Source: a virus (taxonomy: Duplodnaviria > Caudoviricetes). From it: 60,217 nucleotides of DNA. Made by a program: the position numbers and the translations under genes. The stretch spans positions 1 to 60,217 of IMG/VR virus record IMGVR_UViG_3300043427_000906; one strand, written 5' to 3'. This document shows, piece by piece, positions 1-60,217 of this stretch (positions within the stretch are counted from its first letter, which is position 1; every line of letters starts with the position of its first letter). A model generated the notes under the pieces. The model saw only the letters and a list, made by a program, of their open reading frames with translations. It was not told the origin of the DNA and ran no database searches.

Positions 1-8
1 GCATTTTT

Positions 9-182
9 TTACGCGTTCTCATAGGATAAAGATTTTATAAGGATTTCAGTTATAGTGTCTTGTACTTCGAATTCATCTTGGTCATCGGTGTCAATGCAAT
101 CCTTCACGTAACCAAGTTCGACTAGCTTATCCGTAATTCGAATAGCGATGTCGGTGATGTCATTTTCAGATAGCTTCTTCAT
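9..182 (-). CDS. Small acidic early protein, 57 aa (MKKLSENDITDIAIRITDKLVELGYVKDCID...SYENA); present only in allele A
   Basis: Translated by hand; ATG overlaps the end of the upstream ORF, stop overlaps the start of the next gene (MRTRKK). Confidence 0.75.
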   Translation of the reverse strand: MKKLSENDITDIAIRITDKLVELGYVKDCIDTDDQDEFEVQDTITEILIKSLSYENA

Positions 183-300
183 AGGTAGGAGATTTTAAGA
201 TGATTGAATCGGATTCGAATTTTACTATAGCCCATCCCAAGTACATTAGTTGGGCGGCTAGTTGCTGACCACTGAGGGTGGTTAGGTCAATTGTCTGCAT
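166..300 (-). CDS. Small early protein, 44 aa (MQTIDLTTLSGQQLAAQLMYLGWAIVKF...)
   Basis: Translated by hand; 3 of the 5 allele differences versus the end copy are synonymous in this frame. Confidence 0.7.
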   Translation of the reverse strand: MQTIDLTTLSGQQLAAQLMYLGWAIVKFESDSIILKSPTYEEAI

Positions 301-317
301 AACTGATTTTTAAATGA

Positions 318-422
318 TTAAAACAATGTTGATGCGATAAGTAGGCAGATGCCAAACACCGCGATAAAATAGCAAAAACCTTCGATAATTTGTCTTGCTT
401 CGTTCGTAGTTTGATGCTTCAT
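318..422 (-). CDS. First early gene, 34-aa single-TM peptide (MKHQTTNEARQIIEGFCYFIAVFGICLLIASTLF)
   Basis: Translated by hand; hydrophobic C-terminal half; lies directly 3' of the hammerhead. Confidence 0.65.
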   Translation of the reverse strand: MKHQTTNEARQIIEGFCYFIAVFGICLLIASTLF

Positions 423-434
423 AACTATGGGGTT

Positions 435-485
435 AGGTTTCGCCTTGCTGAGGCTCATCAGTACGGACAGCATATCCGTAGACCT
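435..485 (-). ncRNA. Type III hammerhead ribozyme
   Basis: Minus strand reads AGGUC^UACGGA-UAUGCUG-UCCGUA-CUGAUGA-GCCU-CAGCA-AGGC-GAAACCU: complete core (CUGAUGA, GAAA, GUC), stems I-III, and loop1 UGCUG complementary to loop2 CAGCA. Confidence 0.92.
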
Positions 486-877
486 TGTCACTTACCGAGC
501 AGATACCAGTGATAAATCGACTGGCTCGTTAACCCGACCAGTGCAGACCTTTCGGCTCTCTGCACCCAACACCCTAACTTCGACTGGCGAAGGTTTGGCG
601 CGACCTAACGTGAACACTGGGAGTTGGTACGAAACCGCCAGTGTGCCTGATGTTTATTTGCTGAGGAGGGCATCCTCAAGTCCCATTCCCACTCTTCGTG
701 GTGGCTCACAACGTTTTACAACGGAAGGCTCATATCGGGACTATCGCTATGCATTTATCGTGGTTTGGTGACTGGCTATCCATCGTAAGCACCTTGTCGG
801 GTGGATGGGTAAGAGTGCGTTGCCCTAACACGTTGTAGCGAACATTTGAAAGAACTGCGGACTCATTGTCGAATCCG
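481..877 (-). ncRNA. ~400-nt structured early leader RNA between promoter and ribozyme cleavage site
   Basis: No credible ORF; many hairpins (GUGCAG..GCC-GAAA-GGU-CUGCAC; CACUGG/CCAGUG; AGUCCC/GGGACU; UGAGGA/UCCUCA; CCAC-GAAGA-GUGG; CCAGU/ACUGG); 5' end approximate. Confidence 0.65.
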
Positions 878-880
878 ATG

Positions 881-913
881 CAAACATAGGGTGGCAGGGT
901 AACTACTTCCAAA
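881..913 (-). promoter_or_regulatory. Bacteroidota sigma-type early promoter
   Basis: TTTG (913-910), 21 nt, TATGTTTG (888-881); matches the -33/-7 consensus TTTG/TAnnTTTG. Confidence 0.8.
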
Positions 914-933
914 TTTATTTTTAAAATTGATGG

Positions 934-995
934 TTATCCACACAAAAAAACCTTCGTAACTTGGTGAAAATCATAGCATAGAAAAGTTATCCACA
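934..995 (+). promoter_or_regulatory. Two perfect DnaA boxes
   Basis: TTATCCACA at 934-942 and 987-995, same orientation, AT-rich intergenic context. Confidence 0.7.
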
Positions 996-1060
996 TTCCA
1001 AAAGTTTTTTTACGAGGGGTGGTGAAAACGGGTAAAAATGGGCAAAATAATCCCAAAATA

Positions 1061-1126
1061 TTTAGCAAACGAATGCTAAAGAAATTAGTCGCTCACAATG
1101 AAAGCAAAATGCTAAAGAGATTAGCA
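1061..1126. promoter_or_regulatory. Clustered TGCTAA/TTAGCA inverted repeats (operator- or iteron-like)
   Basis: TTTAGCA-N6-TGCTAAA (1061-1080), TGCTAA-N5-TTAGTC (1074-1090), TGCTAA-N5-TTAGCA (1110-1126). Confidence 0.55.
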
Positions 1127-1149
1127 ATGGTAGGGGGTTCGGGGGTATA

Positions 1150-1479
1150 CTAGAGCCGTTTATTCACTAGGTAGTTACGTAAGTAAGAAAGGTATTCACG
1201 TCCAGTAGAAGAGATAGAATAATACTTGCCTTCACGTATAAGCAAACCCAGTTGGACAAGAGTGTTAAGAGTGTTCCAACTATTGCGGACATCCGGCACA
1301 ACGACGTGGGGACGGAAGCCGTTAACGTATCCAGTCAGATGAGAGATAGAAGAACGACCAAGCCGACGCGAAGCATAGAGGTAACGCAACTGGGAGTCAC
1401 TGAGTGGACGAACACCGATGCGACGAGAAGCACGATAGTTTGCCGCATCCCCCATTAGATAGTATTTTTCCGGCTTCAT
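1150..1479 (-). CDS. Winged-helix (MarR/ArsR-like) DNA-binding protein; start probably MKPEKYY rather than 1629
   Basis: C-terminal NTLNTLVQLGLLIREGKYYSISSTGREYL is a typical wHTH recognition helix plus wing. Confidence 0.6.
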   Translation of the reverse strand: MKPEKYYLMGDAANYRASRRIGVRPLSDSQLRYLYASRRLGRSSISHLTGYVNGFRPHVVVPDVRNSWNTLNTLVQLGLLIREGKYYSISSTGREYLSYLRNYLVNKRL

Positions 1480-1997
1480 TGGTTGGGTATTTTTACTGGT
1501 GGTAGGTTCATAAGGATGGTTGAATTGAAGAGGGGGAGGGGTGGCTACTGTATCTTTAAACACACACGCATAACCTACACATTCACAATATTTTACGAGC
1601 ATTATATGTAGTTCAGTTTCCCTATTCATTCTATATCACTGGGATTCCATACTAGAATAACCACAACCTAACGCAATATGTGTCAGCCAGTTAGCTATTG
1701 TATGGGGGTTATATGGTATTACCCGTTCGGGCATAAAATCGTTTTTGGAACTGCCTAAAACACCCCCACCCAGTTTGCGTTTTGCGATTCGCAAAAAAAT
1801 TCAAAAGCCACTTAAATAATACATAACCCCCACTCCATACCCACACACAACCCATATAAAATCCCAGATCCAAAACTCCCGCCTTTTTGCGCGCTATCCT
1901 TCCCCTCAAATCTTATCACTGGCGTATCTATTCAAAGATAATAATAAGCCCGTAATCGGTCTGGAAATGGATACTCACATCTGTGGAGAAATGGGTG

Positions 1998-2029
1998 TTT
2001 GTCGGTTCGGGGTTTTGTTTGTATGTTTG
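1998..2029 (+). promoter_or_regulatory. Bacteroidota-type promoter for the rightward arm
   Basis: TTTG (1998-2001), 20 nt, TATGTTTG (2022-2029); same -7 octamer as the leftward promoter. Confidence 0.75.
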
Positions 2030-2032
2030 TGT

Positions 2033-2230
2033 GGCTACGTTATCCGGGTGCATGGAGATAACATCAAGGGGGCCCCGTAGCTGTGCGAAGATTGAAACTT
2101 CGGCGACGATTTAATAGGACAGGTCAACACGTATAAACCGGCGGAAGACCCTCCACAGGCGATGCCACCAAATAGGATGGACGGCCTTAAACAACCCTAA
2201 GGGGGGAAAGGGGGGTGTGCTCAGAATTTT
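2033..2230 (+). ncRNA. Structured GC-rich leader or small RNA
   Basis: GGCTACG/CGTAGCT, GTTATC/GATAAC, CGAAG-ATTGAAA-CTTCG, GGTC/GACC and AGGC/GCCT stems; no ORF until 2283. Confidence 0.45.
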
Positions 2231-2282
2231 CTTGGCTCAGATTTAATGCTTTTTTATCTCTCGTTTAATTAATTTGCACCTT

Positions 2283-2444
2283 ATGGAAATGTTACTTCGT
2301 AAAGATGGTTCTTATTCTCGTCGTGGTCTATGGGATAATATCAGGGCCAAGGCTGGTAGTAATAAGAAGCCAACTAAGAAAATGCTAGAGCAGGAACGTA
2401 AAATAAAAAAAGATGCCTCTAAAAAAAGCAAAAAAGAAAAGTGA
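2283..2444 (+). CDS. Small basic protein, 53 aa (MEMLLRKDGSYSRRGLWDNIRAKAG...)
   Basis: Translated by hand, below ORF-track cutoff; Lys/Arg-rich. Confidence 0.7.
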   Translation: MEMLLRKDGSYSRRGLWDNIRAKAGSNKKPTKKMLEQERKIKKDASKKSKKEK

Positions 2445-2586
2445 GCTCCAGTCAGCCATCTCGGCTAACATCCGTGAGCTGATGGCGGATAACAAGAAAA
2501 AGGGTAAGGCAAAGGGAGCTGGTGGTAAGGCCAGATCCAAGAAGCAGATCCTTGCTATTGCTATATCAGCCGCTAAAGGTAAATGA
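2413..2586 (+). CDS. Small basic protein, 57 aa (MPLKKAKKKSELQSAISANIRELM...KQILAIAISAAKGK)
   Basis: Translated by hand; resembles the common phage MPLKK..ISxNI..Q.vAIA family; ATGA overlap with the HNH gene. Confidence 0.7.
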   Translation: MPLKKAKKKSELQSAISANIRELMADNKKKGKAKGAGGKARSKKQILAIAISAAKGK

Positions 2587-2852
2587 GAAAGCACACTAAG
2601 GTTTACTTAGACTTCTTTGGTTACGGGATGGATAGCTGGATGCCCTGTGAGGTATGCGGATCTACTGCCGTGGATATTCACCATATCGCGGCTCGGGGTA
2701 TGGGTGGGTCTAAGAATAAAGATGAGATTGACAACCTAATGGGTCTTTGTCGGTCCTGCCATATTGAGTATGGCGATAAGAAAAAGTACATGGATATGCT
2801 TTCTGAGGCGCACATGCGTTTCATGGATAAGTATAGTAATTCACATTTGTAG
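2583..2852 (+). CDS. HNH endonuclease (packaging-associated type)
   Basis: CEVC...DIHHI...NLMGLCRSCH. Confidence 0.85.
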   Translation: MRKHTKVYLDFFGYGMDSWMPCEVCGSTAVDIHHIAARGMGGSKNKDEIDNLMGLCRSCHIEYGDKKKYMDMLSEAHMRFMDKYSNSHL

Positions 2853-2899
2853 ATAAGTAATATGATCAAGATATCCACATCTTGTAGTAATTTAGTCAT

Positions 2900-3469
2900 A
2901 TGCAGCCTATCTACAAGATATTCGTTAAGATTGACAAGCGGTTTCAGGACGAGATAGAAACCGAGTCTGGCTTAAAGCTATACAAAGATACTTCATTCAA
3001 ACAAGAGGAGAACTCAACAATTGTTGGGCAGGTGGTTGCTGTACCAGATAAGTATGACCACTCTATGGGATCTGAAGATTTCAAGGCTAACGTAAAAGCA
3101 GGAGATAAACTATATTTCCATTTCTTGGTGGCCATGGATGAAGAGAATAGGATAGAGGTGGATGGTGAGGAGTACTGGATGGTAGATTATTTTAACGCGA
3201 TCGCGCTGGTGCGCGATGGTAAGATAATACCTGTCGGTGATTATATATTATTAGATCCAATCAAAGAAAAGATTGAGACCAGCTTGATAGTCCCAGACAC
3301 TGTTGATAAGGAAGGTACTCGCGGACTGGTGGTAGCAAGTAATGATCCTAGTATCTCGGAAGGGTCTATTGTGGAGTATGAAGAGGTCGGAAAGTTTTGG
3401 AATATCATCGAGGGGCGTAGGCTATATTGCATGTTCAACCAAAACATTTTATTTATACACAATGACTAA
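2900..3469 (+). CDS. Co-chaperonin GroES-like protein with two tandem domains
   Basis: Domain 1: ETESGLKL..GQVVAVP..VKAGDKLYF; domain 2: PVGDYILLDP..SLIVPD..GLVVAS..EGSIVEY. Confidence 0.75.
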   Translation: MQPIYKIFVKIDKRFQDEIETESGLKLYKDTSFKQEENSTIVGQVVAVPDKYDHSMGSEDFKANVKAGDKLYFHFLVAMDEENRIEVDGEEYWMVDYFNAIALVRDGKIIPVGDYILLDPIKEKIETSLIVPDTVDKEGTRGLVVASNDPSISEGSIVEYEEVGKFWNIIEGRRLYCMFNQNILFIHND

Positions 3470-3800
3470 GCAACAGATGAAACAGATAAGAGAGATTGCA
3501 CATAGGCTACCTATTGTTTATGAACAGTGTACTTCTGGTGGTCAGGTGGTAGAGAGTGGTGATGGTAATGATGTATTTATGCCAAATATTTATAACCACC
3601 CGGTCAATCATGTTCGTAGAATGAGGAAGGCTTATGAGCAGCTTGGGATGGATGGTATTAAAAGCTATTTAGAAAGTATTCACCAACTTCAATTAAAGAG
3701 AAATGAAACTCTCAAAGAAGACATCGCAAGTGGTAAGTTCTCACCCCAAGGGGATAGTTTACCAGCAGATAGTAAGTCTATTCCTGAAGATAGGAAGTAA
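3462..3800 (+). CDS. Hypothetical protein (probable start MTKQQMK)
   Basis: ORF track; start chosen by overlap with the GroES stop. Confidence 0.6.
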   Translation: MTKQQMKQIREIAHRLPIVYEQCTSGGQVVESGDGNDVFMPNIYNHPVNHVRRMRKAYEQLGMDGIKSYLESIHQLQLKRNETLKEDIASGKFSPQGDSLPADSKSIPEDRK

Positions 3801-3884
3801 GACGTTTTCTATCCACTTTAGCTATCCCGGTCTTGTAAAGACTTGGGAAGAGTGGCAGCATGAAATAGATTTAAACTTCTACGA

Positions 3885-4382
3885 ATGCTAGACTGCCAGA
3901 CAGAGCTTGGTGAGTTCTTTATGCAAGAACAGTATCGGGTACAGGGTGTGCTTGAGACTAGAGGTTACACGGTTATTAATACCAGTGGTCTGGAGAATAA
4001 CAGCGATGTAATACTCGTCAAGCCTGTTGACGGTAGGTTGACGATTGTAGGGCTAGCAGAGATCAAGTGTAGAAAAAGTGCAGGTTGGGTACCACTTACT
4101 AGAAAGTACTTGTCAGAGAATGGCGGTTATCTCATAACCAACCAGAAACTAAAGTATGGCGGGTTTGCTAGTTCTTTATACCGTGTACCATTCTTTGTGA
4201 TTGTATCACTAATGGAGGAAGGTGTAATACTAGTGTGGCAGATAACAGATAGTAAGGGTAACTTTGTAGAGAAGTATGATATTAAAAAAACGGTTACTAG
4301 GAAGACGGTGAATGGAGGTGAGATAGCTAGAGAAAATGCGTTCCTTCCTATTAACTCAAAATATTTAACAACCATTGAGTAA
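3885..4382 (+). CDS. PD-(D/E)XK nuclease-fold protein
   Basis: SDVILV...LAEIKCR motif. Confidence 0.6.
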   Translation: MLDCQTELGEFFMQEQYRVQGVLETRGYTVINTSGLENNSDVILVKPVDGRLTIVGLAEIKCRKSAGWVPLTRKYLSENGGYLITNQKLKYGGFASSLYRVPFFVIVSLMEEGVILVWQITDSKGNFVEKYDIKKTVTRKTVNGGEIARENAFLPINSKYLTTIE

Positions 4383-4740
4383 AGGAATAGCTGCCGAGGT
4401 TTTGTTTGACTACCACATCATTGAGCGTGGTATGATGACAGCACGCCCGATATATGATTCTGGTTATGATCGTATTGTTGATCATAAAGGCAATCTAACC
4501 CGGGTGCAGATTAAGATGACCGCCTGCAAGCAGAGTGGTTCTTACTGGGTATCTACTAGTGGTGTAAAAAGAAGAAGGTATGTTAATGAATTTGATGTAC
4601 TGGCTATTTATATAAAGCCTGCGTGTGCGTGGTTACTGATGCCGTTTTCTGAAATCACTGGCAGCGCAATGCGTGTGAAGGTTGATGGTAGATTTGAAAA
4701 GTATGTAAACAATTGGGGAATATTCTATGCGAAGAACTAA
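4375..4740 (+). CDS. PD-(D/E)XK endonuclease (PDDEXK_5-like)
   Basis: KGIAAE...YDRIVD...RVQIK...FDVLAIY. Confidence 0.7.
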   Translation: MSKGIAAEVLFDYHIIERGMMTARPIYDSGYDRIVDHKGNLTRVQIKMTACKQSGSYWVSTSGVKRRRYVNEFDVLAIYIKPACAWLLMPFSEITGSAMRVKVDGRFEKYVNNWGIFYAKN

Positions 4741-5173
4741 AAATATAAAGATAAATATGTACCAGTGTGCGGTACATTTTATTCTTACCGATGATCTAGC
4801 TAAGGAGTATAACCGCATTTACCGTAAGCATAAGGAACTGCCTATATACGCAGCGGAAGATGGTGAGGCTTGGACACTTACGTTTGATATTTCTGATTAT
4901 TATATCCTAGTATCAGAGAAACATAAGTTTGTTAATACAATAGCGCACGAGGTATATCATGTTGTATACAGTATACTTAATGATAGGGATATTGATGACG
5001 AGGAGAATGGGGCTTGGCTGTGTGGTATGCTGATTGATGAGGCGTTTAAATTTTATTTTAAAACTAAGGATAATGGCATTCATAGACCGGTTCGTAAAAT
5101 TGAAGGTGATGTTGGAGGGACCATCGGGGTCAGCTCTGATAACGTACGTCTACATAAACCCAATGACGATTGA
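4727..5173 (+). CDS. Zincin-like HExxH protein
   Basis: TIAHEVYH...EENGAW. Confidence 0.55.
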   Translation: MRRTKNIKINMYQCAVHFILTDDLAKEYNRIYRKHKELPIYAAEDGEAWTLTFDISDYYILVSEKHKFVNTIAHEVYHVVYSILNDRDIDDEENGAWLCGMLIDEAFKFYFKTKDNGIHRPVRKIEGDVGGTIGVSSDNVRLHKPNDD

Positions 5174-5321
5174 CGCATTCACAGAAGAGGTTGTTACTTA
5201 CGATCTTGACTATGAGAAGGGTATCGATCAGGATGCGGTTCGTGTTTGGACAAAGCATGATATACATCTTGTGCTCATGCATGTAGATGATTTTATGGAA
5301 ATGTTAAACAAGAGATATTGA
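5073..5321 (+). CDS. Hypothetical protein (probable start MAFIDRF)
   Basis: ORF track; fills the gap before the glycosyltransferase. Confidence 0.55.
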   Translation: MAFIDRFVKLKVMLEGPSGSALITYVYINPMTIDAFTEEVVTYDLDYEKGIDQDAVRVWTKHDIHLVLMHVDDFMEMLNKRY

Positions 5322-6289
5322 AAATATTATCTTGGATAAAAGCGTTAGATGGATGTTCTTACCATCGTGTGTTTATGCCTAATAGCTATGTTAAGGCTGA
5401 GGTTAAAACTGTGTCTAACTTAACTGAAGAGGATCTAAAGTGGTGTGATATATTACACTACTCTAGGCATGTAATGATCTCTCCTGTTTTTATAGCTCAG
5501 CAGGCCAAGAAGCATAATGTTAAAGTGGTGGTTGATACGGACGACTGGTGGGAGGTGGGTAAGGATCATCCTAAGTATCATATGTGGAAGAAGAGTGATA
5601 TTGGTTTGCAGATACGCCAGCATTTGATTTATGCTGATGCGGTAATAGCTACTACAGATAAGCTGGCTTCTATAGTCCCAAATAAGAATGTGTATGTAAT
5701 TCCTAATGCACTACCATATGGGGTAGGACAGTTTAGAGAACACGAGCTGCCAAATAGTGATAAGATACGATTGATATATGCTAGTTCTGCCATGAACTAT
5801 GCGAATACATTTTTAATAGCTGGCGCCATGAAACAACTAGTTGATCTGCCGGTAGAGTGGGTTATAGTTGGTTATGTAGAGGGTGATGTGTATGATATTA
5901 TATTACATAACCTTACTGCAGATGGTAAGATACCACACACTACTGTTGAATGGTCTGGTGTAGAGGATTATATGTCTGGGTATAAAGGAGATATACTAGT
6001 CGTACCAAGCAAATCTAATGAGTTTAATTCTTACAAGAGTAACATAAAAGTTCTTGAAGCTGCCGCTTTGAATATCCCTATCCTTATATCAAAGGCAGAA
6101 CCATACTTAAACATGCCAGTAAATTATTTTTCTGGTGATAATGAATTTATTTCCGAGTTAACTAGACTAGTAAAATCAGTAGAGTATAGAAGACAATCAG
6201 CAGCTAGGACTAGAAAGTTTTGTTTAGATAATTATGACCTATACAAGTGGGGTGAAAAAAGATTAAAAATTTATGAGCAAATCCTTTAA
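5318..6289 (+). CDS. Glycosyltransferase, GT-B (GT4-like)
   Basis: GCSYHRV, VVDTDD, VIPNAL, FNSYKSNIKVLEAAALNIP. Confidence 0.85.
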   Translation: MKILSWIKALDGCSYHRVFMPNSYVKAEVKTVSNLTEEDLKWCDILHYSRHVMISPVFIAQQAKKHNVKVVVDTDDWWEVGKDHPKYHMWKKSDIGLQIRQHLIYADAVIATTDKLASIVPNKNVYVIPNALPYGVGQFREHELPNSDKIRLIYASSAMNYANTFLIAGAMKQLVDLPVEWVIVGYVEGDVYDIILHNLTADGKIPHTTVEWSGVEDYMSGYKGDILVVPSKSNEFNSYKSNIKVLEAAALNIPILISKAEPYLNMPVNYFSGDNEFISELTRLVKSVEYRRQSAARTRKFCLDNYDLYKWGEKRLKIYEQIL

Positions 6290-6941
6290 CGTAATAATAG
6301 CTACAGCTGGTAGACCAACCCTACAAAGGATGGTTGATAGCATTGCACCACAGCTACAGGAGCAGGATTATCTTACTATCATATGGGATTGTCAACCTAT
6401 AGCTTTACAAATTGATAGCGCTTGTAAAGTTATATCTTTACATAACCCCGAACCATTAGGATTCTGGGGGCATGGTTCTAGAAACAGGTGGCAGGACGAG
6501 CTACCCGGAGATTATTTTATGAACGCCGATGATGATGATATATATACAAAGGATGCTATGTCTATCATTAGAGAATATTGCACAGATAATAAACTATACA
6601 TATTTCAGTTCTTGTATGCAAATTCTAAGATACCAGATGGTGATGTTATTAAAGTTGGCAATATTGGTACGCCTTGTGGTGTATATCCTAAAGTCAATAA
6701 GTTTCCAACTTGGGAGCATATGTTTGGCGGGGATGGTGAATTTTATATTAAGCTTGCTAAGATGATACCTTACCAACATATTAATAAGGTTATATATTCT
6801 GTAAAACCAACAGAGAATGATAATACGATACCAGAGAAGGAGTATAAGCATTGCACTTGTGGTGTTATGGCTAATATGTACTATGATGAAATTTTTAAAA
6901 CGTGGCGTGGTTTTTGCCATAGATGTGATAAGCAATTATGA
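6273..6941 (+). CDS. Glycosyltransferase family 2
   Basis: VIIATAGRPTL...GHGSRN...YFMNADDDD (DxD); C-terminal CxC...CxxC. Confidence 0.8.
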   Translation: MSKSFNVIIATAGRPTLQRMVDSIAPQLQEQDYLTIIWDCQPIALQIDSACKVISLHNPEPLGFWGHGSRNRWQDELPGDYFMNADDDDIYTKDAMSIIREYCTDNKLYIFQFLYANSKIPDGDVIKVGNIGTPCGVYPKVNKFPTWEHMFGGDGEFYIKLAKMIPYQHINKVIYSVKPTENDNTIPEKEYKHCTCGVMANMYYDEIFKTWRGFCHRCDKQL

Positions 6942-7564
6942 TACACTATTTTTTAGAAGGTAATTTAGGGTTTGACTATAGAGACAGCTGGCATAAATAT
7001 GCTGGTCATTTAGAGCTCATACATTGGGATTGCTCTAATCTTCCATTAGATAAATACCCAGAATTAAAAAAGTTAATTGATAACAAGAAGTATTCTATGT
7101 TATCGGATTTTATTAGATGGTGGGCGATTTATGAATACGGTGGAGTGTACCTAGACTTTGATGTAGAACTGATTGCACCTTTAGATAAGGTTCTAGAGTT
7201 TGATTCTTTTGTTTCTATAGAAGGCCATCCAGTATTCCCTAATGGTGCTGTGTCTGGTGGGAAGAAAGGGAACAAGTACCATGCTGAAATATTGAATTGC
7301 TACTTTGATGTAGTTAACGGCGTAAAAAATTACAATGTTCCTATTGAAGTAGCCTGTAGCCCATGGATGTTAAAGGATTATGTAGAAGCTAAGAAAGGCA
7401 AACCGTTAGATGATTCAGATTTATATCAAGTAAAAGAATATAATGGATTTGTAACGCTGCCAAAAGAATATTTCTATCCATATAATTGGAACGAGGAGTA
7501 TAGGCCATCATTATTAACACCAAACACCATTGGGATACATTGGTGGAAACATAGTTGGAAATGA
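6938..7564 (+). CDS. Glycosyltransferase family 32 (DXD sugar-binding, OCH1-like)
   Basis: IHY...SDFIR..AIYEYGGVYLDFDVE...YFYP...IHWW..SW. Confidence 0.85.
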   Translation: MIHYFLEGNLGFDYRDSWHKYAGHLELIHWDCSNLPLDKYPELKKLIDNKKYSMLSDFIRWWAIYEYGGVYLDFDVELIAPLDKVLEFDSFVSIEGHPVFPNGAVSGGKKGNKYHAEILNCYFDVVNGVKNYNVPIEVACSPWMLKDYVEAKKGKPLDDSDLYQVKEYNGFVTLPKEYFYPYNWNEEYRPSLLTPNTIGIHWWKHSWK

Positions 7565-8166
7565 TACCAGAAGTTGAATATAAAAAGATGGAGTTTAATC
7601 CAACGGTTAAAAAACCGTTGTTTTCGTCGTACCCTAAATTAACCCAAATTTTAGGCAAAGCTGACGACAAGCTAACTCGTTATGTGTTACTTATGTATGA
7701 CATGAATTCGCCACTTCGTGAGTACTATCCAGAGATATCGAAGCGTAAGCAATTTGCTGCTTCTATTGCTGGATTTGATTTAGATACCGAAGACGTTACT
7801 GGCCTATTTGATTTTAAAGTAAAGGTTGATGATGACGAGGTACCTTATGAAGAACTTTTAAATCTAATTGTTAAGTATTTAAAATACCAGAATAACTATG
7901 TATGGTCAATGATCGTAAGTAACGAGCAGGCGTTCTATGAATTTAATAAGAGGGTTATGCTGCCGGTGGATGGTAATAGAGATAAGGATATCTTACAAGC
8001 AATTACTATCAAGACGCAGATTATGACAGCACAAGATGAGATTGTCCAAAGACTTCACCGGTATCTTCGTCAGCTTACTGGTGAGGATGACCAGTTAGAA
8101 GAAGCAATGACAAAACGTAAACGAATAAGACCGGAGGATATAGCCAATGTTCAGTCCAATAAATAA
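7555..8166 (+). CDS. Hypothetical helical protein, possible small terminase
   Basis: Immediately upstream of and overlapping TerL; positional inference only. Confidence 0.45.
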   Translation: MEMIPEVEYKKMEFNPTVKKPLFSSYPKLTQILGKADDKLTRYVLLMYDMNSPLREYYPEISKRKQFAASIAGFDLDTEDVTGLFDFKVKVDDDEVPYEELLNLIVKYLKYQNNYVWSMIVSNEQAFYEFNKRVMLPVDGNRDKDILQAITIKTQIMTAQDEIVQRLHRYLRQLTGEDDQLEEAMTKRKRIRPEDIANVQSNK

Positions 8167-10150
8167 TGGTTCTAAAGAAAATATACAGGGGTTATTATGT
8201 TATACACCCCCACCCGGTTTTGTATTCAATATACTAAATGGGGAACTAGAGGAGCGATCTGTATACGCTAGGTCCCCAAAGAAGTCTGAACAGTATTTTG
8301 ATTATACTCCTTTGCCAAAGGATTATGCAAAGATTAGGGCTAAGGAGCAGCAAAGACAGAACGAGGACTCTGAGTATTTTGATCCTAAGCTGGAGCAATT
8401 TCGTCAGCAGGAGTGGGACCGTAGGCTTAATGGTTACTGGTTTTACAATAATGGCGTTCCCACATATATAACAGGGTTACACTATTTCTATTTAAATTAC
8501 TGGAATCTAGACACTGGATTACCAAAGTATAGGGACACTGATAGGAAATATTTTTATTTCATGCAGTACTGTATTGAAGATCCAGAGTGCATGGGTATGG
8601 TAGAGATTACTAAACGTAGGCAGGGTAAGACATTCCGTGGAGGTGTGTTCTTATATGAATATCCTTCTAGGACTAACAATGCAAAGTCTGGTATCCAGTC
8701 TAAGACAGGTGCAGATGCTAAGGAGGTGTTCCGTAAAGCTGTTATCCAACCATTTAAAAAACTTCCTGACTTCTTTGTTCCGATCTTTGATACGTCTAAG
8801 GGTTTAACCCCGACCTCCGAGCTTCGATTCTATCAAACTACTGTTAAGGGACGTAGAGCAAATACAATTAAGGATGAGCATGAGCTAGAGTCTGCAATAG
8901 ACTGGAAGACATCTGAAGCTATATCTTATGACGGCCAGAAGCTACATAGATACTTAGGAGATGAGGTTGGTAAGACAATGGAGGTTGATGTGTGGAATAG
9001 ATGGCTGGTTACAAAGTACTGTCATCTAGATGATGAGGGCCGTATTATAGGCAAGGCACTTCTTACTACAACAGTTGAGGATATGGAGCAGGGCGGTGCT
9101 TCTTTTAAAAAGATATGGGAGAACTCAGATCAGAATAATAAAAAGGGGAAAAGGACTGCATCTGGGCTTTATCGTTACTTCTGTAGCGCTGCAGAGACTA
9201 GATATTACAATGAATATGGCATAGCGGATAGGGCTAAGGCTGAGCAGGAGATTAGAGATGAAAGGAAGCTATTAGCCCACGACCCCCGAGCTTTAAGTTC
9301 TGTGATAAGAAAGGAGCCTATTGAGTGGGAAGAGGCATTCAGGATTGACGGTAGCAAGTGCTTATACAACCCTGAGTTACTGAACGAAAGAATGGATAGG
9401 TTAAGTTGGAAGGATAATTTGACAACAAGAGGTAACTTTGTGTGGCTTAATGGCGACCGAGACACTAGGGTTGTTTTTGAACCATCAAAGACTGGCCGGT
9501 GGGAGGTTTCAAAGCTATTTGAAAAGGAAGAGGAGAGCAACAATGTCAAAAGGGGTGGCGGTCTATTTTCCCCTGCTAACGGTTTGAACTTTGTTATTGG
9601 CGTGGACCCTGTGGACCACAACGTAACAGAAGATGGCAGGCGGTCTAATGGTGCTGGCATGGTACTACAGAAGTACAGCGCAGCTCGGGAGAACGACATC
9701 TATAACTACGCATTCGTTGCTAAGTACGCCTACCGTCCTGAGTCAGTCCAGATATTCTATGAGGATATGATTAAGATGGCCGTGTACTATGGTGCACCGG
9801 TATTGTTTGAGAACCAAAAGATTGGTCTCATGCACTACTTTGATGATAGGGGATATGCTCCATTCCTTATGTGGTTACCGGAAAGGAATCAGCCGGGTAT
9901 TGCGGCAAGTGCTAAAACGCACCAGCAGATAGCCGAGCTGACAGAGGATTATATCAACAAGATGTACGATCGGGTTTATTTTAAAGATCTGATCCAAGAC
10001 TGGCTAGAGTTTGATATATCCAAGACAACTAAGTTTGACTTGGCCATGGCAGCTGGGTACGCCCTAATCGCCGACCAAGTTAAAGTAAACGTGAAAGGAA
10101 CTGGTCAGATACGAGACGTGTCTGATTATTTTAGGAAGAATAAAATATAA
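8147..10150 (+). CDS. terL: Terminase large subunit
   Basis: Walker A KRRQGKT, Walker B YLGDEVGK, nuclease IGVDPVD and TTKFDLAMAAG. Confidence 0.92.
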   Translation: MFSPINNGSKENIQGLLCYTPPPGFVFNILNGELEERSVYARSPKKSEQYFDYTPLPKDYAKIRAKEQQRQNEDSEYFDPKLEQFRQQEWDRRLNGYWFYNNGVPTYITGLHYFYLNYWNLDTGLPKYRDTDRKYFYFMQYCIEDPECMGMVEITKRRQGKTFRGGVFLYEYPSRTNNAKSGIQSKTGADAKEVFRKAVIQPFKKLPDFFVPIFDTSKGLTPTSELRFYQTTVKGRRANTIKDEHELESAIDWKTSEAISYDGQKLHRYLGDEVGKTMEVDVWNRWLVTKYCHLDDEGRIIGKALLTTTVEDMEQGGASFKKIWENSDQNNKKGKRTASGLYRYFCSAAETRYYNEYGIADRAKAEQEIRDERKLLAHDPRALSSVIRKEPIEWEEAFRIDGSKCLYNPELLNERMDRLSWKDNLTTRGNFVWLNGDRDTRVVFEPSKTGRWEVSKLFEKEEESNNVKRGGGLFSPANGLNFVIGVDPVDHNVTEDGRRSNGAGMVLQKYSAARENDIYNYAFVAKYAYRPESVQIFYEDMIKMAVYYGAPVLFENQKIGLMHYFDDRGYAPFLMWLPERNQPGIAASAKTHQQIAELTEDYINKMYDRVYFKDLIQDWLEFDISKTTKFDLAMAAGYALIADQVKVNVKGTGQIRDVSDYFRKNKI

Positions 10151-10152
10151 AA

Positions 10153-12636
10153 ATGGACAAACTCCAGAAGACTGATTTCCCAAGTCACCTAATCGATCCA
10201 AGAGAAAAGGGTCGCGACTGGGTTCTTCAGTATTGTAAAGCAGCGTGGAGCTCTTTTGATAATGATCTACCACGCGAGATCTTTTACCATGCCCGCTACC
10301 GTTATGAGGTAATCATGCAGTATGCTGTTGGTAATCAATCAATTAATAAGTACAGACCTTTAATGCAAGTGGATGAAGCCTCTAACGAGGATTGGCTTAA
10401 TATCGACTGGTCTGTTATGCCAATTGTCCCAAAGTTTAGAAGAATCGCTTTAGGTAAATTAAACAAAGTTGGATATAATATTGTCGCTACTCCGATCGAC
10501 TCCTTGGCTAATGATGAAATTCAGGATTACTTTGCTAATCTTAAAGCTAAGATTCAGCTTCGTGAAGAAGCGGCCAAGCTTGACGCCTCATTGCTGGAAT
10601 CGCCAGCACTGCAGTTAATGCCTAATGAGGCAAAGGATATGGAGGAGCTAGAGATGCAGATGAACTACACGTTCAAGCATCAGATGGCTATTGAGGCAGA
10701 GCAGGGGATTAAACTTGTACTTGAGCAGAATCAGATCGAAAAGCTTCGTGAAGGTGTGCGTCAGGATTTGTTTGACTACGGAGTCGCTGGGTATAAAGAA
10801 TATATTGATAGTAATGGTGCTGTTAAAGTTAGAAAGGTAAACCCTAGAAATATTCTTATAAACAATTGTAAGAATAAAGATTTCTCCGATGCTTCTTATA
10901 TTGGTGAGATAACAGAGATGAGCATATCTGATTTAAAGCAGATGGCTGGTCATCAGTTTAGCGAAGAGGAGTATGAAGAAATTGCTAAGAAACATGTAGG
11001 TTATCTAGGTAATCCATCTGAATGGCCTTCTTCATTATCTGTATATAATAAGGGTTATGATAGATTCAGGATTCGTGTACTTGATTTGGAGTTCTTTTCT
11101 GTCAATGAGATGGTTTTTGAAAGTCGTATTGATCGCCGTGGTAATAAGGTTTATGCTCGGGGAAAGTATGATGAGAAGAATAAAAGAAAAGATAAGTTTG
11201 AGCGTGTAGCATACAAGGTAGTATATAAAGGTAAATGGATTGTTGGTACAGACTATTTATTTGATTATGGTCTTTGTACTAATATGAAGCGTGCTAAGTC
11301 GTCTCTCATGGATACACAGTTGAGTTATCACTTGATTGCTCCTGAGTTCTGGGATATGAAGGCTTATGGCATTATGCAGCACTTGATACCAATGGCTGAT
11401 GCTATTCAGATTGCATGGTATCGTTTGCAAAATGCAATCAATCAGGCTAGACCTAAAGGTATTATGATCGAGATGGGCGCACTAGAGGATATCCCACTTG
11501 GTGCTGGCGGTAAGAGATTAACGCCAATGAAGGTATTAGATCTTTACAACAAGACTGGTACATTGGTTTATCGTAAGAGCGATCAACAGGGACGTATGAC
11601 CAACTACAAGCCAATCGAAGAGTTGGAGAATGGGTTAGGTCGTGATGCAATGAATTACTGGCAGATCATTCAAAATAATATCCAGCTCATCCGCGATGTA
11701 ACTGGTATGAATGAAATGACTGATGGCTCTACCCCAGATCCTCGCACATTAACTACTGTAGCTAAGCTTGCTTATGAGGGTACTAATAATGCATTGACAA
11801 GTATTGTGCATGGTGAGAAGCAGTTATTAGAATCGTTATCTAATGCTGTTATATTAAGACTACAGGATGTTTCTTCTAGTGGTGAGGTTAAGGGTTATGT
11901 TCGTGCTCTTGGGTCTAACACTATGAAGTTCTTTAAGGCTTCTCCGCATTTAGCTCTATATGAGTTTGGTATATTCTTAGAGGATAAGCCAACAGACGAT
12001 GAGCGTGCTATGTTGCAGCAGCAAGTAATGGCTGGTCAGGCTAATGGCTTATTAGACATAGAGGATGCTATTATTATTCAGAATACCGATAACCTAAAGG
12101 TTGCTCAGCAGCTGCTTGCATATAAGATTAAAAAACGCCGTCAAGAAGAAGAGGATAAAGCAATGCGCATGCAGCAAATGAATGCACAGGTGCAACAGCA
12201 ATCCGCAATGGTAGCTGAACAAGCTAAGCAACAGACCATTCAAACAGAAGGTCAAGTTAAGAGCCAGCTTATCCAGTTAGAAAAGGAATACGATGCTAAG
12301 ATCTTAGAGATGAAATATAGCTATGAGATCGAGCTAGAGAAGATGCGTATGCAGGGCAAGGTTGAAACCAAGAAGGTAGAGAACAAGGGTAAGAAGAGTG
12401 TTACTAAGATAAAGATGGGTCAACCTGATACAGATGTTGAAGAGCCTGCAGAAACAATGGCTGTTGGGCAAGAGATGTTAATGGTACCTCAACAACCTAT
12501 AGAGCAGCCTACGCAACAGCAGATGATGCCAGAGCAGATGATGCTAGATCAGGAAATGCCAGAGGCAGAAGAAGAGGTAGAAGAAGTAGAAGAAATAGAA
12601 GAAGAAGGTGGAGAGATGGAGGGGGAGGAAAAATAA
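10153..12636 (+). CDS. Portal protein with coiled-coil and acidic C-terminal tail
   Basis: Follows TerL; WLNIDW..PIVPKF, VVYKGKWIVGT, IRDVTGMNE..DGSTP motifs typical of crAss-like/Bacteroidota podophage portals. Confidence 0.85.
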   Translation: MDKLQKTDFPSHLIDPREKGRDWVLQYCKAAWSSFDNDLPREIFYHARYRYEVIMQYAVGNQSINKYRPLMQVDEASNEDWLNIDWSVMPIVPKFRRIALGKLNKVGYNIVATPIDSLANDEIQDYFANLKAKIQLREEAAKLDASLLESPALQLMPNEAKDMEELEMQMNYTFKHQMAIEAEQGIKLVLEQNQIEKLREGVRQDLFDYGVAGYKEYIDSNGAVKVRKVNPRNILINNCKNKDFSDASYIGEITEMSISDLKQMAGHQFSEEEYEEIAKKHVGYLGNPSEWPSSLSVYNKGYDRFRIRVLDLEFFSVNEMVFESRIDRRGNKVYARGKYDEKNKRKDKFERVAYKVVYKGKWIVGTDYLFDYGLCTNMKRAKSSLMDTQLSYHLIAPEFWDMKAYGIMQHLIPMADAIQIAWYRLQNAINQARPKGIMIEMGALEDIPLGAGGKRLTPMKVLDLYNKTGTLVYRKSDQQGRMTNYKPIEELENGLGRDAMNYWQIIQNNIQLIRDVTGMNEMTDGSTPDPRTLTTVAKLAYEGTNNALTSIVHGEKQLLESLSNAVILRLQDVSSSGEVKGYVRALGSNTMKFFKASPHLALYEFGIFLEDKPTDDERAMLQQQVMAGQANGLLDIEDAIIIQNTDNLKVAQQLLAYKIKKRRQEEEDKAMRMQQMNAQVQQQSAMVAEQAKQQTIQTEGQVKSQLIQLEKEYDAKILEMKYSYEIELEKMRMQGKVETKKVENKGKKSVTKIKMGQPDTDVEEPAETMAVGQEMLMVPQQPIEQPTQQQMMPEQMMLDQEMPEAEEEVEEVEEIEEEGGEMEGEEK

Positions 12637-12704
12637 TTCACCCCCTCTAATCCATTGTTATTCAAAACCTTTGGTAAAACTTTGCATAACCAAATAATAT
12701 AAAT

Positions 12705-13709
12705 ATGAGCGATGAGCTGAATTTCAACGAGTTGTCATTGAATGATGTTACCGTTGGAGGTAAACCTATAGTAGAAGCTGCACCAGAACAGGCGCCAGTA
12801 GAAGCTAAAACAGAACCTGCTGCAGAAGAACAGACTCCCGTAGAGACTGCACTAGAGCAAAAGGTAGAAGCCCCAGTCGATGAAGAGGTATCCGGCAGGG
12901 CAAGACAGGCGGTCCCAAAGTATGAATTCAAAGATGACTTCATTAAGGGCGCCGTTGAATATTATGAGAAGACAGGTGATTTGACACCATATCTTCAAGC
13001 GAAAACTGTAGATTTTTCTACTATGGATGATGCGGCGGTTATGAGACGTAACCTACGCGAACAGTATCCAGATGTTTCTGAAAAGGCGTTTGATCGTCTT
13101 TTTCAGCAGCAGGTAGTTGATAAGTTTAAGCTTGACCCAGAGCAGTGGGGAGAAGATGACGTAGAACTTGGGAAAGAACTTCTAAGATCTGAAGCTCAGA
13201 AACTCCGCACACAGTATATGGACTGGCAGAAAAAATTTGTGGCTCCGGAACCACAAGCTAATCCAGAAGCTGAAGCTCAAGAGACTGCGATGCAAGAGGC
13301 GATTGCTCAATTTGAGAAATCGGTATCTGAGAACTCTCTTACTAGATCTATCTTAGAGGCTAAGAGACTTAGCATTAAGACGGGCGATGATGAGTTCAAT
13401 TATGAGTTGCAGAATCCTCAAGATATGGTTGAGATGACACTGGATAATAACAAGTTCTTTCAGCAATTCGCGTCTGGCGAAAACCAATTAGACTATAGTA
13501 AATGGTATAAGACCGTTGCCTACAGTCAGAATCCCGAGCAATTTGAACGTGCTCTGATTAACTTTGGTAAGACGCTTGGACGTTCCGAAGTGACGAAAGA
13601 AATTAAGAATCCATCTACTGCTCCTGTAGGTGATGTTCCGACAGAAAGTTCGGGGGACTTTACTTCAGGTCTTCTCCAAGCTTTCGCAAGTAGGGGTATT
13701 TCAAAATAA
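12705..13709 (+). CDS. Scaffolding-like acidic protein
   Basis: Position between portal and capsid; acidic low-complexity N-terminus. Confidence 0.6.
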   Translation: MSDELNFNELSLNDVTVGGKPIVEAAPEQAPVEAKTEPAAEEQTPVETALEQKVEAPVDEEVSGRARQAVPKYEFKDDFIKGAVEYYEKTGDLTPYLQAKTVDFSTMDDAAVMRRNLREQYPDVSEKAFDRLFQQQVVDKFKLDPEQWGEDDVELGKELLRSEAQKLRTQYMDWQKKFVAPEPQANPEAEAQETAMQEAIAQFEKSVSENSLTRSILEAKRLSIKTGDDEFNYELQNPQDMVEMTLDNNKFFQQFASGENQLDYSKWYKTVAYSQNPEQFERALINFGKTLGRSEVTKEIKNPSTAPVGDVPTESSGDFTSGLLQAFASRGISK

Positions 13710-13734
13710 TTTTTAACAAAAAAAATAATTAATC

Positions 13735-15063
13735 ATGGCGGGTGTTTTAGGAAACATTAACAAAAGTTATGTTTCATCAATCAACTTCCTCGATCAGCGT
13801 GAGATCCTGAACAAAGTTCTGGACGTAACCAACGAGGAAATCTCTTTCTTAGATATCATGGAGTTAACTAATCGTTCTACTCCTACTTCAGTTCCTGTTT
13901 ACAATCACTTCGTAAACGAAGAGCTTTATGTTCTCGGTACTGTTAGTGCTGTAACTGGTTCTGGTGTAACTGGTACAACTTCTGCTCCTCCTTCTGTAAC
14001 TGCTACAATCGACGCTACTGCTTTTGCTTATGTAAACGTAGGTGAGTTGGTTATGTTCCCTGATGGAAAAGTAGGATATGTGACTGGTAAAGCTGCTACT
14101 ACTAATATCGTAGTTAAGTCTGTAGATGGTTCTACATTGACTTTGGTTAGCGGTGACAAGATTTCTTTCTTCTCTAATGCTGCTGGTGAAGGTTCTCTTT
14201 CTCCTGAGGCTAAGAAGTGGGGAGTAACTAAGTACGACAACCAAGTGCAAATCTTCAAAGGTAAGTTCAGTATCACTGACATCCAGAAGGCTTCTAAGGT
14301 TGAAGTTGAGTTCCAAGGTAAACCTTTCTACATGTACAAGGGTCAGCACGAGAGCTTAATGAAGTTCCGTGGCGATATCTCTACTGCTTTGATGTTCGGA
14401 CGTAAGAGCTCTACTCTGTTCGCAGATGCTGCTCCTGCTCTAACTGATGCTGATGGTAAGCCTGTACAAACTACAGGTGGTATGGATCAGCTTGTTACAT
14501 CTCGTGGTATCAACCAATCTTTGTTAACTGCAGGTACTGCAACTCTTGCTGACATTCAGACTCTGACTCAGACTTTGAACAAAGCTCGTTGCCCTCAAGA
14601 GTACTTCTTGTTTGTAGGTACAACTATGAACATTGCTCTTGACAACTTGTTTAACAACTTAGGTAACAGTGCATTGCTTTCTCAAGGTGCTCGTTTCCAG
14701 ATCGATGGTAAAACTTTGGATCTTGGAATCGATACTGTTAAGATCTACGGACGTACTTACCACAAAAAGTATTTACCTCTGTTAGACCACCAGAACATCG
14801 TAAACTACACTGGTTCTCCAAACTTTAAGAACAGTGCTTACGGTGCTCCTGCTGGAAAGATCAAGACTAACGACGGTCAAATGTTGGATCGCTTTGGCGT
14901 TCGCTACATGGCTGGTGACGGAACTGACCTGAAGTATCGTGAGATCCTTCTTGGTGGTTTGGCTCCTGTTCCAACTAACGAGCGTTCTGTATTGGAGATC
15001 CACTACGAGAGCGTACAAGGTCTGGAGATCCTCGGTGCAAACCAGTTCTTCAAGCTTTCCTAA
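13735..15063 (+). CDS. Major capsid protein
   Basis: Position, 442 aa, strongly biased codon usage, downstream terminator; ALMFG..TTGG motif. Confidence 0.85.
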   Translation: MAGVLGNINKSYVSSINFLDQREILNKVLDVTNEEISFLDIMELTNRSTPTSVPVYNHFVNEELYVLGTVSAVTGSGVTGTTSAPPSVTATIDATAFAYVNVGELVMFPDGKVGYVTGKAATTNIVVKSVDGSTLTLVSGDKISFFSNAAGEGSLSPEAKKWGVTKYDNQVQIFKGKFSITDIQKASKVEVEFQGKPFYMYKGQHESLMKFRGDISTALMFGRKSSTLFADAAPALTDADGKPVQTTGGMDQLVTSRGINQSLLTAGTATLADIQTLTQTLNKARCPQEYFLFVGTTMNIALDNLFNNLGNSALLSQGARFQIDGKTLDLGIDTVKIYGRTYHKKYLPLLDHQNIVNYTGSPNFKNSAYGAPAGKIKTNDGQMLDRFGVRYMAGDGTDLKYREILLGGLAPVPTNERSVLEIHYESVQGLEILGANQFFKLS

Positions 15064-15094
15064 GCTGATTATCAATCAATTAGCTATAGCATAC

Positions 15095-15128
15095 GGTAAG
15101 GGGATAAAACCCCTTACCTTTGCTTTTT
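15095..15128 (+). terminator. Intrinsic terminator after capsid gene
   Basis: GGTAAGGGG-ATAAAA-CCCCTTACC followed by T-rich tail. Confidence 0.75.
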
Positions 15129-15151
15129 ATCAATAACCAAAAACACACCAG

Positions 15152-15982
15152 ATGAAAAAAACAGAAATGTACAATCAGCTATCTGATAAGCTGATTAAAT
15201 CAACCATGCTGAAGCCGGGTCAATCTGTAACCTATCGGCTACACAACATTCAGAGAGATGCTTTTGACCCAAACAGATTAGCTATCCCAGCTGTAAAGGG
15301 AGTTCCACTTATTGATACAATTTGGGATGAAGAGAAGGGAGAATTTGTAGATATCGCTGCTGTCCGTTCTGTTGACGGTCAGGGCAATCACATCTTCCAT
15401 GAAATAAACTTCTACTCAAATATGGCGGGTCATATGATCCTGACTGGAGGTCGTGCATTTGATCAGGAGATCCATAGCTATCTTAGTCTATGCGATTATA
15501 ACGCCTCAAAACCAAACAGAGATAATACTAAAGAAGCTATCTTTGAGCTTGTTGATGAGACAGCTACTGCAGAGAAAGAAAGTAGAACACGTAATCAGCG
15601 CCGTGAGGCATTGAATGCTGCTGCTGACTTAAGCGCTGAAGATGTTAAGACATACGCTTCTGCATTAGGTAAAGATGATTCTAAAGCTGTTTCTGTTCTA
15701 AGAAATGAACTAGAGGAATTGGCTGATAAAGATCCCGGTGCATTCTTAGATCTTATTAGTAATAAACTTGCTGTAGTTACTGCTACAGTAAATAGGGCGA
15801 TTAAAAAAGGAACCATCCTGTACAATCAGGAGCAGTCCAGATTTGAATGGCCTAATAAAGAAGTGATCTTGGTTGTTGCCAGAACTGGCAGCGATGCGAT
15901 CGATGAGTTTGTAAGTTTCTGTACCAGCTCTCCAAAGGGTGAAAAGGTACTCCAGACTCTTCAGAGTAAAACCAAAAAGTGA
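15152..15982 (+). CDS. Hypothetical protein following capsid
   Basis: 276-aa ORF; synteny. Confidence 0.7.
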   Translation: MKKTEMYNQLSDKLIKSTMLKPGQSVTYRLHNIQRDAFDPNRLAIPAVKGVPLIDTIWDEEKGEFVDIAAVRSVDGQGNHIFHEINFYSNMAGHMILTGGRAFDQEIHSYLSLCDYNASKPNRDNTKEAIFELVDETATAEKESRTRNQRREALNAAADLSAEDVKTYASALGKDDSKAVSVLRNELEELADKDPGAFLDLISNKLAVVTATVNRAIKKGTILYNQEQSRFEWPNKEVILVVARTGSDAIDEFVSFCTSSPKGEKVLQTLQSKTKK

Positions 15983-16033
15983 TCCTTAGCTTACGACTAA
16001 GCTGAGGTTCATCTCGTGTTTGGTTGTTTGGTG

Positions 16034-16064
16034 AAAGCCTCCTGTTTCTACAGGGGGCTTTTTT
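16034..16064 (+). terminator. Intrinsic terminator
   Basis: AAAGCCTCCTG-TTTCTA-CAGGGGGCTTT-TTT. Confidence 0.8.
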
Positions 16065-16113
16065 GTGCCTCCTTTCTGAGTGGAATTATTTACCTTTGAC
16101 TTAATTTTGCTTC

Positions 16114-17289
16114 ATGCCCATGATATCTAATATGTCTTTTGGGGTCAAATTTGATCTTGATGGCATACCTACGCTAGTTCTTACGGATACTACCACATCT
16201 CCACCTGTTGGGTTTGTGGGCATATTCTCTATTACTCAGCCAGATGGCTACACACGAACTGGGAATATTTCTAGCCCAGATATACCATCAGCAGGTTCTA
16301 GCTTTTCATATGTTTTAACACTAGACTCAACAGGTCAGGTACAGCGTGGTTCATACACGATTGTGTTTACGGGGGCGGCTCCGGGGTATATATCTACAGA
16401 TTTCAATAGGACGTTCCAGTTTCAATACTTACCAGTTACCTTAAGCCTTACAGAAGAGTTTGATGTATTTACGCCGAAACTTGAATATATAGATTCAACT
16501 GTTTATCAAGTAGCTAACTATAATAACACATCTGTAACAAGAGCTTGGACGGCTGTATCTACACCAACAGGAACTATAACTGGTAATACTTCTACGTTTG
16601 ATGTTAAATATCTAAACCAGTATTGGGATGCCTATTATACAATTACATTAAGCGCTAGTACTGTCTATACACATCAGGTGTATTCTTGGTTAACTGTAGA
16701 GGAGACTATTACTAAATCAGTATCTACATATGCAGAAACTCCTAAGACGCTTCTGCAGATAATCACACTTATTAGTGCGCTTAAAACAAAAGTAGATCTA
16801 GCGGTAGATACGGTTTCTAATCTAGAGCAGGTTAAGGAAGACTTTGAATATGCGCAGAGCTTACTTGTGCATATTATAGATAAGCTGAAAGTTAACAATC
16901 TAGCTAACATAGATCGTGATCTAAAGGATCTATTAGCCGTATTGCATAACTATCAAATACCAACATACGTACCAACAAACTTACCAATACCGCCATATAA
17001 CTGGAGTGCATACAATACAGTTGCTTGGGGTAACATAACTGGTAATATACAAAACCAAACCGATCTATGGACTATTCTTCAGACGCTAACAGTACAGAAT
17101 AATTATGTGCATGATCAGCAAGTAGCAAGTGCTTCTTGGGTTATAGTTCATAATATGGGGAAGAAGCCAAGTGTTAGTATTGTAGATACTGCGGATGATG
17201 AAGTAATTGCAAAAGTAACTTATAACTCTAATAATCAAGTAACATTAACTTTTTCTTCTCCAATTAGCGGGAAGGCATATTTAAATTAA
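16114..17289 (+). CDS. Virion structural protein
   Basis: Beta-rich N-terminus; AWGNITGNIQNQTDL and HDQ..AS..W.I.HNMGKKPSV fibre-associated motifs. Confidence 0.65.
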   Translation: MPMISNMSFGVKFDLDGIPTLVLTDTTTSPPVGFVGIFSITQPDGYTRTGNISSPDIPSAGSSFSYVLTLDSTGQVQRGSYTIVFTGAAPGYISTDFNRTFQFQYLPVTLSLTEEFDVFTPKLEYIDSTVYQVANYNNTSVTRAWTAVSTPTGTITGNTSTFDVKYLNQYWDAYYTITLSASTVYTHQVYSWLTVEETITKSVSTYAETPKTLLQIITLISALKTKVDLAVDTVSNLEQVKEDFEYAQSLLVHIIDKLKVNNLANIDRDLKDLLAVLHNYQIPTYVPTNLPIPPYNWSAYNTVAWGNITGNIQNQTDLWTILQTLTVQNNYVHDQQVASASWVIVHNMGKKPSVSIVDTADDEVIAKVTYNSNNQVTLTFSSPISGKAYLN

Positions 17290-17293
17290 TCCT

Positions 17294-18388
17294 ATGTCAA
17301 AAAAGATGTTGGTCAATTTAGACCTAACGAAAAATCAGATCCTCAACGTAGCGTTGCAGAATCTTGGTGGCCCACCCGCTTCTCCAGTGGCTGGTCAGAT
17401 TTATTATAACACATCTGATAATAATGTTTATTATTGGAATGGTACAGCTTGGGTAAGCATCTCAGGAGATATTACTGCTGTAGTTGCTGGCGCAGGTCTT
17501 ACTGGTGGTGGTACTAGCGGATCTGTAACTTTAGATCTTAACCCAGATAATACTACAATTGAAGTTGACTCTGACATTGTAAGAATTAAAGATCTTGGGG
17601 TTAGTACTGGTAAATTAGCAAATGATGCTGTTACGACTATTAAGGTGACAGATTCTAATATTACATTCGCTAAAATACAGAACATTGCTACAATGACCGT
17701 TATGGGTCGTGTGGCTTCTGGCACTGGTGTTGCTAGTGAGATTTCAATTCTAGACAGCAATACAATGTCAGGCGCGTCTTCTTTAAACTTAGCAACAGCT
17801 GGTTCAATTAAGGCATATGTTGATAACACTGTGGCTGGCCTAGGTAATCTTGAAGGTGGGTTCGCCGCAGGTTCTTCTGTTAACTTCCCTACTGGTGCTG
17901 GTGGCACTAAGAAAGGAGACTATTGGTATGTTACCAGTGCGGGTACAGTTCAAGGAGTTGCATTAAATATTGGCGATGTATTGATCGCTAATATCGATAA
18001 CGCTTCTCCCACTTCAGCTTCTGACTGGACATTCCTTGAGTCTAATCGTGATCAGGCTACTGAAACAGTTCTTGGTGTTGTAAGACTTGCGACTCAAGTA
18101 GAAGCTGATGCAGGAATAAATGATACTGCAGTTATCACCCCATTAAAATTAAAAACAGTTCTTGATAACCGTGTTGGCGGCTATGCTGCTAATATTGGTA
18201 ACGGAGCTGCTACATCTTACGCTGTTACTCACTCGCTGAATACAATTGATGTTATTGTTATGATTAAGGACAACGCAACTCTTGAAGAAGTTTTTGCTGA
18301 CGTCGTTATAACAGATGCAAATACCGTGACGGTAAGTTTTGCAATTGCTCCACTTAGTAATGCATACAGAGTAATAATTAAGAAATAA
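17294..18388 (+). CDS. Fibre/structural protein
   Basis: DLTKNQILN, AGAGLTGGGTSG, ATETVLGVVRLATQ.E, C-terminal THSLNT.DVIV domain. Confidence 0.7.
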   Translation: MSKKMLVNLDLTKNQILNVALQNLGGPPASPVAGQIYYNTSDNNVYYWNGTAWVSISGDITAVVAGAGLTGGGTSGSVTLDLNPDNTTIEVDSDIVRIKDLGVSTGKLANDAVTTIKVTDSNITFAKIQNIATMTVMGRVASGTGVASEISILDSNTMSGASSLNLATAGSIKAYVDNTVAGLGNLEGGFAAGSSVNFPTGAGGTKKGDYWYVTSAGTVQGVALNIGDVLIANIDNASPTSASDWTFLESNRDQATETVLGVVRLATQVEADAGINDTAVITPLKLKTVLDNRVGGYAANIGNGAATSYAVTHSLNTIDVIVMIKDNATLEEVFADVVITDANTVTVSFAIAPLSNAYRVIIKK

Positions 18389-21300
18389 TGAGATTTCTAA
18401 CAAACATATTAGCAAAGGCTGGTTTAATAGTAGACGGTACTACGCAGTTAAATACAATTGCTAACGCTACTGTTGACACAGATAAGTTTCTTGTAAGTGA
18501 TGCGGGTGTCATTAAATATAGAACAGCTCCCCAGTTGGTTGCTGATCTTGGCCCGCTACCATCATCTATATTAAGACATCAGGTAAAACTTGGTGAGGCA
18601 ATTAATAAAGGACAGGCAGTATACGTATCTAGTGCAGACGGTACTAATATGATTGTGTCTAAGGCGTCAAATGTTACAGACTTAACATCATCAAAGACGC
18701 TTGGGCTTATAGAGACAAGTGGTGTAACTAATGATCAGGTTAATGTAGTCACAGAAGGATTACTTGCTGGTCTTGATACATCTACCGCAACTGCTGGAGA
18801 TCCAGTATGGTTGGGAACAAATGGCAACCTAATATTTGGATTAGTTAATAAACCATCTGCGCCAGCTCACCTAGTATTTATAGGAGTTGTAACAAGAGTT
18901 CAATCTGTCAATGGTGAGATTTTTGTTAAAGTGCAGAACGGGTTTGAGGTGGAAGAGCTTCACGATGTTGCTATATCTTCTATAGCAAATAAAAACTTGT
19001 TGATGTATGAAGCAGCGACAAGTCTATGGAAGAATAAAACACTTGGTAATGTTATTGGCGGTACATCTACACAGTATGTAAAAGGAGACGGTACTCTTGG
19101 TTCGTTCCCTGACATTGGTGGAGGTGGTGGATTGGTATACTACCTAAATGGAAGTGTCTCTTCTGGTGTTGCTGGATATTTTCAAATGAGTAAAACTCCG
19201 GTTATTGGTTCCGGAACTGATTTTAGTAAAACAGGAGATGGATTAATATGCCAGTTTTTAACTGATGTGAATGATCCTTCATTACTTAGTGTGCCATCTG
19301 GTGCTTGGAGATTCGGTTTATATGCTTCAATGGGCACAGCAGGCAACTCATCAAAGTTTTATGTTGAGGTGTTTAAGTATGATGGTGCTACATTTACATT
19401 AATAGGTAGTTCTTCTGGTACTCCGGAATCGGTTGATCATGGTACTGCGACAGAGTACTATACTACTACGGTAGCGATGGCTACTACTGCTTTAACTGTT
19501 ACAGATAGAATAGCGGTAAAAATATACGCCACAGATAATGCCACCAGAACAATGACTATTCATACTGAGAATAGTAACCTGTGTGATATTGCAACTACAT
19601 TCCCTTCTGGTATAGCCTCTATCAATGGATTAATTACTCCTTCACAATATCTATCTACAACAACTACTGGAACTGATTTTACAATCTCTTCCTCTAGTAA
19701 TACACATTATTTTAATCTTCCTGTTGCTAGTGCTACTGTAACTGGTAAGCTTAGCTCCACTGACTGGTCTACCTTTAACAATAAGCAAAATGCTTTAGGA
19801 TATACTCCTGTTAATCAGACTAGGACATTAACGATTAATGGAGTCACATATGATCTATCTTCTGATAGAACTTGGAGCGTAGGTACGGTTACTTCAGTTG
19901 GGCTATCTGTTCCAACTGGATTTTCAGTATCTAATACTCCAGTGACAGGAAGTGGAACAATAGGACTTTCTTTTACTGCTGGTTATTCTTTACCAACCAC
20001 TGCATCTCAATCGAATTGGGACGTAGCATATACAAATAGAATTACATCCCTGACTACTACTGGTACAAGCGGCGCTGCTACATTAGTTAGTAACGTACTT
20101 AATATACCTCAGTATCAAGCTCAGGGTAGTTATATAACTTCATTAACAGGTGAAGCTACGGCGTCAGGTCCGGGGTCTGCATCTGTAACACTATCTACAT
20201 CCGCAGTCACAGGTAAGGTGCTTACCGGTTTAAACGTAACCGGTGGCACTGTACTTGCTACGGATTCTATCCTAACTGCGTTTGGTAAGTTACAGAATCA
20301 GGTGAACGGTTTGGCAGGTGGTGTAACTTATCAGGGTGCTTGGAACGCCTCTACTAACTCCCCATCTCTTACGAGCTCTGTTGGGACTAAGGGATATTAT
20401 TATGTGGTATCTGTTGCTGGTTCTACAAACCTAAACGGTATCACAGACTGGAAGCTTGGAGATTGGGCGATCTTTAATGGTACTGCATGGGAAAAGGTTG
20501 ACAACACAGACGCGGTAGTTTCTGTAAACGGGTTTACTGGCGCTGTTAGTTTAACAACTACAAATATTGCTGAAGGTACTAACCTATATTATACAGACAC
20601 TAGAGCAAGAGCTGCAATCAGCTTAACTACAACAGGTACATCTGGCGCTGCTACCTATTCTGCAGGAGTATTAAATATTCCTCAGTATAGTTTAGCTGGG
20701 CTCGGGGGAGTTCCAAGTAATAGAACACTAACAATAAACGGAACATCCTATGATCTTTCTGCTGATAGAACATGGACGATAACAAACATATCAGGTACAG
20801 CAGCAGGGGAGACATTAGCTACAGTTACCGGAAGAGGCGCAAGCACTTCAACAGACTTGACTTTCAATGGTACTCTAACAATGGGTACAGGAGGAACTCA
20901 GTATATTAGAATGGGTAGGTTCCCTGCGAGTGTTACCAACACAGGAGAGGCGTGGATAGGAAGAGCTTCTGATAGGAACTCTGGTACTATGACTGTACAG
21001 CTTGGAGGTAATAGTGCATCAGGTAGAAATTTTGAGGTTGTTGATTATGCTTGGTCTACTGTTCTTTTTAATGTAAACAGTGGAGGAGTTGCAACGGCTT
21101 CTGATTCATTCCGCGCTCCATATTTCTACGATTCATCTAATACATCGTATTATGGTAGATTCTCAGGTACATCAAGAATGTATGGCGCTCAGTTTGATTA
21201 TGTAGGTATTGGTCAGGGCATTAGTACGAGTTATAGTTTAATAACTAATGGATCGATTTATCTTAACAGTAACTCTAACGGCTGGGCGGAAGGTACTTGG

Positions 21301-23883
21301 AAACAGCGTAGAGGTGGTGCAACATTCTATGATGTTATTGATACGGGTAATTATAATTCATATTCTCCAACCTTAACAGGTGGCGGAGCAAGTGGAACTT
21401 GGGGGATAAGTATTACAGGAAATGCTGACACAACAGATGGTTATCACGTAGGTAATAGTACTAACCAAATCGCTTATTGGAATAGCAATAGAAATCTTTA
21501 TGTTAATAATCCTGAAAATTATTCTGGTGAAGTAAGACTTGGTGCGGCATGGGATAGAGGGGGTGTGTATGCATCAAGTACTCTTTCTTTATCTACTTCA
21601 GCTAGTGATATACACTTTGTGTTTAATAATGCTACAAAAGCATACTTTAATAGCTTAGGTAATTTATACGTAGGTCAAGGAACAGCATATTCTTCTATTT
21701 TTATGGGGGATAATGATGAAGGACAGCGTGAGATTCACTGTAACTCTAATCGTATTGGATTCTTAAACCAATCTGCAAGTTGGGGATCTTGGTGTGAAGA
21801 TAATGGATCTTGGTATTCGGCTGTTGCTATGTATTCTCCTAGATTTTATGATTCAGATAATACATCATATTATTTAGATCCTGCAAGTACATCCATTCTT
21901 AATGGTTTGCAAGTGGGAGGATCAGCAGTTGTAACCAACAATGGAGGAACATGGAATATAAACGTTACAGGATCAGCGGGTAGTGCATCTACAGCATCTC
22001 AAGTAACTATTAACTATAATAATGACTCTAACTCAACATATCAAATGTTGTGGGGATCAGGTAATAGTGTATACGGAACAGCAGGTGTATATGTAAATCC
22101 AAATTCTGATACAGTATATGCAACTGCATTTGTATCCAATGGATATATACGTATTGCTGCTAATAATAACCTATACTTAGATTATAACTATGGTCAATCT
22201 ATTGTAGGTGTATATGCATCTACAAGATATCAGGGCGTCTTTGCAATGGGGGATTCTTATAAACTACCTATTGATGGCACAGGTCCCGGTAATTTATATG
22301 GGCTTGCGTGGTCTCACCCTAACGCAGGTGGTGTAGCAGGAAACTTAAATGATCATGGTTTACTTGTTCTGATAAATGGAGGATTTGCTGCTGCTATATC
22401 AAGTAGTATTAGAGCTGCAAGTGATATGAGAGCACCTGTCTTCTACGACTCTGCTAATACAGCCTTTTATTTAGATCCTAATGCCACAGGTACATCATTG
22501 AATGTAGCAGGTAGGATGGTTGGTACTGCGTGGACAACAACTGCTAGAAACTACTCTAATGAATGGATAGAGTTCCCTAACCATAGTGGTTTATATTCTC
22601 CCCTTAATGGCGCACACTTCTATCCTAATAATGCTACTTATGGTGGATGGAGAATGTCAGGAACAAGAAACGGATGGAACGGTATGACGATTGATGCTAA
22701 CAATGGTCACATTGCTTTAATGGTAAATCCTAGCTCTAATGAAACAGGTTTCCATAATCAGAATTATGGATGGCAAATTTATTGGACAAGTGGAACTTTA
22801 TATTGTTACAAGAGCACATATGGTGGAGGAACGCAAGCTACTGTATTAGATAGCAGTAACTCTCCATATGCTTGGAATATGAATCAGTATGTGAGAACAA
22901 CTGATAGTGTAACATTTGCTACTTTATCAGTGAGTGGGGCAACCTATCTACCAAACAATGCTTTAATATCGGTAAACGGTGAATCAGATGTTTGGGGTGC
23001 AAGGTTTAGAACTACCACAAGTACAACTAACCTTGGTGCTCAATTAAAAAATATTATTTGGTGTGGAGGTGGAGCATCAGAAGGTCTCGCTGTTAAAGGA
23101 GTTTACGCTGGTGCTCCCACTGCATTTGAAGTGAGAAATGATGGTATTGTTTGGGCATCTAGTTCATTCCGTGCTCCTATATTCTACGACTCTAATGATA
23201 CTACCTATTATGCAGACTTTGCTAATACAGGTACTTCAATTTTTACCGCAGGTATTATTAGATCCTCAGGTATGATTATGAAGGGCAGCTCAGGAGGTGG
23301 TCAGATTTATCCTACTATGTCTAATGGCGGGGTTAGTTTGTATGGTGGTAATAACCTTACCAATGGCGCATACTTTACCGTAACAGGTCTTGACTACGCT
23401 TCATCACCCGGAGCTGGTAGTGCAGAGTTTGTAATTAGAAGTGCAGCATCTTCTAAGTTTGCATTGTTTAGTTATAACGGGTCTACTTGGACAGGAAGAT
23501 ATGGTTTATTCGGGTCAACTGGTAACGTGACTATAGGAGATGCTAATACTGATATTGGATATCGTCTATATGTTATCGGAGATATCTATGCTACTGCTAG
23601 TATCATTGCTTATTCTGATGAAAGAGTTAAGACTAATGTTAGGAAAATTGAAAACCCATTAGATCGTATCCTTAATACTCGTGGTGTTATTTACGACAGA
23701 ACGGATGTAGATCAAAAGGATCAAATCGGTTTTATTGCTCAAGAATTAGAAGAGCAGTTCCCTGAGTTAGTATCTACTAGTACAGATGGACGTAAAGGTG
23801 TGATGTATCAAAATATGGTGGCAGTTCTTTTAGAAGCTATCAAAGAGCAGCAGAAACAAATTGATGAACTTAAAAATAAATAA
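18388..23883 (+). CDS. Long tail fibre with C-terminal S74 intramolecular chaperone
   Basis: 1831 aa, G/S/T-rich, internal repeats; YSDERVKTNV...IGFIAQELEEQFPELV...LLEAIKEQQKQIDELK. Confidence 0.9.
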   Translation: MRFLTNILAKAGLIVDGTTQLNTIANATVDTDKFLVSDAGVIKYRTAPQLVADLGPLPSSILRHQVKLGEAINKGQAVYVSSADGTNMIVSKASNVTDLTSSKTLGLIETSGVTNDQVNVVTEGLLAGLDTSTATAGDPVWLGTNGNLIFGLVNKPSAPAHLVFIGVVTRVQSVNGEIFVKVQNGFEVEELHDVAISSIANKNLLMYEAATSLWKNKTLGNVIGGTSTQYVKGDGTLGSFPDIGGGGGLVYYLNGSVSSGVAGYFQMSKTPVIGSGTDFSKTGDGLICQFLTDVNDPSLLSVPSGAWRFGLYASMGTAGNSSKFYVEVFKYDGATFTLIGSSSGTPESVDHGTATEYYTTTVAMATTALTVTDRIAVKIYATDNATRTMTIHTENSNLCDIATTFPSGIASINGLITPSQYLSTTTTGTDFTISSSSNTHYFNLPVASATVTGKLSSTDWSTFNNKQNALGYTPVNQTRTLTINGVTYDLSSDRTWSVGTVTSVGLSVPTGFSVSNTPVTGSGTIGLSFTAGYSLPTTASQSNWDVAYTNRITSLTTTGTSGAATLVSNVLNIPQYQAQGSYITSLTGEATASGPGSASVTLSTSAVTGKVLTGLNVTGGTVLATDSILTAFGKLQNQVNGLAGGVTYQGAWNASTNSPSLTSSVGTKGYYYVVSVAGSTNLNGITDWKLGDWAIFNGTAWEKVDNTDAVVSVNGFTGAVSLTTTNIAEGTNLYYTDTRARAAISLTTTGTSGAATYSAGVLNIPQYSLAGLGGVPSNRTLTINGTSYDLSADRTWTITNISGTAAGETLATVTGRGASTSTDLTFNGTLTMGTGGTQYIRMGRFPASVTNTGEAWIGRASDRNSGTMTVQLGGNSASGRNFEVVDYAWSTVLFNVNSGGVATASDSFRAPYFYDSSNTSYYGRFSGTSRMYGAQFDYVGIGQGISTSYSLITNGSIYLNSNSNGWAEGTWKQRRGGATFYDVIDTGNYNSYSPTLTGGGASGTWGISITGNADTTDGYHVGNSTNQIAYWNSNRNLYVNNPENYSGEVRLGAAWDRGGVYASSTLSLSTSASDIHFVFNNATKAYFNSLGNLYVGQGTAYSSIFMGDNDEGQREIHCNSNRIGFLNQSASWGSWCEDNGSWYSAVAMYSPRFYDSDNTSYYLDPASTSILNGLQVGGSAVVTNNGGTWNINVTGSAGSASTASQVTINYNNDSNSTYQMLWGSGNSVYGTAGVYVNPNSDTVYATAFVSNGYIRIAANNNLYLDYNYGQSIVGVYASTRYQGVFAMGDSYKLPIDGTGPGNLYGLAWSHPNAGGVAGNLNDHGLLVLINGGFAAAISSSIRAASDMRAPVFYDSANTAFYLDPNATGTSLNVAGRMVGTAWTTTARNYSNEWIEFPNHSGLYSPLNGAHFYPNNATYGGWRMSGTRNGWNGMTIDANNGHIALMVNPSSNETGFHNQNYGWQIYWTSGTLYCYKSTYGGGTQATVLDSSNSPYAWNMNQYVRTTDSVTFATLSVSGATYLPNNALISVNGESDVWGARFRTTTSTTNLGAQLKNIIWCGGGASEGLAVKGVYAGAPTAFEVRNDGIVWASSSFRAPIFYDSNDTTYYADFANTGTSIFTAGIIRSSGMIMKGSSGGGQIYPTMSNGGVSLYGGNNLTNGAYFTVTGLDYASSPGAGSAEFVIRSAASSKFALFSYNGSTWTGRYGLFGSTGNVTIGDANTDIGYRLYVIGDIYATASIIAYSDERVKTNVRKIENPLDRILNTRGVIYDRTDVDQKDQIGFIAQELEEQFPELVSTSTDGRKGVMYQNMVAVLLEAIKEQQKQIDELKNK

Positions 23884-23885
23884 TT

Positions 23886-24512
23886 ATGTCGGTTACATTA
23901 AACCTTGATAACGTAAATATAGTTGGATCATCTTCTACAGATTCAGCATATCTTGGTCCATATAATGTTAGTGGTAACTATGGTGGTGCAGGATTGAGTG
24001 GAAATTGGAATCTTGCAGGAGGTGGCGCAAACGGTGGTGATGGATTTAACTTTTTTAACTATTATGGCAGTTATATTCAGGTAAACCCTCAAAATGGTGA
24101 AAACTTCTTATACGATCCTAATAATTGGTTTGGGTTAGGCAATGGGGCTTTAGCTATTGGTGGAGTTCTTTATCAAAACTATTACTCTGATTCTAAGTAT
24201 AAAGATAATGTAACTGCTATTCCAAGCGCACTTGATAAAGTAAACGCTATGAGAGGAGTAGAGTTTGAGTGGAATGAATTAGCTAATGAGGAGCAAGGAA
24301 GAACAGGTCACGATGTGGGGGTGATTGCTCAAGAGGTACAGGCTGTATACCCTATAGCGGTGAGAGAGGTAGATAAAGAAAGAGAAGACCACGTAGTTAC
24401 TGCTTTAGTGGTTGACTATGAAAAACTTATCCCACTACTTCTTCAGTCTATTAAGGAACTTAGCGCAGAAGTAACTAATCTAAAACAACAAATCAATGGA
24501 GCCAACATTTAA
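23886..24512 (+). CDS. Short fibre protein with second S74 chaperone domain
   Basis: YSDSKYKDNV...GVEFEWN...GVIAQEV...VDYEKLIPLLLQSIKEL. Confidence 0.85.
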   Translation: MSVTLNLDNVNIVGSSSTDSAYLGPYNVSGNYGGAGLSGNWNLAGGGANGGDGFNFFNYYGSYIQVNPQNGENFLYDPNNWFGLGNGALAIGGVLYQNYYSDSKYKDNVTAIPSALDKVNAMRGVEFEWNELANEEQGRTGHDVGVIAQEVQAVYPIAVREVDKEREDHVVTALVVDYEKLIPLLLQSIKELSAEVTNLKQQINGANI

Positions 24513-24789
24513 GTGGGAAATAAAATCAGTATTCTGTAGACCTACTTTTACTGATAAGTATGGCAATCTTAGAACTGATGTAATAAAGACAGTCGTATTG
24601 GTTTATATAGGTATACAAGGTAAAAAGAAAGAAGAGTATCCCTTAAATGCCAGTCTTAGTCTTATTGATTTATCTAACTTTGTTGATAAGAATGACTTAT
24701 CTAATGAGCAGATTCTTGAGATGGCTCTATCTTCTCAAAGCCCTAAACAAATAGAGTATATAGAAACATTAATAAAAAGTAAATTTTAA
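24496..24789 (+). CDS. Hypothetical fibre-associated protein
   Basis: ORF track; resembles the next ORF (DVIKTV, F.....L..EQI). Confidence 0.55.
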   Translation: MEPTFKWEIKSVFCRPTFTDKYGNLRTDVIKTVVLVYIGIQGKKKEEYPLNASLSLIDLSNFVDKNDLSNEQILEMALSSQSPKQIEYIETLIKSKF

Positions 24790-24794
24790 AAACA

Positions 24795-25148
24795 ATGGTA
24801 CTTACAACAAAAGTAAACAGTATGCTGACTGCTAAGTCTGAAGATGGAATGACAGACGTAGTAAAAAGCGCAAGCTGGACAAGAACAGCTACAGAAGTAG
24901 TGGGTGAAGGTGAAGATGCAAAGACTTACATTGCTAGCTTCCCCGGCGTAACTCCTTTTAACACCCCCGATCCTGCATCTTTTACTCCTTACGAGGATAT
25001 CACAGAAGAGCAAGTAATTGGCTGGGTTGATGCAAAAGTAGATATGCCTGCTATTGATGCATCCTTAATATTAAACGTAGAAAATCAAATTGCCCCACCC
25101 ATCGTAGAGCTGCCTTTACCTTGGGCGCCTCCAACTGAAAACAATTAA
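24795..25148 (+). CDS. Fibre-associated (assembly-type) protein
   Basis: DVVKSASW...FTPYEDITEEQVIGWV...LPLPW. Confidence 0.65.
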   Translation: MVLTTKVNSMLTAKSEDGMTDVVKSASWTRTATEVVGEGEDAKTYIASFPGVTPFNTPDPASFTPYEDITEEQVIGWVDAKVDMPAIDASLILNVENQIAPPIVELPLPWAPPTENN

Positions 25149-25150
25149 TT

Positions 25151-25429
25151 ATGAAGACAATTCAACCTGTAGGTATTTGGGTTAATGGGCAGATAAAACA
25201 GGCTGGCATTCTAGACGCCTCTGCTGTAAAGGTAGAATTAGGGAGCTGGGCAAAGTTCCAATACTCTCTTATAGTGGAAGGAGAGGGTGCTGTGGTTACT
25301 GGTAATTTAATCATGAAAGATGCTGATTATCAGAACTGGGATCAGGACTCATTTGCTTGGGACTGGATCGCAGAGCAGCTTAATATAGTTATTACTGGAG
25401 ATTGGGCGCCTCCTGTAACCGGTCAATAA
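25151..25429 (+). CDS. Hypothetical fibre-associated protein
   Basis: MKTIQPV.IW.NG...AWDWIAEQLN. Confidence 0.6.
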   Translation: MKTIQPVGIWVNGQIKQAGILDASAVKVELGSWAKFQYSLIVEGEGAVVTGNLIMKDADYQNWDQDSFAWDWIAEQLNIVITGDWAPPVTGQ

Positions 25430-25491
25430 ATAGTGTAATAATTTATTTATTTGTATAATGATTTATATATCTTTGTGCAAAATCAATATTT

Positions 25492-25767
25492 ATGCTAGAT
25501 TTTAACCAAGCAATGAAGGGGCTAGACGGGTCAGAAGTTAAGGATATGGACGGTACGTCCATTACCCTTGGTAAGCTTTTGTCTACTCAGTTAGCTTCAG
25601 CAAACAAAGGAGATGCACTGAAAATGTTTACATGGGCCCAGAAGATCTACAACGGCGAGACGTTGGATCTTGACCCCAGTGATGAGACAACACTTAAGGA
25701 TTTTATTAAATCTAATGAGCAGTTGACTGTACTGGCTAAGGCTCAGCTTTTAAGTGTATTCAAGTAA
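25492..25767 (+). CDS. Hypothetical protein
   Basis: ORF track; preceded by TATCTTTG (25468-25475), a -7-like element. Confidence 0.65.
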   Translation: MLDFNQAMKGLDGSEVKDMDGTSITLGKLLSTQLASANKGDALKMFTWAQKIYNGETLDLDPSDETTLKDFIKSNEQLTVLAKAQLLSVFK

Positions 25768-25773
25768 TTAATC

Positions 25774-26037
25774 ATGGCGAACAGTTTAGACAGGGTAAAG
25801 AGTTGGATCAGCCCAATGATCATCTCCGGATTTAGCGTGGTTTTATGGAGCCTACTACAGGAGATAAGAACGGATGTGAAATCTCTACTACAGGCGGAAG
25901 CTGCTACAAACATTAAGATCGAGAATCTTGATAGAAGAGTAACCAGTCTTGAAGCCTTTATCGCCCAGAATAGACTGTTCGCTATTAAACCTGAAGAAAT
26001 TGAAATACCTAGGCGTACTACTGCAAAACGTAACTAA
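25774..26037 (+). CDS. Single-TM coiled-coil lysis-module protein (holin/antiholin-like)
   Basis: N-terminal hydrophobic helix then coiled coil; adjacent to spanin. Confidence 0.5.
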   Translation: MANSLDRVKSWISPMIISGFSVVLWSLLQEIRTDVKSLLQAEAATNIKIENLDRRVTSLEAFIAQNRLFAIKPEEIEIPRRTTAKRN

Positions 26038-26197
26038 GGGATGGAAGACATCTCTTATAGGGTCTGTGATTATTATCGCGGCATTACTAAGCGTTTTCAT
26101 TAAGGACGCAACTTGGGTAGACGCTGCAGTGGCTATCTCGATTGGCATTGGGCTACTGTTTGCCCCTGACGATGCCATCAAGAAAGCTAACCAATGA
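25949..26197 (+). CDS. Two-TM holin-like protein (true start probably downstream of 25949)
   Basis: WKTSLIG plus two hydrophobic helices ending IGLLFAPD. Confidence 0.6.
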   Translation: MKPLSPRIDCSLLNLKKLKYLGVLLQNVTKGWKTSLIGSVIIIAALLSVFIKDATWVDAAVAISIGIGLLFAPDDAIKKANQ

Positions 26198-26730
26198 AGT
26201 ACCTGATAATCATACTGTTACTGGTTTCTTGTAGTCCCGTCAAGCAGGTGTTAAAAGATCCAGCTAAACTAGATGAGGTAGCTCAGGAGGTTATTAGAAG
26301 AGGGTATTGTGTTAACGATACCACAATTATTACTGAAACAAAGGATAGCGTAATTTATCGCGACTCCATTATTGAGAAGGTAGAAAGAATACCTTGTAAA
26401 GATTTCGATACCACTATTGGACGAGCTAGAATATCTGTCAGCTCGGGGGTGCTAAAATACAGTGCTAAAGATTCTGTAGTCTACAGAACTAAAACAGTTA
26501 CAAATACGGTTAGGGATAGGGAGTACGAAAGAATACTCCTACATGATATACGCATTCTTAAGGATACCTTATACATGGAGCGTGCAGATGCCGCCATTAT
26601 CAAATCCGAGTTTAAGGCGTACAAGCTGGACTCAAGAATTGACAGGGCGAAATTGTGGCTATTGATCGTAGCTATTGGGATATTTGCATTAAGAAAACAA
26701 ATCTCTTCTGTATGGCGCTTTTTCATGTAA
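26194..26730 (+). CDS. Lipoprotein with C-terminal TM, putative unimolecular spanin
   Basis: MKYLIIILLLVSC lipobox and C-terminal LWLLIVAIGIFAL helix. Confidence 0.65.
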   Translation: MKYLIIILLLVSCSPVKQVLKDPAKLDEVAQEVIRRGYCVNDTTIITETKDSVIYRDSIIEKVERIPCKDFDTTIGRARISVSSGVLKYSAKDSVVYRTKTVTNTVRDREYERILLHDIRILKDTLYMERADAAIIKSEFKAYKLDSRIDRAKLWLLIVAIGIFALRKQISSVWRFFM

Positions 26731-26990
26731 TGGCTGCGAAGGATGGTAAGCACGCTTGGAAGGCTACCGGTACCAACCCAAAGACGGACCGGGAGATTAC
26801 CTTGAAGGGTGGTGAGGCTAAGCACCGTGGAAAGTGGGGTACGAAGGGTGGCAAGAGTGAAGGTCAGGTTAAAAGTTTCTTTGCTCGCCACGCCAAGAAT
26901 GATAGCCCAGTTGCATTTATTAATGCGCTGAATTGGAAGAAAGGTTCACAAATTGGAAAGACAGTTAATATCCCTAATAGTAAGTTCTGA
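26730..26990 (+). CDS. Small basic protein (probable start MAAKDGK)
   Basis: Lys-rich; KSFFARH motif. Confidence 0.55.
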   Translation: MAAKDGKHAWKATGTNPKTDREITLKGGEAKHRGKWGTKGGKSEGQVKSFFARHAKNDSPVAFINALNWKKGSQIGKTVNIPNSKF

Positions 26991-27682
26991 TGAATATCAA
27001 TGATGTCCATAAAACAATTCTGTACTTCGTTAACAAGGAGCAGAATGCATTTATCACCCCAGCGGAGATAGATCTTGTATTGGACAAAGCTCAACTGGTG
27101 CTGTTCAACCAGTACCACACAAACCCTAAATTGCCTTCGAATGTACAGGCAAAGAACTATGGGGATTCTCAACGTATTGACGATGCGCTTAGTGCGTTTA
27201 AGTCTAAGTATACATTCACAAGCTTAACATCTCCTGCTGGATTAATTACACTACCGGGTGACTATATGCATTTAATATCACTGTTTACTACAGTATATAA
27301 TGCGCAGCTCGGGAGAAACGTATACTCATCCGTTCAGGTAATGAATGAGGATGAGTTAATTGAGCGACTAGAGTCTCAAGTTATCCCTGTTAATGCGGAT
27401 GAGCCTGTAGCTATTATGAATAGCTTTAATAGAATTCAGCTATTCCCAGAGGCGACTGCCACTGGTGGTGTTTATTACTTTAGAAGACCGGCTGTTCCTG
27501 TTTTCGGATACACACAGTCTGGTCGTACTATAACATACAATCCTCTTACTTCTACTCAGCTTGAGTGGAGAGATGCTGACATTATGAATATCATTGTTAT
27601 TGCTCTCTCTTACTATGGATTGAATATGTCTAGTGAGATGATTGCTCAGTTTGCTAACGTCAAAGAAGTACAAGGTCAATGA
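26990..27682 (+). CDS. Tail ring/adaptor protein
   Basis: VNKEQNAFITPAEI..AQL..FNQY; LP.DY; YFRRPAVP. Confidence 0.7.
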   Translation: MNINDVHKTILYFVNKEQNAFITPAEIDLVLDKAQLVLFNQYHTNPKLPSNVQAKNYGDSQRIDDALSAFKSKYTFTSLTSPAGLITLPGDYMHLISLFTTVYNAQLGRNVYSSVQVMNEDELIERLESQVIPVNADEPVAIMNSFNRIQLFPEATATGGVYYFRRPAVPVFGYTQSGRTITYNPLTSTQLEWRDADIMNIIVIALSYYGLNMSSEMIAQFANVKEVQGQ

Positions 27683-28299
27683 CAACTAAATATAAAATAG
27701 CGGAACAGGTGCAGCGTTTGCTTAACGGCAACCCTGTAATTAGTGGTCGTTTTAACCTGAACGAGATTAAGGTTCTTGTGGCGCAGGTAGCCAATCAGTT
27801 ATTAAAGGCTGATCACTTCTCTGTTAACATGCCTGAGGGTGATACTATACCTACTAACTGTATGGTATATACTTATGACAACGTACCTGTTACTACATAT
27901 AAGACAACATTAAGTAAGGCGACATTACCATCTATCCCTATTGGTCTTCCAAGGAATATGGGTGTGCTGCACGTATCTAAGATTGATGCTATCGAGGAGC
28001 CATTTATCCCCATCCCTACCAGCATGTATGGTATTATCAAGCCACAGGATTTGCTTGGCGAATTATCTGGGTTGATTGGGTATGAGGTTGTTGGTAAGGA
28101 TATTATCTTTACTAAGAACCTACCGGGTATGAGTGTGAGTTCAGTGTATATTAGACTGGTTGGTGTGGATTTAAGTACTGTCTCTGATTATGAGACGCTT
28201 CCATTAACAGCTGATCTAGAGGCACAGGTTGTTACACAGGTTTATAATATACTTGTTCAGACTCCATCTGGAGAGAATAAATTAGATGAAAGGCAATGA
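27679..28299 (+). CDS. Tail ring protein
   Basis: Synteny within the three-gene ring cluster. Confidence 0.6.
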   Translation: MTTKYKIAEQVQRLLNGNPVISGRFNLNEIKVLVAQVANQLLKADHFSVNMPEGDTIPTNCMVYTYDNVPVTTYKTTLSKATLPSIPIGLPRNMGVLHVSKIDAIEEPFIPIPTSMYGIIKPQDLLGELSGLIGYEVVGKDIIFTKNLPGMSVSSVYIRLVGVDLSTVSDYETLPLTADLEAQVVTQVYNILVQTPSGENKLDERQ

Positions 28300-29057
28300 A
28301 AGTAAGTACACTAGATAAAATCGTAAGGGGCGCTCTCGCTGACAGGAATTATCCAATGCATTGGTATTTACAATTTATGACCTATGCGGTTTCTTGTCTG
28401 CGTGAGTTAAACTTTGATGTGCTCCAGAATATTAAGAGTGTTCGCTTGCCAGTAAATTCATATAAAGCTGCTACTCTTCCAGTAGACTTCGTGGATTATA
28501 TAAGGGTCGGTAATGAACTAGGCCAGTATATATCTCCTTGGGGTGAGAAGAGAGATTCCTTTAATCGTTTAAACAAATTTGATTCACAAGGAAACAAAAT
28601 TCCCTATGGAGACTTCGAAGCAGCCAATGGAATACTTCCTAATAACTGGGAAGGGTTCTGGTATACGAATTATATTAATGACAAAGGTGAGCATCTGGGA
28701 CGTATATTCAATAACATCCCGGGCTTTAGAGAATCCTTTGTTATCCTCAGAGAGCGTAGTGAGATCCAACTAGACGTAAGCTACATTGGGCAGTTTATCG
28801 TTATGGATTACATATCTGATGGCATGTTACTTAGCGCTTCAAATTCGGTTCATCCTTATGCGATCGAGACGATCAAGGCATATATATTTTGGAAGATGAA
28901 AGAGCATAGTAGACAATTCAACATGGGTGAGCGACAGCTTGCTAAGGATGAGTTCTACAATCAGCTCCGCATCCTCAGAGCTAGAATGAATACTATTGAT
29001 ACACTGGATATCCGTCGTAGTCTACAAGCTTCGTACGGTCCTGTGATAAAGAACTAA
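28296..29057 (+). CDS. Tail tubular/ring protein
   Basis: LRELNFD...LPVDFVDYIRV...YISDG...AIETIKAYI. Confidence 0.7.
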   Translation: MKVSTLDKIVRGALADRNYPMHWYLQFMTYAVSCLRELNFDVLQNIKSVRLPVNSYKAATLPVDFVDYIRVGNELGQYISPWGEKRDSFNRLNKFDSQGNKIPYGDFEAANGILPNNWEGFWYTNYINDKGEHLGRIFNNIPGFRESFVILRERSEIQLDVSYIGQFIVMDYISDGMLLSASNSVHPYAIETIKAYIFWKMKEHSRQFNMGERQLAKDEFYNQLRILRARMNTIDTLDIRRSLQASYGPVIKN

Positions 29058-29059
29058 TA

Positions 29060-32000
29060 ATGCCTGTAGTAAAAAAAATATTTACTGGGGGAATCAACTC
29101 GGATGATGCCTCATACTTGGTGGACCCAAAGGAATACCTTAACGCCGTCAACGCCAGATTTATTACATCTGAGAGTGGTGAGGTAGGTAAGGTTATGCCT
29201 GTTGAGGGTACCACACTAAAGGCACAGACTATAAATTCTATTGGTACTACTATACCTTTTGTACTTCCAGCTGGGACTAATCAGGTGATTGGCGCAGTCG
29301 AGGATGCTACAAAGAGGAGAGTAGTTTGGTTTGTTTGGAACAGCTTAGGTAGTCATGCTATCTACTGCTATGACGCTGATACAGATCGTGTGTATAGAGT
29401 ACTAGAAAATGCTGATGTTACTGGAGGTTTGAATTTTCTGAAAACTAAGTTCATACACTCGTGCTCTATCGTGTATGGTATTTTATATTGGACAGATAAC
29501 AATTCCCAGCCTAGAAGAATTAATATAGAGGCTGGTATTGTAACACATCATCCTACATTCGTAACTACTCAGTCATCATATACTACTCCGATGGATCAGA
29601 GCATTATTACTGTGATCCGTCCTCAGCCAGTCTACCCAATGACTGTTGCATATGTAGCTGATATAAATTTAAAACTTGTAACAGACGGTTTCCAGAGTGC
29701 TTATCGATTTGGTTATAGAGATAAAGAATATAGTACATTTTCTATGTTCTCTAGAGCATCTCTTCCAACAGTCGGGCTTAGTGTATTCACTGGATACCTT
29801 ACATTCACAATACCATTTTCGCAGAAAGTAGCACAAGATGTACAAATTATTGAAGCTGCTGTGAAGTTCCCGGGCAGTAAGATGTTTATACAGAAGAGAT
29901 GGGATAAGAGCAATGCTACAGATGCTGCTGCAATAATTGCACATAATGCTGGGACTACTGCATTATCATTCAGTTTTTACGCCGATTCTGTTGGTGAAGC
30001 CGTAGATGATGCTACTACTTTTAAGGCGTACGATGATGTTCCTATTGTAGCTGCAACTATGGATGTAGCTAATGATAGGTTATTCTTTGCAAACACAATT
30101 AATGGGTACCAAATGCCAAATGAGGTGCCCTTAGGTTTTGGTACAACTCTTGGCGCTGCATTACCCGTCCCGATTGACGGCGCTAGAGTTATGAAATCTG
30201 GGTCTACTTATAAGCTTGGTATAGTTTATTATGATGAATTTGGAAGAAGCTCTGGAGTTGTGGCTGGGCCTACACTTAGTGTACCATTTCATGGGGATCA
30301 AGGGCCTTGGTATGGTAATTCAAGCTGGTCTTTTTTAAATACTGGATCTGCTATACCTTTATGGGCTAAGTATTATTCTATAGTTAGAACTAAATCTAAG
30401 AAGTGCACAACATTCTTGCAATTCAGAGTACCTGAATTTAAGTATGTAACAAAGGATACTAGTGGTGCTTTTGTGTTTAACACAACTCCTCCTACAAATA
30501 CATCTGATATTTACGGGATTGGTTTGAGAGCATCAACACTTTATAATACTGGTTATGGATATAGTTTTACAGAAGGTGATCTAGCACAGGTTGCTGGCAC
30601 ATCTGCTACATATACACTAAATATACTTAATCAGTACTCTGATTTTATTATAGTAGAATATAATTCCAATTTAGGTACGCCTACACAGGCTGAAATATAT
30701 ACACCTGTTACTAATACAGCTGTAGAGTACTACTACGAGATTGGGCAGAAGTATGATGTTTTGAACCCCGGGACCCCATCAAGATCTTTCTCTACAATAA
30801 CAGGTCCTATTAATGGTGATGTTTACTTAAAAAGTAGAACATACGTCTTTGGTGCAACTCCTGTTACTAAATATTACGAGGTAATGAATATGGTGGATCA
30901 GAACTGGCAGAGCTGGTATACTGATGCTGGCAGGGGATTGACTGAGATATTTACAAAAATAGAAAGACAACCCACTAATATTTGTTTCAGCGCCCCATTT
31001 ACTATTGGAGTTAATGGGCTTAGCTCTTTTAATTCATTAGATGCTAATATTCTACCTAACGAATTAGATTCTATACAGAAGATTATTAATACATCAAAAG
31101 TAGAATCTCAAGGTGGTGTACTTCTTATAATTGGAGAACAAGAGACTGCCTCACAGTATGTAGGTGAGTCTCAATTGTTTGATAACACTGGGTCATCGTT
31201 TATAGCAAAGAGCTCTGGTGTACTAGGCAACATTAATATGTTGAAAGGGTCATATGGTACATTGCACCCAGAGAGTGTATTTGGTTTTGGTGAAGAGGTG
31301 GTGTTCTTTGATGTCAATAAAGGTAGTGTCGTTAGATATAGCTCAAATGGATTAACCCCAATCTCTGACAATAAGATGCGCAAGTACTGGAGAAATGTGG
31401 GTCAGGATATTATAGGATACTATAAAGATCCTACTGTACACAACCAGATGAACCCAGACAGTCCTATGAAGGTATTGGGTATGGTTGACCCGTTTAATAA
31501 TGAGTATCTGATGTACACACCTAATATGAGTACAACCTCTAAGGCTGGGTATATTCAGGACGTTACCAATATATGTACTGTATATACTTATGAATTCCCT
31601 CTAGGAGCTACTAGTATGCTGTACACACTCCCGCTAGTTCCCGGTACAATGTATTACTTTGACACACTTTGGAGAGAGACTGTAGTTACATATAACGGGC
31701 AGAATCTTTTTGATAACCCATACTTTATTGCGGTACCCGGAGTAACTCAGATACTAATATCTTCAAATACTCAATTCGGAGGAGAATTCACTCTATGTGA
31801 TGTAATGAAGTCGTACTACGATACATATGACGGGAATGGTGGTGTGGTTAGCTTTAGTGCTGATATAGACAAGTGGGTTACCAAGTATAGCTATACACCT
31901 GAGTGGATGTGCAATATAATTAACAGGCTGGCGTCATTTAAGAACGGGAATCTTTATATACATAACGGAGCGTATAACTCATTTTACGGTAGCGCCGCTG

Positions 32001-32359
32001 ATACTATTATGGTTGGTATGCATAATGATAATGGTAATAATATCAAGGTATACGATAGCGTGGCGATTGAGGGTGATGCTCCAAGAATGATCCATTTCAG
32101 AACAGAAGATCCTAATGTGCAGAGTACCAACATGTTATCTAATGAGTTTGTTAACAAGGAGGGTGTGAAGTATTCCCCTATCCTTAGGGACAGGCTTAGC
32201 CCTAACACGACAGGTACCTATGATCAGAAGATGTGGAAGGGTGATAAGCTACGTGGGGAGGTTTGTAAGTTCACGGTTATCTACAGCCCTGCCGGTAGCG
32301 CCAAAGAGCTTGAGTTTGTTAACATCGGATTCAATGGTAGTAATGGACAAACTGTGTAA
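29060..32359 (+). CDS. Tail stabilisation (muzzle) protein
   Basis: FTGGINSD..LV..EYLNAVN; LYWTDN..PRRIN; YKLGIVYYDEFGRSS; YG.LHPES. Confidence 0.8.
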   Translation: MPVVKKIFTGGINSDDASYLVDPKEYLNAVNARFITSESGEVGKVMPVEGTTLKAQTINSIGTTIPFVLPAGTNQVIGAVEDATKRRVVWFVWNSLGSHAIYCYDADTDRVYRVLENADVTGGLNFLKTKFIHSCSIVYGILYWTDNNSQPRRINIEAGIVTHHPTFVTTQSSYTTPMDQSIITVIRPQPVYPMTVAYVADINLKLVTDGFQSAYRFGYRDKEYSTFSMFSRASLPTVGLSVFTGYLTFTIPFSQKVAQDVQIIEAAVKFPGSKMFIQKRWDKSNATDAAAIIAHNAGTTALSFSFYADSVGEAVDDATTFKAYDDVPIVAATMDVANDRLFFANTINGYQMPNEVPLGFGTTLGAALPVPIDGARVMKSGSTYKLGIVYYDEFGRSSGVVAGPTLSVPFHGDQGPWYGNSSWSFLNTGSAIPLWAKYYSIVRTKSKKCTTFLQFRVPEFKYVTKDTSGAFVFNTTPPTNTSDIYGIGLRASTLYNTGYGYSFTEGDLAQVAGTSATYTLNILNQYSDFIIVEYNSNLGTPTQAEIYTPVTNTAVEYYYEIGQKYDVLNPGTPSRSFSTITGPINGDVYLKSRTYVFGATPVTKYYEVMNMVDQNWQSWYTDAGRGLTEIFTKIERQPTNICFSAPFTIGVNGLSSFNSLDANILPNELDSIQKIINTSKVESQGGVLLIIGEQETASQYVGESQLFDNTGSSFIAKSSGVLGNINMLKGSYGTLHPESVFGFGEEVVFFDVNKGSVVRYSSNGLTPISDNKMRKYWRNVGQDIIGYYKDPTVHNQMNPDSPMKVLGMVDPFNNEYLMYTPNMSTTSKAGYIQDVTNICTVYTYEFPLGATSMLYTLPLVPGTMYYFDTLWRETVVTYNGQNLFDNPYFIAVPGVTQILISSNTQFGGEFTLCDVMKSYYDTYDGNGGVVSFSADIDKWVTKYSYTPEWMCNIINRLASFKNGNLYIHNGAYNSFYGSAADTIMVGMHNDNGNNIKVYDSVAIEGDAPRMIHFRTEDPNVQSTNMLSNEFVNKEGVKYSPILRDRLSPNTTGTYDQKMWKGDKLRGEVCKFTVIYSPAGSAKELEFVNIGFNGSNGQTV

Positions 32360-32422
32360 AAATATATACTGGTTTATCAATTAAGTTACAATATATTAAC
32401 GAAATTTGCAAATACTTAGATT

Positions 32423-33136
32423 ATGGCTGGAGAAGGAAATTTATTAAGTAAAGTTGCTGGCGTAGCTGGCCCTTTAGGATTAGCTGTTGGCGCAGCTCAA
32501 GGCATCTTTGGAATATTCCAAGGTGCTAAGATGTTAAAAGAAGCCAAGAAGATTAAGCCTGTTTGGGAGCAATATAAGACTAGCCCATATGCGTCGGCTG
32601 CTTTAGGTTTAGCTCAGACAAGTATGGGTGCTAGGAACCCAGCTAGGGCAGCAATGGAAAGGCAGATGCTTGCCACTCAAGCCAATATTTTAGCCTCTGG
32701 TCAAAGAGCTGGTTTGACTCCAACTCAACAAGCACAGCTGGCCCTTTCATCTCAAGGACAAATTGAGCAGGGAATAGAAAATCTTGGCACCATGGATATG
32801 GCTTTTAGACAGCAGAATAGAGCTGAGCTGAATAGAGCATTAGATGCTATGACAGGTGAAGAGCGTATGAAGTTCCAGTCTATGGCTATGAAGTATCAGA
32901 TGGACCAAGATCAAAAAAATGCTCTTAGAAGTGCTGGTATCCAGAATATATTTGGTGCTATTGGGCGTATTGGTGCAACAGCATACGGTGCTTCTAGACT
33001 TGGTGGTGGTGCACCGGGTGCGATGGGTGCGGGTGCTACTCAAGGTGGTGGTATTTCTCAAGGTATTGGTTTTGGAGACTTTATGAATTCTGTTCAAGGG
33101 GCAAACTCTGGAAGGCCAAGCCCTTGGGGTAATTAA
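32423..33136 (+). CDS. Internal virion/ejection (pilot-like) protein
   Basis: Gly/Ala-rich hydrophobic ends with central Gln-rich coil; position. Confidence 0.6.
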   Translation: MAGEGNLLSKVAGVAGPLGLAVGAAQGIFGIFQGAKMLKEAKKIKPVWEQYKTSPYASAALGLAQTSMGARNPARAAMERQMLATQANILASGQRAGLTPTQQAQLALSSQGQIEQGIENLGTMDMAFRQQNRAELNRALDAMTGEERMKFQSMAMKYQMDQDQKNALRSAGIQNIFGAIGRIGATAYGASRLGGGAPGAMGAGATQGGGISQGIGFGDFMNSVQGANSGRPSPWGN

Positions 33137-33145
33137 ATAAAATAA

Positions 33146-34573
33146 ATGGCAGACATAAGACCCATACAGTTCGAAACAGAATCACTCCAGATGCTATCAG
33201 CTCTTGGTGACATTCAAGAGAAGAGAGAGATTCTTGAGCGCCAGAGAATGCAGGAGGAGATCCGCCAGAAGCGTGAGCTAATGGGTATGATAGACCCTAT
33301 TACTCTTAGTAAGAACTTAGAGTCTGAAGTGGTTAACGCAAGAATGAGTGAGCTTAGAAATGGCATTGCTTCATTTATAAAGAATAATCCTAACCAAAGT
33401 AGCGATGAACTTAGGTATGAAATACAGAGACAGTTAGGTGAGCTTGTACAGTGGAATGCTAAGGTTAAGACAATCAAGACAAATATTGATGAGTCTATGA
33501 AGGCGATGCCACAAGATAAGACTGTTAACAAGTCTGCTTGGCGTAGTGCTGCTATATCTAAAGCTTTATATAATCCAAATACTGGTACATTAAAAAATCT
33601 TAATGAGTTAGATGATCAGTATGATTTTGTTTCTGACGTTTGGAATAATAATGGCGATGTGCTGGTGAATATGGATGAGGTTGGTGTTGAATTGAAAAAG
33701 AGGATTAAAGAGCAGCCAATGGTAAAAATGGACGTAACGGTTACTAAGCCAGTTGGTAAAGTTAAAAAGACTGTACAAGAAAGAATAGAGATTCCATCAT
33801 TTGCAACTTGGGATTCTACTAATAATAAGATTGTATTAAAGACTGATAAGAACGGTAATCTAGACCAGAATGTATATACTGATTTTATTGGTCAGACCGG
33901 ATCTGCTAATGATAAACTAGTTGGTAGAAAAGCAAAAGATTTGATTCTATCAGGCAACGCTGGTGTTAAGCCAGAGGAAGTACTCAACCCGGATGGCTCT
34001 GTGAAGGATGAAGATTTGTTCCTTAATGCAAAGAAGAAGTGGTTGGGTAATTATCTATACAATAATTCGCCAATTACTCAGATAGAGAAAGACATTACTC
34101 AGCCAATAAATATTACTATTGGAGATAAATCTGCTACCGGCCAAGAGGCTAAGCCATATCATCCAACTACAATTGTACAGGGTATTATAGAAAATAGAGG
34201 TGGTTTTAGGGGCGCGCCAGTAAAAGCTGCAGGGCTGGATCTGGTTGATGTTACCGACGCATTTAGCTCGTATAAACCTTTCAAGGTTGGCAGCTATCAG
34301 CAATCATACAAGAGGGTGTTATATTCTCCTGAGAAGAATAGATTCTATTATAGCCCATCAGCTACTGGTAAATTAACTGGTCAGTCTCCTGATCAATTCC
34401 AGTCTTCTATTATTCAGTCTGCACCTGATATTGGATTCAAAGCAGACCCAGAAATATTTAAAACATTACCTCCAGCCTCTCAGCCAGCAAAGACCATAAC
34501 TGCTGATGAGTTTAGAAAAATGAGCATTCAGCAGAGAACAGAGTTTATTAATAGTGGCGGAGTTGTAAAATAA
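33146..34573 (+). CDS. Internal virion/ejection protein
   Basis: Position between pilot-like and giant protein. Confidence 0.55.
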   Translation: MADIRPIQFETESLQMLSALGDIQEKREILERQRMQEEIRQKRELMGMIDPITLSKNLESEVVNARMSELRNGIASFIKNNPNQSSDELRYEIQRQLGELVQWNAKVKTIKTNIDESMKAMPQDKTVNKSAWRSAAISKALYNPNTGTLKNLNELDDQYDFVSDVWNNNGDVLVNMDEVGVELKKRIKEQPMVKMDVTVTKPVGKVKKTVQERIEIPSFATWDSTNNKIVLKTDKNGNLDQNVYTDFIGQTGSANDKLVGRKAKDLILSGNAGVKPEEVLNPDGSVKDEDLFLNAKKKWLGNYLYNNSPITQIEKDITQPINITIGDKSATGQEAKPYHPTTIVQGIIENRGGFRGAPVKAAGLDLVDVTDAFSSYKPFKVGSYQQSYKRVLYSPEKNRFYYSPSATGKLTGQSPDQFQSSIIQSAPDIGFKADPEIFKTLPPASQPAKTITADEFRKMSIQQRTEFINSGGVVK

Positions 34574-34579
34574 TAACCA

Positions 34580-37500
34580 ATGCCAGATCCAATTAAAAGT
34601 TTATTCGAAGCCATGAAGTCTAAGAAGCTATTCTTAGATGAGGCAGATTTTAAATCTCAGTTAAGCAAAGATCCTCAAGGGGTTTTTAATGCAGTGTCTG
34701 ACAGCAAGCTGTTCATTGACTTCAATGACTTTGAAAATACATTAGGCTTAAAAAAAAAAGAGCCTTCGCCTTTTATTGGTCCAAGTTCTACTCAATCGTT
34801 TGTAGACCTACCTTGGAATACATCCATAAAGCAGCCCATTGTTTCCCAATCACAATCACTATTACCATCGGTAAAAAGTAAGTCGATTGAAAGGATAGAA
34901 TCCTTCAGTGCCGACACTAACGATTTCTTTAAAGCATTTCAAGAAGATCCTAAGAAGTTTACTGACTGGGCTTCTACTGCATTCCCTACTATTAGCTATG
35001 ATGAGATTAAGAAGTCTAAGGGTGAAGCTGATAAAAGCTTTGTTGACGATGCGTTTATCTTCAGAGTAAGTAAGGCGTATGAGGATAAGAAGAATGACAT
35101 CATACTTCAGAACTCAAGAACGCAAAGAAAAAATATTGAGGGTACATTACAGGGTAATCTAACAGAGCTATCTAAGGTTGCTGGTAAGGATATACAAATC
35201 CCTACCACTATTGAGCAGGCTCAGCAATTAATACAGGAGCTTAAGCCTAGACCAATTACAGACCCTGTTACTAAACCTGCTGTTGATCAGTACAATAAAA
35301 CATTAGATGGATTAAAGGGTAACATAACTGGTAATTTAAATGCCGTTATAGGATCTATTGTGCTTAGAGATATGAGTGCTAGGAATCCTAATGTTACTCC
35401 TATAGAGATAGGACGTGAAGTTATGAAACTCACGAACCCCGAGCTTTTCAAACAATATGAAGCTGCTGGTGGAGGTAAGCCTTATGGTGGATGGGGTGGA
35501 ATTAGTGTAAGAGAAACGCCATTATACGCTGATGATATTAATCGTCAGATGACACAGATAGGCGGTGAGATCATGAAGATGTATGGTAATAAGACAGCTA
35601 TTGAAAGAGCTAATCTTGAGGAGAAGGTATTACAAAATAAATTTACATACGGAGAACAAGAGCGCGTAAAGAATAAGATTGCTTCTGCATTATATCAAAA
35701 GGGCGTCAAGCCTACTTCTGCTAGTCAAGATCAGATTAATCAGATTGTTGAATCGTTACCAGAAGAGGATAAGAGCTTTTGGAAGCAGGCGCAAGAAGAT
35801 AATAATGTTAAGTTGCCATCAAGTGGATTTGGATATTCATTAAAGAATGGATACTCAGGGGTTGTTACAGATGCTGTGAAGACATTACTAACTCCATTAA
35901 TACCAAATAAAACAAGAGAGCAGGCATTAGAGAATTTAAAATCAATGTCATCATCTGATGTTGTTGGTGAGAATCCTCAAGAGGTTTCAAGATTTGAGGC
36001 TCTTAATAAAAAGAAAGCTGATGGTGTAATTACAGCACAAGAGACTACTGAACTTGAAGATTTGAAAGGACGTGTTCGCGTAAGAACTGGTCTAGAAAAA
36101 ATATTAGATTTTGCTGGTGGTGGTGTAGGACAGATTGTTGGACTTGGCACTATCTCTGCTTTTACTGGTGGATTATCTCAAGCTAGAACAGTAGGTGGTG
36201 CGCTAAAGTCTTTAGCATTCCCTTCAGGTGGATCAAAAGGTATCAGTGCTGCTGCTTATTTAATGGCTAATGAGGGCAACCAAAAGGAAGCAATAAGACT
36301 ATTCCCAGACAGCGATGTAAAGCAAGCCGTTGCTTCGACTGCATTCAATGCAATTGATATGCTTGTTGAACGCCTGTTCCCGGAAGAACAAGTCCTTACA
36401 AGAACAATTAAGAATGACGTTGTTGGTCAATTGTCTAAAATATCTAGAGATAAGATTAGCGAACAGCTTGTAGATAATGTTGCAAAGCAAGCGGCAAGAA
36501 CTATCGTTAGATCTGGTAAGGAATTATTAAAGGCGCCTTTGCAAGAAACTGCGGAAGAGGAAATAGCTATGGTATTAAAGGATGCTATTGTTCAGCCTAT
36601 CCTTAATCCAGAGTTTTCTAAAGAAGGAGTAACACTTAAGAAGATTATTGAGACAGGAGAGCAAGCTTTCTGGGGTGCTGCATTACTTGGTGCGCCGAAA
36701 GGATTAATGGCGCTAAGAGATACACGCGTACCTATCGAGACAATATGGAATACAGTATCTAGCCCTACAGAGTTTATTAATATTAGTAACACCATCAATA
36801 AGATGGAGAAAGCGGGTGATATTACTGCAGAAGACGCGCAGGAAAAGAGAACAATTATTGCACAAGGTATTAAAGAATACAATAGTAATCCAGTGGTCAC
36901 TGGACAGGTTGGTAAGCTATCATTAAAAGAAAGACAGAATTACTTTGCACGTTTGATGCATGAGAAGACTCTGGAAAATCAGATGAACTCAACAACAGAT
37001 GACAATGTAAAAGCTGATCTACAATCTAAGATAAATGATAGCAAGGCACAGAGAGAAAAGATATTTAAGAATCAAGTAACTGTAAACGAGGATAATAGAG
37101 AGATGCCTGCTGGTATGACAGAAGAGGCATTCAACATAAAGGAAAGATTAAAGACGACACAGGGATTAACTGATGCTGATTTTGTGGCCGAGCCATTTAC
37201 TACTGAAGAGGATGCGGCAGATCGTGAGGCATTACCTCAATCTCAATTCGGAACAGAAGCTGATTTAGAAAACACGTTGAAGACTGGGCAGTTTGCTATG
37301 CTTACTGGTATGAATCCTAGTGCACAACCGATCAGTAAGGCTGGTAATAAGAAGCTTAACGAGAGAGCTAAGCAATGGTTAATAGATAAAGGGTTTAAAC
37401 CTATAGAGATATTTGGTAAGTATGATAACTCTGAGCGTTCATTCTTTGTTCCTGATATGACTAGAGAACAGGCGATTGAATTTGCTAAAGAGTTTGGGCA

Positions 37501-40500
37501 GGAGGCTGTGGCACATAGCAGTGGAATGGTTTATCAAGATGGATCATTTAACCCCCGAACTGGCGTGGTTGAGGTAGCCCCTAGCTTTGGTCAGGAAGGC
37601 GCCAACTATTTCTCAAGTATTAATATCGGAGGTAAGCCAGTTGATTTTAAAGTTGATTACGATACCAATAAAAGATATTCAGCTGATGGCAAATTAATTC
37701 AAGGTCAGCCTACAGATGTTGAGCAAAGATTATCTGATACAATGGGTGATGCTGAGTTTATGGATAAGGTTGCAGCTGCACAGAAGTCATTAGAGAAGAC
37801 TGGTGTATCTATTAATGTAATAGATAATGCCGATGAGTATGATAGAATAACTGGAGAGGTCGGGGGACAAAAGGGGACTGAAGGTATCTTCGTATCTGAT
37901 GATGGAAAGATTTATATCAACAAAGCAAAATTAGAAAAAGGAATTACAGACGGGTTAGTTGTGTGGCATGAGGCCGCACACCCTGTAGTTAATATCGTAA
38001 GAAATACTAACAGATCTTTATTTGATAGTGTAGTTAATGGTGTAAAAGAATTAGCTAAGACAAATAAGGATGTCGCTGATGCGCTTGCTTGGGCAGAGAA
38101 AGAATACCAAGGACAAGAGACAGTAAATGATGAGGCTGTGGTAGAAGTAATCGCCAGAGTAGCTGATGGTATTATTGATTTGAATCAGGTACCTACTGGA
38201 TTCAAGCAGTCATTGATTGATTTGATTAATAAGATGGCTAAGGCTTTAGGTCTTGGTCAGATCGTAAATGATACAGATGTTGCTGCGATTAAGAAACTTG
38301 CAGGCGATGTAGCCAATTCACTTACAACTGGTAGAGATATATCAGAAGTAGTAGGCGCCGAGAATGTAAAAGAATACAACGCAAGTATACCAGATACTAA
38401 ACAGGCGTTTAACAACAAAAATGTACAAGCTAGATTTTCTACAGATTATTTTGAAGACTCAAATGACTTTACTAAGCTTGAAGAAGATGGGTTTATTGTA
38501 CATAACTCAAACATTAATGACTTCAATGGAGAGACTGTAGTAATACACAATCCAGATAGTTTTGCTTCTGGTAATATAAAGTTTAGAGATAAAGACTTGG
38601 TTAAAGGTGAAGGTGGTGTATACTTTGTTCTAATGTTTGGTGATGTATGGGCTTCTAGTAAGGCAGAAACCGCTAATCAGATGGCTGGTCTTATTAATAC
38701 TTCATTAAAAGAGTCTACTGATGGTAAGGCGAGAGTTGTTCTTGTAAAGGGAGATCCCAGTAAAAATCTTACTAGTGTAAAAGGGGCTAAGGCTTTGATG
38801 GGCGTTATGGAGATATTAGCTGATGATGGATTAATACCTCTGTCAGCTTTCCGTAAAGCATTAACTGCGGCTGGTAAGAAGTATGGTGTAGAGTTTGATG
38901 GAAGAAGTGATGCTAAATCTATACACAAAGACATTCAAGATAAGTTCATGAATGTATCTAACTCTTCATTCGAAAAAAGAGGAGATTTTGTAAAAGATGT
39001 AATTGACGAGATTGCAAAGCAGGATGTATTATCTAAAGATGATATTGCCAAGATAGCTGAGTCTATCGGAGCCAAACGTAAGATGACTAAATTTTCTAAG
39101 GCTAGTATTATAGATTCAGTTTCATTTGCTACTACAGAAAGAATGCTTCGAGATGTACCTAACTCACATGCCTATGCGGTAATCGAAACATCTTCTCCTG
39201 TAACTATTAAAGAAGATGGTAGACACGAGTCTTATCCTTGGCATATTGTTACCGAGGATGGAAGCAGGCCAAAGATTTATATATTAAATGAAAGACCTTA
39301 CTTTAATGATGCATTTATTGCAGCAAAGAATACAGAGAAGGTTAAGGCTGGTGAAAGATTTGAAGATGTTTCTCGCGCTGGTCTTGCGCAGCGTGGTATG
39401 GGGCTTGCTAAGATTGACATGCGTGAGCCATCTAAAGTACAAGCTTCAAAAGGCGGCCGCAATCTAGTTGCTGATGCTGGGCTAAATAAAGAAATGACCA
39501 GTGACGATCAAGGTAATTATGTTTTCTATCACTATTCTGGTTCTAAGATTAAATCTATTGATCCTAAAAAGTTTGGTAAGAACTTAGCTACTGGGAAGGA
39601 CGAGCGTCCCGGTGTTGGCATCTCTATGTATTACACCAGACCTGATATTAAAGAGGCTAATGTGCCATCTGAGTTTGGGTATGTAGTACGTATCCCAGAA
39701 AATCAAGTATATCCTTTTAATGAGGACCCGCTAGATTTATTACCAGAAGCAGAGAAACAATTTAAAAAGCAATACCCCGGACAGGCTTTTGATTTTAATA
39801 AGCAGGTAGGGTTTGTTACCAAGGTTGCGGCAGATCGGGGGTACCCAATGACCGTAGCTGAATGGAATATTAAGGGACGTAAGGTATTAAGAGCACAGAC
39901 TACTGAGGCAATCAAGCCTGAGGTTTATCAAGAGAAGGTATTCCAAGATGGATATCAGGTTACTAAGACTACTTCCGAACTGGAATTTAAGCCTAACGCT
40001 AAGCGCAGACAAGCTTCTGTTGGTGGAAGAGACTTAGATCAAAGACTAAAGAACTTCGTTGATGGTGAAAGAGCTAAAGGTACCAGTGACGCCGACATTG
40101 AGCGTGCTATTAGAAATAGATTCCCTCTTATTGATCAGCAGAGAATGAACACAATCATGGGAATGCCAACAGTTGCTGAGCCTACTCCAGAAGAGAAGCT
40201 TGCAACAGTGGTACAACCAGAGGGTGAGGAAAGAACAAGAGGAATGGAGAAAAGGTTTGGTGATCTGGATGAGGACACAGCAAGAAAGATTGAAGACGAA
40301 GCAAAGACATATTTTGCACAGACTAATAAGCAGACAGAGAAGGCGGCTGAAGAGTTTATGAAGGGTAAGCCAGTTGAATATATGGCTGATTATGTGGTAT
40401 CTAATCCTAATATACCCGGAGCTGTCAATGTTTGGATGGCGGCTACTACTGCTAAGAACTTAGGCAAGGAGATAGAGGCGGCTAAGAAAGCTGGAGATAT

Positions 40501-42709
40501 GAATAGAGTAGAGACGCTTTCAACAATGAGAGCTAATATCTACAATCACTTTGCATCTAAGGCTACAGAGATTGGTCAGACTATTCAGGCATTCGTATCA
40601 TTCAAGGACGATCCTGCTGCTAACCAGTTCATGTTCAATAAGATACTAAAGCAACTGGAGGATAAGGGTGTTACTGGTTTAAGCGATGCACAGAAGGTAG
40701 AGATTAAAAAGATGTTGGATGATGTGTCGACTGCTGCTGCTGGTCTTCCAAAAGACATGGCGATTACTAAGCTGTCACACTATCTTGGTAAGCTTACGCC
40801 GATCAGTGCGTTTGATATTATGCAGGCTATGTGGTATGCAAAGATCCTATCTGGTATTACGACACAGTCTAAGAACTTCTTCGCCAACATGGTGAATACA
40901 TTCATAGAGGTGCCAGTCGTTGCTATGAGAATGTCTGTGCAGACTGGTAGCTTACAGCCTATATTCTATGCGATGAAGGGATTAGGTGGCGGTACACTTA
41001 AGGGGTTAGTAAAGGCTGGCGATATATTAAAGTCTGGTGTTACATCAAAGTCTGAAGATAAGTTTTTTAATAATGATAATCTACTAGAGTACTTTACTTG
41101 GTCTGATACAAAAATTGGTAAAGGATTTGGTGGTGCTGTTGGTAAGATATTAGACTTCCCTCTGTTCTTTGAGACGAGCCCACGAGCACTCAAGTTTGTA
41201 GGACGTTCTCTGACTGCATCCGATGCCCTGTTCTCTACAGCTAACCAAGAAGCAGTTGCTAATATGTTAGCATTTGCTCAAGCTAAGCAAGAGGGATTGA
41301 AGGGTAATGTTTATAATAGAGTACAGCAGATTCTTAATAATACTAAGCAGTCTGTTGTAGATGCTAAAGCGCAAGCTACACAAGAAGGGTTCAAGCCCGG
41401 TACAGTTCAACATAAGAGAAGGGTGATAGAGATTGTGAATCAGAAAAGAGGTGAGGAAATTGTTGCTAAGGCTGAAGAGATGGGTAAGCGTGCAACACTT
41501 ACTAACGAGCCAGAAGGATTTACTAGGGGTATATACCTGATGGCAACCAAGATACAAGAGACTATGCCGATATCAAAAGTTATGATACCATTTACACGTA
41601 TCGTTGCTAATGTATCAGAGATGATGATAAACTTCTCTCCTGCTGGTACATATCGAGCAGTGACTGGTATTAAGAACCCTAAGTTTAGTTTTAAATTTAC
41701 GCCAAGCGGTGATAATAAATTAACCAAGGATCAGCGAGCTGACTTGTTTATTAAATCTATGATTGGTATCACAACGTTAACGGTTCTGGCTAATAATATT
41801 GGTGATGAAGAGGATGACTGGTTTGATATAACAGCCGGTGGCCCTACAGACTTTGCTAAGAAGTATGAATTAATGAAGGGGGGATGGAGACCATATACCA
41901 TCACAATGAAAGATGGTACAAAGATTAGCTATGCTGAATGGCCTATAGCTGGAGCATTATCTGCACTTGGTACTGTGTTAGATGTTGATAGATATGGTAA
42001 CGTAGAAGATTTAGAGTGGATAGATAAAATGGTTGTAGGTGCTTCTGGATATATGTCTGCTATCTATGACAAGTCGCTACTTAAAGGTATATCTGACTTC
42101 GTGGATATTTTTAGACCTACTGGAAAATATGGAGCTGGATCTGATGACTTTATCAAAAGAACAGTAGAGAATACTACCAAGTTTGGAGCACAGCAAGCTA
42201 AGGCGATAACACTATCTAACTTTTCACAGCAGGCATTAAAACTTACTGACGAATATAAAGACAATCCTATCAAGGAAGCAAAGGGTGCAGAGGTATTTTA
42301 CAGGGATATCCCACTTATCAATGATGGGCTAAACCCAATTGTGGATGTATTTGGCGATCCAGTTACCTACGCAACTACAGAAAGGTTACTACCTTGGATG
42401 AGTGTTAGTGATGAGAAAAAAGATCAGGTGCTTGCTTATCTAAATCGCAATAATGTATTTGTTGGGATGGCTAAGGAAAGGACGATGATTAATTTAGACA
42501 ATGGTGAAGAAAGGAAGATGACACGCCAAGAGTTGTATGAATATAGAAAACTTGCAGGTAAGTATACAAAAGATTTTTTATATGAAAATATTTCTACGTT
42601 GAAAGATATTAATGGAATGGAGAATGGTAAGGAGATGATGAAACAGGTAGTGTCAGACTTTACTTCTGCTGCAAGAGACAGGGCTTATGCAGAAATACTA
42701 ACTAAATAA
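34580..42709 (+). CDS. Giant polyvalent ejection protein, 2709 aa
   Basis: DUF3293-like segment (FAMLTGMNP..SERSFFV..EFGQEAV), HExxH (WHEAAH), ART-like segment (FYHYSG...GISMYY), helical C-terminal region (PFTR..ANV; DVFGDPV). Confidence 0.75.
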   Translation: MPDPIKSLFEAMKSKKLFLDEADFKSQLSKDPQGVFNAVSDSKLFIDFNDFENTLGLKKKEPSPFIGPSSTQSFVDLPWNTSIKQPIVSQSQSLLPSVKSKSIERIESFSADTNDFFKAFQEDPKKFTDWASTAFPTISYDEIKKSKGEADKSFVDDAFIFRVSKAYEDKKNDIILQNSRTQRKNIEGTLQGNLTELSKVAGKDIQIPTTIEQAQQLIQELKPRPITDPVTKPAVDQYNKTLDGLKGNITGNLNAVIGSIVLRDMSARNPNVTPIEIGREVMKLTNPELFKQYEAAGGGKPYGGWGGISVRETPLYADDINRQMTQIGGEIMKMYGNKTAIERANLEEKVLQNKFTYGEQERVKNKIASALYQKGVKPTSASQDQINQIVESLPEEDKSFWKQAQEDNNVKLPSSGFGYSLKNGYSGVVTDAVKTLLTPLIPNKTREQALENLKSMSSSDVVGENPQEVSRFEALNKKKADGVITAQETTELEDLKGRVRVRTGLEKILDFAGGGVGQIVGLGTISAFTGGLSQARTVGGALKSLAFPSGGSKGISAAAYLMANEGNQKEAIRLFPDSDVKQAVASTAFNAIDMLVERLFPEEQVLTRTIKNDVVGQLSKISRDKISEQLVDNVAKQAARTIVRSGKELLKAPLQETAEEEIAMVLKDAIVQPILNPEFSKEGVTLKKIIETGEQAFWGAALLGAPKGLMALRDTRVPIETIWNTVSSPTEFINISNTINKMEKAGDITAEDAQEKRTIIAQGIKEYNSNPVVTGQVGKLSLKERQNYFARLMHEKTLENQMNSTTDDNVKADLQSKINDSKAQREKIFKNQVTVNEDNREMPAGMTEEAFNIKERLKTTQGLTDADFVAEPFTTEEDAADREALPQSQFGTEADLENTLKTGQFAMLTGMNPSAQPISKAGNKKLNERAKQWLIDKGFKPIEIFGKYDNSERSFFVPDMTREQAIEFAKEFGQEAVAHSSGMVYQDGSFNPRTGVVEVAPSFGQEGANYFSSINIGGKPVDFKVDYDTNKRYSADGKLIQGQPTDVEQRLSDTMGDAEFMDKVAAAQKSLEKTGVSINVIDNADEYDRITGEVGGQKGTEGIFVSDDGKIYINKAKLEKGITDGLVVWHEAAHPVVNIVRNTNRSLFDSVVNGVKELAKTNKDVADALAWAEKEYQGQETVNDEAVVEVIARVADGIIDLNQVPTGFKQSLIDLINKMAKALGLGQIVNDTDVAAIKKLAGDVANSLTTGRDISEVVGAENVKEYNASIPDTKQAFNNKNVQARFSTDYFEDSNDFTKLEEDGFIVHNSNINDFNGETVVIHNPDSFASGNIKFRDKDLVKGEGGVYFVLMFGDVWASSKAETANQMAGLINTSLKESTDGKARVVLVKGDPSKNLTSVKGAKALMGVMEILADDGLIPLSAFRKALTAAGKKYGVEFDGRSDAKSIHKDIQDKFMNVSNSSFEKRGDFVKDVIDEIAKQDVLSKDDIAKIAESIGAKRKMTKFSKASIIDSVSFATTERMLRDVPNSHAYAVIETSSPVTIKEDGRHESYPWHIVTEDGSRPKIYILNERPYFNDAFIAAKNTEKVKAGERFEDVSRAGLAQRGMGLAKIDMREPSKVQASKGGRNLVADAGLNKEMTSDDQGNYVFYHYSGSKIKSIDPKKFGKNLATGKDERPGVGISMYYTRPDIKEANVPSEFGYVVRIPENQVYPFNEDPLDLLPEAEKQFKKQYPGQAFDFNKQVGFVTKVAADRGYPMTVAEWNIKGRKVLRAQTTEAIKPEVYQEKVFQDGYQVTKTTSELEFKPNAKRRQASVGGRDLDQRLKNFVDGERAKGTSDADIERAIRNRFPLIDQQRMNTIMGMPTVAEPTPEEKLATVVQPEGEERTRGMEKRFGDLDEDTARKIEDEAKTYFAQTNKQTEKAAEEFMKGKPVEYMADYVVSNPNIPGAVNVWMAATTAKNLGKEIEAAKKAGDMNRVETLSTMRANIYNHFASKATEIGQTIQAFVSFKDDPAANQFMFNKILKQLEDKGVTGLSDAQKVEIKKMLDDVSTAAAGLPKDMAITKLSHYLGKLTPISAFDIMQAMWYAKILSGITTQSKNFFANMVNTFIEVPVVAMRMSVQTGSLQPIFYAMKGLGGGTLKGLVKAGDILKSGVTSKSEDKFFNNDNLLEYFTWSDTKIGKGFGGAVGKILDFPLFFETSPRALKFVGRSLTASDALFSTANQEAVANMLAFAQAKQEGLKGNVYNRVQQILNNTKQSVVDAKAQATQEGFKPGTVQHKRRVIEIVNQKRGEEIVAKAEEMGKRATLTNEPEGFTRGIYLMATKIQETMPISKVMIPFTRIVANVSEMMINFSPAGTYRAVTGIKNPKFSFKFTPSGDNKLTKDQRADLFIKSMIGITTLTVLANNIGDEEDDWFDITAGGPTDFAKKYELMKGGWRPYTITMKDGTKISYAEWPIAGALSALGTVLDVDRYGNVEDLEWIDKMVVGASGYMSAIYDKSLLKGISDFVDIFRPTGKYGAGSDDFIKRTVENTTKFGAQQAKAITLSNFSQQALKLTDEYKDNPIKEAKGAEVFYRDIPLINDGLNPIVDVFGDPVTYATTERLLPWMSVSDEKKDQVLAYLNRNNVFVGMAKERTMINLDNGEERKMTRQELYEYRKLAGKYTKDFLYENISTLKDINGMENGKEMMKQVVSDFTSAARDRAYAEILTK

Positions 42710-42710
42710 T

Positions 42711-43175
42711 ATGCAGATATCAAAACATCTATCACTGGCTGAGGTTAGTCGTAGCGAAACTGCTAAAAGAAGGGGGATCAATAATACTCCAAGCGGAGAG
42801 CATTTAGAAAACTTTAAGAAGCTGGCGGATAATGTGTTTGAAAAGATACGTGAGCATTTCGGTGCGCCTATTCATATCAGCTCTGGATACAGAAGCAAGG
42901 AATTAAATAAGGCTATCGGTGGATCTGCTACGTCACAGCACTGCAGTGGTGAGGCAATTGATATTGATATGGACGGTTCAGCAAATGGTGTAACCAATGC
43001 TCAGGTATTTAATTTTATTAAAGATAATCTTCAGTTCGATCAGCTTATCTGGGAGTTCGGGAGCGATACTAATCCAGACTGGGTACACGTATCGTATGAG
43101 TCCACAGGTAAGCAACGCAAGCAGATCCTAAAGGCGGTTAAGTCTGGTGGTAAAACTGCATACATCCCAATGTAA
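42711..43175 (+). CDS. Endolysin, peptidase M15A family
   Basis: ISSGYRS..LN..IGG..TSQH..GEAIDI...DQLIWE...WVHVS. Confidence 0.9.
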   Translation: MQISKHLSLAEVSRSETAKRRGINNTPSGEHLENFKKLADNVFEKIREHFGAPIHISSGYRSKELNKAIGGSATSQHCSGEAIDIDMDGSANGVTNAQVFNFIKDNLQFDQLIWEFGSDTNPDWVHVSYESTGKQRKQILKAVKSGGKTAYIPM

Positions 43176-43192
43176 ATTATTAACTTTGTACA

Positions 43193-44047
43193 ATGGCACT
43201 ATTTGATGTTTTCGGAAATGGAGAAAAGGAGCTGGTAAGAAAGAAGGCTACCAAGCCACTACCTATGGGTACTGGTCAATCTCTTACAGACCTATCTAAA
43301 AAGTACGGGCAGCAACTAGGAATCAACCCTAACATGCTGGCATCCAGTTCTTTAGTAGAGGGTGTTAATGAGATGTTCGGGGGTAATAAATTCTCTGCCG
43401 CCTATGAATCAGCTATTGAAGCTGGTAAGGTAGATCCAAAAAAATACCCAGTTGATGCCTTCTATTTTGCAGGTCTAGATAACTTCGGGCCAATGGTTGG
43501 TAAGCTAAAGGGTAAGGGGTATCTTCCAAAGGATATGGATTTCCAAATCTATCCAGCGTGGAATGAATCTATTGAAAAGAACATTGCTAAGTTTGATAAG
43601 AAGGGGAATATTACAGAATATATAATGCCTAAGCAAATTGTAGAGGATGCATACTTCGGTACTGGCCAGACAAGGCAGAAGGCAGTGGGAGAAATTAATA
43701 AGATGCTAAAGGCTAAGGGCGTTGAGCCTAACCAGACTGTGGCATTTAAGAATGCGGATGATATGATCTTAGCTAAGGGTGCCTACCTGCGTGAGTTACA
43801 GGATGAGACACAGGCATATGCTAAGAAGAAAGGCATAACCCCGAGCCGCGAAGAATTAGACTATCTTACGATGTCTGCTTACAACGGCGGACCCGGAGCT
43901 ATGCAAGAGTTAGTGGATCAAATGAAAGCTGGAGAAAAAGAGGTGACTAAGAAAGGCGGTAAGCGCCAGCAGGTACATACTAACGTAGCCAAGAGAATGG
44001 GTTATATGGGTTACATGAGTGACCTATTCAGCGAACCAAATCGTTGA
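43193..44047 (+). CDS. Lytic transglycosylase/lysozyme-like protein with insertion
   Basis: GINPNMLASSSLVE (putative catalytic Glu) and MSAYNGGPG; preceded by TAACTTTG (43181-43188). Confidence 0.55.
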   Translation: MALFDVFGNGEKELVRKKATKPLPMGTGQSLTDLSKKYGQQLGINPNMLASSSLVEGVNEMFGGNKFSAAYESAIEAGKVDPKKYPVDAFYFAGLDNFGPMVGKLKGKGYLPKDMDFQIYPAWNESIEKNIAKFDKKGNITEYIMPKQIVEDAYFGTGQTRQKAVGEINKMLKAKGVEPNQTVAFKNADDMILAKGAYLRELQDETQAYAKKKGITPSREELDYLTMSAYNGGPGAMQELVDQMKAGEKEVTKKGGKRQQVHTNVAKRMGYMGYMSDLFSEPNR

Positions 44048-44518
44048 TACATTCTTATAGATACTCACACCCATCTTTGTAAAGGGTTTACTCCATCCAT
44101 CTTCTAGTATAACTTTTTTATGTGGTATAGACTTTAACCACCACTTGAGTGCATCCTCTGGGCGCATCTCCCACTTCGAAGGGAAGTTCATTACCGCTAT
44201 CTCATACCCTATCGCATCCATACCAAGTAATTCTTTCGGCTTACTGTACATGATATCCCATTTATTATTCTTGCCTTCTGGTATACAACCGCCAGTCCAT
44301 CTCTTGGAGTAGGACCATGTGTGTAGGCTACAGGGATTATCTTCTTTGAAATTAAAGAATAGATCAATGCTGTGCGTCTCTGCTACATAGGATAAAGAAT
44401 CGCTATAGGCTAGTCTTGTTTTGCCTTGGCTGATTCTATATTCGTTTACTAAATTAAAAAGCCTGATCTCCTCAGGCTCTCTTTCATGTAAGAATAAAAA
44501 TATTAGTGGTAGTATCAT
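44024..44518 (-). CDS. CAP/SCP-domain protein
   Basis: LVNEYR..G...L..VAETHS...WLKSIPHKKVIL...MGVS. Confidence 0.75.
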   Translation of the reverse strand: MILPLIFLFLHEREPEEIRLFNLVNEYRISQGKTRLAYSDSLSYVAETHSIDLFFNFKEDNPCSLHTWSYSKRWTGGCIPEGKNNKWDIMYSKPKELLGMDAIGYEIAVMNFPSKWEMRPEDALKWWLKSIPHKKVILEDGWSKPFTKMGVSIYKNVSTIWFAE

Positions 44519-44632
44519 GGCTGGTTTATTATGTCTTCTAATTCTTTTAATGTCTGTCCGAGAACAATCCCTATTTTAAGTGAGTCCCCTGACTGCACTG
44601 CCTGTGCTAGTGCGATATAGATTTTTTTTAAT

Positions 44633-44851
44633 TCATCTTTCATAGTATTGTTTATAATATTTAAATGACATGTACCCATTATAGCCTGTGCTTAAGTTAT
44701 CATAACTGAACATATACTTGGTCTTGTTCATGCCAGTTACTACAAGCTTATCACCCTTGAACATAAATGTCTGGCCTCTATATACTGGTGAGGCAACCAT
44801 AACTGGATTATCCATACTAGGTTCGCCTGAGAATAGTGTTTCTATTATCAT
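44633..44851 (-). CDS. Hypothetical protein
   Basis: ORF track; operon overlap. Confidence 0.5.
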   Translation of the reverse strand: MIIETLFSGEPSMDNPVMVASPVYRGQTFMFKGDKLVVTGMNKTKYMFSYDNLSTGYNGYMSFKYYKQYYER

Positions 44852-45039
44852 CTGTTTTTAGTTGGTGTTCTAATAGCGGTTACTGATCCTACCTTATCTA
44901 CTTTGATGTCTTTAAATCCTAAAGTAGCGCCGCAGTTGCATTTAAACTTTGCCTTATGGATATCATTATCCCATACATACTCTTTAATCTCAGCGCCACA
45001 TTTACATTTGTAGGTTCTTGGGATTAGTTTATTCCTCAT
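44848..45039 (-). CDS. Small Cys-rich (zinc-ribbon-like) protein
   Basis: YKCKCG...FKCNCG. Confidence 0.55.
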   Translation of the reverse strand: MRNKLIPRTYKCKCGAEIKEYVWDNDIHKAKFKCNCGATLGFKDIKVDKVGSVTAIRTPTKNR

Positions 45040-45754
45040 TGCGTCTTCTTTTAATCATCTCCATAACAATGGAAACGCTTTGGTTAAGCGATACAATATC
45101 TGATGCGTTAAATATCTTGTAATCAAAATCCCAGTTGTCTAATGCAGTCTCCGATGGATGGTCGTTCACTGGCTTTACCCCCGGTCTGTCGATACGTATA
45201 ATTACTCCGCCTCTATCTTTAATCGCCTGTGCCTCATTAGGGAACCTGCAATCAGTAAATATCCAGTTCTGATCAGACATCACTGGAGATCCGTTTGCAT
45301 CATATCCAAATACTTCTGGTTTATATCGGGCCATAACTGCGTTTACCCATGCATTAGGATGAAGGCCGTCACGTATAGCATCAGTACCTAGTTTTTGTAA
45401 GAAGTCTCTTACAGTCATTGGTGTTTGTGTATCTGTCCAATCTTCTACATGCCCGTCATAATATTCACCGAATGTTCTTACTGTTTTATTCCATTCAGGT
45501 CCAAGATTAGTTTTCTTAAACTCCTGATCCTCAAATTTATCTATGGATATACCAGTCAATATGCTGGCTATCTTTTTTAATGGGCCAGAGAATTTTTTAA
45601 TCTGCCAGTTTGATTTCATCTCCAGTATAAAGGATTGACTGTCGTGTGTAACTTCTTCTAATGCAATATCCTTATCCTTCATACAGCAGTATTGTATGAG
45701 CTTAGCGGTTAGGTCTTTCCCCGAACCGGCGTATCCTGATAATCCTATAATCAT
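45029..45754 (-). CDS. Deoxynucleoside monophosphate kinase
   Basis: IIGLSGYAGSGKD...FSGPLK...RDFLQKLGTD...TDCRFPNE...HPSE. Confidence 0.9.
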   Translation of the reverse strand: MIIGLSGYAGSGKDLTAKLIQYCCMKDKDIALEEVTHDSQSFILEMKSNWQIKKFSGPLKKIASILTGISIDKFEDQEFKKTNLGPEWNKTVRTFGEYYDGHVEDWTDTQTPMTVRDFLQKLGTDAIRDGLHPNAWVNAVMARYKPEVFGYDANGSPVMSDQNWIFTDCRFPNEAQAIKDRGGVIIRIDRPGVKPVNDHPSETALDNWDFDYKIFNASDIVSLNQSVSIVMEMIKRRRNEE

Positions 45755-45765
45755 AGTATAAATTT

Positions 45766-45845
45766 AAAAAAGAGGGAAGGCATACAGGTACATCCGCGAT
45801 GTAGCATTTGCCGTAGCGTTCCGGCTTGCTCTGACTCTCCTCCCC
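45766..45845 (-). ncRNA. Multi-stem structured element ending in a U-tract, 3' of the SSB-like gene
   Basis: GGGGAGG/CCUUCCC closing stem; AGCA/UGCU; GCCG-GAACGCUA-CGGC; UACAUC-GCG-GAUGUA; then U6. Confidence 0.5.
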
Positions 45846-45852
45846 GGGTTAA

Positions 45853-46083
45853 TTAAAACGGTAACTTCTCTTCTGCTGTTGCAGGAGCAGGAGTATACAC
45901 CTGAAGATAAGGCTTACCCTCCTTACTCTTGCGCAAGGTTACATTAACCCAACCCTTCTCGTTTAGGTTGTCTGTCAGCTTTTGAATGTCATCAGCTGTG
46001 AATCCAATACGGGTTTCTAGTTCTCCAAACTTGTTGGTTGCTTCTGTTGTACGTCCTACGTACACTTTGTCTGTGTTTGCCAT
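45853..46083 (-). CDS. Small ssDNA-binding-like protein
   Basis: KVYVG...KGWVNV...GKPY and SSB-like C-terminal EEKLPF. Confidence 0.6.
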   Translation of the reverse strand: MANTDKVYVGRTTEATNKFGELETRIGFTADDIQKLTDNLNEKGWVNVTLRKSKEGKPYLQVYTPAPATAEEKLPF

Positions 46084-46233
46084 GTTACTTGGTTTTAAAA
46101 TTGGTTAAAATTGTTAATGTGTATTTGTAAATTCCTAGTTCAATGTAAAGTTCTTTCTCATGTATGTGCCAGACTATTGCAAATACTGGGAAGATAATAA
46201 ACTCTTTGTGTTTTTCTGTGGTTGCGGTGATGG

Positions 46234-46578
46234 TCATATAATTTTATTTATTTTAAGCATGTCGATCAGTTCCTGAAAGTCTTCAAGTGTCATCGCTACT
46301 ATTGTCCCCTGTCTGTTTTTTTTGTGGAATACCAAATTTATGTTAGAATCTTGTGGCATCTCTGTTAATACTCTATGAATACTCCCCAAGTTTTCCACAG
46401 CCTTACACTGACATGAGAATGGAGGAGTGTTTGTGAGGTCTACCTTCTTGTCATCCAGCATCTTAGATTCGTATCTTGATGTTTGGCATTTCTCCCACCC
46501 CCGATCCCTCCACCATTCAGCCATCTGTCTTTCAAACTGGTGCCCTTTTATACGTGCACTCCGTCCTTTAGTCGCCAT
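46234..46578 (-). CDS. Holliday junction resolvase (PD-(D/E)XK)
   Basis: KGHQFER...KVDL...QCK...VFHKKNR. Confidence 0.75.
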   Translation of the reverse strand: MATKGRSARIKGHQFERQMAEWWRDRGWEKCQTSRYESKMLDDKKVDLTNTPPFSCQCKAVENLGSIHRVLTEMPQDSNINLVFHKKNRQGTIVAMTLEDFQELIDMLKINKII

Positions 46579-46841
46579 ATGCGTTTATATTTAATTAGTG
46601 TTAGAATCGTATCCCATTCTACCAGTGAAGAGAAGTGGCATTCATAGAATACAGTTGGCCTCATTGCGTTAATCATGTAGTAGTTAGTGTCTGGCTTGAT
46701 ATCATCCTCGGTGCATAGCGTTAGTATCTCATTTCCTTCTGTAAGTAAATGCCATTTACCGTTTAGACATCTATAGACTTCCTGCGCTGATAAGCTTTTC
46801 GTACGGCTGCTTGACGAACTTTTCTTTGTCCGAGCCATCAT
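46548..46841 (-). CDS. Hypothetical protein (start uncertain)
   Basis: ORF track; fills the gap. Confidence 0.4.
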   Translation of the reverse strand: MMARTKKSSSSSRTKSLSAQEVYRCLNGKWHLLTEGNEILTLCTEDDIKPDTNYYMINAMRPTVFYECHFSSLVEWDTILTLIKYKRIWRLKDGVHV

Positions 46842-48492
46842 TTATTTTTTGAGTGGGTGAGTAAATAGAATTAGCTATATCAAACTTAAAGTAGTCCGTC
46901 TCTTCCTTGCCACTGAACCTGAACCTTATCTTCCAGAAATGTATCTCCGTTTGATTGGTCTCTCTGTTACGATATACAGTGACGCCATTATCGGGGGCAT
47001 TATAGTAGTGAGAACTATCGCCTACATCATAACCAGTGGGTACTTCATAAGCACCCTGCTTGATCTTAGTTAGTTTTTTGGGGTGTGCTACTAGCCAAAT
47101 ATGTATGCCGTGCTCCCGAGCAAACGCCCTAAGGTCTCGCATCATGTTACCAATTTGGTTGTGTCTGTTGTCTGAGTTACTCCCGAACTGGCGCTCTACT
47201 GTACTCATATTATCAATGACCAGACCTCTGATACCTAACCTCTTCACCATCTCTTCCGCCTTACTCATAATCGCTTCTACTGTAGACTCATTCTCATTTA
47301 GCTTGTAGTACTTGAAGTGATCGTTTAAGAACGGCGTACTATCTATCACCTCTTCTCTTGTGATACGTTGGCAGTTCGGGGCATTAAAGAATGACTTACC
47401 AGTCTTGATAGATAATAGATCAGTCATAGCAAACGTAGCGTTAGCCTCCTCTGCTGAGTACAGTAAGTAGGACCAGTCATGTCTATCCGCCAGCCTAACT
47501 AACAGATTCTTTAACCATGTTGTTTTACCGTGTCCGGGGATTCCTGTGATGAGGGTGACCATCCCGGGGTGCCAGACGAAGTGGTCGTCCATGTTGTCCC
47601 ACCCTGTGTCAAATCCTTTTGGGTATCCCTCTTCCCAAAGTCCGAGTAGGTCATGGTCTGTGACGACATCGATTCCGTCCACTGGGTACGGCTCTGCGTT
47701 TTGGTAACATTCCAACAGCCGTTCCTTACCGTGTTTAAGAAGCGTTTCATTGGCGTCTTTCTCTGGAAAGTTAATGATAAAGCAGTTAGTCTTACCCAGT
47801 CTGCGAGCAAGCTCAGTGCGAAGACCAATACCTGCATCATCATTGTCAGTAGCAAGATATATTTTCTTGCCTTCGATATACGGTAGCATCTCTTCGAGCC
47901 ATTCCAATTTCTGATTGCCTTTACTTGCTCCATTTGGTACACTGACTGCTGTTTTGATTCCGGCTTCATAGAATGATAGTGTGTCGATTTCACCTTCGGT
48001 TATAATAATTTCAGTATCAGAATTATCCATGGAAACATCAATGCCATAAATACTAAGCATAGCCCCACTAACAAGCTTGAAATTCTTTTGACTATCTCGA
48101 TACTTAATGTTAACAACTTCGCCATGTAAATAATAATTAAAGTTTATACATAATGATTCTGTGCCAGTCTGTGGCATGTACTCAATAGACTCAGTGACCT
48201 TATACCTAAGCAGTGTTTGATTTGTTATACCTCTACCTGCGAACCAAGTGATTACCTTATCAGATAGTACTTTGTATTCACTTACAGGTTTAGTGTATTC
48301 TTTCTTCTGCTTTACAACGCCACCTTTCCAGCCACAGTTATGGCAATTCCATATACCATCTGTTGCATTAACAGACAGGCATGGATCGCTCTTGTGCTTA
48401 CGTGTGCCGGAACACTTAGGGCATGTGGTCTTCACATCTCCTCGTGATCCGGCCCGCACATGGATGCCATATCTTTTTAACTGGTCTATCAT
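46771..48492 (-). CDS. Primase-helicase (T7 gp4/Twinkle-like)
   Basis: Zn finger CPKC..CHNC; TOPRIM ITEGEID, SVPNGA, ATDND; helicase TGIPGHGKT, VIDN, LVAHP. Confidence 0.92.
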   Translation of the reverse strand: MIDQLKRYGIHVRAGSRGDVKTTCPKCSGTRKHKSDPCLSVNATDGIWNCHNCGWKGGVVKQKKEYTKPVSEYKVLSDKVITWFAGRGITNQTLLRYKVTESIEYMPQTGTESLCINFNYYLHGEVVNIKYRDSQKNFKLVSGAMLSIYGIDVSMDNSDTEIIITEGEIDTLSFYEAGIKTAVSVPNGASKGNQKLEWLEEMLPYIEGKKIYLATDNDDAGIGLRTELARRLGKTNCFIINFPEKDANETLLKHGKERLLECYQNAEPYPVDGIDVVTDHDLLGLWEEGYPKGFDTGWDNMDDHFVWHPGMVTLITGIPGHGKTTWLKNLLVRLADRHDWSYLLYSAEEANATFAMTDLLSIKTGKSFFNAPNCQRITREEVIDSTPFLNDHFKYYKLNENESTVEAIMSKAEEMVKRLGIRGLVIDNMSTVERQFGSNSDNRHNQIGNMMRDLRAFAREHGIHIWLVAHPKKLTKIKQGAYEVPTGYDVGDSSHYYNAPDNGVTVYRNRETNQTEIHFWKIRFRFSGKEETDYFKFDIANSIYSPTQKINDGSDKEKFVKQPYEKLISAGSL

Positions 48493-48659
48493 TTCTTTAA
48501 TTCTTTAGCTACTAATTTTATTTTCTGTTCTAATTCGTATATCTTTTTCTTTAGAGAATCTGCTCTCTCATATGACCTAGCCAATTTATTAACCAATTCT
48601 TCTCGCTGATCTTCCATCTGGTCGTACTTAATATACAACTCTTTTCTTTTGTCTGTCAT
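48489..48659 (-). CDS. Small coiled-coil protein
   Basis: ORF track; probable start MTDKRK. Confidence 0.5.
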   Translation of the reverse strand: MTDKRKELYIKYDQMEDQREELVNKLARSYERADSLKKKIYELEQKIKLVAKELKK

Positions 48660-49090
48660 ATCTGTTTGTGTTTTTGAATCCAATAATTTGTTGCGTCGTC
48701 TAGGTACTGAAGGAACTTATTCTTAGAACCGAAGAGTGTGGCTGGACGAATATAATCCTTCATCTTGATATCCTTACCCCATGTTTCTTTTTTGTGTAGA
48801 ATTACCGACTGGAACTGGTCGAACCCGACCTTAGGTATCTGTCTAATGACAGCACGTATCTTGTCAGCATTCTTATAGTGGGTTTCGTTTACCTCATTGA
48901 AGTAGTCCATTACCTTCTGCGCTAGGTCCTCATCTTGATGGCTGTCAATCTCCTGCCATAACAGTTGATAGCTATTATCGTACTTTATCAACATGTCAAG
49001 AGCAACCATTGCATCCCTCTTTGTACTAAACTTCTTCAGGAAATTCTGTGCGTCCGTATTCATACATGGTGTCTTTAATAGTTTGTTCAA
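48656..49090 (-). CDS. Replication-initiator-associated protein (phage conserved C-terminal domain)
   Basis: KVMDYFNE...W..D.KM..YIRPATLF..KF.QYL. Confidence 0.7.
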   Translation of the reverse strand: MNKLLKTPCMNTDAQNFLKKFSTKRDAMVALDMLIKYDNSYQLLWQEIDSHQDEDLAQKVMDYFNEVNETHYKNADKIRAVIRQIPKVGFDQFQSVILHKKETWGKDIKMKDYIRPATLFGSKNKFLQYLDDATNYWIQKHKQI

Positions 49091-49247
49091 GCCATCCGCC
49101 TGCTACAAGTAGTGCCGCAAATTTTTCTATTATATCATCAATAGGTGTCTCGTCTATCTTGTTATCACCCATGAATGGTAGACCGTCTGTACCGTACTGG
49201 CTTTCCCAAACGAATTTTTGTCCGTAGTATTCAACTGTTATTCTCAT
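49026..49247 (-). CDS. Hypothetical protein
   Basis: ORF track; probable start MRITVEY. Confidence 0.5.
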   Translation of the reverse strand: MRITVEYYGQKFVWESQYGTDGLPFMGDNKIDETPIDDIIEKFAALLVAGGWLEQTIKDTMYEYGRTEFPEEV

Positions 49248-49248
49248 G

Positions 49249-49635
49249 TTATTCGTATTTAATTGTACCGAAAGATAGATAACTACCGCCATACATATAC
49301 TTAATGGCGTTTAAAGTTAAGTTAACTTTCAAATAAAATTTCTTGATGTTATCATCTACAGCATAGATACTATCGTTAGCTTCTCTTACCCTACATTCTT
49401 TAATGTTATCTCGAAATGTGGATAGCTTGTTACGATATGAATCAAATCGCATGTCAAGATAGTTCTGCACCTCTTCACTTTTAAATCCGTGCATATCAGC
49501 TATGCCAACGAAGATCATACGTGCAATATCCTTTGCACCCTCTTGAGTCTCAAGAGTTTGCAATGGTTTCGCTGGACTCTTTTCCCATACGAATTGGCTA
49601 CGCATGGCTTTCTCTAATTGTGTTAGATTGTTCAT
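49249..49635 (-). CDS. Hypothetical protein, possibly HTH
   Basis: ARMIFVGIA...SEEVQNYL weakly resembles DnaA-C-like HTH. Confidence 0.5.
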   Translation of the reverse strand: MNNLTQLEKAMRSQFVWEKSPAKPLQTLETQEGAKDIARMIFVGIADMHGFKSEEVQNYLDMRFDSYRNKLSTFRDNIKECRVREANDSIYAVDDNIKKFYLKVNLTLNAIKYMYGGSYLSFGTIKYE

Positions 49636-49656
49636 ATTTGTTTTTTTATTGGTGAG

Positions 49657-49723
49657 TAGTCAGAGAAGGTCCTGCCCCTGCATCTCTTACATTAGTAAGC
49701 GCTTTACTTTAAGCTACCTGACT
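49657..49723 (-). ncRNA. tRNA-like cloverleaf lacking a canonical anticodon loop
   Basis: AGUCAGG/UCUGACU acceptor; UA; GCUU-AAAGUA-AAGC D arm; CUUAC-UAAU-GUAAG (4-nt loop); AGAU; GCAGG-GGCAGGA-CCUUC T-like arm; followed by ACUCACCA. Confidence 0.7.
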
Positions 49724-49748
49724 AAAAAAGACCAGCCGAAACTGGTCT
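49724..49748 (-). terminator. Intrinsic terminator abutting the tRNA-like element
   Basis: AGACCAG-TTTCGG-CTGGTCT-TTTTT. Confidence 0.7.
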
Positions 49749-49802
49749 ATTGCCGAGGTTAAACACGACCAAAACCCCTTTTAATAATGGTTAATTCGGC
49801 AA

Positions 49803-50798
49803 TTATGTTAAGCGCACATTGAATTGTTTGCGCCATGTAATCTTTCCATTAGGCATCTCCATAATCTGAGCGCCACCATTCTGTTCCATATACTGCTTCA
49901 GCTGGTTACCATAGAGAAGCTTATGCGATTCCCAGTGCTTGATAGTATCATTGATGCGTACATATTCTTCTGCCCACTGCGCTTGTTCTTGCCCGCCTTG
50001 TATGGTGATATCATTCTCTCTATCCTTATGCTTAATGGATATGAATGCGTTGAAGTCTTCTGAGTTATCAGCAGGTGGTTCGAACTGTGCGGCGATACCA
50101 TAGATCTCTTCCTTATCACTGGCGCCTGCTTCACGTATAGCCTCCCGAGCTGACTGCACACGCATCTGATGTTCAGTTGCTTTACGTAAGATAGCTTCTT
50201 GGATATCCGGATCAGCTTCGAATGTCTTCACTAACATATCCTGACCATCAACTTGCATGCATATCTCTGCGTACTTCAGCCCAGTAACTAGCATGTAATG
50301 ATTCATCTGAGCGATGTAGTTCGGGGGAACACCATCGATATAAGAATCAACAGTCATCTTACCCACATTCTTAATCTCCAATACCCCTTTCTTCTTACCG
50401 TACACTGGGTGCTGCGTAACCATCCCATCTAGGTTAGCGAATAGCATCGGGTATTCTGGATTCTCGATGATGGCCTTCACCTTCTTGAACTTGCGAACCT
50501 TTGCCTTGTGTATAATATTCTGAATAAACTTCTCTTCACCATCCCAATACTGCCACATCTCTGCAATAGTATCCTCTAGCATCTTACCGAATGCCATCTG
50601 CCTATTCATTTTAGTAGGCAATAAATCCATACCGATTGACTGGTAGAATAGATTGATAGGGGACTTCCATTTGTTCCATCCCAGTAATGTTCCGGCGTCT
50701 GATCCGCCGACCATACCCCGAGATGAAAACGACTGGCGTAATCTTTGCCAGTCGATCTCGGATAGGTTCTTCGTGCTTGTCTGTTTAAGCTTTGGCAT
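49803..50798 (-). CDS. YqaJ-like (lambda exonuclease-type) recombination nuclease
   Basis: W...R...VGGSDAG..LG.NKWKSP...ANLDG...LEIKN...Y.AQ..HYM.VTG. Confidence 0.9.
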   Translation of the reverse strand: MPKLKQTSTKNLSEIDWQRLRQSFSSRGMVGGSDAGTLLGWNKWKSPINLFYQSIGMDLLPTKMNRQMAFGKMLEDTIAEMWQYWDGEEKFIQNIIHKAKVRKFKKVKAIIENPEYPMLFANLDGMVTQHPVYGKKKGVLEIKNVGKMTVDSYIDGVPPNYIAQMNHYMLVTGLKYAEICMQVDGQDMLVKTFEADPDIQEAILRKATEHQMRVQSAREAIREAGASDKEEIYGIAAQFEPPADNSEDFNAFISIKHKDRENDITIQGGQEQAQWAEEYVRINDTIKHWESHKLLYGNQLKQYMEQNGGAQIMEMPNGKITWRKQFNVRLT

Positions 50799-51465
50799 CC
50801 TTGATTAGTTTGGTTAAGGTTGTCTTCTGTGCTAGGTTCAACTTATACTTTGGTAGTGCTGCTTCAACATCGGCAATCTTGCCTTCGCTAATAGCCTTTA
50901 CCATTGCATCAAATTGCTTTGGTGACAACACCGTTAGTTCGGGGGATTCAGGAACCTCAGGCTTGGGACTTTCCTGAGGCGCCTTAGCTGGTTGCTTCCC
51001 CTTCGTGTTTATGTGTTTGGTTACATCCCATATGCGCTCTCCTCTGTCATCTACTGGGTTGCCATACTGGTCGCACTTTAATGTGACCATGTCTAAGTCA
51101 TAGAGAAATCTCCCGATCCCCCACTGAACGGCCGCCCTCTTGAATGCATCGGAGGCTGCAGACTTTCCAGCCTGCTCATACATTTGGTCCTTCTCATCAT
51201 TCTCTACCCTAGCACCGCAGTCCCATCTCCAGACCACAATACCAGTGCCGGTTGTTATTCCTATCCCTGCAAAAATGAAGCCACCTATCTCTTTAAAGTC
51301 TGATTGCCAGCCAAATAGACAGTGTGTGTCAAGAACATCCATCACCTGACGTGCATCGATATAGGCAGAACAAAAGGCCTTTGTCTTATCCTTGTTACGA
51401 CTCTGTACCCTCCATTGATAGGGGATCGGTTGCTTCAGTTGAGCAACTAAAATTTTGATATCCAT
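50785..51465 (-). CDS. Rad52/Sak-family single-strand annealing protein
   Basis: QWRVQS...AYIDARQVMD.LD...K.AASDAFKRAAVQWGIGRFLY. Confidence 0.9.
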   Translation of the reverse strand: MDIKILVAQLKQPIPYQWRVQSRNKDKTKAFCSAYIDARQVMDVLDTHCLFGWQSDFKEIGGFIFAGIGITTGTGIVVWRWDCGARVENDEKDQMYEQAGKSAASDAFKRAAVQWGIGRFLYDLDMVTLKCDQYGNPVDDRGERIWDVTKHINTKGKQPAKAPQESPKPEVPESPELTVLSPKQFDAMVKAISEGKIADVEAALPKYKLNLAQKTTLTKLIKDAKA

Positions 51466-51476
51466 AAAAAATAATT

Positions 51477-51701
51477 TTAAAGTGTGGCTAAATAGTCATT
51501 GAAGAAACCGTACTCATTAGCAAGGAAGTAGATAGTCTGCCAGTCATAATAGAACTTGGTGTCCTTACCAATATTAATAGCCTTAACGAAATGACCGACT
51601 ACCAATGATTCGTGGTTATGCATGAGCCATTTTCTATATGGCTTGAGTGCATACTCCTTGCCATCGATAATTAGGATGTCCTTTGAGTAGTCGTATTTCA
51701 T
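51477..51701 (-). CDS. Hypothetical protein
   Basis: ORF track. Confidence 0.5.
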   Translation of the reverse strand: MKYDYSKDILIIDGKEYALKPYRKWLMHNHESLVVGHFVKAINIGKDTKFYYDWQTIYFLANEYGFFNDYLATL

Positions 51702-51746
51702 ACATACTAAGTTACGAACTACCTGATATGTATAATTTTAAGTTAT

Positions 51747-52007
51747 TCACAAGTTATCTTCATCTGCAAATCCGTTTAGTCTGGCGTACTCTTGGTATAC
51801 TGGGCCGGAGGTAGTGCTACCCACCGTTGTTTTATCTAAGTCAAATTTAACCCAGTCACCATCACTAAGGGGCCATTTAGAATCCTTAATGGGAACCCAA
51901 CTCGTGCGGTTCATAATCATATCCTCGCGATAGATAATATGTTTCTGATACTTTACCCACCAACGGTTCTCTAATCTGTAAGTTTGTCCGATCATAATGA
52001 TAATCAA
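51747..52007 (-). CDS. Hypothetical protein
   Basis: ORF track. Confidence 0.5.
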   Translation of the reverse strand: MIIIMIGQTYRLENRWWVKYQKHIIYREDMIMNRTSWVPIKDSKWPLSDGDWVKFDLDKTTVGSTTSGPVYQEYARLNGFADEDNL

Positions 52008-52089
52008 TTAATTGTGAATAAAAACTGCATGAAATGTTACGCAAACTTCATGCAAATGTTTTACAAAATATATGCGTTTACGGAAACGT

Positions 52090-52120
52090 AAAAAGGCCCC
52101 AAGTGTAGAAACACAGGGCC
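52090..52120 (-). terminator. Intrinsic terminator after recombinase
   Basis: GGCCCT-GTGTTTCTACAC-TT-GGGGCC-TTTTT on the minus strand. Confidence 0.7.
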
Positions 52121-52139
52121 GGTACCTATGAAAAACCAA

Positions 52140-53147
52140 CTATTTATTTAAGAACGTCTCGTAATAATTATTTATTTCGCTCTTGTGTACACTATCCACC
52201 CATCCCTGATACCTCTTGATGGCATCTGACTTGTGGCCGGATGCAAACCTTACATGGTCTAGTGATACACCACCAGCCAGCATCGTTGTGATAGCGGTCT
52301 TGCGTAGCATGTGTGGGTGTACAATATCGCAGAACTTCTTTGACTGGAGCGATTTATCACCGGTGTGGTCGGCCTTCTTGTATGTAGTCTCCTCGTGCAT
52401 CTCATGGTAGGTAGCAAAGAACGGCTTTAGGTTTTTGTTGATGAATGTATCCTTACATCCGAAGCGAATGGGTGTATACACTGAACCGTATTTCTCTATA
52501 TTATAAAGATATCTTTTGTAAAGAGATTCCGGCAGTGGCAGTGTGGTCATCGCCCCAGTCTTCTGATTCTCCTTCATAAGATATACCGAGCCGTTCATCA
52601 CAACATCTGACTTGCTTAGATTTATAGCATCTCCAACACGAAGGGATGTGACTAGCATCGTTGCGCTCAGTTCCCAAAGATACTTATGTTCGGGGGACAT
52701 AGAATTATAGCGGTTAGCAGTGTCGTTAATAAAGTCCTTAACGAACTGGATGGGTAGTGTAACGATTGGTACGTCAACTCCAATAGCACGTCTTACTTTC
52801 GGTAGGGTAAGAAAGTACTGCTCAGCCCAGTAGTCTGTCACTATTTTTAGAATATTAGTGACATCACGTCTTGTGTTAGCTGAGAATTTCTGACGAGTCA
52901 TCCAGTCAATGAAGAGGTCAATGTGTCTATTGAACTTATCTGCAACGGCGCGTTTATCCTCTAGTGATAGGTTGGTTAGGTTAAACTCTTCTAGGTCGAT
53001 ACCAATCTTTGCGTATCGTTGGTATGTCTTGAATGCGAAATTGTATGACTTGATGGACATAGGTTTATAGTTCGTGCCGGATCGTGTGCGTAGTTCCCCA
53101 GTCCTCATCATCGTTACATACTTCTCTAGTAATGGTGTTAGCTTCAT
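52140..53147 (-). CDS. int: Tyrosine recombinase/integrase
   Basis: SLRVGD (R), QKTG (K), HPHMLRKT (HxxR), SGH, KRY catalytic set. Confidence 0.88.
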   Translation of the reverse strand: MKLTPLLEKYVTMMRTGELRTRSGTNYKPMSIKSYNFAFKTYQRYAKIGIDLEEFNLTNLSLEDKRAVADKFNRHIDLFIDWMTRQKFSANTRRDVTNILKIVTDYWAEQYFLTLPKVRRAIGVDVPIVTLPIQFVKDFINDTANRYNSMSPEHKYLWELSATMLVTSLRVGDAINLSKSDVVMNGSVYLMKENQKTGAMTTLPLPESLYKRYLYNIEKYGSVYTPIRFGCKDTFINKNLKPFFATYHEMHEETTYKKADHTGDKSLQSKKFCDIVHPHMLRKTAITTMLAGGVSLDHVRFASGHKSDAIKRYQGWVDSVHKSEINNYYETFLNK

Positions 53148-53470
53148 GCGATTTGTCTTATATATTCTAGTATTACATTTAGTGATTCATCAGCGGGAGA
53201 CTTATATCTCTCTAGTTCATCGTGGACTTTTGCGTATGCTTGGTCTGACTGATATCTAGCATGATGAAGGGAACGGCAGTACACAATCACAGTATGGTCT
53301 ACACCCATCTGCTTACCTATTTCGGTTAGTGTGTAGCCTAGATTTACGCTGAGGATTTTACCTATGGCGTGACGTATTCTAACTGCTGCTGCTTTTCGGG
53401 ATCGGTCTTTTCTGACATCGATTCCGTACTTGTTTTTGGCGAATTCACAAAGGTCGTGGTACTCTTGCAT
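53144..53470 (-). CDS. DnaA C-terminal-like HTH protein
   Basis: RSRKAAAVRIR...YTLTEIGKQMGVDHTVIVY. Confidence 0.7.
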   Translation of the reverse strand: MQEYHDLCEFAKNKYGIDVRKDRSRKAAAVRIRHAIGKILSVNLGYTLTEIGKQMGVDHTVIVYCRSLHHARYQSDQAYAKVHDELERYKSPADESLNVILEYIRQIA

Positions 53471-53622
53471 TGTTCGTATTTTTTAATTAATTCAATAACT
53501 GCATCTGCTAATTCCTCGTTGATGGTGCGTAGCTTATTCACAACCAGTGCGTTTCTTTCTATCTTGTCTAGTTCTTGGTTGATAGCGAAGAACACCTTCT
53601 TTGCTGATTCTAATCGTCCCAT
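53362..53622 (-). CDS. Hypothetical protein
   Basis: ORF track; long overlap with the next gene. Confidence 0.45.
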   Translation of the reverse strand: MGRLESAKKVFFAINQELDKIERNALVVNKLRTINEELADAVIELIKKYEQCKSTTTFVNSPKTSTESMSEKTDPEKQQQLEYVTP

Positions 53623-53764
53623 ATTGTTTGTTTAACTGGTTAAAAATATTGGCGGATATCTCGTTGTAAGAAAGCCTCTCATCAGGGTACGTGCTTCTGA
53701 ACGTTGGCTTATACATAACTGATGGCTTATCAGCGAAGAATAATCTTTTAATCATCTGAAACAT
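53534..53764 (-). CDS. Hypothetical protein
   Basis: ORF track. Confidence 0.45.
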   Translation of the reverse strand: MFQMIKRLFFADKPSVMYKPTFRSTYPDERLSYNEISANIFNQLNKQYGTIRISKEGVLRYQPRTRQDRKKRTGCE

Positions 53765-53958
53765 ATGCGTTTTTTTAGTTTATTAGATGAACAAATTGTC
53801 TTATCTCTTACGTAGTCAGTAACCCTAGACGCCGGTAGTCCAGCAAATTTGCCAGCCGCCGACCTAGATGGGAATACTCCCAGTAATAACTTTTTGTCTA
53901 CATCAAATACCTTTGTCTTGATTCCTTCTACGTGCAGTCCTATTTTTTCTATCCTCAT
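53752..53958 (-). CDS. NUMOD1-like DNA-binding protein
   Basis: KVFD...LLGVFPSRSAAGKFAGL. Confidence 0.55.
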   Translation of the reverse strand: MRIEKIGLHVEGIKTKVFDVDKKLLLGVFPSRSAAGKFAGLPASRVTDYVRDKTICSSNKLKKRICFR

Positions 53959-54155
53959 TTTACTTTTTTAGTTATGATGATACCATTGGGTGTTCTCTCT
54001 ACTAGATACCCATTCTTCTCCATCTCTTTTAGTTGTTCATCGAGTGGGGTGATAGGGCCGTCAGTTTTAGAGAAACCTACTGAGTCATGCAGTGGGCCAG
54101 TCAAAGTTTTCTTTACCTTGATACTTGATTTCTTGTTGAATGCGTTGTCGTTCAT
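53955..54155 (-). CDS. Hypothetical early protein
   Basis: ORF track; ATGA coupling. Confidence 0.55.
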   Translation of the reverse strand: MNDNAFNKKSSIKVKKTLTGPLHDSVGFSKTDGPITPLDEQLKEMEKNGYLVERTPNGIIITKKVK

Positions 54156-54346
54156 AGTTTGTTTTTAAATTTAATAATATCTTCTTTTAAAAATTCTAGG
54201 TAGGATAACATATCGTGTAGTTCGTGGTTCTTAATCTCGTCAAGTATTTTCTTTTCTTGATTAAGACCTGCTTCGTAGATACGATGGTCATCACTCATTA
54301 CAAAGTACCTATCGTAATCGATAAGTAGGTTAATTAGTTTCTTCAT
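54152..54346 (-). CDS. Hypothetical early protein
   Basis: ORF track; D.Y..MSDDHR.Y..G motif. Confidence 0.6.
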   Translation of the reverse strand: MKKLINLLIDYDRYFVMSDDHRIYEAGLNQEKKILDEIKNHELHDMLSYLEFLKEDIIKFKNKL

Positions 54347-54534
54347 AGTTCGGGTAGTTCTTGTAGTTGATTACATTCAATATCGCCGTCATCAAAATAG
54401 ATTACTTCGTAGTAGCCATCGTACTCGTAGTAGTCGGCGGTTCCTGACTTTGGTTCGGTTACTGGGAGTGTGCCTAGATTATTTCCGTAGGCATCTAACT
54501 CCTCAATCATTCTGAGGTTCACTGGTGTCTTCAT
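54343..54534 (-). CDS. Hypothetical acidic early protein
   Basis: ORF track; ATGA coupling. Confidence 0.55.
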   Translation of the reverse strand: MKTPVNLRMIEELDAYGNNLGTLPVTEPKSGTADYYEYDGYYEVIYFDDGDIECNQLQELPEL

Positions 54535-54535
54535 A

Positions 54536-54694
54536 TTAGTTTAGTTTTAAATAACGTCTCCATCCAACTTGTTTCTCATCTTGTTTTACCAACTCTTCCC
54601 ATAACTGGCGCAACTCTTTGCGCTTGACTTTATCCTTGCAGATTTTATACTCATTCCATATCTGCTCTAGTTGTTCGTCAAGTGTTTTAGGCAT
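54536..54694 (-). CDS. Hypothetical early protein, 52 aa (MPKTLDEQLEQIW...)
   Basis: Translated by hand; fills the gap exactly. Confidence 0.55.
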   Translation of the reverse strand: MPKTLDEQLEQIWNEYKICKDKVKRKELRQLWEELVKQDEKQVGWRRYLKLN

Positions 54695-54698
54695 AGAT

Positions 54699-54932
54699 TT
54701 ATTTTAAGAATACGTATGTCATCCAACTATCTGATAGGTTATCTAACTCTTGGTTGTTAACTGCATCCATATAGTCGGAGATGTCTATTGTAAGAATGCC
54801 CTCTAGGTCTGCGCCAAGATTGAAGAGTGTCTCTTTAATCTCAGATACTTTAGTGAATGTGCATCCTTCTAGATTCTCTAACTTGCACCTATCGATTGTA
54901 TCGACATCGGCGATGATGATAACTGGCTTCAT
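54699..54932 (-). CDS. Hypothetical early protein
   Basis: ORF track. Confidence 0.6.
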   Translation of the reverse strand: MKPVIIIADVDTIDRCKLENLEGCTFTKVSEIKETLFNLGADLEGILTIDISDYMDAVNNQELDNLSDSWMTYVFLK

Positions 54933-55174
54933 AGTGTTTAGTTTTTGTAGGTGAATTATTCCCCATCCCAGTGTGATTGTATTACTTCATACTCTCTATT
55001 CTCATTAAGAATATATCCGTGTACATCCGATTCGGTTTCTTTAAACCTTTCAAATGCATACTGATACTGGCTTTCCGTTTTATAATAGTGCCAATCTTCG
55101 TTATGACCATCTGATATTGAGATGGCATACTTTTCAAGGAGTCCATTCATAGTGTTTAATTTTTATAGGTGAAT
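54928..55174. repeat. 29-bp direct repeats flanking ORF 54956-55150
   Basis: ttcatagtgtttaRtttttRtaggtgaat at 54928-54956 and 55146-55174 (2 mismatches). Confidence 0.85.
54956..55150 (-). CDS. Hypothetical early protein
   Basis: ORF track. Confidence 0.6.
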   Translation of the reverse strand: MNGLLEKYAISISDGHNEDWHYYKTESQYQYAFERFKETESDVHGYILNENREYEVIQSHWDGE

Positions 55175-55284
55175 GTATTGCCATGCATATCTGCCAAGAA
55201 CCATATAGTTCGCTTGTAATCCACATACCCTAAGAATAGAAAGGGTTTGTTGTTGATGTAAATAGTTTGTCCGGACTTCATATG

Positions 55285-55569
55285 TTAAGATTTAAAATAC
55301 ATTTCATCTCTCCAAGTAGGATGAGCCGGAACATACTTACCATCTTTATTCCAAAAACCTAACTCCAATATATCAAAATGGATAGGCTTTACAAATGGTT
55401 CTTCATCAGTATGCTTCTCGTACCAGTTACACCATTCTTCTAAATCAAATCTTTCTGCATCCAATAGATAGCATCTTTCTTTGCCATCATTTTCTAAAAG
55501 GTCTTTCTCGATTACTATACCATTATCATCGGTGGTGATAGTGCCCCAACTTGATTCGATAGTTATCAT
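55285..55569 (-). CDS. Hypothetical early protein (start MITIESSWG)
   Basis: ORF track; start moved 3' of the structured element. Confidence 0.6.
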   Translation of the reverse strand: MITIESSWGTITTDDNGIVIEKDLLENDGKERCYLLDAERFDLEEWCNWYEKHTDEEPFVKPIHFDILELGFWNKDGKYVPAHPTWRDEMYFKS

Positions 55570-55588
55570 AGTTTTAAATTTTGATGAG

Positions 55589-55629
55589 GAACTGGTTGCC
55601 ATCGAAGGCCACGGCATATCCGCCAGTTC
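55589..55629 (-). ncRNA. Mini-tRNA-like junction element E1
   Basis: GAACUGG...GCC-UUCGAU-GGC..CCAGUUC, preceded by stop UAA-UCCCUC. Confidence 0.6.
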
Positions 55630-55635
55630 GAGGGA

Positions 55636-55950
55636 TTAATATTGAGGGAAGTCAATACCGTACTTGCTTGTGAAATTTATCTGCTCTTCCCTGCTGATGT
55701 AAATATGGATTGGATAGTCCATCATGCCCTTCAATTGGTTCATGTCAAAAATTGTATAGTGTGATTCATCATCCAACTTTAGTCCCATATTTTCTACGCT
55801 TGATAGGTAGAACTGGAGTGCCTTCTTGATAATATCTTTTTGGCCTTGTGGAATTTCAATTCGATTGTTGGATATTTCATTGAACTTAAATTCGAATTCC
55901 CAATCAATTTGATTTGCATCGATTCCTTTGTACGTGATTTTGTAACTCAT
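55636..55950 (-). CDS. Hypothetical early protein (start MSYKITY)
   Basis: ORF track; start adjusted. Confidence 0.6.
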   Translation of the reverse strand: MSYKITYKGIDANQIDWEFEFKFNEISNNRIEIPQGQKDIIKKALQFYLSSVENMGLKLDDESHYTIFDMNQLKGMMDYPIHIYISREEQINFTSKYGIDFPQY

Positions 55951-55971
55951 TTGTTTTAGGGTTTTGGTGAG

Positions 55972-56018
55972 GAACTGCATCGGTCACGAGCCGATAGTCA
56001 AGCGGTCTTGAGCAGTTC
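55972..56018 (-). ncRNA. Mini-tRNA-like junction element E2
   Basis: GAACUGC-UCAAG(ACCG)CUUGA-CU-AUCGG(CUCGUGA)CCGAU-GCAGUUC then CUCACCAAAAC. Confidence 0.75.
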
Positions 56019-56024
56019 GGGGGA

Positions 56025-56213
56025 TTATATACATAGCCTAATCTCAGAGATTTCAGTACCATCAACTAGCCTTAGACCAATGACTTCATCTACCGAAAAT
56101 TCATATAGGTCTTCAGTCCTATAACCTTCGTGTATCTCAACAACGACTGCATCTTCATCCCTAAAATCTGCTATGGCTTTTTTTAGTTCGCCAATGGTTG
56201 TTATCTTGCTCAT
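56025..56213 (-). CDS. Hypothetical early protein
   Basis: ORF track. Confidence 0.6.
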   Translation of the reverse strand: MSKITTIGELKKAIADFRDEDAVVVEIHEGYRTEDLYEFSVDEVIGLRLVDGTEISEIRLCI

Positions 56214-56233
56214 ATGTTTTTAATTTTATTTAA

Positions 56234-56473
56234 TTAATCTACCCAGTCGGGTAAGCAAAGTTTTCTTTCTACTAATTCTGCACGTATCTTACTCTCATTC
56301 GCCATTAAGAAACTTTCCATACATTCATACTCACCCCTATCGGGATTGTTGTAGGAGGAATTTTCATACTTGGAATAGAGTAACAATAGGTCTTCATAGA
56401 GTAGGTCATACTCATACTGGATACCCACATACGCATTGTATAACTGGGTGAAGAGGAAGAAGGAGTAGTTCAT
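56234..56473 (-). CDS. Hypothetical early protein
   Basis: ORF track. Confidence 0.6.
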   Translation of the reverse strand: MNYSFFLFTQLYNAYVGIQYEYDLLYEDLLLLYSKYENSSYNNPDRGEYECMESFLMANESKIRAELVERKLCLPDWVD

Positions 56474-56490
56474 AGTGTTTTATTTAAAGG

Positions 56491-56877
56491 TTAATAATCA
56501 TCGTACCATATCTCTTGCCATTCAGAACGTGGACGTATACTCTGACCGGCGGCATTGTAACATTTCCCACAATAACAGTAGCATAGACCTTCACTATCCA
56601 TATCCATCTCAAACCTCTTACCACATTCGCATTCAGCTATAGCCGGAGTAAACCTACTAAACTCTCTTTCTTGTACATATGGTGGTCTAATCGCGCCGAC
56701 CATACCATCAATGCATTGCTGATAGTTGTGCTTGGCATACTCATTTAAGCTATCAACATCAACGTGTCCATACTGGTCACAAGGGAAGGAGAAACCGCCA
56801 TTACTGGAGGTGTCATAGTTCAGCGAATGTTCCACGAAAAATTCTCTTTCGGAATGTTTGATGATTTTTGCGCTCAT
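56491..56877 (-). CDS. Cys-rich early protein
   Basis: GFSFPCD...ECECG...CYCGKCYN..GQ. Confidence 0.65.
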   Translation of the reverse strand: MSAKIIKHSEREFFVEHSLNYDTSSNGGFSFPCDQYGHVDVDSLNEYAKHNYQQCIDGMVGAIRPPYVQEREFSRFTPAIAECECGKRFEMDMDSEGLCYCYCGKCYNAAGQSIRPRSEWQEIWYDDY

Positions 56878-56956
56878 AAAAATAGATTTGGTTAAGAATT
56901 TTCTATCTCTTCCGCGAGGCGGATTAACTCATCGATTGCTTCTTGTATCTCATCCA

Positions 56957-57223
56957 TTACCACTCATTTTCGGTGAAGAATTTAATTGAATTTTGGATGC
57001 TACCAGTTGTGCCTTTCTTAATCTCATCACGACTGGGGATGTAGTTACCATAGTAGTCGCGGTGGGATTCTTTTGGTAGGAAACACGCGCCAGTCTTCAG
57101 CATATCCATAGCCGATCGACCAATCGCACCTTCCATCTTCCAAGCAGTACCAGTTTCGATGAGGAACTGCATCTCCGCGTAGCCTTGCTCACGTTGATGC
57201 TTTCTAATTGTTTGGATGTTCAT
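56957..57223 (-). CDS. Hypothetical early protein
   Basis: ORF track; AWKMEG..GR.AM...RDYYGN.IPSR. Confidence 0.65.
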   Translation of the reverse strand: MNIQTIRKHQREQGYAEMQFLIETGTAWKMEGAIGRSAMDMLKTGACFLPKESHRDYYGNYIPSRDEIKKGTTGSIQNSIKFFTENEW

Positions 57224-57242
57224 AGGTTTGAAATTTAGTTAG

Positions 57243-57285
57243 GAACTGCCGGAGGAATCGAACCTCCGTAAGACCATCGCAGTTC
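57243..57285 (-). ncRNA. Mini-tRNA-like junction element E3
   Basis: GAACUGC-GAUGGUCUUA-CGGAGG(UUCGAUU)CCUCCG-GCAGUUC; canonical T-loop. Confidence 0.8.
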
Positions 57286-57289
57286 TTTT

Positions 57290-57358
57290 GCCGAGCCGAT
57301 AGTGAACACATCTATGTCCTCCTATCCCCACACTATATGTGGTGGCTCTCGGCGGTTC
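57290..57358 (-). ncRNA. Additional branched structure 5' of E3
   Basis: GCCGAG/CUCGGC closing stem, CCACA-UAUAG-UGUGG hairpin, GAUAG/CUAUC; shares GAGCCACCAC..GUGGGRAURGG with 683-707. Confidence 0.55.
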
Positions 57359-57364
57359 GGGGGA

Positions 57365-57640
57365 TTACTCAATCTCTACTAGTTCACCATCCTTTAGTAC
57401 GTACTGATAGTCATCTTCATCCTCCCATTCAGTCCAATAAGAATCAGTATCGGCTATTAACTCACCATCCTCATCCGTATCTCCCGAATAGACCATATCG
57501 TGCCATTCAGCATCGGTAAATTCTTTATTGAGGCAGTTTTGTGAGCAGTAGTATTCTACACCACCGCCAACTACATAGCCATCATTCATACCACATCCAC
57601 ACTCGGTGCATTTTCTTGCAAATTTCATAGGATTAATCAT
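57365..57640 (-). CDS. Acidic zinc-finger early protein
   Basis: CTEC...YYCSQNC; acidic tail with YWTEW. Confidence 0.65.
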   Translation of the reverse strand: MINPMKFARKCTECGCGMNDGYVVGGGVEYYCSQNCLNKEFTDAEWHDMVYSGDTDEDGELIADTDSYWTEWEDEDDYQYVLKDGELVEIE

Positions 57641-57785
57641 TTAATGAATTAATGTGTTCAATTTCAGCATCATCTAGGTAGATGCAGAGTCCGTTATCTA
57701 GTTTGATGTAGTGGTCACCGGCATCAATTATCTTTTTGCCTACTAGATAATCTTTGGTTTCGGGTGAGATTTTTTCAACTTGCAT
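57633..57785 (-). CDS. Hypothetical early protein, 50 aa (MQVEKISPETKDYLVGKKI...)
   Basis: Translated by hand. Confidence 0.55.
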   Translation of the reverse strand: MQVEKISPETKDYLVGKKIIDAGDHYIKLDNGLCIYLDDAEIEHINSLND

Positions 57786-57803
57786 AGTTTGTGTTTTGGT
57801 TAT

Positions 57804-58013
57804 TTAGATAATAGTTTTTAGGACTCTATGCCCATAGAAGGCATATTGACCAAATTCTACGTAGTTACTTTCAGCATCAATGCAGTTCGTAACTTTCAAT
57901 AACTTACCTCTTGGAGGTGTGTCTCCTTCTAGGTCTTCAATGTCTAGAACAATGACCTCATCCCCAACTTCTAGGGTGTTGCCATCTACATCATTACAAA
58001 AAAAGTTTTTCAT
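57804..58013 (-). CDS. Small SH3/KOW-like early protein (start MKNFFC)
   Basis: DVDGNTLEVGDEV motif. Confidence 0.55.
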   Translation of the reverse strand: MKNFFCNDVDGNTLEVGDEVIVLDIEDLEGDTPPRGKLLKVTNCIDAESNYVEFGQYAFYGHRVLKTII

Positions 58014-58033
58014 ATTATAGGGGGTTTGGTGAG

Positions 58034-58079
58034 GAACTGAGGGTGGTTTCGCTCCGACTTCGGTCAAACTTCGCAGTCC
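58034..58079 (-). ncRNA. Mini-tRNA-like junction element E4 (degenerate)
   Basis: GGACUG...CGAA-GUCGG(AGCGAAA)CCACC-CUCAGUUC then CUCACCAAA; 3' half identical to E5. Confidence 0.6.
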
Positions 58080-58085
58080 GGTGGA

Positions 58086-58262
58086 TTAAAATTTAATCCA
58101 TTGTTCTTCCGGAAGGAACTCAAGAAGATTGTCTTTGGGAATAAAGGACAATAATGCCCAAACAGCAGTAGTGTCTCCATCTTCAACATCTTTTAAAATC
58201 TGCTCAATTACTGCATCAATTAATGCTTTTTTTTCTACCATAACTTCAATAGTTGTCTTCAT
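58086..58262 (-). CDS. Hypothetical early protein, 58 aa (MKTTIEVMVEKKALIDAVIEQI...)
   Basis: Translated by hand; exactly bracketed by E5 and E4. Confidence 0.7.
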   Translation of the reverse strand: MKTTIEVMVEKKALIDAVIEQILKDVEDGDTTAVWALLSFIPKDNLLEFLPEEQWIKF

Positions 58263-58282
58263 TTGTGTTTTGATTTGGTGAG

Positions 58283-58328
58283 GAACTGAGGGTGGTAACG
58301 AACCACCTTCGCACGTTGCTCTCAGTTC
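58283..58328 (-). ncRNA. Mini-tRNA-like junction element E5
   Basis: GAACUGAG-AGCAACGUGCGAA-GGUGG(UUCGUUA)CCACC-CUCAGUUC then CUCACCAAA. Confidence 0.78.
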
Positions 58329-58334
58329 GGGGGA

Positions 58335-58820
58335 TTAAAACTCCCAGTCATAGTGATACTCTGCAACACCGAAGAGGATATTAACCTTATCGAATGACTT
58401 CTTGACTTTAGTCACTCCATCAATCAATCGAAGGTCACCTCTATCATCCCATACGTTAAGTAGCTTCTGCGCATCCCATAACTCCTCTCTAGTGGCGAAA
58501 GAATTGTACCAATCATCGTTGAATACAATCATATTGCACTCTTTCCTCCACGCACGATTGCGGTATACTAAGGTATGCTTGGGGGCAGATAGGTCGGGGG
58601 TAATATCCCACTCTTGATGTCCCATACCTTCGCCTATCGCTTTATGCTTCATCGCTCTAATTACGCACCTCTTACCATCATTAGATACCTCTAGCACCTC
58701 GTAAGGGTATCGGTCGGAATACATTAGCAGAGTAGCACCTTTGCCTACTTCGGGAACGGATGAATTGTTGCCCATTAGGTAGTTGGTGAAGCTACCTTCT
58801 AGTTTTCTTTTTTGTCTCAT
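58335..58820 (-). CDS. Hypothetical early protein
   Basis: PEVGKGAT...SDRYPYEV...G....YDWEF. Confidence 0.7.
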   Translation of the reverse strand: MRQKRKLEGSFTNYLMGNNSSVPEVGKGATLLMYSDRYPYEVLEVSNDGKRCVIRAMKHKAIGEGMGHQEWDITPDLSAPKHTLVYRNRAWRKECNMIVFNDDWYNSFATREELWDAQKLLNVWDDRGDLRLIDGVTKVKKSFDKVNILFGVAEYHYDWEF

Positions 58821-58839
58821 AGGTTTAAAATTTGATTCG

Positions 58840-58882
58840 TAACTGGGAGGGGAGTCGAACCCCTCCTAAGACCATCCAGTTA
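58840..58882 (-). ncRNA. Mini-tRNA-like junction element E6
   Basis: UAACUGG-AUGGUCUUAG-GAGGGG(UUCGACU)CCCCUC-CCAGUUA; begins in the upstream stop codon. Confidence 0.8.
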
Positions 58883-59641
58883 TCCGCATACGAACTCCGG
58901 TATGCTTACTTCAACCCCATTCTCTACGATATCTTTCAGCCAGTTCTTCTCCTTGCCACTCATCAGCAAGGTGAATCCTAATCTCTCTTCGGTTTCTACG
59001 TAGCGCTTGTATAGGTCGGGATTATGCTTAGCCGCTACTTTGATATCACTTTTATTGGACATAATACAAAACACACACGATAGTCGGCTCATACCTAAAT
59101 CGTAGGCATAGTGTCTCTTTTGACCTACTGATTCGATTTCTGCCCATACTTCCTTAACACTCCAGTCAAAAATGGGTAACCAGTCATACCATTCGCGACC
59201 GGCTTTGCTATTGCGTTCACTGATACGGAATGGGATTTGTTTTGCTCGTGCTGATGATTCTTCCGCGCGGATGCCCATACAATTCACGATGATATTTTTG
59301 CCGTTTTCCTTGCACCAGTTACGGATAAATTTCTCAATCGGTTGTCTCTTGAGGTCACTGGTACACTGGCGATAACTGGGGGATGGGAACATACCACGAT
59401 GCTCGACCATCTCAAAGAAAGTTTTTCCGGCACGTACCATATGCGCCTCAATGCCCATTGAATTCTGCTGAACGTGTTCCCAACATCCCTCCCAGTCAAC
59501 TTCGGGTAGGTCTGCGTGGATGATTACCAGTTGGTCGTGTGGAACGACTTTGCTCAAAAATATTTTCATTGCTTGAGAATCCTTTCCACCGGAATCATTG
59601 ATGAAAAATATTGCGCCTCTGTCAATTAATTGCTGAATCAT
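58880..59641 (-). CDS. PAPS reductase-family (PP-loop, Fe-S) protein
   Basis: DSGGKDS, QCTSDLKRQP, GIRAEESSAR, WLPIFDW, SRLSCVFC. Confidence 0.85.
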   Translation of the reverse strand: MIQQLIDRGAIFFINDSGGKDSQAMKIFLSKVVPHDQLVIIHADLPEVDWEGCWEHVQQNSMGIEAHMVRAGKTFFEMVEHRGMFPSPSYRQCTSDLKRQPIEKFIRNWCKENGKNIIVNCMGIRAEESSARAKQIPFRISERNSKAGREWYDWLPIFDWSVKEVWAEIESVGQKRHYAYDLGMSRLSCVFCIMSNKSDIKVAAKHNPDLYKRYVETEERLGFTLLMSGKEKNWLKDIVENGVEVSIPEFVCG

Positions 59642-59660
59642 AAAATTGGGGTTTGGTGGT

Positions 59661-59704
59661 AACTGGGGGCAGTATCGCTCTGCCTTCGGACTTTCCTCCC
59701 AGTT
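59661..59704 (-). ncRNA. Mini-tRNA-like junction element E7
   Basis: AACUGGG-A-GGA(AAG)UCC-GAA-GGCAG(AGCGAUA)CUGCC-CCCAGUU followed directly by ACCA. Confidence 0.75.
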
Positions 59705-59711
59705 CGGGTGA

Positions 59712-59795
59712 CTACTTACAAAACTGGTCTTGCAGTAGACCTACAACGTACCCTACTACTAGCAGAGTAACGAAGAGATAGATAACTTGTCTCAT
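59712..59795 (-). CDS. 27-aa membrane peptide (MRQVIYLFVTLLVVGYVVGLLQDQFCK)
   Basis: Translated by hand; ATGA-coupled to the upstream ORF, stop directly before E7. Confidence 0.6.
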   Translation of the reverse strand: MRQVIYLFVTLLVVGYVVGLLQDQFCK

Positions 59796-59983
59796 AAGGA
59801 TAAATTTGCTTGTCTACAAATGCGCTCCCATTTTAGGTCTCGGAGCAATTGCTTAGAATCACCGCCAATTTCGTTGAGAATCTGCCTTACCCTATTATGG
59901 GTGGAGATGGTAACCTCAGTACGGCGGATGAGCTGACCATTGGTCTTGGATGTGAATAACGGCATTTTTTTACGCGTTCTCAT
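59792..59983 (-). CDS. Basic early protein (MRTRKK...)
   Basis: ORF track. Confidence 0.6.
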   Translation of the reverse strand: MRTRKKMPLFTSKTNGQLIRRTEVTISTHNRVRQILNEIGGDSKQLLRDLKWERICRQANLSL

Positions 59984-60217
59984 GGGTAGGAGATTTTAAG
60001 ATGATTGAATCGGATTCGAATTTTACTATAGCCCATCCTAAGTACATTAGTTGGGCGGCAAGTTTCTGACCACTGAGGGTGGTTAGGTCGATTGTCTGCA
60101 TAACTGATTTTTAAATGATTAAAACAATGTTGATGCGATAAGTAGGCAGATGCCAAACACCGCGATAAAATAGCAAAAACCTTCGATAATTTGTCTTGCT
60201 TCGTTCGTAGTTTGATG
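59962..60217. repeat. Terminal overlap, allele B (lacks the 57-aa gene)
   Basis: Matches 1-22 joined directly to 183-416. Confidence 0.95.

Follow-up and report, generated by a model that had tools for sequence, protein, structure and literature searches.

A predicted hammerhead ribozyme between a conserved leader RNA and the early genes of a phage

Introduction

Why would a phage place a self-cleaving ribozyme between a long structured leader and the first ORF of its early genes, and does the cut serve the RNA upstream of it or the mRNA downstream? The question is raised by a short stretch on the minus strand of a phage genome (435-485), where a type III hammerhead had been predicted from the sequence. 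Cleavage by hammerheads is assisted by divalent ions and leaves a 2',3'-cyclic phosphate and a 5'-OH, and a tertiary contact between stems or loops I and II is needed for it to be fast at physiological Mg2+. The arrangement at this locus is also that of RiboJ-type insulators, in which a self-cleaving ribozyme follows a variable 5' leader, precedes the ribosome-binding region, and gives the mRNA a defined hairpin end; these are engineered, whereas the present one is natural and conserved.

The roles of the self-cleaving ribozymes of bacteria and phages are described as still largely elusive in the portion of a 2019 review on which we draw (PMC6765202). For the particular position ahead of an early ORF, a role is already known from a published precedent (Perreault et al. 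2011, PMC3088659): in the haloviruses HF1 and HF2, 13 nt separate the HHphage hammerhead from the first early ORF, and mapping placed the transcript's 5' end no more than 3 nt away from the cleavage site.

Results

The hammerhead heads a minus-strand gene unit

The window, by which we mean the entire stretch of DNA that was analysed, is a whole IMG/VR record of 60,217 b. The ends of this record overlap imperfectly, since positions 179-416 correspond to 59980-60217 (97.9% over 238 b) and the left-end copy holds ~133 extra bases, inside a 57-aa ORF at 9-182, which indicates a circular or terminally redundant genome whose assembly drew on mixed variants. From ~2.3 to 44 kb, the plus strand encodes, among others, an HNH endonuclease, the large terminase, the portal, and an SU10-type capsid protein. 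A minus-strand unit runs from ~1.6 kb across the junction of the ends down to 44 kb, and encodes small ORFs, a protein of the PAPS-reductase family, an Erf-like annealing protein, a YqaJ exonuclease, an integrase, a primase-helicase, and a dNMP kinase. It fits an early or recombination-replication operon, the word early being taken from gene content and orientation. The hammerhead heads this unit, after 730 b without a credible gene.

The gene upstream of this stretch is conserved (1150-1479, minus strand, ~109 aa), and always precedes the control region and the leader. Its open frame extends over 159 aa (1150-1629, minus), and because the homologues in L004, L005, L058, L061, and L062 are 106-110 aa long, the internal ATG at 1479 is the probable start of translation (109 aa). 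The 159-aa ORF matched no Pfam or PHROG family, and a search with it for related viral loci retrieved none. Between this gene and the leader lies a putative control region (906-1149, minus) with the same layout in the relatives. It contains TGCTAA/TTAGCA palindromes (~1060-1125, between the 109-aa gene and the promoter block of the leader), two TGTGGATAA boxes resembling DnaA boxes (987-995 and 934-942, minus), and a conserved A/T-rich block ending in TTTGG, which is a putative promoter; a scan for sigma-70 promoters gave nothing above chance. The stretch of boxes and palindromes may be an operator and origin region. Similar boxes and palindromes occur in L072, L076, and L078. On the other side of the hammerhead, a C/A-rich spacer without a Shine-Dalgarno match (423-434, minus) leads from the 3' strand of stem III to the first start codon, which opens an ORF for a 34-aa hydrophobic peptide (318-422, minus). 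This ORF is also found in L055, and other relatives have a different one in first place.

Architecture and detection of the hammerhead

Read from 485 to 435 on the minus strand, the parts of a complete type III hammerhead follow each other in order. Stem III (482-485 with 435-438) has four pairs, including A15.1-U16.1, and is open, carrying both the 5' and the 3' end, while stems I and II are closed by loops: stem I (475-480 with 462-467, six pairs) by a loop 1 of 7 nt (468-474), and stem II (451-454 with 442-445, four pairs) by a loop 2 of 5 nt (446-450). The CUGAUGA core occupies 455-461 and the GAAA 438-441, so that C3, U4, G5, A6, N7, G8, and A9 are all in place (455-461), as are G12, A13, and A14 (439-441), the A15.1-U16.1 pair (438/482), and a nucleotide other than G at position 17 (C481). 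From the position of the GUC relative to stems I and III, self-cleavage is predicted after C481 (C17), between 480 and 481, 58 nt (counted from 480) upstream of the first ATG (422-420). Sequence reading thus bears out both the complete minus-strand ribozyme with a predicted cut at 481/480 and its distance from the first early ATG, as originally predicted, and the former is further confirmed by a match to the Rfam hammerhead model RF00008 at 39.4 bits and by the covariation of the stems in ten distinct homologous sequences.

The Infernal search, which had been proposed as a check, gave a mixed outcome. The match to RF00008 (432-488, minus) is significant, with E values of 1.4e-7 for 181 b searched, 2.3e-6 for 2.9 kb, and 1.1e-8 per record, and its score falls below the gathering score of 48.5. 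For this reason, a default Rfam scan of the whole window at the gathering threshold returns no match at all. The alignment to the model ascribes the shortfall to the short stem III and to the lengths of the loops. When folded as an isolated piece of 65 nt, the minimum-energy structure is the hammerhead three-way junction, and this fold is no stabler than those of shuffled sequences (z -0.59).

Conservation and replacement of the ribozyme in related phages

We collected relatives through the PAPS-reductase gene, conserved motifs of the leader, and the upstream 109-aa gene, and obtained 12 distinct junctions between leader and first ORF: ten with a type III hammerhead, one with a type-P1 twister (L057), and one without a recognisable ribozyme (L059). 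By the PAPS-reductase route, leader and hammerhead were found in three of 40 loci (L004, L005, and L006), both being absent from the fetched flanks of the other 37. The ten junction hammerheads comprise five distinct sequences of stem I and five of stem II, all of them fully paired (6 bp and 4 bp, respectively), with double substitutions at positions 3, 4, and 6 of stem I and at positions 2 and 4 of stem II; the helices thus show compensatory substitutions among the relatives. CUGANGA, GAAA, and GUC are invariant in the ten distinct homologues, where only position 7 varies (U or C), and stem III has three to five pairs. The spacer from GAAA to AUG measures 10-17 nt in all ten hammerhead junctions (15 nt in the window). 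The hammerheads of L004 and L005 are divergent, with one extra U after A9 and altered stems, and at E <= 1 RF00008 misses them as well as the L076 version; the remaining homologues score 31.4-43 bits. Our own type III descriptor matched only the site in the window and its homologues when run over both strands of 68 loci (635,816 bases). A near-exact hammerhead pattern had no match in viral contigs, and blastn of positions 1-3000 of the window against 50,697 phage records gave none either. Since the core is intact and the stems change in a compensatory manner across ten sequences, the pattern among the relatives is that expected for a ribozyme under selection and unlike that of a chance motif.

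The contact between the loops fares differently. In the part of the study of these elements used here, type III hammerheads in which stem I exceeds stem II by 2 bp are associated with a pseudoknot between stems I and II (PMC3088659). The window resembles these pseudoknot hammerheads in having a stem I of 6 bp, a stem II of 4 bp, and the 5-bp Watson-Crick complement between loops 1 and 2 (UGCUG/CAGCA) that had been noticed originally, and that was equalled in 27 of 2000 loop shuffles. It differs from them in that the six other distinct sequences measured hold complements of only 4, 4, 3, 3, 2, and 2 bp, without covariation, which leaves a conserved base-paired contact unsupported. The complement is therefore real and confined to the window's own variant: its presence stands, its conservation does not, and selection for it cannot be claimed.

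In L057, a more distant phage of the group, the hammerhead at the junction of leader and first ORF is replaced by a candidate type-P1 twister (RF03160; 11936-11998, minus; 55 bits, E 1e-9), a match that falls below the gathering score of 67.2. The surroundings are the same: the C-terminal end of the upstream gene, the palindromes, the promoter block, and the 3' module of the leader all recur in L057, and after the twister a C/A-rich spacer of ~17 nt precedes a small hydrophobic ORF. The twister, which is absent from the window, therefore shares with the hammerhead the junction, the end chemistry, and a similar distance to the AUG, and differs from it in fold. In L059, where the leader module and even the GUC are retained, the junction has no recognisable ribozyme, so the cut may be dispensable there or be made otherwise.

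These comparisons bear on the suspicion that the hammerhead is an inactive look-alike, arisen by chance or decayed, in ordinary untranslated or antisense-coding sequence. The suspicion could draw on the RF00008 score under the gathering threshold, on weak RF00008 matches (E <= 10) in seven of 14 control genomes, and on a 114-aa open frame that crosses the site on the plus strand (427-771). Nevertheless, we judge it very improbable. First, the E value per record of the RF00008 match is 1.1e-8. Second, stems I and II carry compensatory changes over ten sequences in which the core is intact. Third, a second class of ribozyme stands at the same site. Fourth, the plus-strand frame overlies the covarying helices of the leader, with their paired substitutions, and is broken in relatives by indels not divisible by three, so that we rejected it as a gene.

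A conserved and modular leader RNA

The ~425 nt before the cut at 481 correspond to a structured non-coding leader RNA (486-905, minus), supported by alignments and covariation. It spans from the conserved A/T-rich block ending in TTTGG (~906-915), which would set its 5' end, to the cleavage site. Its conserved 3' module runs from ~688 to 486 (minus). In an alignment of nine sequences (A3), this module has 48 pairs, with 94.1% of the cells paired, compared with 31-46% when the partners are slid, and 21 pairs show double-sided changes, compared with 3-9; none of 500 shuffles reaches any of these measures. Rfam gave no family for the leader, either at E <= 10 (481-925) or at E <= 1 (1-2900), and for want of a match it is filed under no known family. 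Our literature searches, which were not aimed specifically at the leader RNA, returned no paper describing it. The leader is modular: L004 and L056/L061 hold an extra block of ~130-200 nt, and L072/L073 and L076/L078 have different leader bodies with the same 5' part, the same last hairpin, or both. This last hairpin, with its conserved loop, stands directly before the ribozyme and is kept in most leader types.

In its early part (858-877, minus), the leader contains a terminator-like hairpin with a U-rich run behind it; next comes a conserved run, AGUUCUUU, present in all leader types and twice in L004. Several candidate features of the leader were rejected. Small ORFs inside it are unlikely to be coding because their frames are not conserved and overlie covarying helices. 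A helix between the leader and the GGUC at the cleavage site, proposed by RNAalifold, is an artefact of a truncated alignment, with a better covarying partner situated upstream. CCAAACC, considered as a motif common to leader and initiation region, is not enriched (9 vs 5.6 expected). A leader pattern had eight matches in genome contigs, none of them confirmed by nhmmer; we regard these as chance matches, and they give no clue to the host.

Such a leader invites the opposite reading of the cut, in which the ribozyme would be a host-independent maker of 3' ends whose product is a stable regulatory RNA of ~425 nt, acting in trans and protected by its 2',3'-cyclic phosphate, the 5' end of the mRNA being a by-product. 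The leader-derived immunity RNA of the satellite phage P4 offers a remote analogy. Several observations agree with this: the leader is strongly structured and conserved, its last hairpin and loop are retained ahead of the ribozyme in most leader types, and the interchanged hammerhead and twister yield the same end chemistry. In addition, contigs of 318-490 nt from four metatranscriptomic libraries, belonging to four studies, cover parts of 489-859, although contigs prove neither transcription nor ends and cannot show the leader as a discrete species. There are none on 1-488 and none across 481/480, and they end at 489, 538, 542, and ~512, positions that in contigs cannot be taken for RNA ends and that speak neither for cleavage nor against it. 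Yet the leader bodies of L072/L073 and L076/L078 have been replaced wholesale while the ribozyme was retained, the same phages carry type I hammerheads (see below) in ordinary intergenic slots that no leader precedes, and targets complementary to the conserved hairpin loop are not enriched in the genome (13 vs 13.6 expected). We rank release of the leader as the purpose of the cut second among the readings, at well below even chances.

The leader also enters into the folding of its surroundings. In a context of 201 nt the minimum-energy fold differs from the hammerhead, and an invariant G/U-rich motif of the leader (~564-574) pairs with 426-438 on the minus strand, which takes in the 3' strand of stem III and spacer sequence ahead of the AUG. 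This pairing would compete with the hammerhead, and it is not kept in relatives having other spacers. One could imagine from it a regulated switch, in which the fold of the leader or a bound factor hides the 3' strand of stem III and the initiation region and thereby couples cleavage and translation to a signal. The ~10 nt that the motif would capture, including stem III strand and spacer, and the shortness of stem III (3-5 bp) speak for such a device; however, the complementarity depends on the window's own spacer, from which those of the relatives differ, the invariant motif also takes part in a local consensus helix (helix 3), and in L057 the twister replaces the hammerhead without any such pairing. 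A switch is accordingly improbable in our estimation.

Later intergenic slots of the early unit

Further downstream, the intergenic regions of the early unit have their own recurrent elements. CCCGAAC occurs 19 times in the window, compared with 2.35 expected (eight-fold), and 14 of these copies are on the minus strand (examples are 1137-1143, 56015-56021, 57355-57361, 58325-58331, and 59702-59708, all minus). Several copies directly follow stop codons of the early unit, usually in the form CCCCCGAAC, and after these come bulged hairpins whose outer stem starts with GAACUG. Five intergenic hairpins with such a stem (59661-59708, 58841-58881, 58283-58331, 57243-57285, and 55972-56021, minus) are placed after a stop codon and ahead of the next C/A-rich initiation region. 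Two have a canonical T-arm, and the other three have an inner hairpin of 5 bp with a loop that is not a T-loop. The first of the two (58841-58881), between the PAPS-reductase gene and the next ORF, is a tRNA-like minihelix made of an acceptor-like stem, a 9-nt bulge, and a T-arm with a canonical 7-nt T-loop, which matches the T-arm of the tmRNA model at 14 bits; the second (57243-57285) has its T-arm stacked on an acceptor-like stem. In neither case does CCCGAAC come directly before: the stop codon of the PAPS-reductase gene is where the first begins, and ~70 nt separate the second from the copy at 57361 that precedes it. They were rejected as tRNAs, since ARAGORN reports zero genes, Rfam gives no tRNA match, and they consist only of an acceptor-like stem and a T-arm. 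The GAACUG-stem hairpins may be signals for cutting by RNase P or Z.

In the early units of the relatives, a type I descriptor identified seven type I hammerheads (L057 11282-11333; L059 550-624 and 935-990; L076 3743-3794, 4187-4238, and 4586-4635; L078 3803-3852), of which Rfam sees a single one (RF00163, 23.5 bits). All seven lie between early ORFs, 13-16 nt before the next AUG, and they have a nearly identical stem I. The CCCGAAC motif is found in the relatives too, sometimes as CCCCCGAGC with a type I hammerhead next to it. In L076 and L078, a stop codon is followed by CCCCCGAGC and then by one of the type I hammerheads; in the corresponding slot of the window, the variant CCCCCGAAC is followed by tRNA-like hairpins. 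The idea of a single punctuation system comprising both the hammerhead and the 'mini-tRNA' elements, first suggested for the window itself, receives from these shared slots a support that is indirect but specific.

Discussion

Taken across the group, the 18 ribozymes (ten hammerheads at the junction, the twister, and seven type I hammerheads) all lie ~10-18 nt before a start codon. Downstream of the junction there are at least six unrelated first ORFs among the relatives, and upstream of it three types of leader body, so that the comparison points to the ribozyme slot as the only constant amid varying first ORFs and leader bodies. Two unrelated folds that share only their chemistry fill one slot, which makes the cut itself seem to be the selected function. 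That it would be selected just ahead of the initiation region follows from the fixed distance to the AUG while flanking genes and leader bodies vary, and from the presence of minihelices in later slots. The original prediction that self-cleavage severs the leader from the early mRNA is thus supported by comparison, through the covariation of the hammerhead, the twister of L057, and the spacing of 10-18 nt to the start codon. We regard it as highly probable that a functional type III hammerhead severs the leader from the early mRNA on one long minus-strand transcript. Among the possible purposes of this separation we rank first one on the side of the mRNA, namely a defined and protected 5' end together with an initiation region freed from the folded leader, because the distance to the start codon is constant in the 18 ribozymes while the genes and leader bodies vary.

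We can now outline how severing the leader from the early mRNA would work in a phage that we take to be temperate, podovirus-like, and freshwater, with a bacterial host; from comparison of sequences we infer its transcription, cleavage in vivo, end chemistry, and any effect on stability or translation. The process would involve 1) initiation of the minus-strand transcript ~425 nt upstream, from a promoter that closely follows the 109-aa gene and the palindromic sites; 2) folding of these first 425 nt into the conserved modular leader RNA; 3) local folding of the hammerhead, which would cut after C481 once 435-438 have been transcribed, during or soon after transcription; 4) parting of the cleavage products, which the short stem III would allow; 5) release of the leader with a 2',3'-cyclic phosphate end; and 6) a polycistronic mRNA starting at U480 with a 5'-OH, the hairpins of stems I and II, and a C/A-rich unstructured initiation region, with the start codon 12 nt after stem III. 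The hammerhead would then be the first of a series of cutting sites, host-independent or host-assisted, that divide the early operon before start codons. The later sites would be type I hammerheads in the relatives; the window would use tRNA-like minihelices instead, with RNase P or Z as the presumed nuclease.

This arrangement has both likenesses to and differences from known systems. As in HHphage, the hammerhead precedes the first ORF of an early polycistronic transcript at close range (13 nt in HHphage; in the window 15 nt, measured from GAAA). In contrast, the core of HHphage has an atypical insertion and belongs to archaeal viruses of salterns, whereas the core in the window is canonical and the host would be a freshwater bacterium; moreover, the hammerhead of the window, unlike HHphage, has a structured and conserved leader RNA of ~425 nt ahead of it and a twister as its substitute in a relative. 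In prophages, clustered hammerheads flank genes, and a role in processing long phage transcripts was proposed in the part of the same report considered here (PMC3088659). The present group resembles these clusters, as they appear in that part of the report, in that the ribozymes lie between genes of the same orientation, near an integrase, and the flanked genes are not constant. It departs from them in the window, where there is one ribozyme and the later slots hold minihelices, and the type I hammerheads of L057, L059, L076, and L078 come closer to the published pattern.

What sets this case apart is a conserved leader that had not been catalogued, the exchange of hammerhead and twister at one junction, and the sharing of slots between ribozymes and minihelices. 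The natural variants of this junction could be used to separate three possible effects of the cut: on mRNA stability, on the insulation of translation from a structured leader, and on the release of the leader. Going further, we tentatively propose, at well under even chances, that the early operon of this group depends on interchangeable RNA-cutting modules (a type III hammerhead or a twister at the leader junction, type I hammerheads or tRNA-like minihelices in later slots, each 10-18 nt ahead of a start codon), and that the severed leader of ~425 nt represents a novel and modular family of structured phage RNA with an action of its own once released. If this held, these phages would provide a natural system in which ribozymes are functionally equivalent to signals of the RNase P type, and would offer a direct handle on what the self-cleaving ribozymes of bacteria and phages are for.

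Follow-up and report, generated by a model that had tools for sequence, protein, structure and literature searches.

The minus strand at positions 877–481 encodes a structured, conserved and non-coding RNA of ∼397 nt, which forms the head of a ∼16 kb minus-strand early operon in a phage that probably infects Bacteroidota. The sequence-only reading had proposed at this place a discrete large phage ncRNA bounded by a host promoter and a ribozyme, and this proposal has held up: the RNA lies between a conserved promoter motif and a type III hammerhead motif, a boxA-like motif follows its 5′ end, and its sequence is present in RNA libraries. With modest confidence, we favour over four rival explanations that it is a Nus-loaded leader, which would be freed by its own ribozyme and whose body would act in trans.

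Conservation and structure of the RNA

The window, i.e. the whole stretch of DNA analysed, is an IMG/VR record of 60,217 nt with a CheckV completeness of 89%. Positions 59980–60217 duplicate 179–416 at 98% identity, which makes this a circularly permuted or terminally redundant genome. Genes on the plus strand (∼2270–44047) include those of the large terminase and the portal. The minus-strand genes, at 60217–44024 and running on from 1–1629, encode a PAPS-reductase-like protein, an integrase, a Rad52-like annealase, a YqaJ exonuclease, a primase-helicase and a dNMP kinase; together they form the early operon of this temperate phage. Five tRNA-like minihelices sit between the operon genes, and a tRNA/tmRNA scan of the window found none of either. 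The closest cultured TerL relatives (∼30% identity) are phages of Flavobacterium, Cellulophaga, Maribacter and Tenacibaculum, which together with the promoter type described below points to Bacteroidota as the host lineage. Metagenomes with this phage group are from freshwater and from many studies.

Relatives were first collected from 80 terminase-linked loci and 40 PAPS-reductase-like loci, which gave homologues of 432–920 in 10 distinct contigs. The most conserved block was then used as a scan pattern, with nhmmer for confirmation. Among IMG/VR viral contigs 10 of 11 pattern loci were confirmed and among metagenome contigs 22 of 55, while none of the 15 pattern loci in representative genomes was confirmed, and no prophage copy or host was found there. 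In a blastn search (distant mode) of 300–1150 against 50,697 phage records there was no match. After removal of duplicates the family comprised 25 distinct members, including the window, from IMG/VR and metagenomes; 22 of them contain the core pattern and the other three (L043, L047 and L055) share head and tail only. A covariance model of the core, R1, found a single copy in the window (122.3 bits), and no direct or inverted repeat among those listed ties the RNA to the rest of the window, such as a DGR-like template.

The dense series of helices claimed from the sequence alone could not be recognized in this sequence by itself. The minimum free energy of the single sequence was −120.5 kcal/mol (z = −0.46), 30 of 100 shuffles folded as well, and the plus strand gave no signal either (z = 0.01). 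Thus, the case for structure rests on comparison of relatives, and there the helices were clearly confirmed. Alignments A1 (3′ core, 22 sequences), A2 (core, 19 sequences) and A4 (middle domain M3, 14 sequences) were made with MAFFT, and none was fitted to a structure. In A1, 27 pairs were assessed, and 91.1% of cells were paired compared with 69.4% after shuffling, a value reached by 0 of 500 shuffles. Both sides had changed in 19 of these pairs, double-change cells numbered 134 against 42.7 in shuffles, and covariation was 0.561 against 0.162, falling to 0.044–0.095 when partners were slid by 1–3 columns. The figures for A2 were similar, and of the 23 pairs that RNAalifold returned for A1, 16 show compensatory change. 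For the 22 pairs of A4, 95.2% of cells were paired against 75.6% shuffled (again 0 of 500 reached it), 17 pairs had changed on both sides, double-change cells were 56 against 16.8, and covariation was 0.553 against 0.214 shuffled and 0.041–0.131 with slid partners. One pair of P1 occurs in all four Watson–Crick types (CG 9, UA 8, AU 4 and GC 1) with zero broken cells, and the search pattern left both of its columns free.

The RNA, all of whose features are given here on the minus strand, stands out by a GC content of 0.50–0.535 over 401–900 compared with ∼0.40 around, and it is arranged in three domains. Domain M2 (832–759) is closed by CGUG (832–829) and CACG (762–759), followed by a UUAG/AAAC internal loop and an inner hairpin at 808–780. 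By eye, its closing helix is UGUG/CACA in L127 and GAG/CUC in L043, i.e. two compensatory variants, and another hairpin takes the place of the inner one in L127 and L047. Domain M3 (742–662) is a multi-helix junction with helix Pa, a GAUA junction, Pb (729–704), Pc (701–689, with a GAAGA loop) and Pd (678–662). Pa is the AGUCCC/GGGACU stem already pointed out from the sequence (742–737 with 684–679); all its cells are paired (100%), in 11 different fully paired versions. A single-stranded joiner, GCAAAUAAACAUCAGG with an AUAA core (661–646), is conserved and nearly invariant. The CACUGG/CCAGUG stem of the earlier reading is present as hairpin Pe (643–615), which is invariant in the close subfamily, and the hairpin at the same site in the other subfamily has, by eye, stems GCGU/ACGC, GUGU/ACAC and UCGU/ACGA around a conserved loop.

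The 3′ core domain (605–490) comprises P1/P2 (601–569, with an AAAC/UUAG internal loop), P3 (566–540), P4 (537–533 with 499–495), P5 (524–506) and a tail UAAGU. P3 is the predicted GNRA-capped hairpin, placed earlier at 541–565; its cap is CC-GAAA-GG and it covaries, as does P5 with its conserved loop CGAUUUAUC. AUAAA of the joiner is suspected to pair with UUUAU of the P5 loop, and because the joiner is nearly invariant this pairing is beyond the reach of covariation. The AAAC/UUAG internal loop is present twice, in M2 and in the 3′ core, and together with the GAAA tetraloop of P3 it makes tertiary contacts plausible.

A function at the level of DNA (a replication origin or packaging site) or of a small protein gene, rather than of an RNA, was also considered. 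Two perfect DnaA boxes lie 21–82 nt upstream of the promoter, and ORFs of 114 and 60 aa, at 427–771 (+) and 730–912 (−), overlap the RNA region. However, the DnaA boxes are outside the transcribed part, and both ORFs have in-frame stops or frame shifts in relatives and no match in Pfam, in agreement with the earlier claim that no credible ORF is present; 877–481 is judged to be non-coding. Moreover, three pairs of A1 are always G–U, which would be C–A mismatches on the plus strand. Invariant pairs of this kind suit minus-sense RNA only, which identifies it as the strand that folds, and we consider a DNA element or a protein gene extremely unlikely.

Comparison with Rfam 15 (4227 families) at the gathering score gave 0 matches in the window and in the loci of 15 relatives. 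On 425–925, with E up to 10, the hammerhead was matched, below its gathering score, and no riboswitch, T-box, GOLLD, ROOL or C4 antisense model was; variant bodies and insertions likewise matched nothing but the hammerhead. A search of the literature, supplements being outside its scope, gave no description of this RNA. The body thus appears to belong to no described family, and the whole is best regarded as a new RNA family built from known devices. Like GOLLD and ROOL, it is several hundred nucleotides long, phage-borne and rich in covarying helices, with a function unassigned. GOLLD and ROOL are found near tRNA genes; here, in contrast, the RNA has a fixed operon-leader place with a boxA and a ribozyme, and the Rfam models of the two are unmatched.

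The promoter, the boxA head and the ribozyme tail

A Bacteroidota-type promoter is located at 913–881 (−), with −33 TTTG (913–910), a 21-nt spacer and −7 TATGTTTG (888–881), where a host promoter had been expected to bound the RNA. The motif TTTG-N19–21-TAnnTTTG has 2 matches in the window against 1.02 expected, so that the count by itself is not significant; the second match is a divergent plus-strand promoter at 1998–2029. The strict motif was found at the same place in 14 of the 25 family members, with varying spacer. From the Bacteroidota promoter consensus and its distance to the start site, transcription would begin ∼4 nt after the −7 box, near 877.

The first 33 nt of this transcript would form a 20-nt hairpin (877–858) in a boxB-like position, directly followed by the boxA-like AGUUCUUUCAAA (856–845, RNA positions 22–33), one base from the 857–846 given by the sequence-only reading. 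By eye, a hairpin always precedes the boxA motif and differs in sequence among relatives (e.g. L047, L052, L124, L128, L156, L173 and L186). G[CT]TCTTT lies soon after the promoter, between it and the body, in 20 of the 25 members. A clear boxA is absent from L053, L139 and L170 (the last with GCUCUUA), L155 ends at a contig edge, and L046 has GUUCUUA. In L157, L179 and L002, an insertion of ∼150 nt separates two copies of boxA.

The same heptamer, GTTCTTT, is scarce in the window, with 18 copies in 60 kb of its minus strand. Among 13 Bacteroidota loci, it was found in the 300 nt upstream of the 16S gene at 10 and in the upstream 500 nt at 11. A blastn-short comparison of the RNA with these 13 rrn loci revealed no similarity beyond the heptamer. 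GUUCUUU fits the first seven letters of the gamma-proteobacterial boxA consensus quoted in PMC5725501, GYTCTTTAANA; the CAAA after the heptamer differs from the AANA of the consensus at one position (PMC5725501). The order of hairpin and then boxA is also that of rRNA leaders as described in PMC10250234. From the heptamer before Bacteroidota 16S genes, the fit to the consensus and the order of hairpin and boxA, we read 877–845 as a probable rrn-type Nus loading site, on the strength of sequence and position. Like the rrn leader (boxB-boxA-boxC) and lambda nut, the RNA has a hairpin and then a boxA within its first 35 nt, in the rrn order, and here a long phage early operon is headed by the boxA heptamer of Bacteroidota 16S leaders. 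Unlike in those systems, ∼360 nt of conserved folded RNA follow, and then a ribozyme expected to cleave itself.

At the other end, a type III hammerhead (488–432, −) was found where the earlier reading had placed a ribozyme. Its score is 39.4 bits (E 2e-6 to 4e-7), below the Rfam gathering score of 48.5 for RF00008, and relatives' hammerheads range from 24.3 to 40.2 bits. The core pieces GUC, CUGAUGAG and CGAAAC are in place, stems I and II are loop-closed and stem III is open. All three stems vary among relatives yet stay complementary, by eye, and the core CUGANGA...GAAA with a UH site (GUC, GUA or GUU) is present in 19 of the 25 members. Cleavage is predicted after GUC, between 481 and 480, and according to PMC10250234 hammerhead cleavage leaves a 2′,3′-cyclic phosphate upstream and a 5′-OH downstream. 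The 3′ core of the RNA stops 8 nt before stem III. The full catalytic core, the UH site, the three stems and the open stem III agree with RF00008 type III hammerheads of phage and prophage operons; this one differs in its score, and it appears to generate the 3′ end of a large ncRNA, where relatives can have a terminator-like hairpin instead.

This exchange was found in L183, L170 and L155, which have a conserved branched hairpin and a U-run where the hammerhead would be; those of L183 and L170 escape a simple terminator scan and were seen by folding. Two different 3′-end devices at the same place suggest that selection acts on the leader having a defined end. Ribozyme and terminator are both missing from L128, L161 and L179, where the RNA therefore remains a 5′ UTR. 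L156 has three hammerheads in a row, and this triple hammerhead and the minihelices between the operon genes share a theme of RNA processing.

The 3′ end bears directly on the proposal that the RNA is an antitermination element like HK022 put, i.e. that RNA polymerase, once bound directly by the folded RNA during transcription, would read through terminators over the 16 kb operon. The HK022 put RNA is ∼70 nt long with two stem-loops and stays attached to the polymerase, and its action needs the RNA to remain linked. The analogy, drawn in the earlier reading, is that both are cis-encoded RNAs at the start of phage operons; here the RNA is promoter-proximal at the head of a long operon, and there is one good intrinsic terminator on the path (49748–49729). 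However, put is not known to have a boxA or a ribozyme, and the present RNA is about five times as long. The hammerhead would sever it from the polymerase in 19 of the 25 members, which argues against a tethered put- or nut-like mechanism for the whole operon, and the bodies are not conserved among close relatives. The several terminators that the earlier reading supposed over ∼16 kb did not materialize: terminator-like sites in the operon (12 against 11.1 ± 3.3 in shuffles) are not enriched, and 49748–49729 is the sole convincing one on the minus strand. The repeated intergenic elements are the tRNA-like minihelices rather than terminators. Taken with these results, a put-like action is very unlikely.

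RNA libraries cover the leader. Of 24 runs listed, 6 are RNA runs, and contigs of 4 of them, from four studies, were compared with 1–2000. The contigs found (318, 386, 462 and 490 nt) lie within 489–859 only, except that one run also covers 1088–1316. No contig extends into the genes below 481, and one starts at 489 without a loose end. The L157-type insertion and L047-type body variants are present in the RNA libraries too, as loose ends. Such contigs show neither ends, strand nor level, DNA carry-over into RNA libraries is possible, and the uncovered stretches (below 481 and 860–1087) are not evidence of absence. Thus, the coverage is a hint, not a proof, of a discrete and relatively abundant RNA.

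Exchange of the RNA body and its neighbourhood

Between the window and L043, whose TerL is 96% identical, only the first 142 nt of the query (positions 1–142, 78%) and the hammerhead (432–488, 91%) align. With the body replaced between near-identical phages, it behaves as a cassette in a fast-evolving control region. The constant upstream neighbour of the RNA, as seen with tblastn in relatives, is a small MarR-like winged-helix gene (1153–1479, −), for which the likely true start within the 159-aa ORF at 1150–1629 is M51. An AlphaFold2 model of the protein (mean pLDDT 82.8) has MarR-family regulators as its best Foldseek matches (E 2e-3, TM 0.57–0.67), and a PDB profile search gave Sso10a (E 0.0018). 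This gene, whose relatives were aligned in A3, is hypervariable as well, with 53% identity in phages with TerL 96–98% identical; an exact peptide-word locus search with the 159-aa ORF returned no relative, the protein being too variable for such words.

These exchanges weigh on a purely cis-acting 5′ leader, i.e. a riboswitch-like or protein-binding sensor that would gate the early operon by termination, ribozyme cleavage or translation and have no life after release. Several features of the ends fit such a leader. The RNA invariably has the early promoter before it and the first early gene after it, the hairpin and U-run right after the core in L183, L170 and L155 resemble an expression platform, L128, L161 and L179 retain the RNA as a plain 5′ UTR, and with only 8 nt between core and stem III folding could influence cleavage. 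However, ligand-binding aptamers are not known for whole domains being swapped or inserted among close relatives, as seen here in the alignment with L043, limited to head and hammerhead, and in the 150-nt insertion carried by L157 and L179. Riboswitch and T-box models were unmatched even at E up to 10, and RNA libraries assemble only the leader. We therefore regard a purely cis-acting leader as possible yet doubtful.

The same variability would suit an RNA immunity or specificity factor acting in trans on phage transcripts and determining heteroimmunity. P4 CI and the c4 RNAs of P1 and P7 are ∼70–80 nt long; RNase P releases them, and the sites with which they pair lie in the same transcript. 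The present RNA resembles them in being cut, as predicted, from the untranslated early-operon leader of a temperate phage in its immunity region; it differs in its length of ∼400 nt, its predicted release by a ribozyme and the lack of any target complementarity found. The control region is hypervariable and includes the MarR-like regulator (53% against 96–98% for TerL), bodies are exchanged as cassettes, the phage is temperate and has an integrase, and contigs from RNA libraries represent the leader and no early genes, with the regulator gene added in one run. Against this, no complementarity of at least 12 nt was found between the RNA and the rest of the phage genome, and 11-mer complements (six, compared with 10.1 ± 4.4 in shuffles) are not enriched. 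The conserved loop of P5 has one 11-nt complement only, inside the integrase ORF (52350–52360), and Rfam antisense families are unmatched. Such an immunity or specificity RNA is, in our judgement, quite unlikely.

Proposed path from leader to freed RNA

For the Nus-loaded leader that we favour, the following sequence of events is proposed. After transcription has started near 877, the hairpin and the boxA with the GUUCUUU heptamer of Bacteroidota rRNA leaders would emerge first, and boxA would load the host NusB/S10 (Nus) complex onto RNA polymerase. Such loading would keep Rho from acting on the long untranslated RNA, and it may aid folding, as in rRNA operons. M2, M3 and the 3′ core would fold next, and the hammerhead would then cut at 481/480, giving a leader with a 2′,3′-cyclic phosphate and an mRNA with a 5′-OH. 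The freed RNA would most likely persist and act on its own, through protein binding or as a scaffold. A cut behind boxA parts boxA from the polymerase, so the operon may not be covered throughout by anti-termination, and the leader may be all that boxA serves.

We tentatively extend this scheme by a reading that seems possible, if far from assured: the body may be an exchangeable specificity cassette, which after release would be a trans-acting immunity or counter-defence factor, or else would be an allosteric sensor that sets ribozyme cleavage. It would explain unrelated bodies in near-identical phages between the same boxA head and hammerhead tail, beside a fast-evolving MarR-like regulator.

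Few large RNAs combine a well-defined fold and strong covariation with the lack of an assigned function, and new biology has come from every new class of them. The present RNA has unusually clear boundaries and context in its promoter, boxA and ribozyme. Its rRNA-type boxA hints at Nus-factor loading by Bacteroidota phages, in a lineage where this machinery is barely studied. The RNA is also a natural example of an ncRNA whose 3′ end appears to be set by a hammerhead, with a terminator-like hairpin in that role in relatives. The swapping of domains suggests an arms race or immunity specificity. If the body is indeed a specificity cassette, the RNA would represent a new class of large regulatory RNAs, which determine the fate of temperate phages in Bacteroidota.

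Candidate control sites upstream of the RNA promoter

Two perfect DnaA boxes (TTATCCACA) lie on the plus strand at 934-942 and 987-995, just upstream of the promoter of the structured leader RNA, and these are the only perfect boxes in the window, where 0.68 would be expected by chance. A phage protein encoded at 53144-53470 gave a weak match to the DnaA C-terminal domain. The boxes near the RNA promoter may mark an origin, or they may place this early promoter under DnaA control. Between the promoter and the MarR-like gene, the small winged-helix gene that is the constant upstream neighbour of the RNA, palindromes of the form TGCTAA-N5/6-TTAGCA were found in minus sense at ~1060-1126, and a comparable palindrome is present in the relatives L052, L055 and L186; we regard these palindromes as candidate operators. 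The MarR-like gene is followed, after its stop codon, by the motif CCCCCGAAC (1133-1150, minus sense), which recurs at this position in L046, L052, L053 and L055.

A second promoter and the ends of the record

Besides the promoter of the RNA, the window holds one other Bacteroidota-type consensus promoter, at 1998-2029 on the plus strand. Between it and the first plus-strand ORF runs a GC-rich leader of ~240 nt, which may be a second structured leader; the boxA heptamer, the motif found near the 5′-end of the RNA, is absent from this region (1998-2270, plus strand). Within the end of the record (59962-60217), positions 59980-60217 repeat 179-416 with 98% identity, and the repeat leaves out 1-178, a stretch that contains a 57-aa ORF. 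Either two strain variants were assembled together here, or the record is terminally redundant with an indel.

Variants of the RNA in relatives

In three relatives, L157 (~320-465), L179 and L002 (3968-4110), the RNA carries an insertion of ~150 nt, which is flanked by two copies of AGUUCUUU and closed by its own stem, GCUUACU/AGUAAGC. The insertion of these three relatives had no match in Rfam, and it is contained in contigs from RNA libraries. In L183 (1036-1095), L170 (1885-1945) and L155, the place of the 3′-terminal hammerhead ribozyme is taken by a branched hairpin followed by a U-run; the outer stem of this hairpin covaries and its inner sequence is conserved. The structure is a terminator or else a type of processing element not described so far.

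Repeated elements and ribozymes in the early operon

Five repeated intergenic elements of the early operon (57195-57290, 58015-58110, 58255-58350, 58800-58890 and 59640-59735, minus sense) fold into tRNA-like minihelices, and each is preceded by CCCCCGAAC. In every one of them a 7-bp acceptor-like stem, GAACUGN/NCAGUUC, encloses two hairpins, one that is small and one that resembles a T-arm and has a loop of the UUCGAUU type, and in two of the five ACCA or CCA follows. ARAGORN called no tRNA for these elements. The early operon of L156 contains three hammerhead-like ribozymes in series (~5568, 5247 and 4894, minus strand), spaced by ~330 nt, which would be punctuation between small genes. The minihelices may separate cistrons as sites cut by RNase P or RNase Z.

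What the first reader, a model, noticed from the sequence alone, without database searches (positions are those of the whole stretch)
55589..59704. Seven covarying 'mini-tRNA' elements punctuate the early operon
Seen: at seven gene junctions on the coding (-) strand, right after a stop codon (often UAA-UCCCCC), there is a 41-47 nt element (55589, 55972, 57243, 58034, 58283, 58840, 59661). Each has an outer stem (R)AACUG.../...CAGUU(Y), a short variable linker or mini-hairpin, and a 5-6 bp stem with a 7-nt T-like loop (UUCGAUU, UUCGACU, UUCGUUA, CUCGUGA, AGCGAUA, AGCGAAA) stacked directly on the 3' strand. E1 and E4 are imperfect. In the five clean copies outer plus inner stems total 12-13 bp. 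Stems differ but keep pairing (CGGAGG/CCUCCG, GAGGGG/CCCCUC, GGUGG/CCACC, AUCGG/CCGAU, GGCAG/CUGCC). E3 and E6 share the linker AUGGUCUUA. Several copies are followed by CUCACCA, and E7 directly by ACCA. There is no U-tract, so they are not terminators. Established: acceptor stem plus T-arm (12-13 bp) is the minimal substrate for RNase P, RNase Z and the CCA-adding enzyme; T7 cuts its early mRNA at RNase III stems; mitochondria use tRNA punctuation. Inference: the phage recruits host tRNA-processing enzymes to cut or stabilise its early polycistron, and/or releases tRNA-mimic decoys. I do not recognise this as a named RNA family.
Basis: partly seen in the sequence, partly recalled or inferred. 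Interest (0 to 1): 0.92.

Follow-up and report, generated by a model that had tools for sequence, protein, structure and literature searches.

The report
tRNA-like hairpins punctuating phage early operon
Seven small folded RNA elements that look like the top half of a tRNA sit between the early genes of a freshwater Bacteroidota phage; they form a new conserved family, probably mark where the long early message is cut or protected, and are also places where relatives swap genes.

Summary
Seven 41-47-nt elements lie on the minus strand at the stated places, and nowhere else in this 60-kb phage genome.

They belong to an undescribed family. I collected 94 distinct copies from about 28 uncultured phage contigs. 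Stems covary strongly: 96% of cells pair, against 76% in shuffles. There is no Rfam or ARAGORN match.

Shared anatomy:
- a 7-8-bp outer stem stacked on a 5-6-bp inner stem, most often 13 bp in total;
- a 7-nt loop with invariant C3-G4;
- an exposed G or GG in the linker.

This resembles a tRNA elbow. Only 35 of 94 copies have a canonical T-loop.

The "CUCACCA" tail is not a CCA mimic. It is a Bacteroidota-type translation start region; the AUG lies 18-21 nt downstream in 88 of 94 copies.

Support for an RNA-processing role is indirect:
- relatives carry true tRNA genes in equivalent slots;
- a covarying hammerhead ribozyme lies upstream of the array;
- sampled Bacteroidota tRNA genes lack encoded CCA.

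No RNA-end data exist. Variant contigs break and join at the elements, so they also act as cassette-shuffling joints. E4 is a chimera.

The parts
59660..59705 (-). E7, class B: 7-bp outer stem AACUGGG/CCCAGUU, mini-hairpin GGA-AAG-UCC, GAA, inner stem GGCAG/CUGCC with loop AGCGAUA. First element of the array. Precedes the PAPS-reductase gene.
   Evidence: 54.3 bits; z -2.79
58840..58882 (-). E6, class A: outer stem UAACUGG/CCAGUUA, whose first three bases are the stop codon UAA of the PAPS-reductase gene. Linker AUGGUCUUAG. T-arm-like GAGGGG-UUCGACU-CCCCUC.
   Evidence: 45.9 bits; local tmRNA T-arm match, E 0.012; GGTTCRANYCC match
58283..58328 (-). E5, class B: 8-bp outer stem, mini-hairpin GCA-ACG-UGC, GAA, inner stem GGUGG/CCACC with loop UUCGUUA.
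   Evidence: 73 bits; z -4.62. 90-95% identical copies sit in L099, L119, L120 and L092 without flanking homology.
58034..58079 (-). E4, a broken chimera. The 5' part resembles a class-B element seen in L042; the 3' 23 nt are identical to E5.
   Evidence: first 40 nt: 34/40 identical to L042 against 24/40 to E5; last 23 nt: 23/23 identical to E5; z +0.40; variant contig deletes 58024->58274 across 23 shared bases
57243..57285 (-). E3, class A: outer stem GAACUGC/GCAGUUC, linker GAUGGUCUUA, T-arm-like CGGAGG-UUCGAUU-CCUCCG.
   Evidence: 57.7 bits; z -2.62. The identical core occurs in L122.
57291..57382 (-). Partial or degenerate element. After a stop codon comes the family 5' flank UAAUCCCCCGAAC, then about 90 nt of other structured sequence, then E3. 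Likely a recombination scar.
   Evidence: L117 joins the same gene end directly to an E3-type element; variant joint at 57375
55972..56018 (-). E2: 7-bp outer stem, 5-bp mini-hairpin with loop ACCG, inner stem AUCGG/CCGAU with loop CUCGUGA.
   Evidence: 50.3 bits; z -3.38
55589..55629 (-). E1, conserved subclass D: 7-bp outer stem, mini-hairpin CGG-AUAUG-CCG, short inner stem GCC/GGC around UUCGAU, and a 1-nt bulge.
   Evidence: 42.8 bits; z -2.19. Seven subclass members show compensatory changes (unparsed rows).
55567..59659 (-). The slot each element occupies. Upstream: stop codon, 5-8 nt, usually CCCCC. Downstream: consensus CUCAUCAAA, then the AUG at 18-21 nt. The downstream flank is the translation start region of the next gene.
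   Evidence: AUG at 18-21 nt in 88 of 94; stop at 5-8 nt in 61 of the 80 with an upstream ORF; PMC6847099 section 15
432..488 (-). Type III hammerhead ribozyme candidate on the same strand. It lies about 0.57 kb upstream of E7 once the overlapping contig ends are merged. Predicted cut GUC|U between 481 and 480.
   Evidence: RF00008: 39.4 bits, below the gathering score of 48.5; E 2.4e-6; present in 4 of 5 related genomes, upstream of each array; core invariant, all three stems covary

Best explanation
The seven elements belong to an undescribed family of 41-47-nt Y-shaped RNA structures that mimic the acceptor/T-arm top half and elbow of a tRNA. They occupy a fixed slot between a stop codon and a Bacteroidota-type translation start region. 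The slot lies in the variable, presumably early operon of a clade of uncultured freshwater podophages of about 55-65 kb.

Proposed working:
1. The operon is transcribed as one long RNA. A hammerhead ribozyme trims its 5' leader.
2. Each element folds on its own. Host tRNA-processing endonucleases read it: RNase P on the 5' side, RNase Z on the 3' side, or both.
3. The long RNA is thereby cut into units. Each upstream message ends in a protective tRNA-like fold. Each downstream message starts with a short unstructured leader of about 19 nt.
4. At the DNA level, the conserved ends of the elements are crossover points at which relatives gain, lose and swap small gene cassettes.

Shown: the family, its fold under selection, the slot, and the break points.
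Inferred: transcription as one unit, the enzymes, and the cuts.

My odds:
- real structured family: 0.95;
- cis-acting processing or stability signal: about 0.6;
- acts through RNase P or RNase Z: about 0.4.
For: Structure under selection. On a MAFFT alignment of 70 copies, 96.3% of cells pair, against 75.5% in shuffles and 24-48% with slid partners. Eleven of 12 pairs show double changes.

Distribution. There are 107 model hits in 28 loci, 87 of them distinct, and all hits within a locus share one strand. Five of 5 near-complete relatives carry 6-7 copies clustered within 1.8-3.3 kb.

tRNA likeness.
- Stack total is 13 bp in 49 of 84 parsed copies and 12 bp in 12.
- The 7-nt loop has C3 and G4 in 86 of 86.
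- Linkers: 40 of 41 unstructured ones contain GG. In 34 of 45 with a mini-hairpin, the hairpin loop ends in G.
- All 35 class A copies have UGG in the linker.
- GGTTCRANYCC occurs in 29 of 94 copies. It gives 3 matches in the window against 0.24 expected, two of them in E3 and E6.

Context.
- True tRNA genes lie on the same strand near the arrays in 6 of 31 related loci. Two of the 5 distinct tRNAs sit 10-16 nt after a stop codon and 12-14 nt before an AUG; a third has an AUG 20 nt downstream but its upstream stop is 127 nt away.
- A hammerhead lies upstream of the array in the window and in 4 of 5 relatives, with covarying stems.
- 18 of 20 distinct tRNA genes sampled from three Bacteroidota genomes lack encoded CCA.
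- The host is inferred to be Bacteroidota. SD-like motifs precede only 4 of 81 genes. All 119 terminase matches are under 60% identity, and most named ones are phages of Flavobacterium, Cellulophaga and allied genera.

Recombination. Variant contigs join 55596->56013 and 58039->58323 with a different element interior in between. Another deletes 58024->58274 across 23 shared bases, and others lack the PAPS-reductase cassette (58826/58827->59648). E4 is a chimera.
Against: No RNA ends were seen. The single RNA-library contig crosses E7 uncut, and it could also be DNA.

59 of 94 copies lack a canonical T-loop: positions 54, 55 and 58 vary.

The stack is most often 13 bp rather than the 12 bp of a tRNA.

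No NCCA follows the stem.

ARAGORN and the Rfam tRNA model do not see the elements.

The same gene can lie behind an element in one phage and behind a plain junction in another (loose end at 57787). The elements are therefore dispensable for any one gene.

G-U (15) against A-C (8) only weakly favours the sense strand.

Of the 30 joint ends listed, 10 lie at gene junctions without an element. Gene borders in general break, not only elements.

The host is not identified. The CCA sample comes from three arbitrary Bacteroidota genomes.
Confidence: 0.45

Rival explanations
1. Translational operator or insulator. The fold abuts the 30S footprint of the next gene. It either binds a phage or host RNA-binding protein that switches the early genes off together, or it simply keeps G-rich sequence away from the unstructured start region.
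For: The spacing to the AUG is tight: 18-21 nt in 88 of 94. The 3' flank carries the A-tract at -13 to -11 that promotes initiation in Flavobacterium. The outer-stem sequence and the loop C-G are conserved beyond what pairing requires.
Against: Pfam and PHROGs gave no RNA-binding or nuclease family among 41 early ORFs. Most of those ORFs are of unknown function, so this is weak. Plain junctions in the same operon have the same start region without a hairpin. The start region is never sequestered in the fold.
Confidence: 0.2
2. Passive stability hairpins of the REP type. The folds merely block exonucleases at message ends made by other means, with no tRNA-specific recognition.
For: The folds are stable and autonomous directly after stop codons. 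There is no terminator tail. Many loops are not T-loops.
Against: A plain barrier does not explain the constant stack length, the invariant loop C-G with its closing G-C pair, or the exposed G in every linker class.
Confidence: 0.12
3. Chiefly a DNA-level device. The elements are cassette boundary sites, like the PeSLs of T4-type phages or integron attC sites. They would be used by the phage's own Erf/RecE recombination genes, or by its tyrosine integrase acting on folded single strands.
For: Variant contigs break and rejoin inside the elements, and E4 is a hybrid. Genes in the array are patchily shared: each is found in 0-8 of 24 loci. The phage encodes Erf, a RecE-like exonuclease and an integrase. 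The integrase is found in 7 of 24 related loci.
Against: Homologous exchange needs sequence identity, not covarying stems or a conserved loop. The attC boxes RYYYAAC/GTTRRRY are matched only at AAC and GTT, and the length of 41-47 nt is below the attC range (recalled consensus). There is no promoter or terminator as in PeSLs. The fixed register to the AUG points to RNA.
Confidence: 0.12
4. Released mini-tRNAs act as decoys. The excised RNAs of about 45 nt, perhaps with CCA added, would soak up a host tRNA-targeting defence or a tRNA enzyme.
For: Same structural evidence as the main reading. There are several diverse copies per genome.
Against: There is no anticodon arm and no conserved identity elements. 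No data show a stable small RNA.
Confidence: 0.05
5. Transcription terminators or attenuators, or a new class of self-cleaving ribozyme.
For: The elements are hairpins at gene ends. Ribozymes tend to cluster (recalled), and a hammerhead lies nearby.
Against: No U-tract follows any element. The terminator scan finds 6 sites against 5.2 expected, none at an element. The linker classes share almost no unpaired conserved bases that could build a catalytic core. No Rfam ribozyme hit falls on the elements at E <= 10.
Confidence: 0.05

Closest known systems
t-elements of plant mitochondria and mitochondrial tRNA punctuation
   Same: tRNA-like folds with a conserved T-arm motif (GGTTCRANYCC) lie next to coding regions, and their borders coincide with mRNA 5' and 3' ends made by RNase Z and RNase P (PMC1920247, passages read). 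E3 and E6 match that exact motif.
   Different: t-elements are cloverleaf-like, about 74 nt, and single. The phage elements are 41-47 nt with no anticodon arm and at most a 2-5-bp mini-hairpin in the linker. They come in arrays of 6-7 in a bacteriophage, and most copies lack the full T-loop. No end mapping exists here.
RNase III processing sites in the T7 early region (recalled, not looked up)
   Same: Several conserved intercistronic hairpins lie in an early polycistronic message, just upstream of the next gene's start region. They cut the message into units with structured 3' ends.
   Different: T7 sites are long irregular duplexes read by RNase III. These elements have a 13-bp stack with a branch and a T-like loop, too short for a classical RNase III site.
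PeSLs (promoter-early stem-loops) of T4-type phages
   Same: Small conserved stem-loop cassettes flank non-essential ORFs in hyperplastic regions and mediate modular shuffling by recombination (abstracts of PMC2839356 and PMC4122927). The break points behave the same way.
   Different: A PeSL is a sigma-70 promoter plus a terminator. These elements have neither: 19 nt separate stem and AUG, with no U-tract. They show a tRNA-like fold with strong covariation.
tRNA-like domain of tmRNA
   Same: An acceptor stem stacked on a T-arm, with a reduced D-loop. E6 gives a local match to the tmRNA T-arm (E 0.012).
   Different: The match covers only 17 nt. There is no mRNA-like domain, no terminal CCA, and no tmRNA call by ARAGORN.
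REP elements and integron attC sites (recalled)
   Same: Repeated structured palindromes sit directly after stop codons. Sequence varies but pairing is kept. They are associated with cassette-like gene arrays.
   Different: No RAYT or integron-type machinery was identified. The attC boxes are not matched. The elements are confined to one operon and keep a fixed register to the next AUG.

Membership tests
tRNA (Rfam RF00005 / ARAGORN) | Cloverleaf with D-arm, anticodon arm and T-arm, about 72-90 nt | tested here: not met
   ARAGORN finds 0 genes in the window. There is no RF00005 hit at gathering score or at E <= 10. The elements are 41-47 nt.
tRNA top half (minihelix substrate of RNase P, RNase Z and CCA-adding enzyme) | Acceptor stem stacked coaxially on the T-stem, 12 bp in all | tested here: inconclusive
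   The stems abut directly in 84 of 94 copies. Totals: 13 bp in 49, 12 in 12, 14 in 14, 11 in 8, 15 in 1. A 13-bp stack equals 12 bp plus an extra terminal G-C pair, as in tRNA-His (recalled).
tRNA top half | T-loop: 7 nt, U54 U55 C56 R57 A58, closing pair G53-C61 | tested here: inconclusive
   Fully met in 35 of 94 copies (UUCGAnU). C56 and G57 are invariant in 86 of 86. Positions 54, 55 and 58 vary in the other copies.
tRNA top half | Elbow contact: D-loop G18-G19 with T-loop 55-56 | not testable with these tools
   A candidate G or GG is exposed in the linker of nearly all classes. A tertiary contact cannot be shown from sequence alone.
tRNA top half | Single-stranded 3' NCCA after the acceptor stem | tested here: not met
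   The consensus tail is CUCAUCAAA (37 of 94); CUCACCAAA occurs in 10 of 94. Only E7 reads ACCA. Sampled Bacteroidota tRNA genes also lack CCA, 18 of 20.
RNase P / RNase Z substrate | Cleavage at the 5' base of the stem, or just after the discriminator | not testable with these tools
   The only RNA run is held as contigs, so no read ends are available.
Intrinsic terminator | G+C-rich hairpin followed by a U-tract | tested here: not met
   The scan finds 6 sites against 5.2 expected, none at an element. The tails are CUCAUCAAA.
PeSL (T4-type phages) | Early promoter joined to a terminator stem-loop | tested here: not met
   Only 18-21 nt separate the stem and the AUG. No promoter-like site from either scan lies in that short spacer; one sigma-70-like hit begins inside the 3' arm of E1 (55619) and runs into the next gene. 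There is no U-tract.
Any Rfam 15 family | Score at or above the family's gathering threshold | tested here: not met
   There are 0 hits in the whole window at gathering score. On the elements at E <= 10 the only hit is a 17-nt tmRNA T-arm fragment.
Integron attC | R''/R' boxes RYYYAAC...GTTRRRY, L boxes, extrahelical bases, 57-141 nt (recalled consensus) | tested here: not met
   Only AAC and GTT agree: CCCGAAC ... GTTCCTC. Length is 41-47 nt.
Hammerhead type III (for the upstream feature at 432-488, not the elements) | Core CUGAUGA...GAAA, a cleavage triplet, three stems | tested here: met
   The core is invariant in 5 of 5 sequences, the triplet is GUC or GUA, and stems I, II and III all covary. 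The score of 39.4 bits is below Rfam's gathering score of 48.5.

The most novel reading that the evidence does not exclude
A bacteriophage version of mitochondrial tRNA punctuation. Minimal elbow mimics of about 45 nt stand in for the true tRNAs found in equivalent slots of related phages. They recruit host RNase P and RNase Z to dice a ribozyme-trimmed early polycistron. The excised mini-tRNAs may be CCA-tagged and serve as decoys for tRNA-directed host factors. The same modules, diversified in sequence to avoid self-deletion, drive cassette shuffling.
Probability: 0.2. Interest if true: 0.85.

Novelty: new variant of a known kind. Interest (0 to 1): 0.72.

Why it matters
If the elements are read by tRNA-processing enzymes, this would be the first tRNA-like punctuation system described for a phage message. 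It would occur in Bacteroidota, whose translation start signals and RNA decay are still poorly understood.

The family also has practical uses:
- It is a compact, well-sampled model for how little of a tRNA these enzymes need.
- It is a natural insulator or processing part for synthetic operons in Bacteroidota.
- It shows one small module serving both RNA function and genome plasticity.

Even if the enzymes turn out to be different, this is a new structured RNA family with about 6-7 copies per genome and unusually clear covariation.

Tried and rejected
Searches that found nothing or little:
- blastn of the region against GenBank phages: no match.
- Rfam at gathering score over the whole window: 0 hits. 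In E-value mode over 55300-60217: two chance snoRNA hits plus the 17-nt tmRNA T-arm fragment.
- ARAGORN: 0 tRNAs in the window.
- IMG/VR scan with the 15-mer CAGTTCCTCACCAAA: 95 stretches, mostly chance. Only L010, L042, L082 and L049 were useful.
- GTDB genome scan with the gapped pattern: 48 stretches. Only one, a 5.3-kb MAG contig (L156, 60.5 bits), is a true element; the rest score 32.8 bits or less. No host was found this way.
- The model on three GenBank relatives by terminase (MW202828, NC_055854, PP540027): no significant hit; best 14.8 bits.
- Pfam and PHROGs on 41 early ORFs: no nuclease, RNA-binding protein or RNA polymerase. The 2709-aa protein has no PHROG family.

Ideas tested and dropped:
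- A trans-acting antisense RNA from the conserved leader. The longest complementarity to the element flanks is 7 nt, and that is the hammerhead core.
- Strand from wobble pairs. G-U 15 against A-C 8 is only weak. A stem-extension count gave the opposite sign because loop-closing C-A pairs were counted, so I do not use it.
- Bacteroidetes promoter pattern: 4 matches against 2.1 expected, not significant.

RNA evidence:
- Run X20 holds only four small contigs on the region. One crosses E7 (59648-59863).
- Contigs cannot show RNA ends, and DNA may be present in that library.
- Stretches without cover in any run are not used as evidence.

Tools and files not available:
The tables of PMC10690425 list 8,495 candidate structured RNAs from IMG/VR and could already contain this motif; I could not check.
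- R-scape is not installed. The count of structure pairs was used instead.

Literature searches that returned no description of such elements.

Rows dropped:
- Before the seed alignment, after inspecting their folds: L096_740, L100_2641, L104_1392, L106_6210, L107_887, L108_3250, L112_12077, L114_3621, L114_4024 and L123_7276. Most are chance or coding matches; L108_3250 is a divergent true copy that the model recovered.
- The loci L096, L106, L107, L114 and L123 were then left out of the model search. That search covered 28 of the 33 loci listed.

Full report
WHAT IS THERE

The window is a whole phage contig of 60,217 bp. Structural genes lie on the plus strand: terminase, P22-like portal, SU10-like capsid and tail fibre.

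A long minus-strand unit holds small ORFs of unknown function, followed by an integrase, Erf and RecE-like recombination genes, and a primase-helicase. I infer that this unit is the early operon; its timing was not tested.

- The pattern AACTG-N18-45-CAGTT gives 8 matches against 2.23 expected, and 0 of 100 shuffles reach 8. Six of the matches are elements.
- Six of the seven fold into the described shape, with z-scores of -1.2 to -4.6. E4 does not fold (z = +0.40).
- ARAGORN finds no tRNA.
- Rfam finds nothing at gathering score. At E <= 10, the only hit on an element is a 17-nt match of E6 to the tmRNA T-arm.

A FAMILY WITH STRONG COVARIATION

Two pattern scans of IMG/VR brought in about 28 related contigs of 35-70 kb that carry more copies.

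I aligned 70 copies with MAFFT and did not fit the alignment to any structure. On a 7-bp outer plus 5-bp inner stem:

- 96.3% of cells pair, against 75.5% in shuffles (0 of 500 reach the observed value);
- slid partners give 24-48%;
- 11 of 12 pairs show changes on both sides.

A covariance model built from this alignment gives these results:

- It finds exactly the seven known copies in the window. The next best hit is 13 bits. These seven were seeds.
- It finds 107 copies in 28 related loci, 87 of them distinct, always on one strand per locus.
- Five of 5 near-complete related genomes have 6-7 copies, clustered within 1.8-3.3 kb on one strand.
- The nearest GenBank relatives by terminase, at about 30% identity, are phages of Flavobacterium and Maribacter plus one uncultured phage. 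Three tested records have no copy.
- Among 185,579 GTDB species genomes, the sequence pattern found a single true copy, on a small MAG contig.

ANATOMY

With the window's seven, the set holds 94 distinct copies.

The outer and inner stems abut directly in 84 of them. Stack totals are 13 bp in 49, 12 in 12, 14 in 14, 11 in 8 and 15 in 1.

A 7-nt loop is found in 86 of 94. Its third and fourth bases are C and G in all 86.

There are several linker classes:

- Class A (35 copies) has an unstructured linker of about 10 nt that always contains UGG, and a loop UUCGAnU. Of the 94 copies, 29 match the tRNA T-arm motif GGTTCRANYCC. E3 and E6 are among them.
- Class B has an A, a 2-3-bp mini-hairpin, and GAA. 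The middle pair of the mini-hairpin is C-G in 11 rows and G-C in 12, by my reading of the rows.
- Other classes have longer mini-hairpins.
- Across classes, 34 of 45 predicted mini-hairpin loops end in G. Of 41 unstructured linkers, 40 contain GG.

What every class keeps is therefore a closing G-C pair, C56 and G57 in tRNA numbering, and an exposed G. These are the residues that build the D-loop/T-loop elbow in a tRNA. That correspondence is an inference from recalled tRNA structure, not a test.

E1 belongs to a conserved subclass with its own compensatory changes.

E4 is a chimera:

- Its first 40 nt match a class-B element of L042 at 34 of 40 positions, against 24 of 40 for E5.
- Its last 23 nt are identical to E5.

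THE FLANKS ARE A TRANSLATION START REGION, NOT A CCA MIMIC

- The next AUG lies 18-21 nt after the stem in 88 of 94 copies.
- The upstream stop codon lies 5-8 nt before the stem in 61 of the 80 copies with an upstream ORF.
- The commonest tail is CUCAUCAAA (37 of 94). CUCACCAAA occurs in 10.
- The AAA of the tail thus falls at -13 to -11. In Flavobacterium johnsoniae, adenines at -14 to -11, and above all A-12 and A-13, promote initiation (PMC6847099, section 15).
- SD-like motifs precede only 4 of 81 genes of this phage.
- Junctions without an element have the same start region.
- E7's ACCA is a shortened form of this flank (alignment).

WHY RNA PROCESSING IS STILL THE BEST READING

True tRNAs share the operon.
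- Six of 31 related loci carry tRNA genes on the strand of the array. These amount to 5 distinct tRNAs.
- Two sit 10-16 nt after a stop codon and 12-14 nt before an AUG that opens an ORF of 48-73 codons. A third has an AUG 20 nt downstream, but its upstream stop is 127 nt away.
- tRNA enzymes must therefore already cut these operon transcripts, in slots like those of the elements.

A hammerhead lies upstream.
- A type III hammerhead candidate lies at 432-488 on the same strand. It scores 39.4 bits, below Rfam's gathering score of 48.5, with E = 2.4e-6.
- It recurs in 4 of 5 related genomes, 350-760 nt upstream of the first element.
- Its core is invariant and all three stems covary.

Sampled Bacteroidota tRNA genes lack CCA.
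- In three Bacteroidota genomes, 18 of 20 distinct tRNA genes lack encoded CCA.
- By recalled knowledge, RNase Z cuts such precursors after the discriminator.
- A 13-bp stack can be read as a canonical 12 bp plus a G(-1)-C73 pair, as in tRNA-His (recalled).
- The closest documented precedent is the t-elements of plant mitochondria (PMC1920247, passages read).

Nothing here shows cleavage. The one RNA-library run is kept as contigs. One of its contigs crosses E7, and it might be DNA.

A SECOND ROLE AT THE DNA LEVEL

Contigs of relatives from three metagenome runs break and rejoin at the elements:

- 55596->56013 and 58039->58323 each carry a different element interior between the two sides.
- 58024->58274 deletes one gene across 23 shared bases.
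- 58826/58827->59648 removes the PAPS-reductase cassette.

Of the 30 joint ends listed:

- 17 lie in or within 6 nt of an element;
- one more lies in the partial element at 57375;
- 10 lie at other gene junctions;
- 2 lie inside genes.

This is my count of the table.

Other observations point the same way:

- BLAST against the related loci shows homology blocks that start or stop at elements.
- E5-type elements are 90-95% identical in four phages with no flanking homology.
- Genes in the array are shared patchily, each with 0-8 of 24 loci.

This behaviour resembles the PeSLs of T4-type phages (abstracts read). Unlike PeSLs, these elements have no promoter and no terminator.

Diversified interiors within one genome would limit self-deletion by the phage's own Erf/RecE system. 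That is an inference.

VERDICT

- The fold and its partial tRNA likeness are real.
- The CCA reading is wrong.
- The enzymes remain untested.
- A recombination role is added.

I found no description of these elements in Rfam or in four literature searches. The supplementary catalogue of PMC10690425 could not be checked.

Noticed in passing
window 432-488 (-): Type III hammerhead ribozyme candidate with predicted cut GUC|U between 481 and 480. It is below Rfam's gathering score, but it is conserved upstream of the element array in 4 of 5 related genomes and all three stems covary.
   Followed up: yes
window 1-416 and 59962-60217: The contig ends overlap. 179-416 matches 59980-60217 at 97.9% over 238 nt, and 1-45 matches 59962-60006 at 82%. 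The assembly is circular or terminally redundant. Its two ends are population variants that differ by one extra 57-aa ORF (9-182, minus strand).
   Followed up: partly
window about 490-1140 (-): About 650 nt with no ORF of 30 aa or more on this strand. It lies between the 159-aa ORF and the hammerhead and is 73-85% identical to relatives. It could be a structured leader or non-coding RNA released by the ribozyme. A weak Bacteroidetes-type promoter pattern lies at 881-913.
   Followed up: partly
window 57291-57382 (-): The family 5' flank UAAUCCCCCGAAC is followed by about 90 nt of unrelated structured sequence before E3. In L117 the same gene end runs straight into an E3-type element. Likely a recombination scar.
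   Followed up: partly
window 1137-1152 (-): The motif stop-UAUA-CCCCC-GAAC follows the 159-aa ORF (1150-1629) with no hairpin behind it. A similar flank lies about 25 nt upstream of the tRNA-Trp of L097.
   Followed up: no
L100:4133-4211 (+) and L112:13574-13652 (+): ARAGORN calls a tRNA with anticodon CUA (an amber-suppressor type) in a relative's array operon. It lies 10 nt after a TAG stop and 14 nt before the next AUG. L109 carries a tRNA call with the same acceptor stem, and the odd 93-nt call in L110 shares only a similar T-arm.
   Followed up: partly
window 59726-59741 (-): Terminator-like hairpin with a U-rich tail at the end of the 63-aa ORF, just upstream of E7. The count of such sites in the region equals the shuffle expectation.
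   Followed up: no
window 58880-59641 (-): The PAPS-reductase gene sits between E7 and E6 as a cassette. Contigs in two metagenome runs join 58826/58827 to 59648 and so lack it.
   Followed up: partly
L181-L210 (three Bacteroidota genomes): In 20 of 20 distinct tRNA genes sampled, the base after the discriminator is C, usually followed by A or U. Only 2 encode a full CCA.
   Followed up: no
window 49803-53147 (-): A tyrosine integrase, an Erf-like annealing protein and a RecE/YqaJ-like exonuclease lie 2.4-5.8 kb downstream of the array. Homologues of the integrase occur in 7 of 24 related loci.
   Followed up: no
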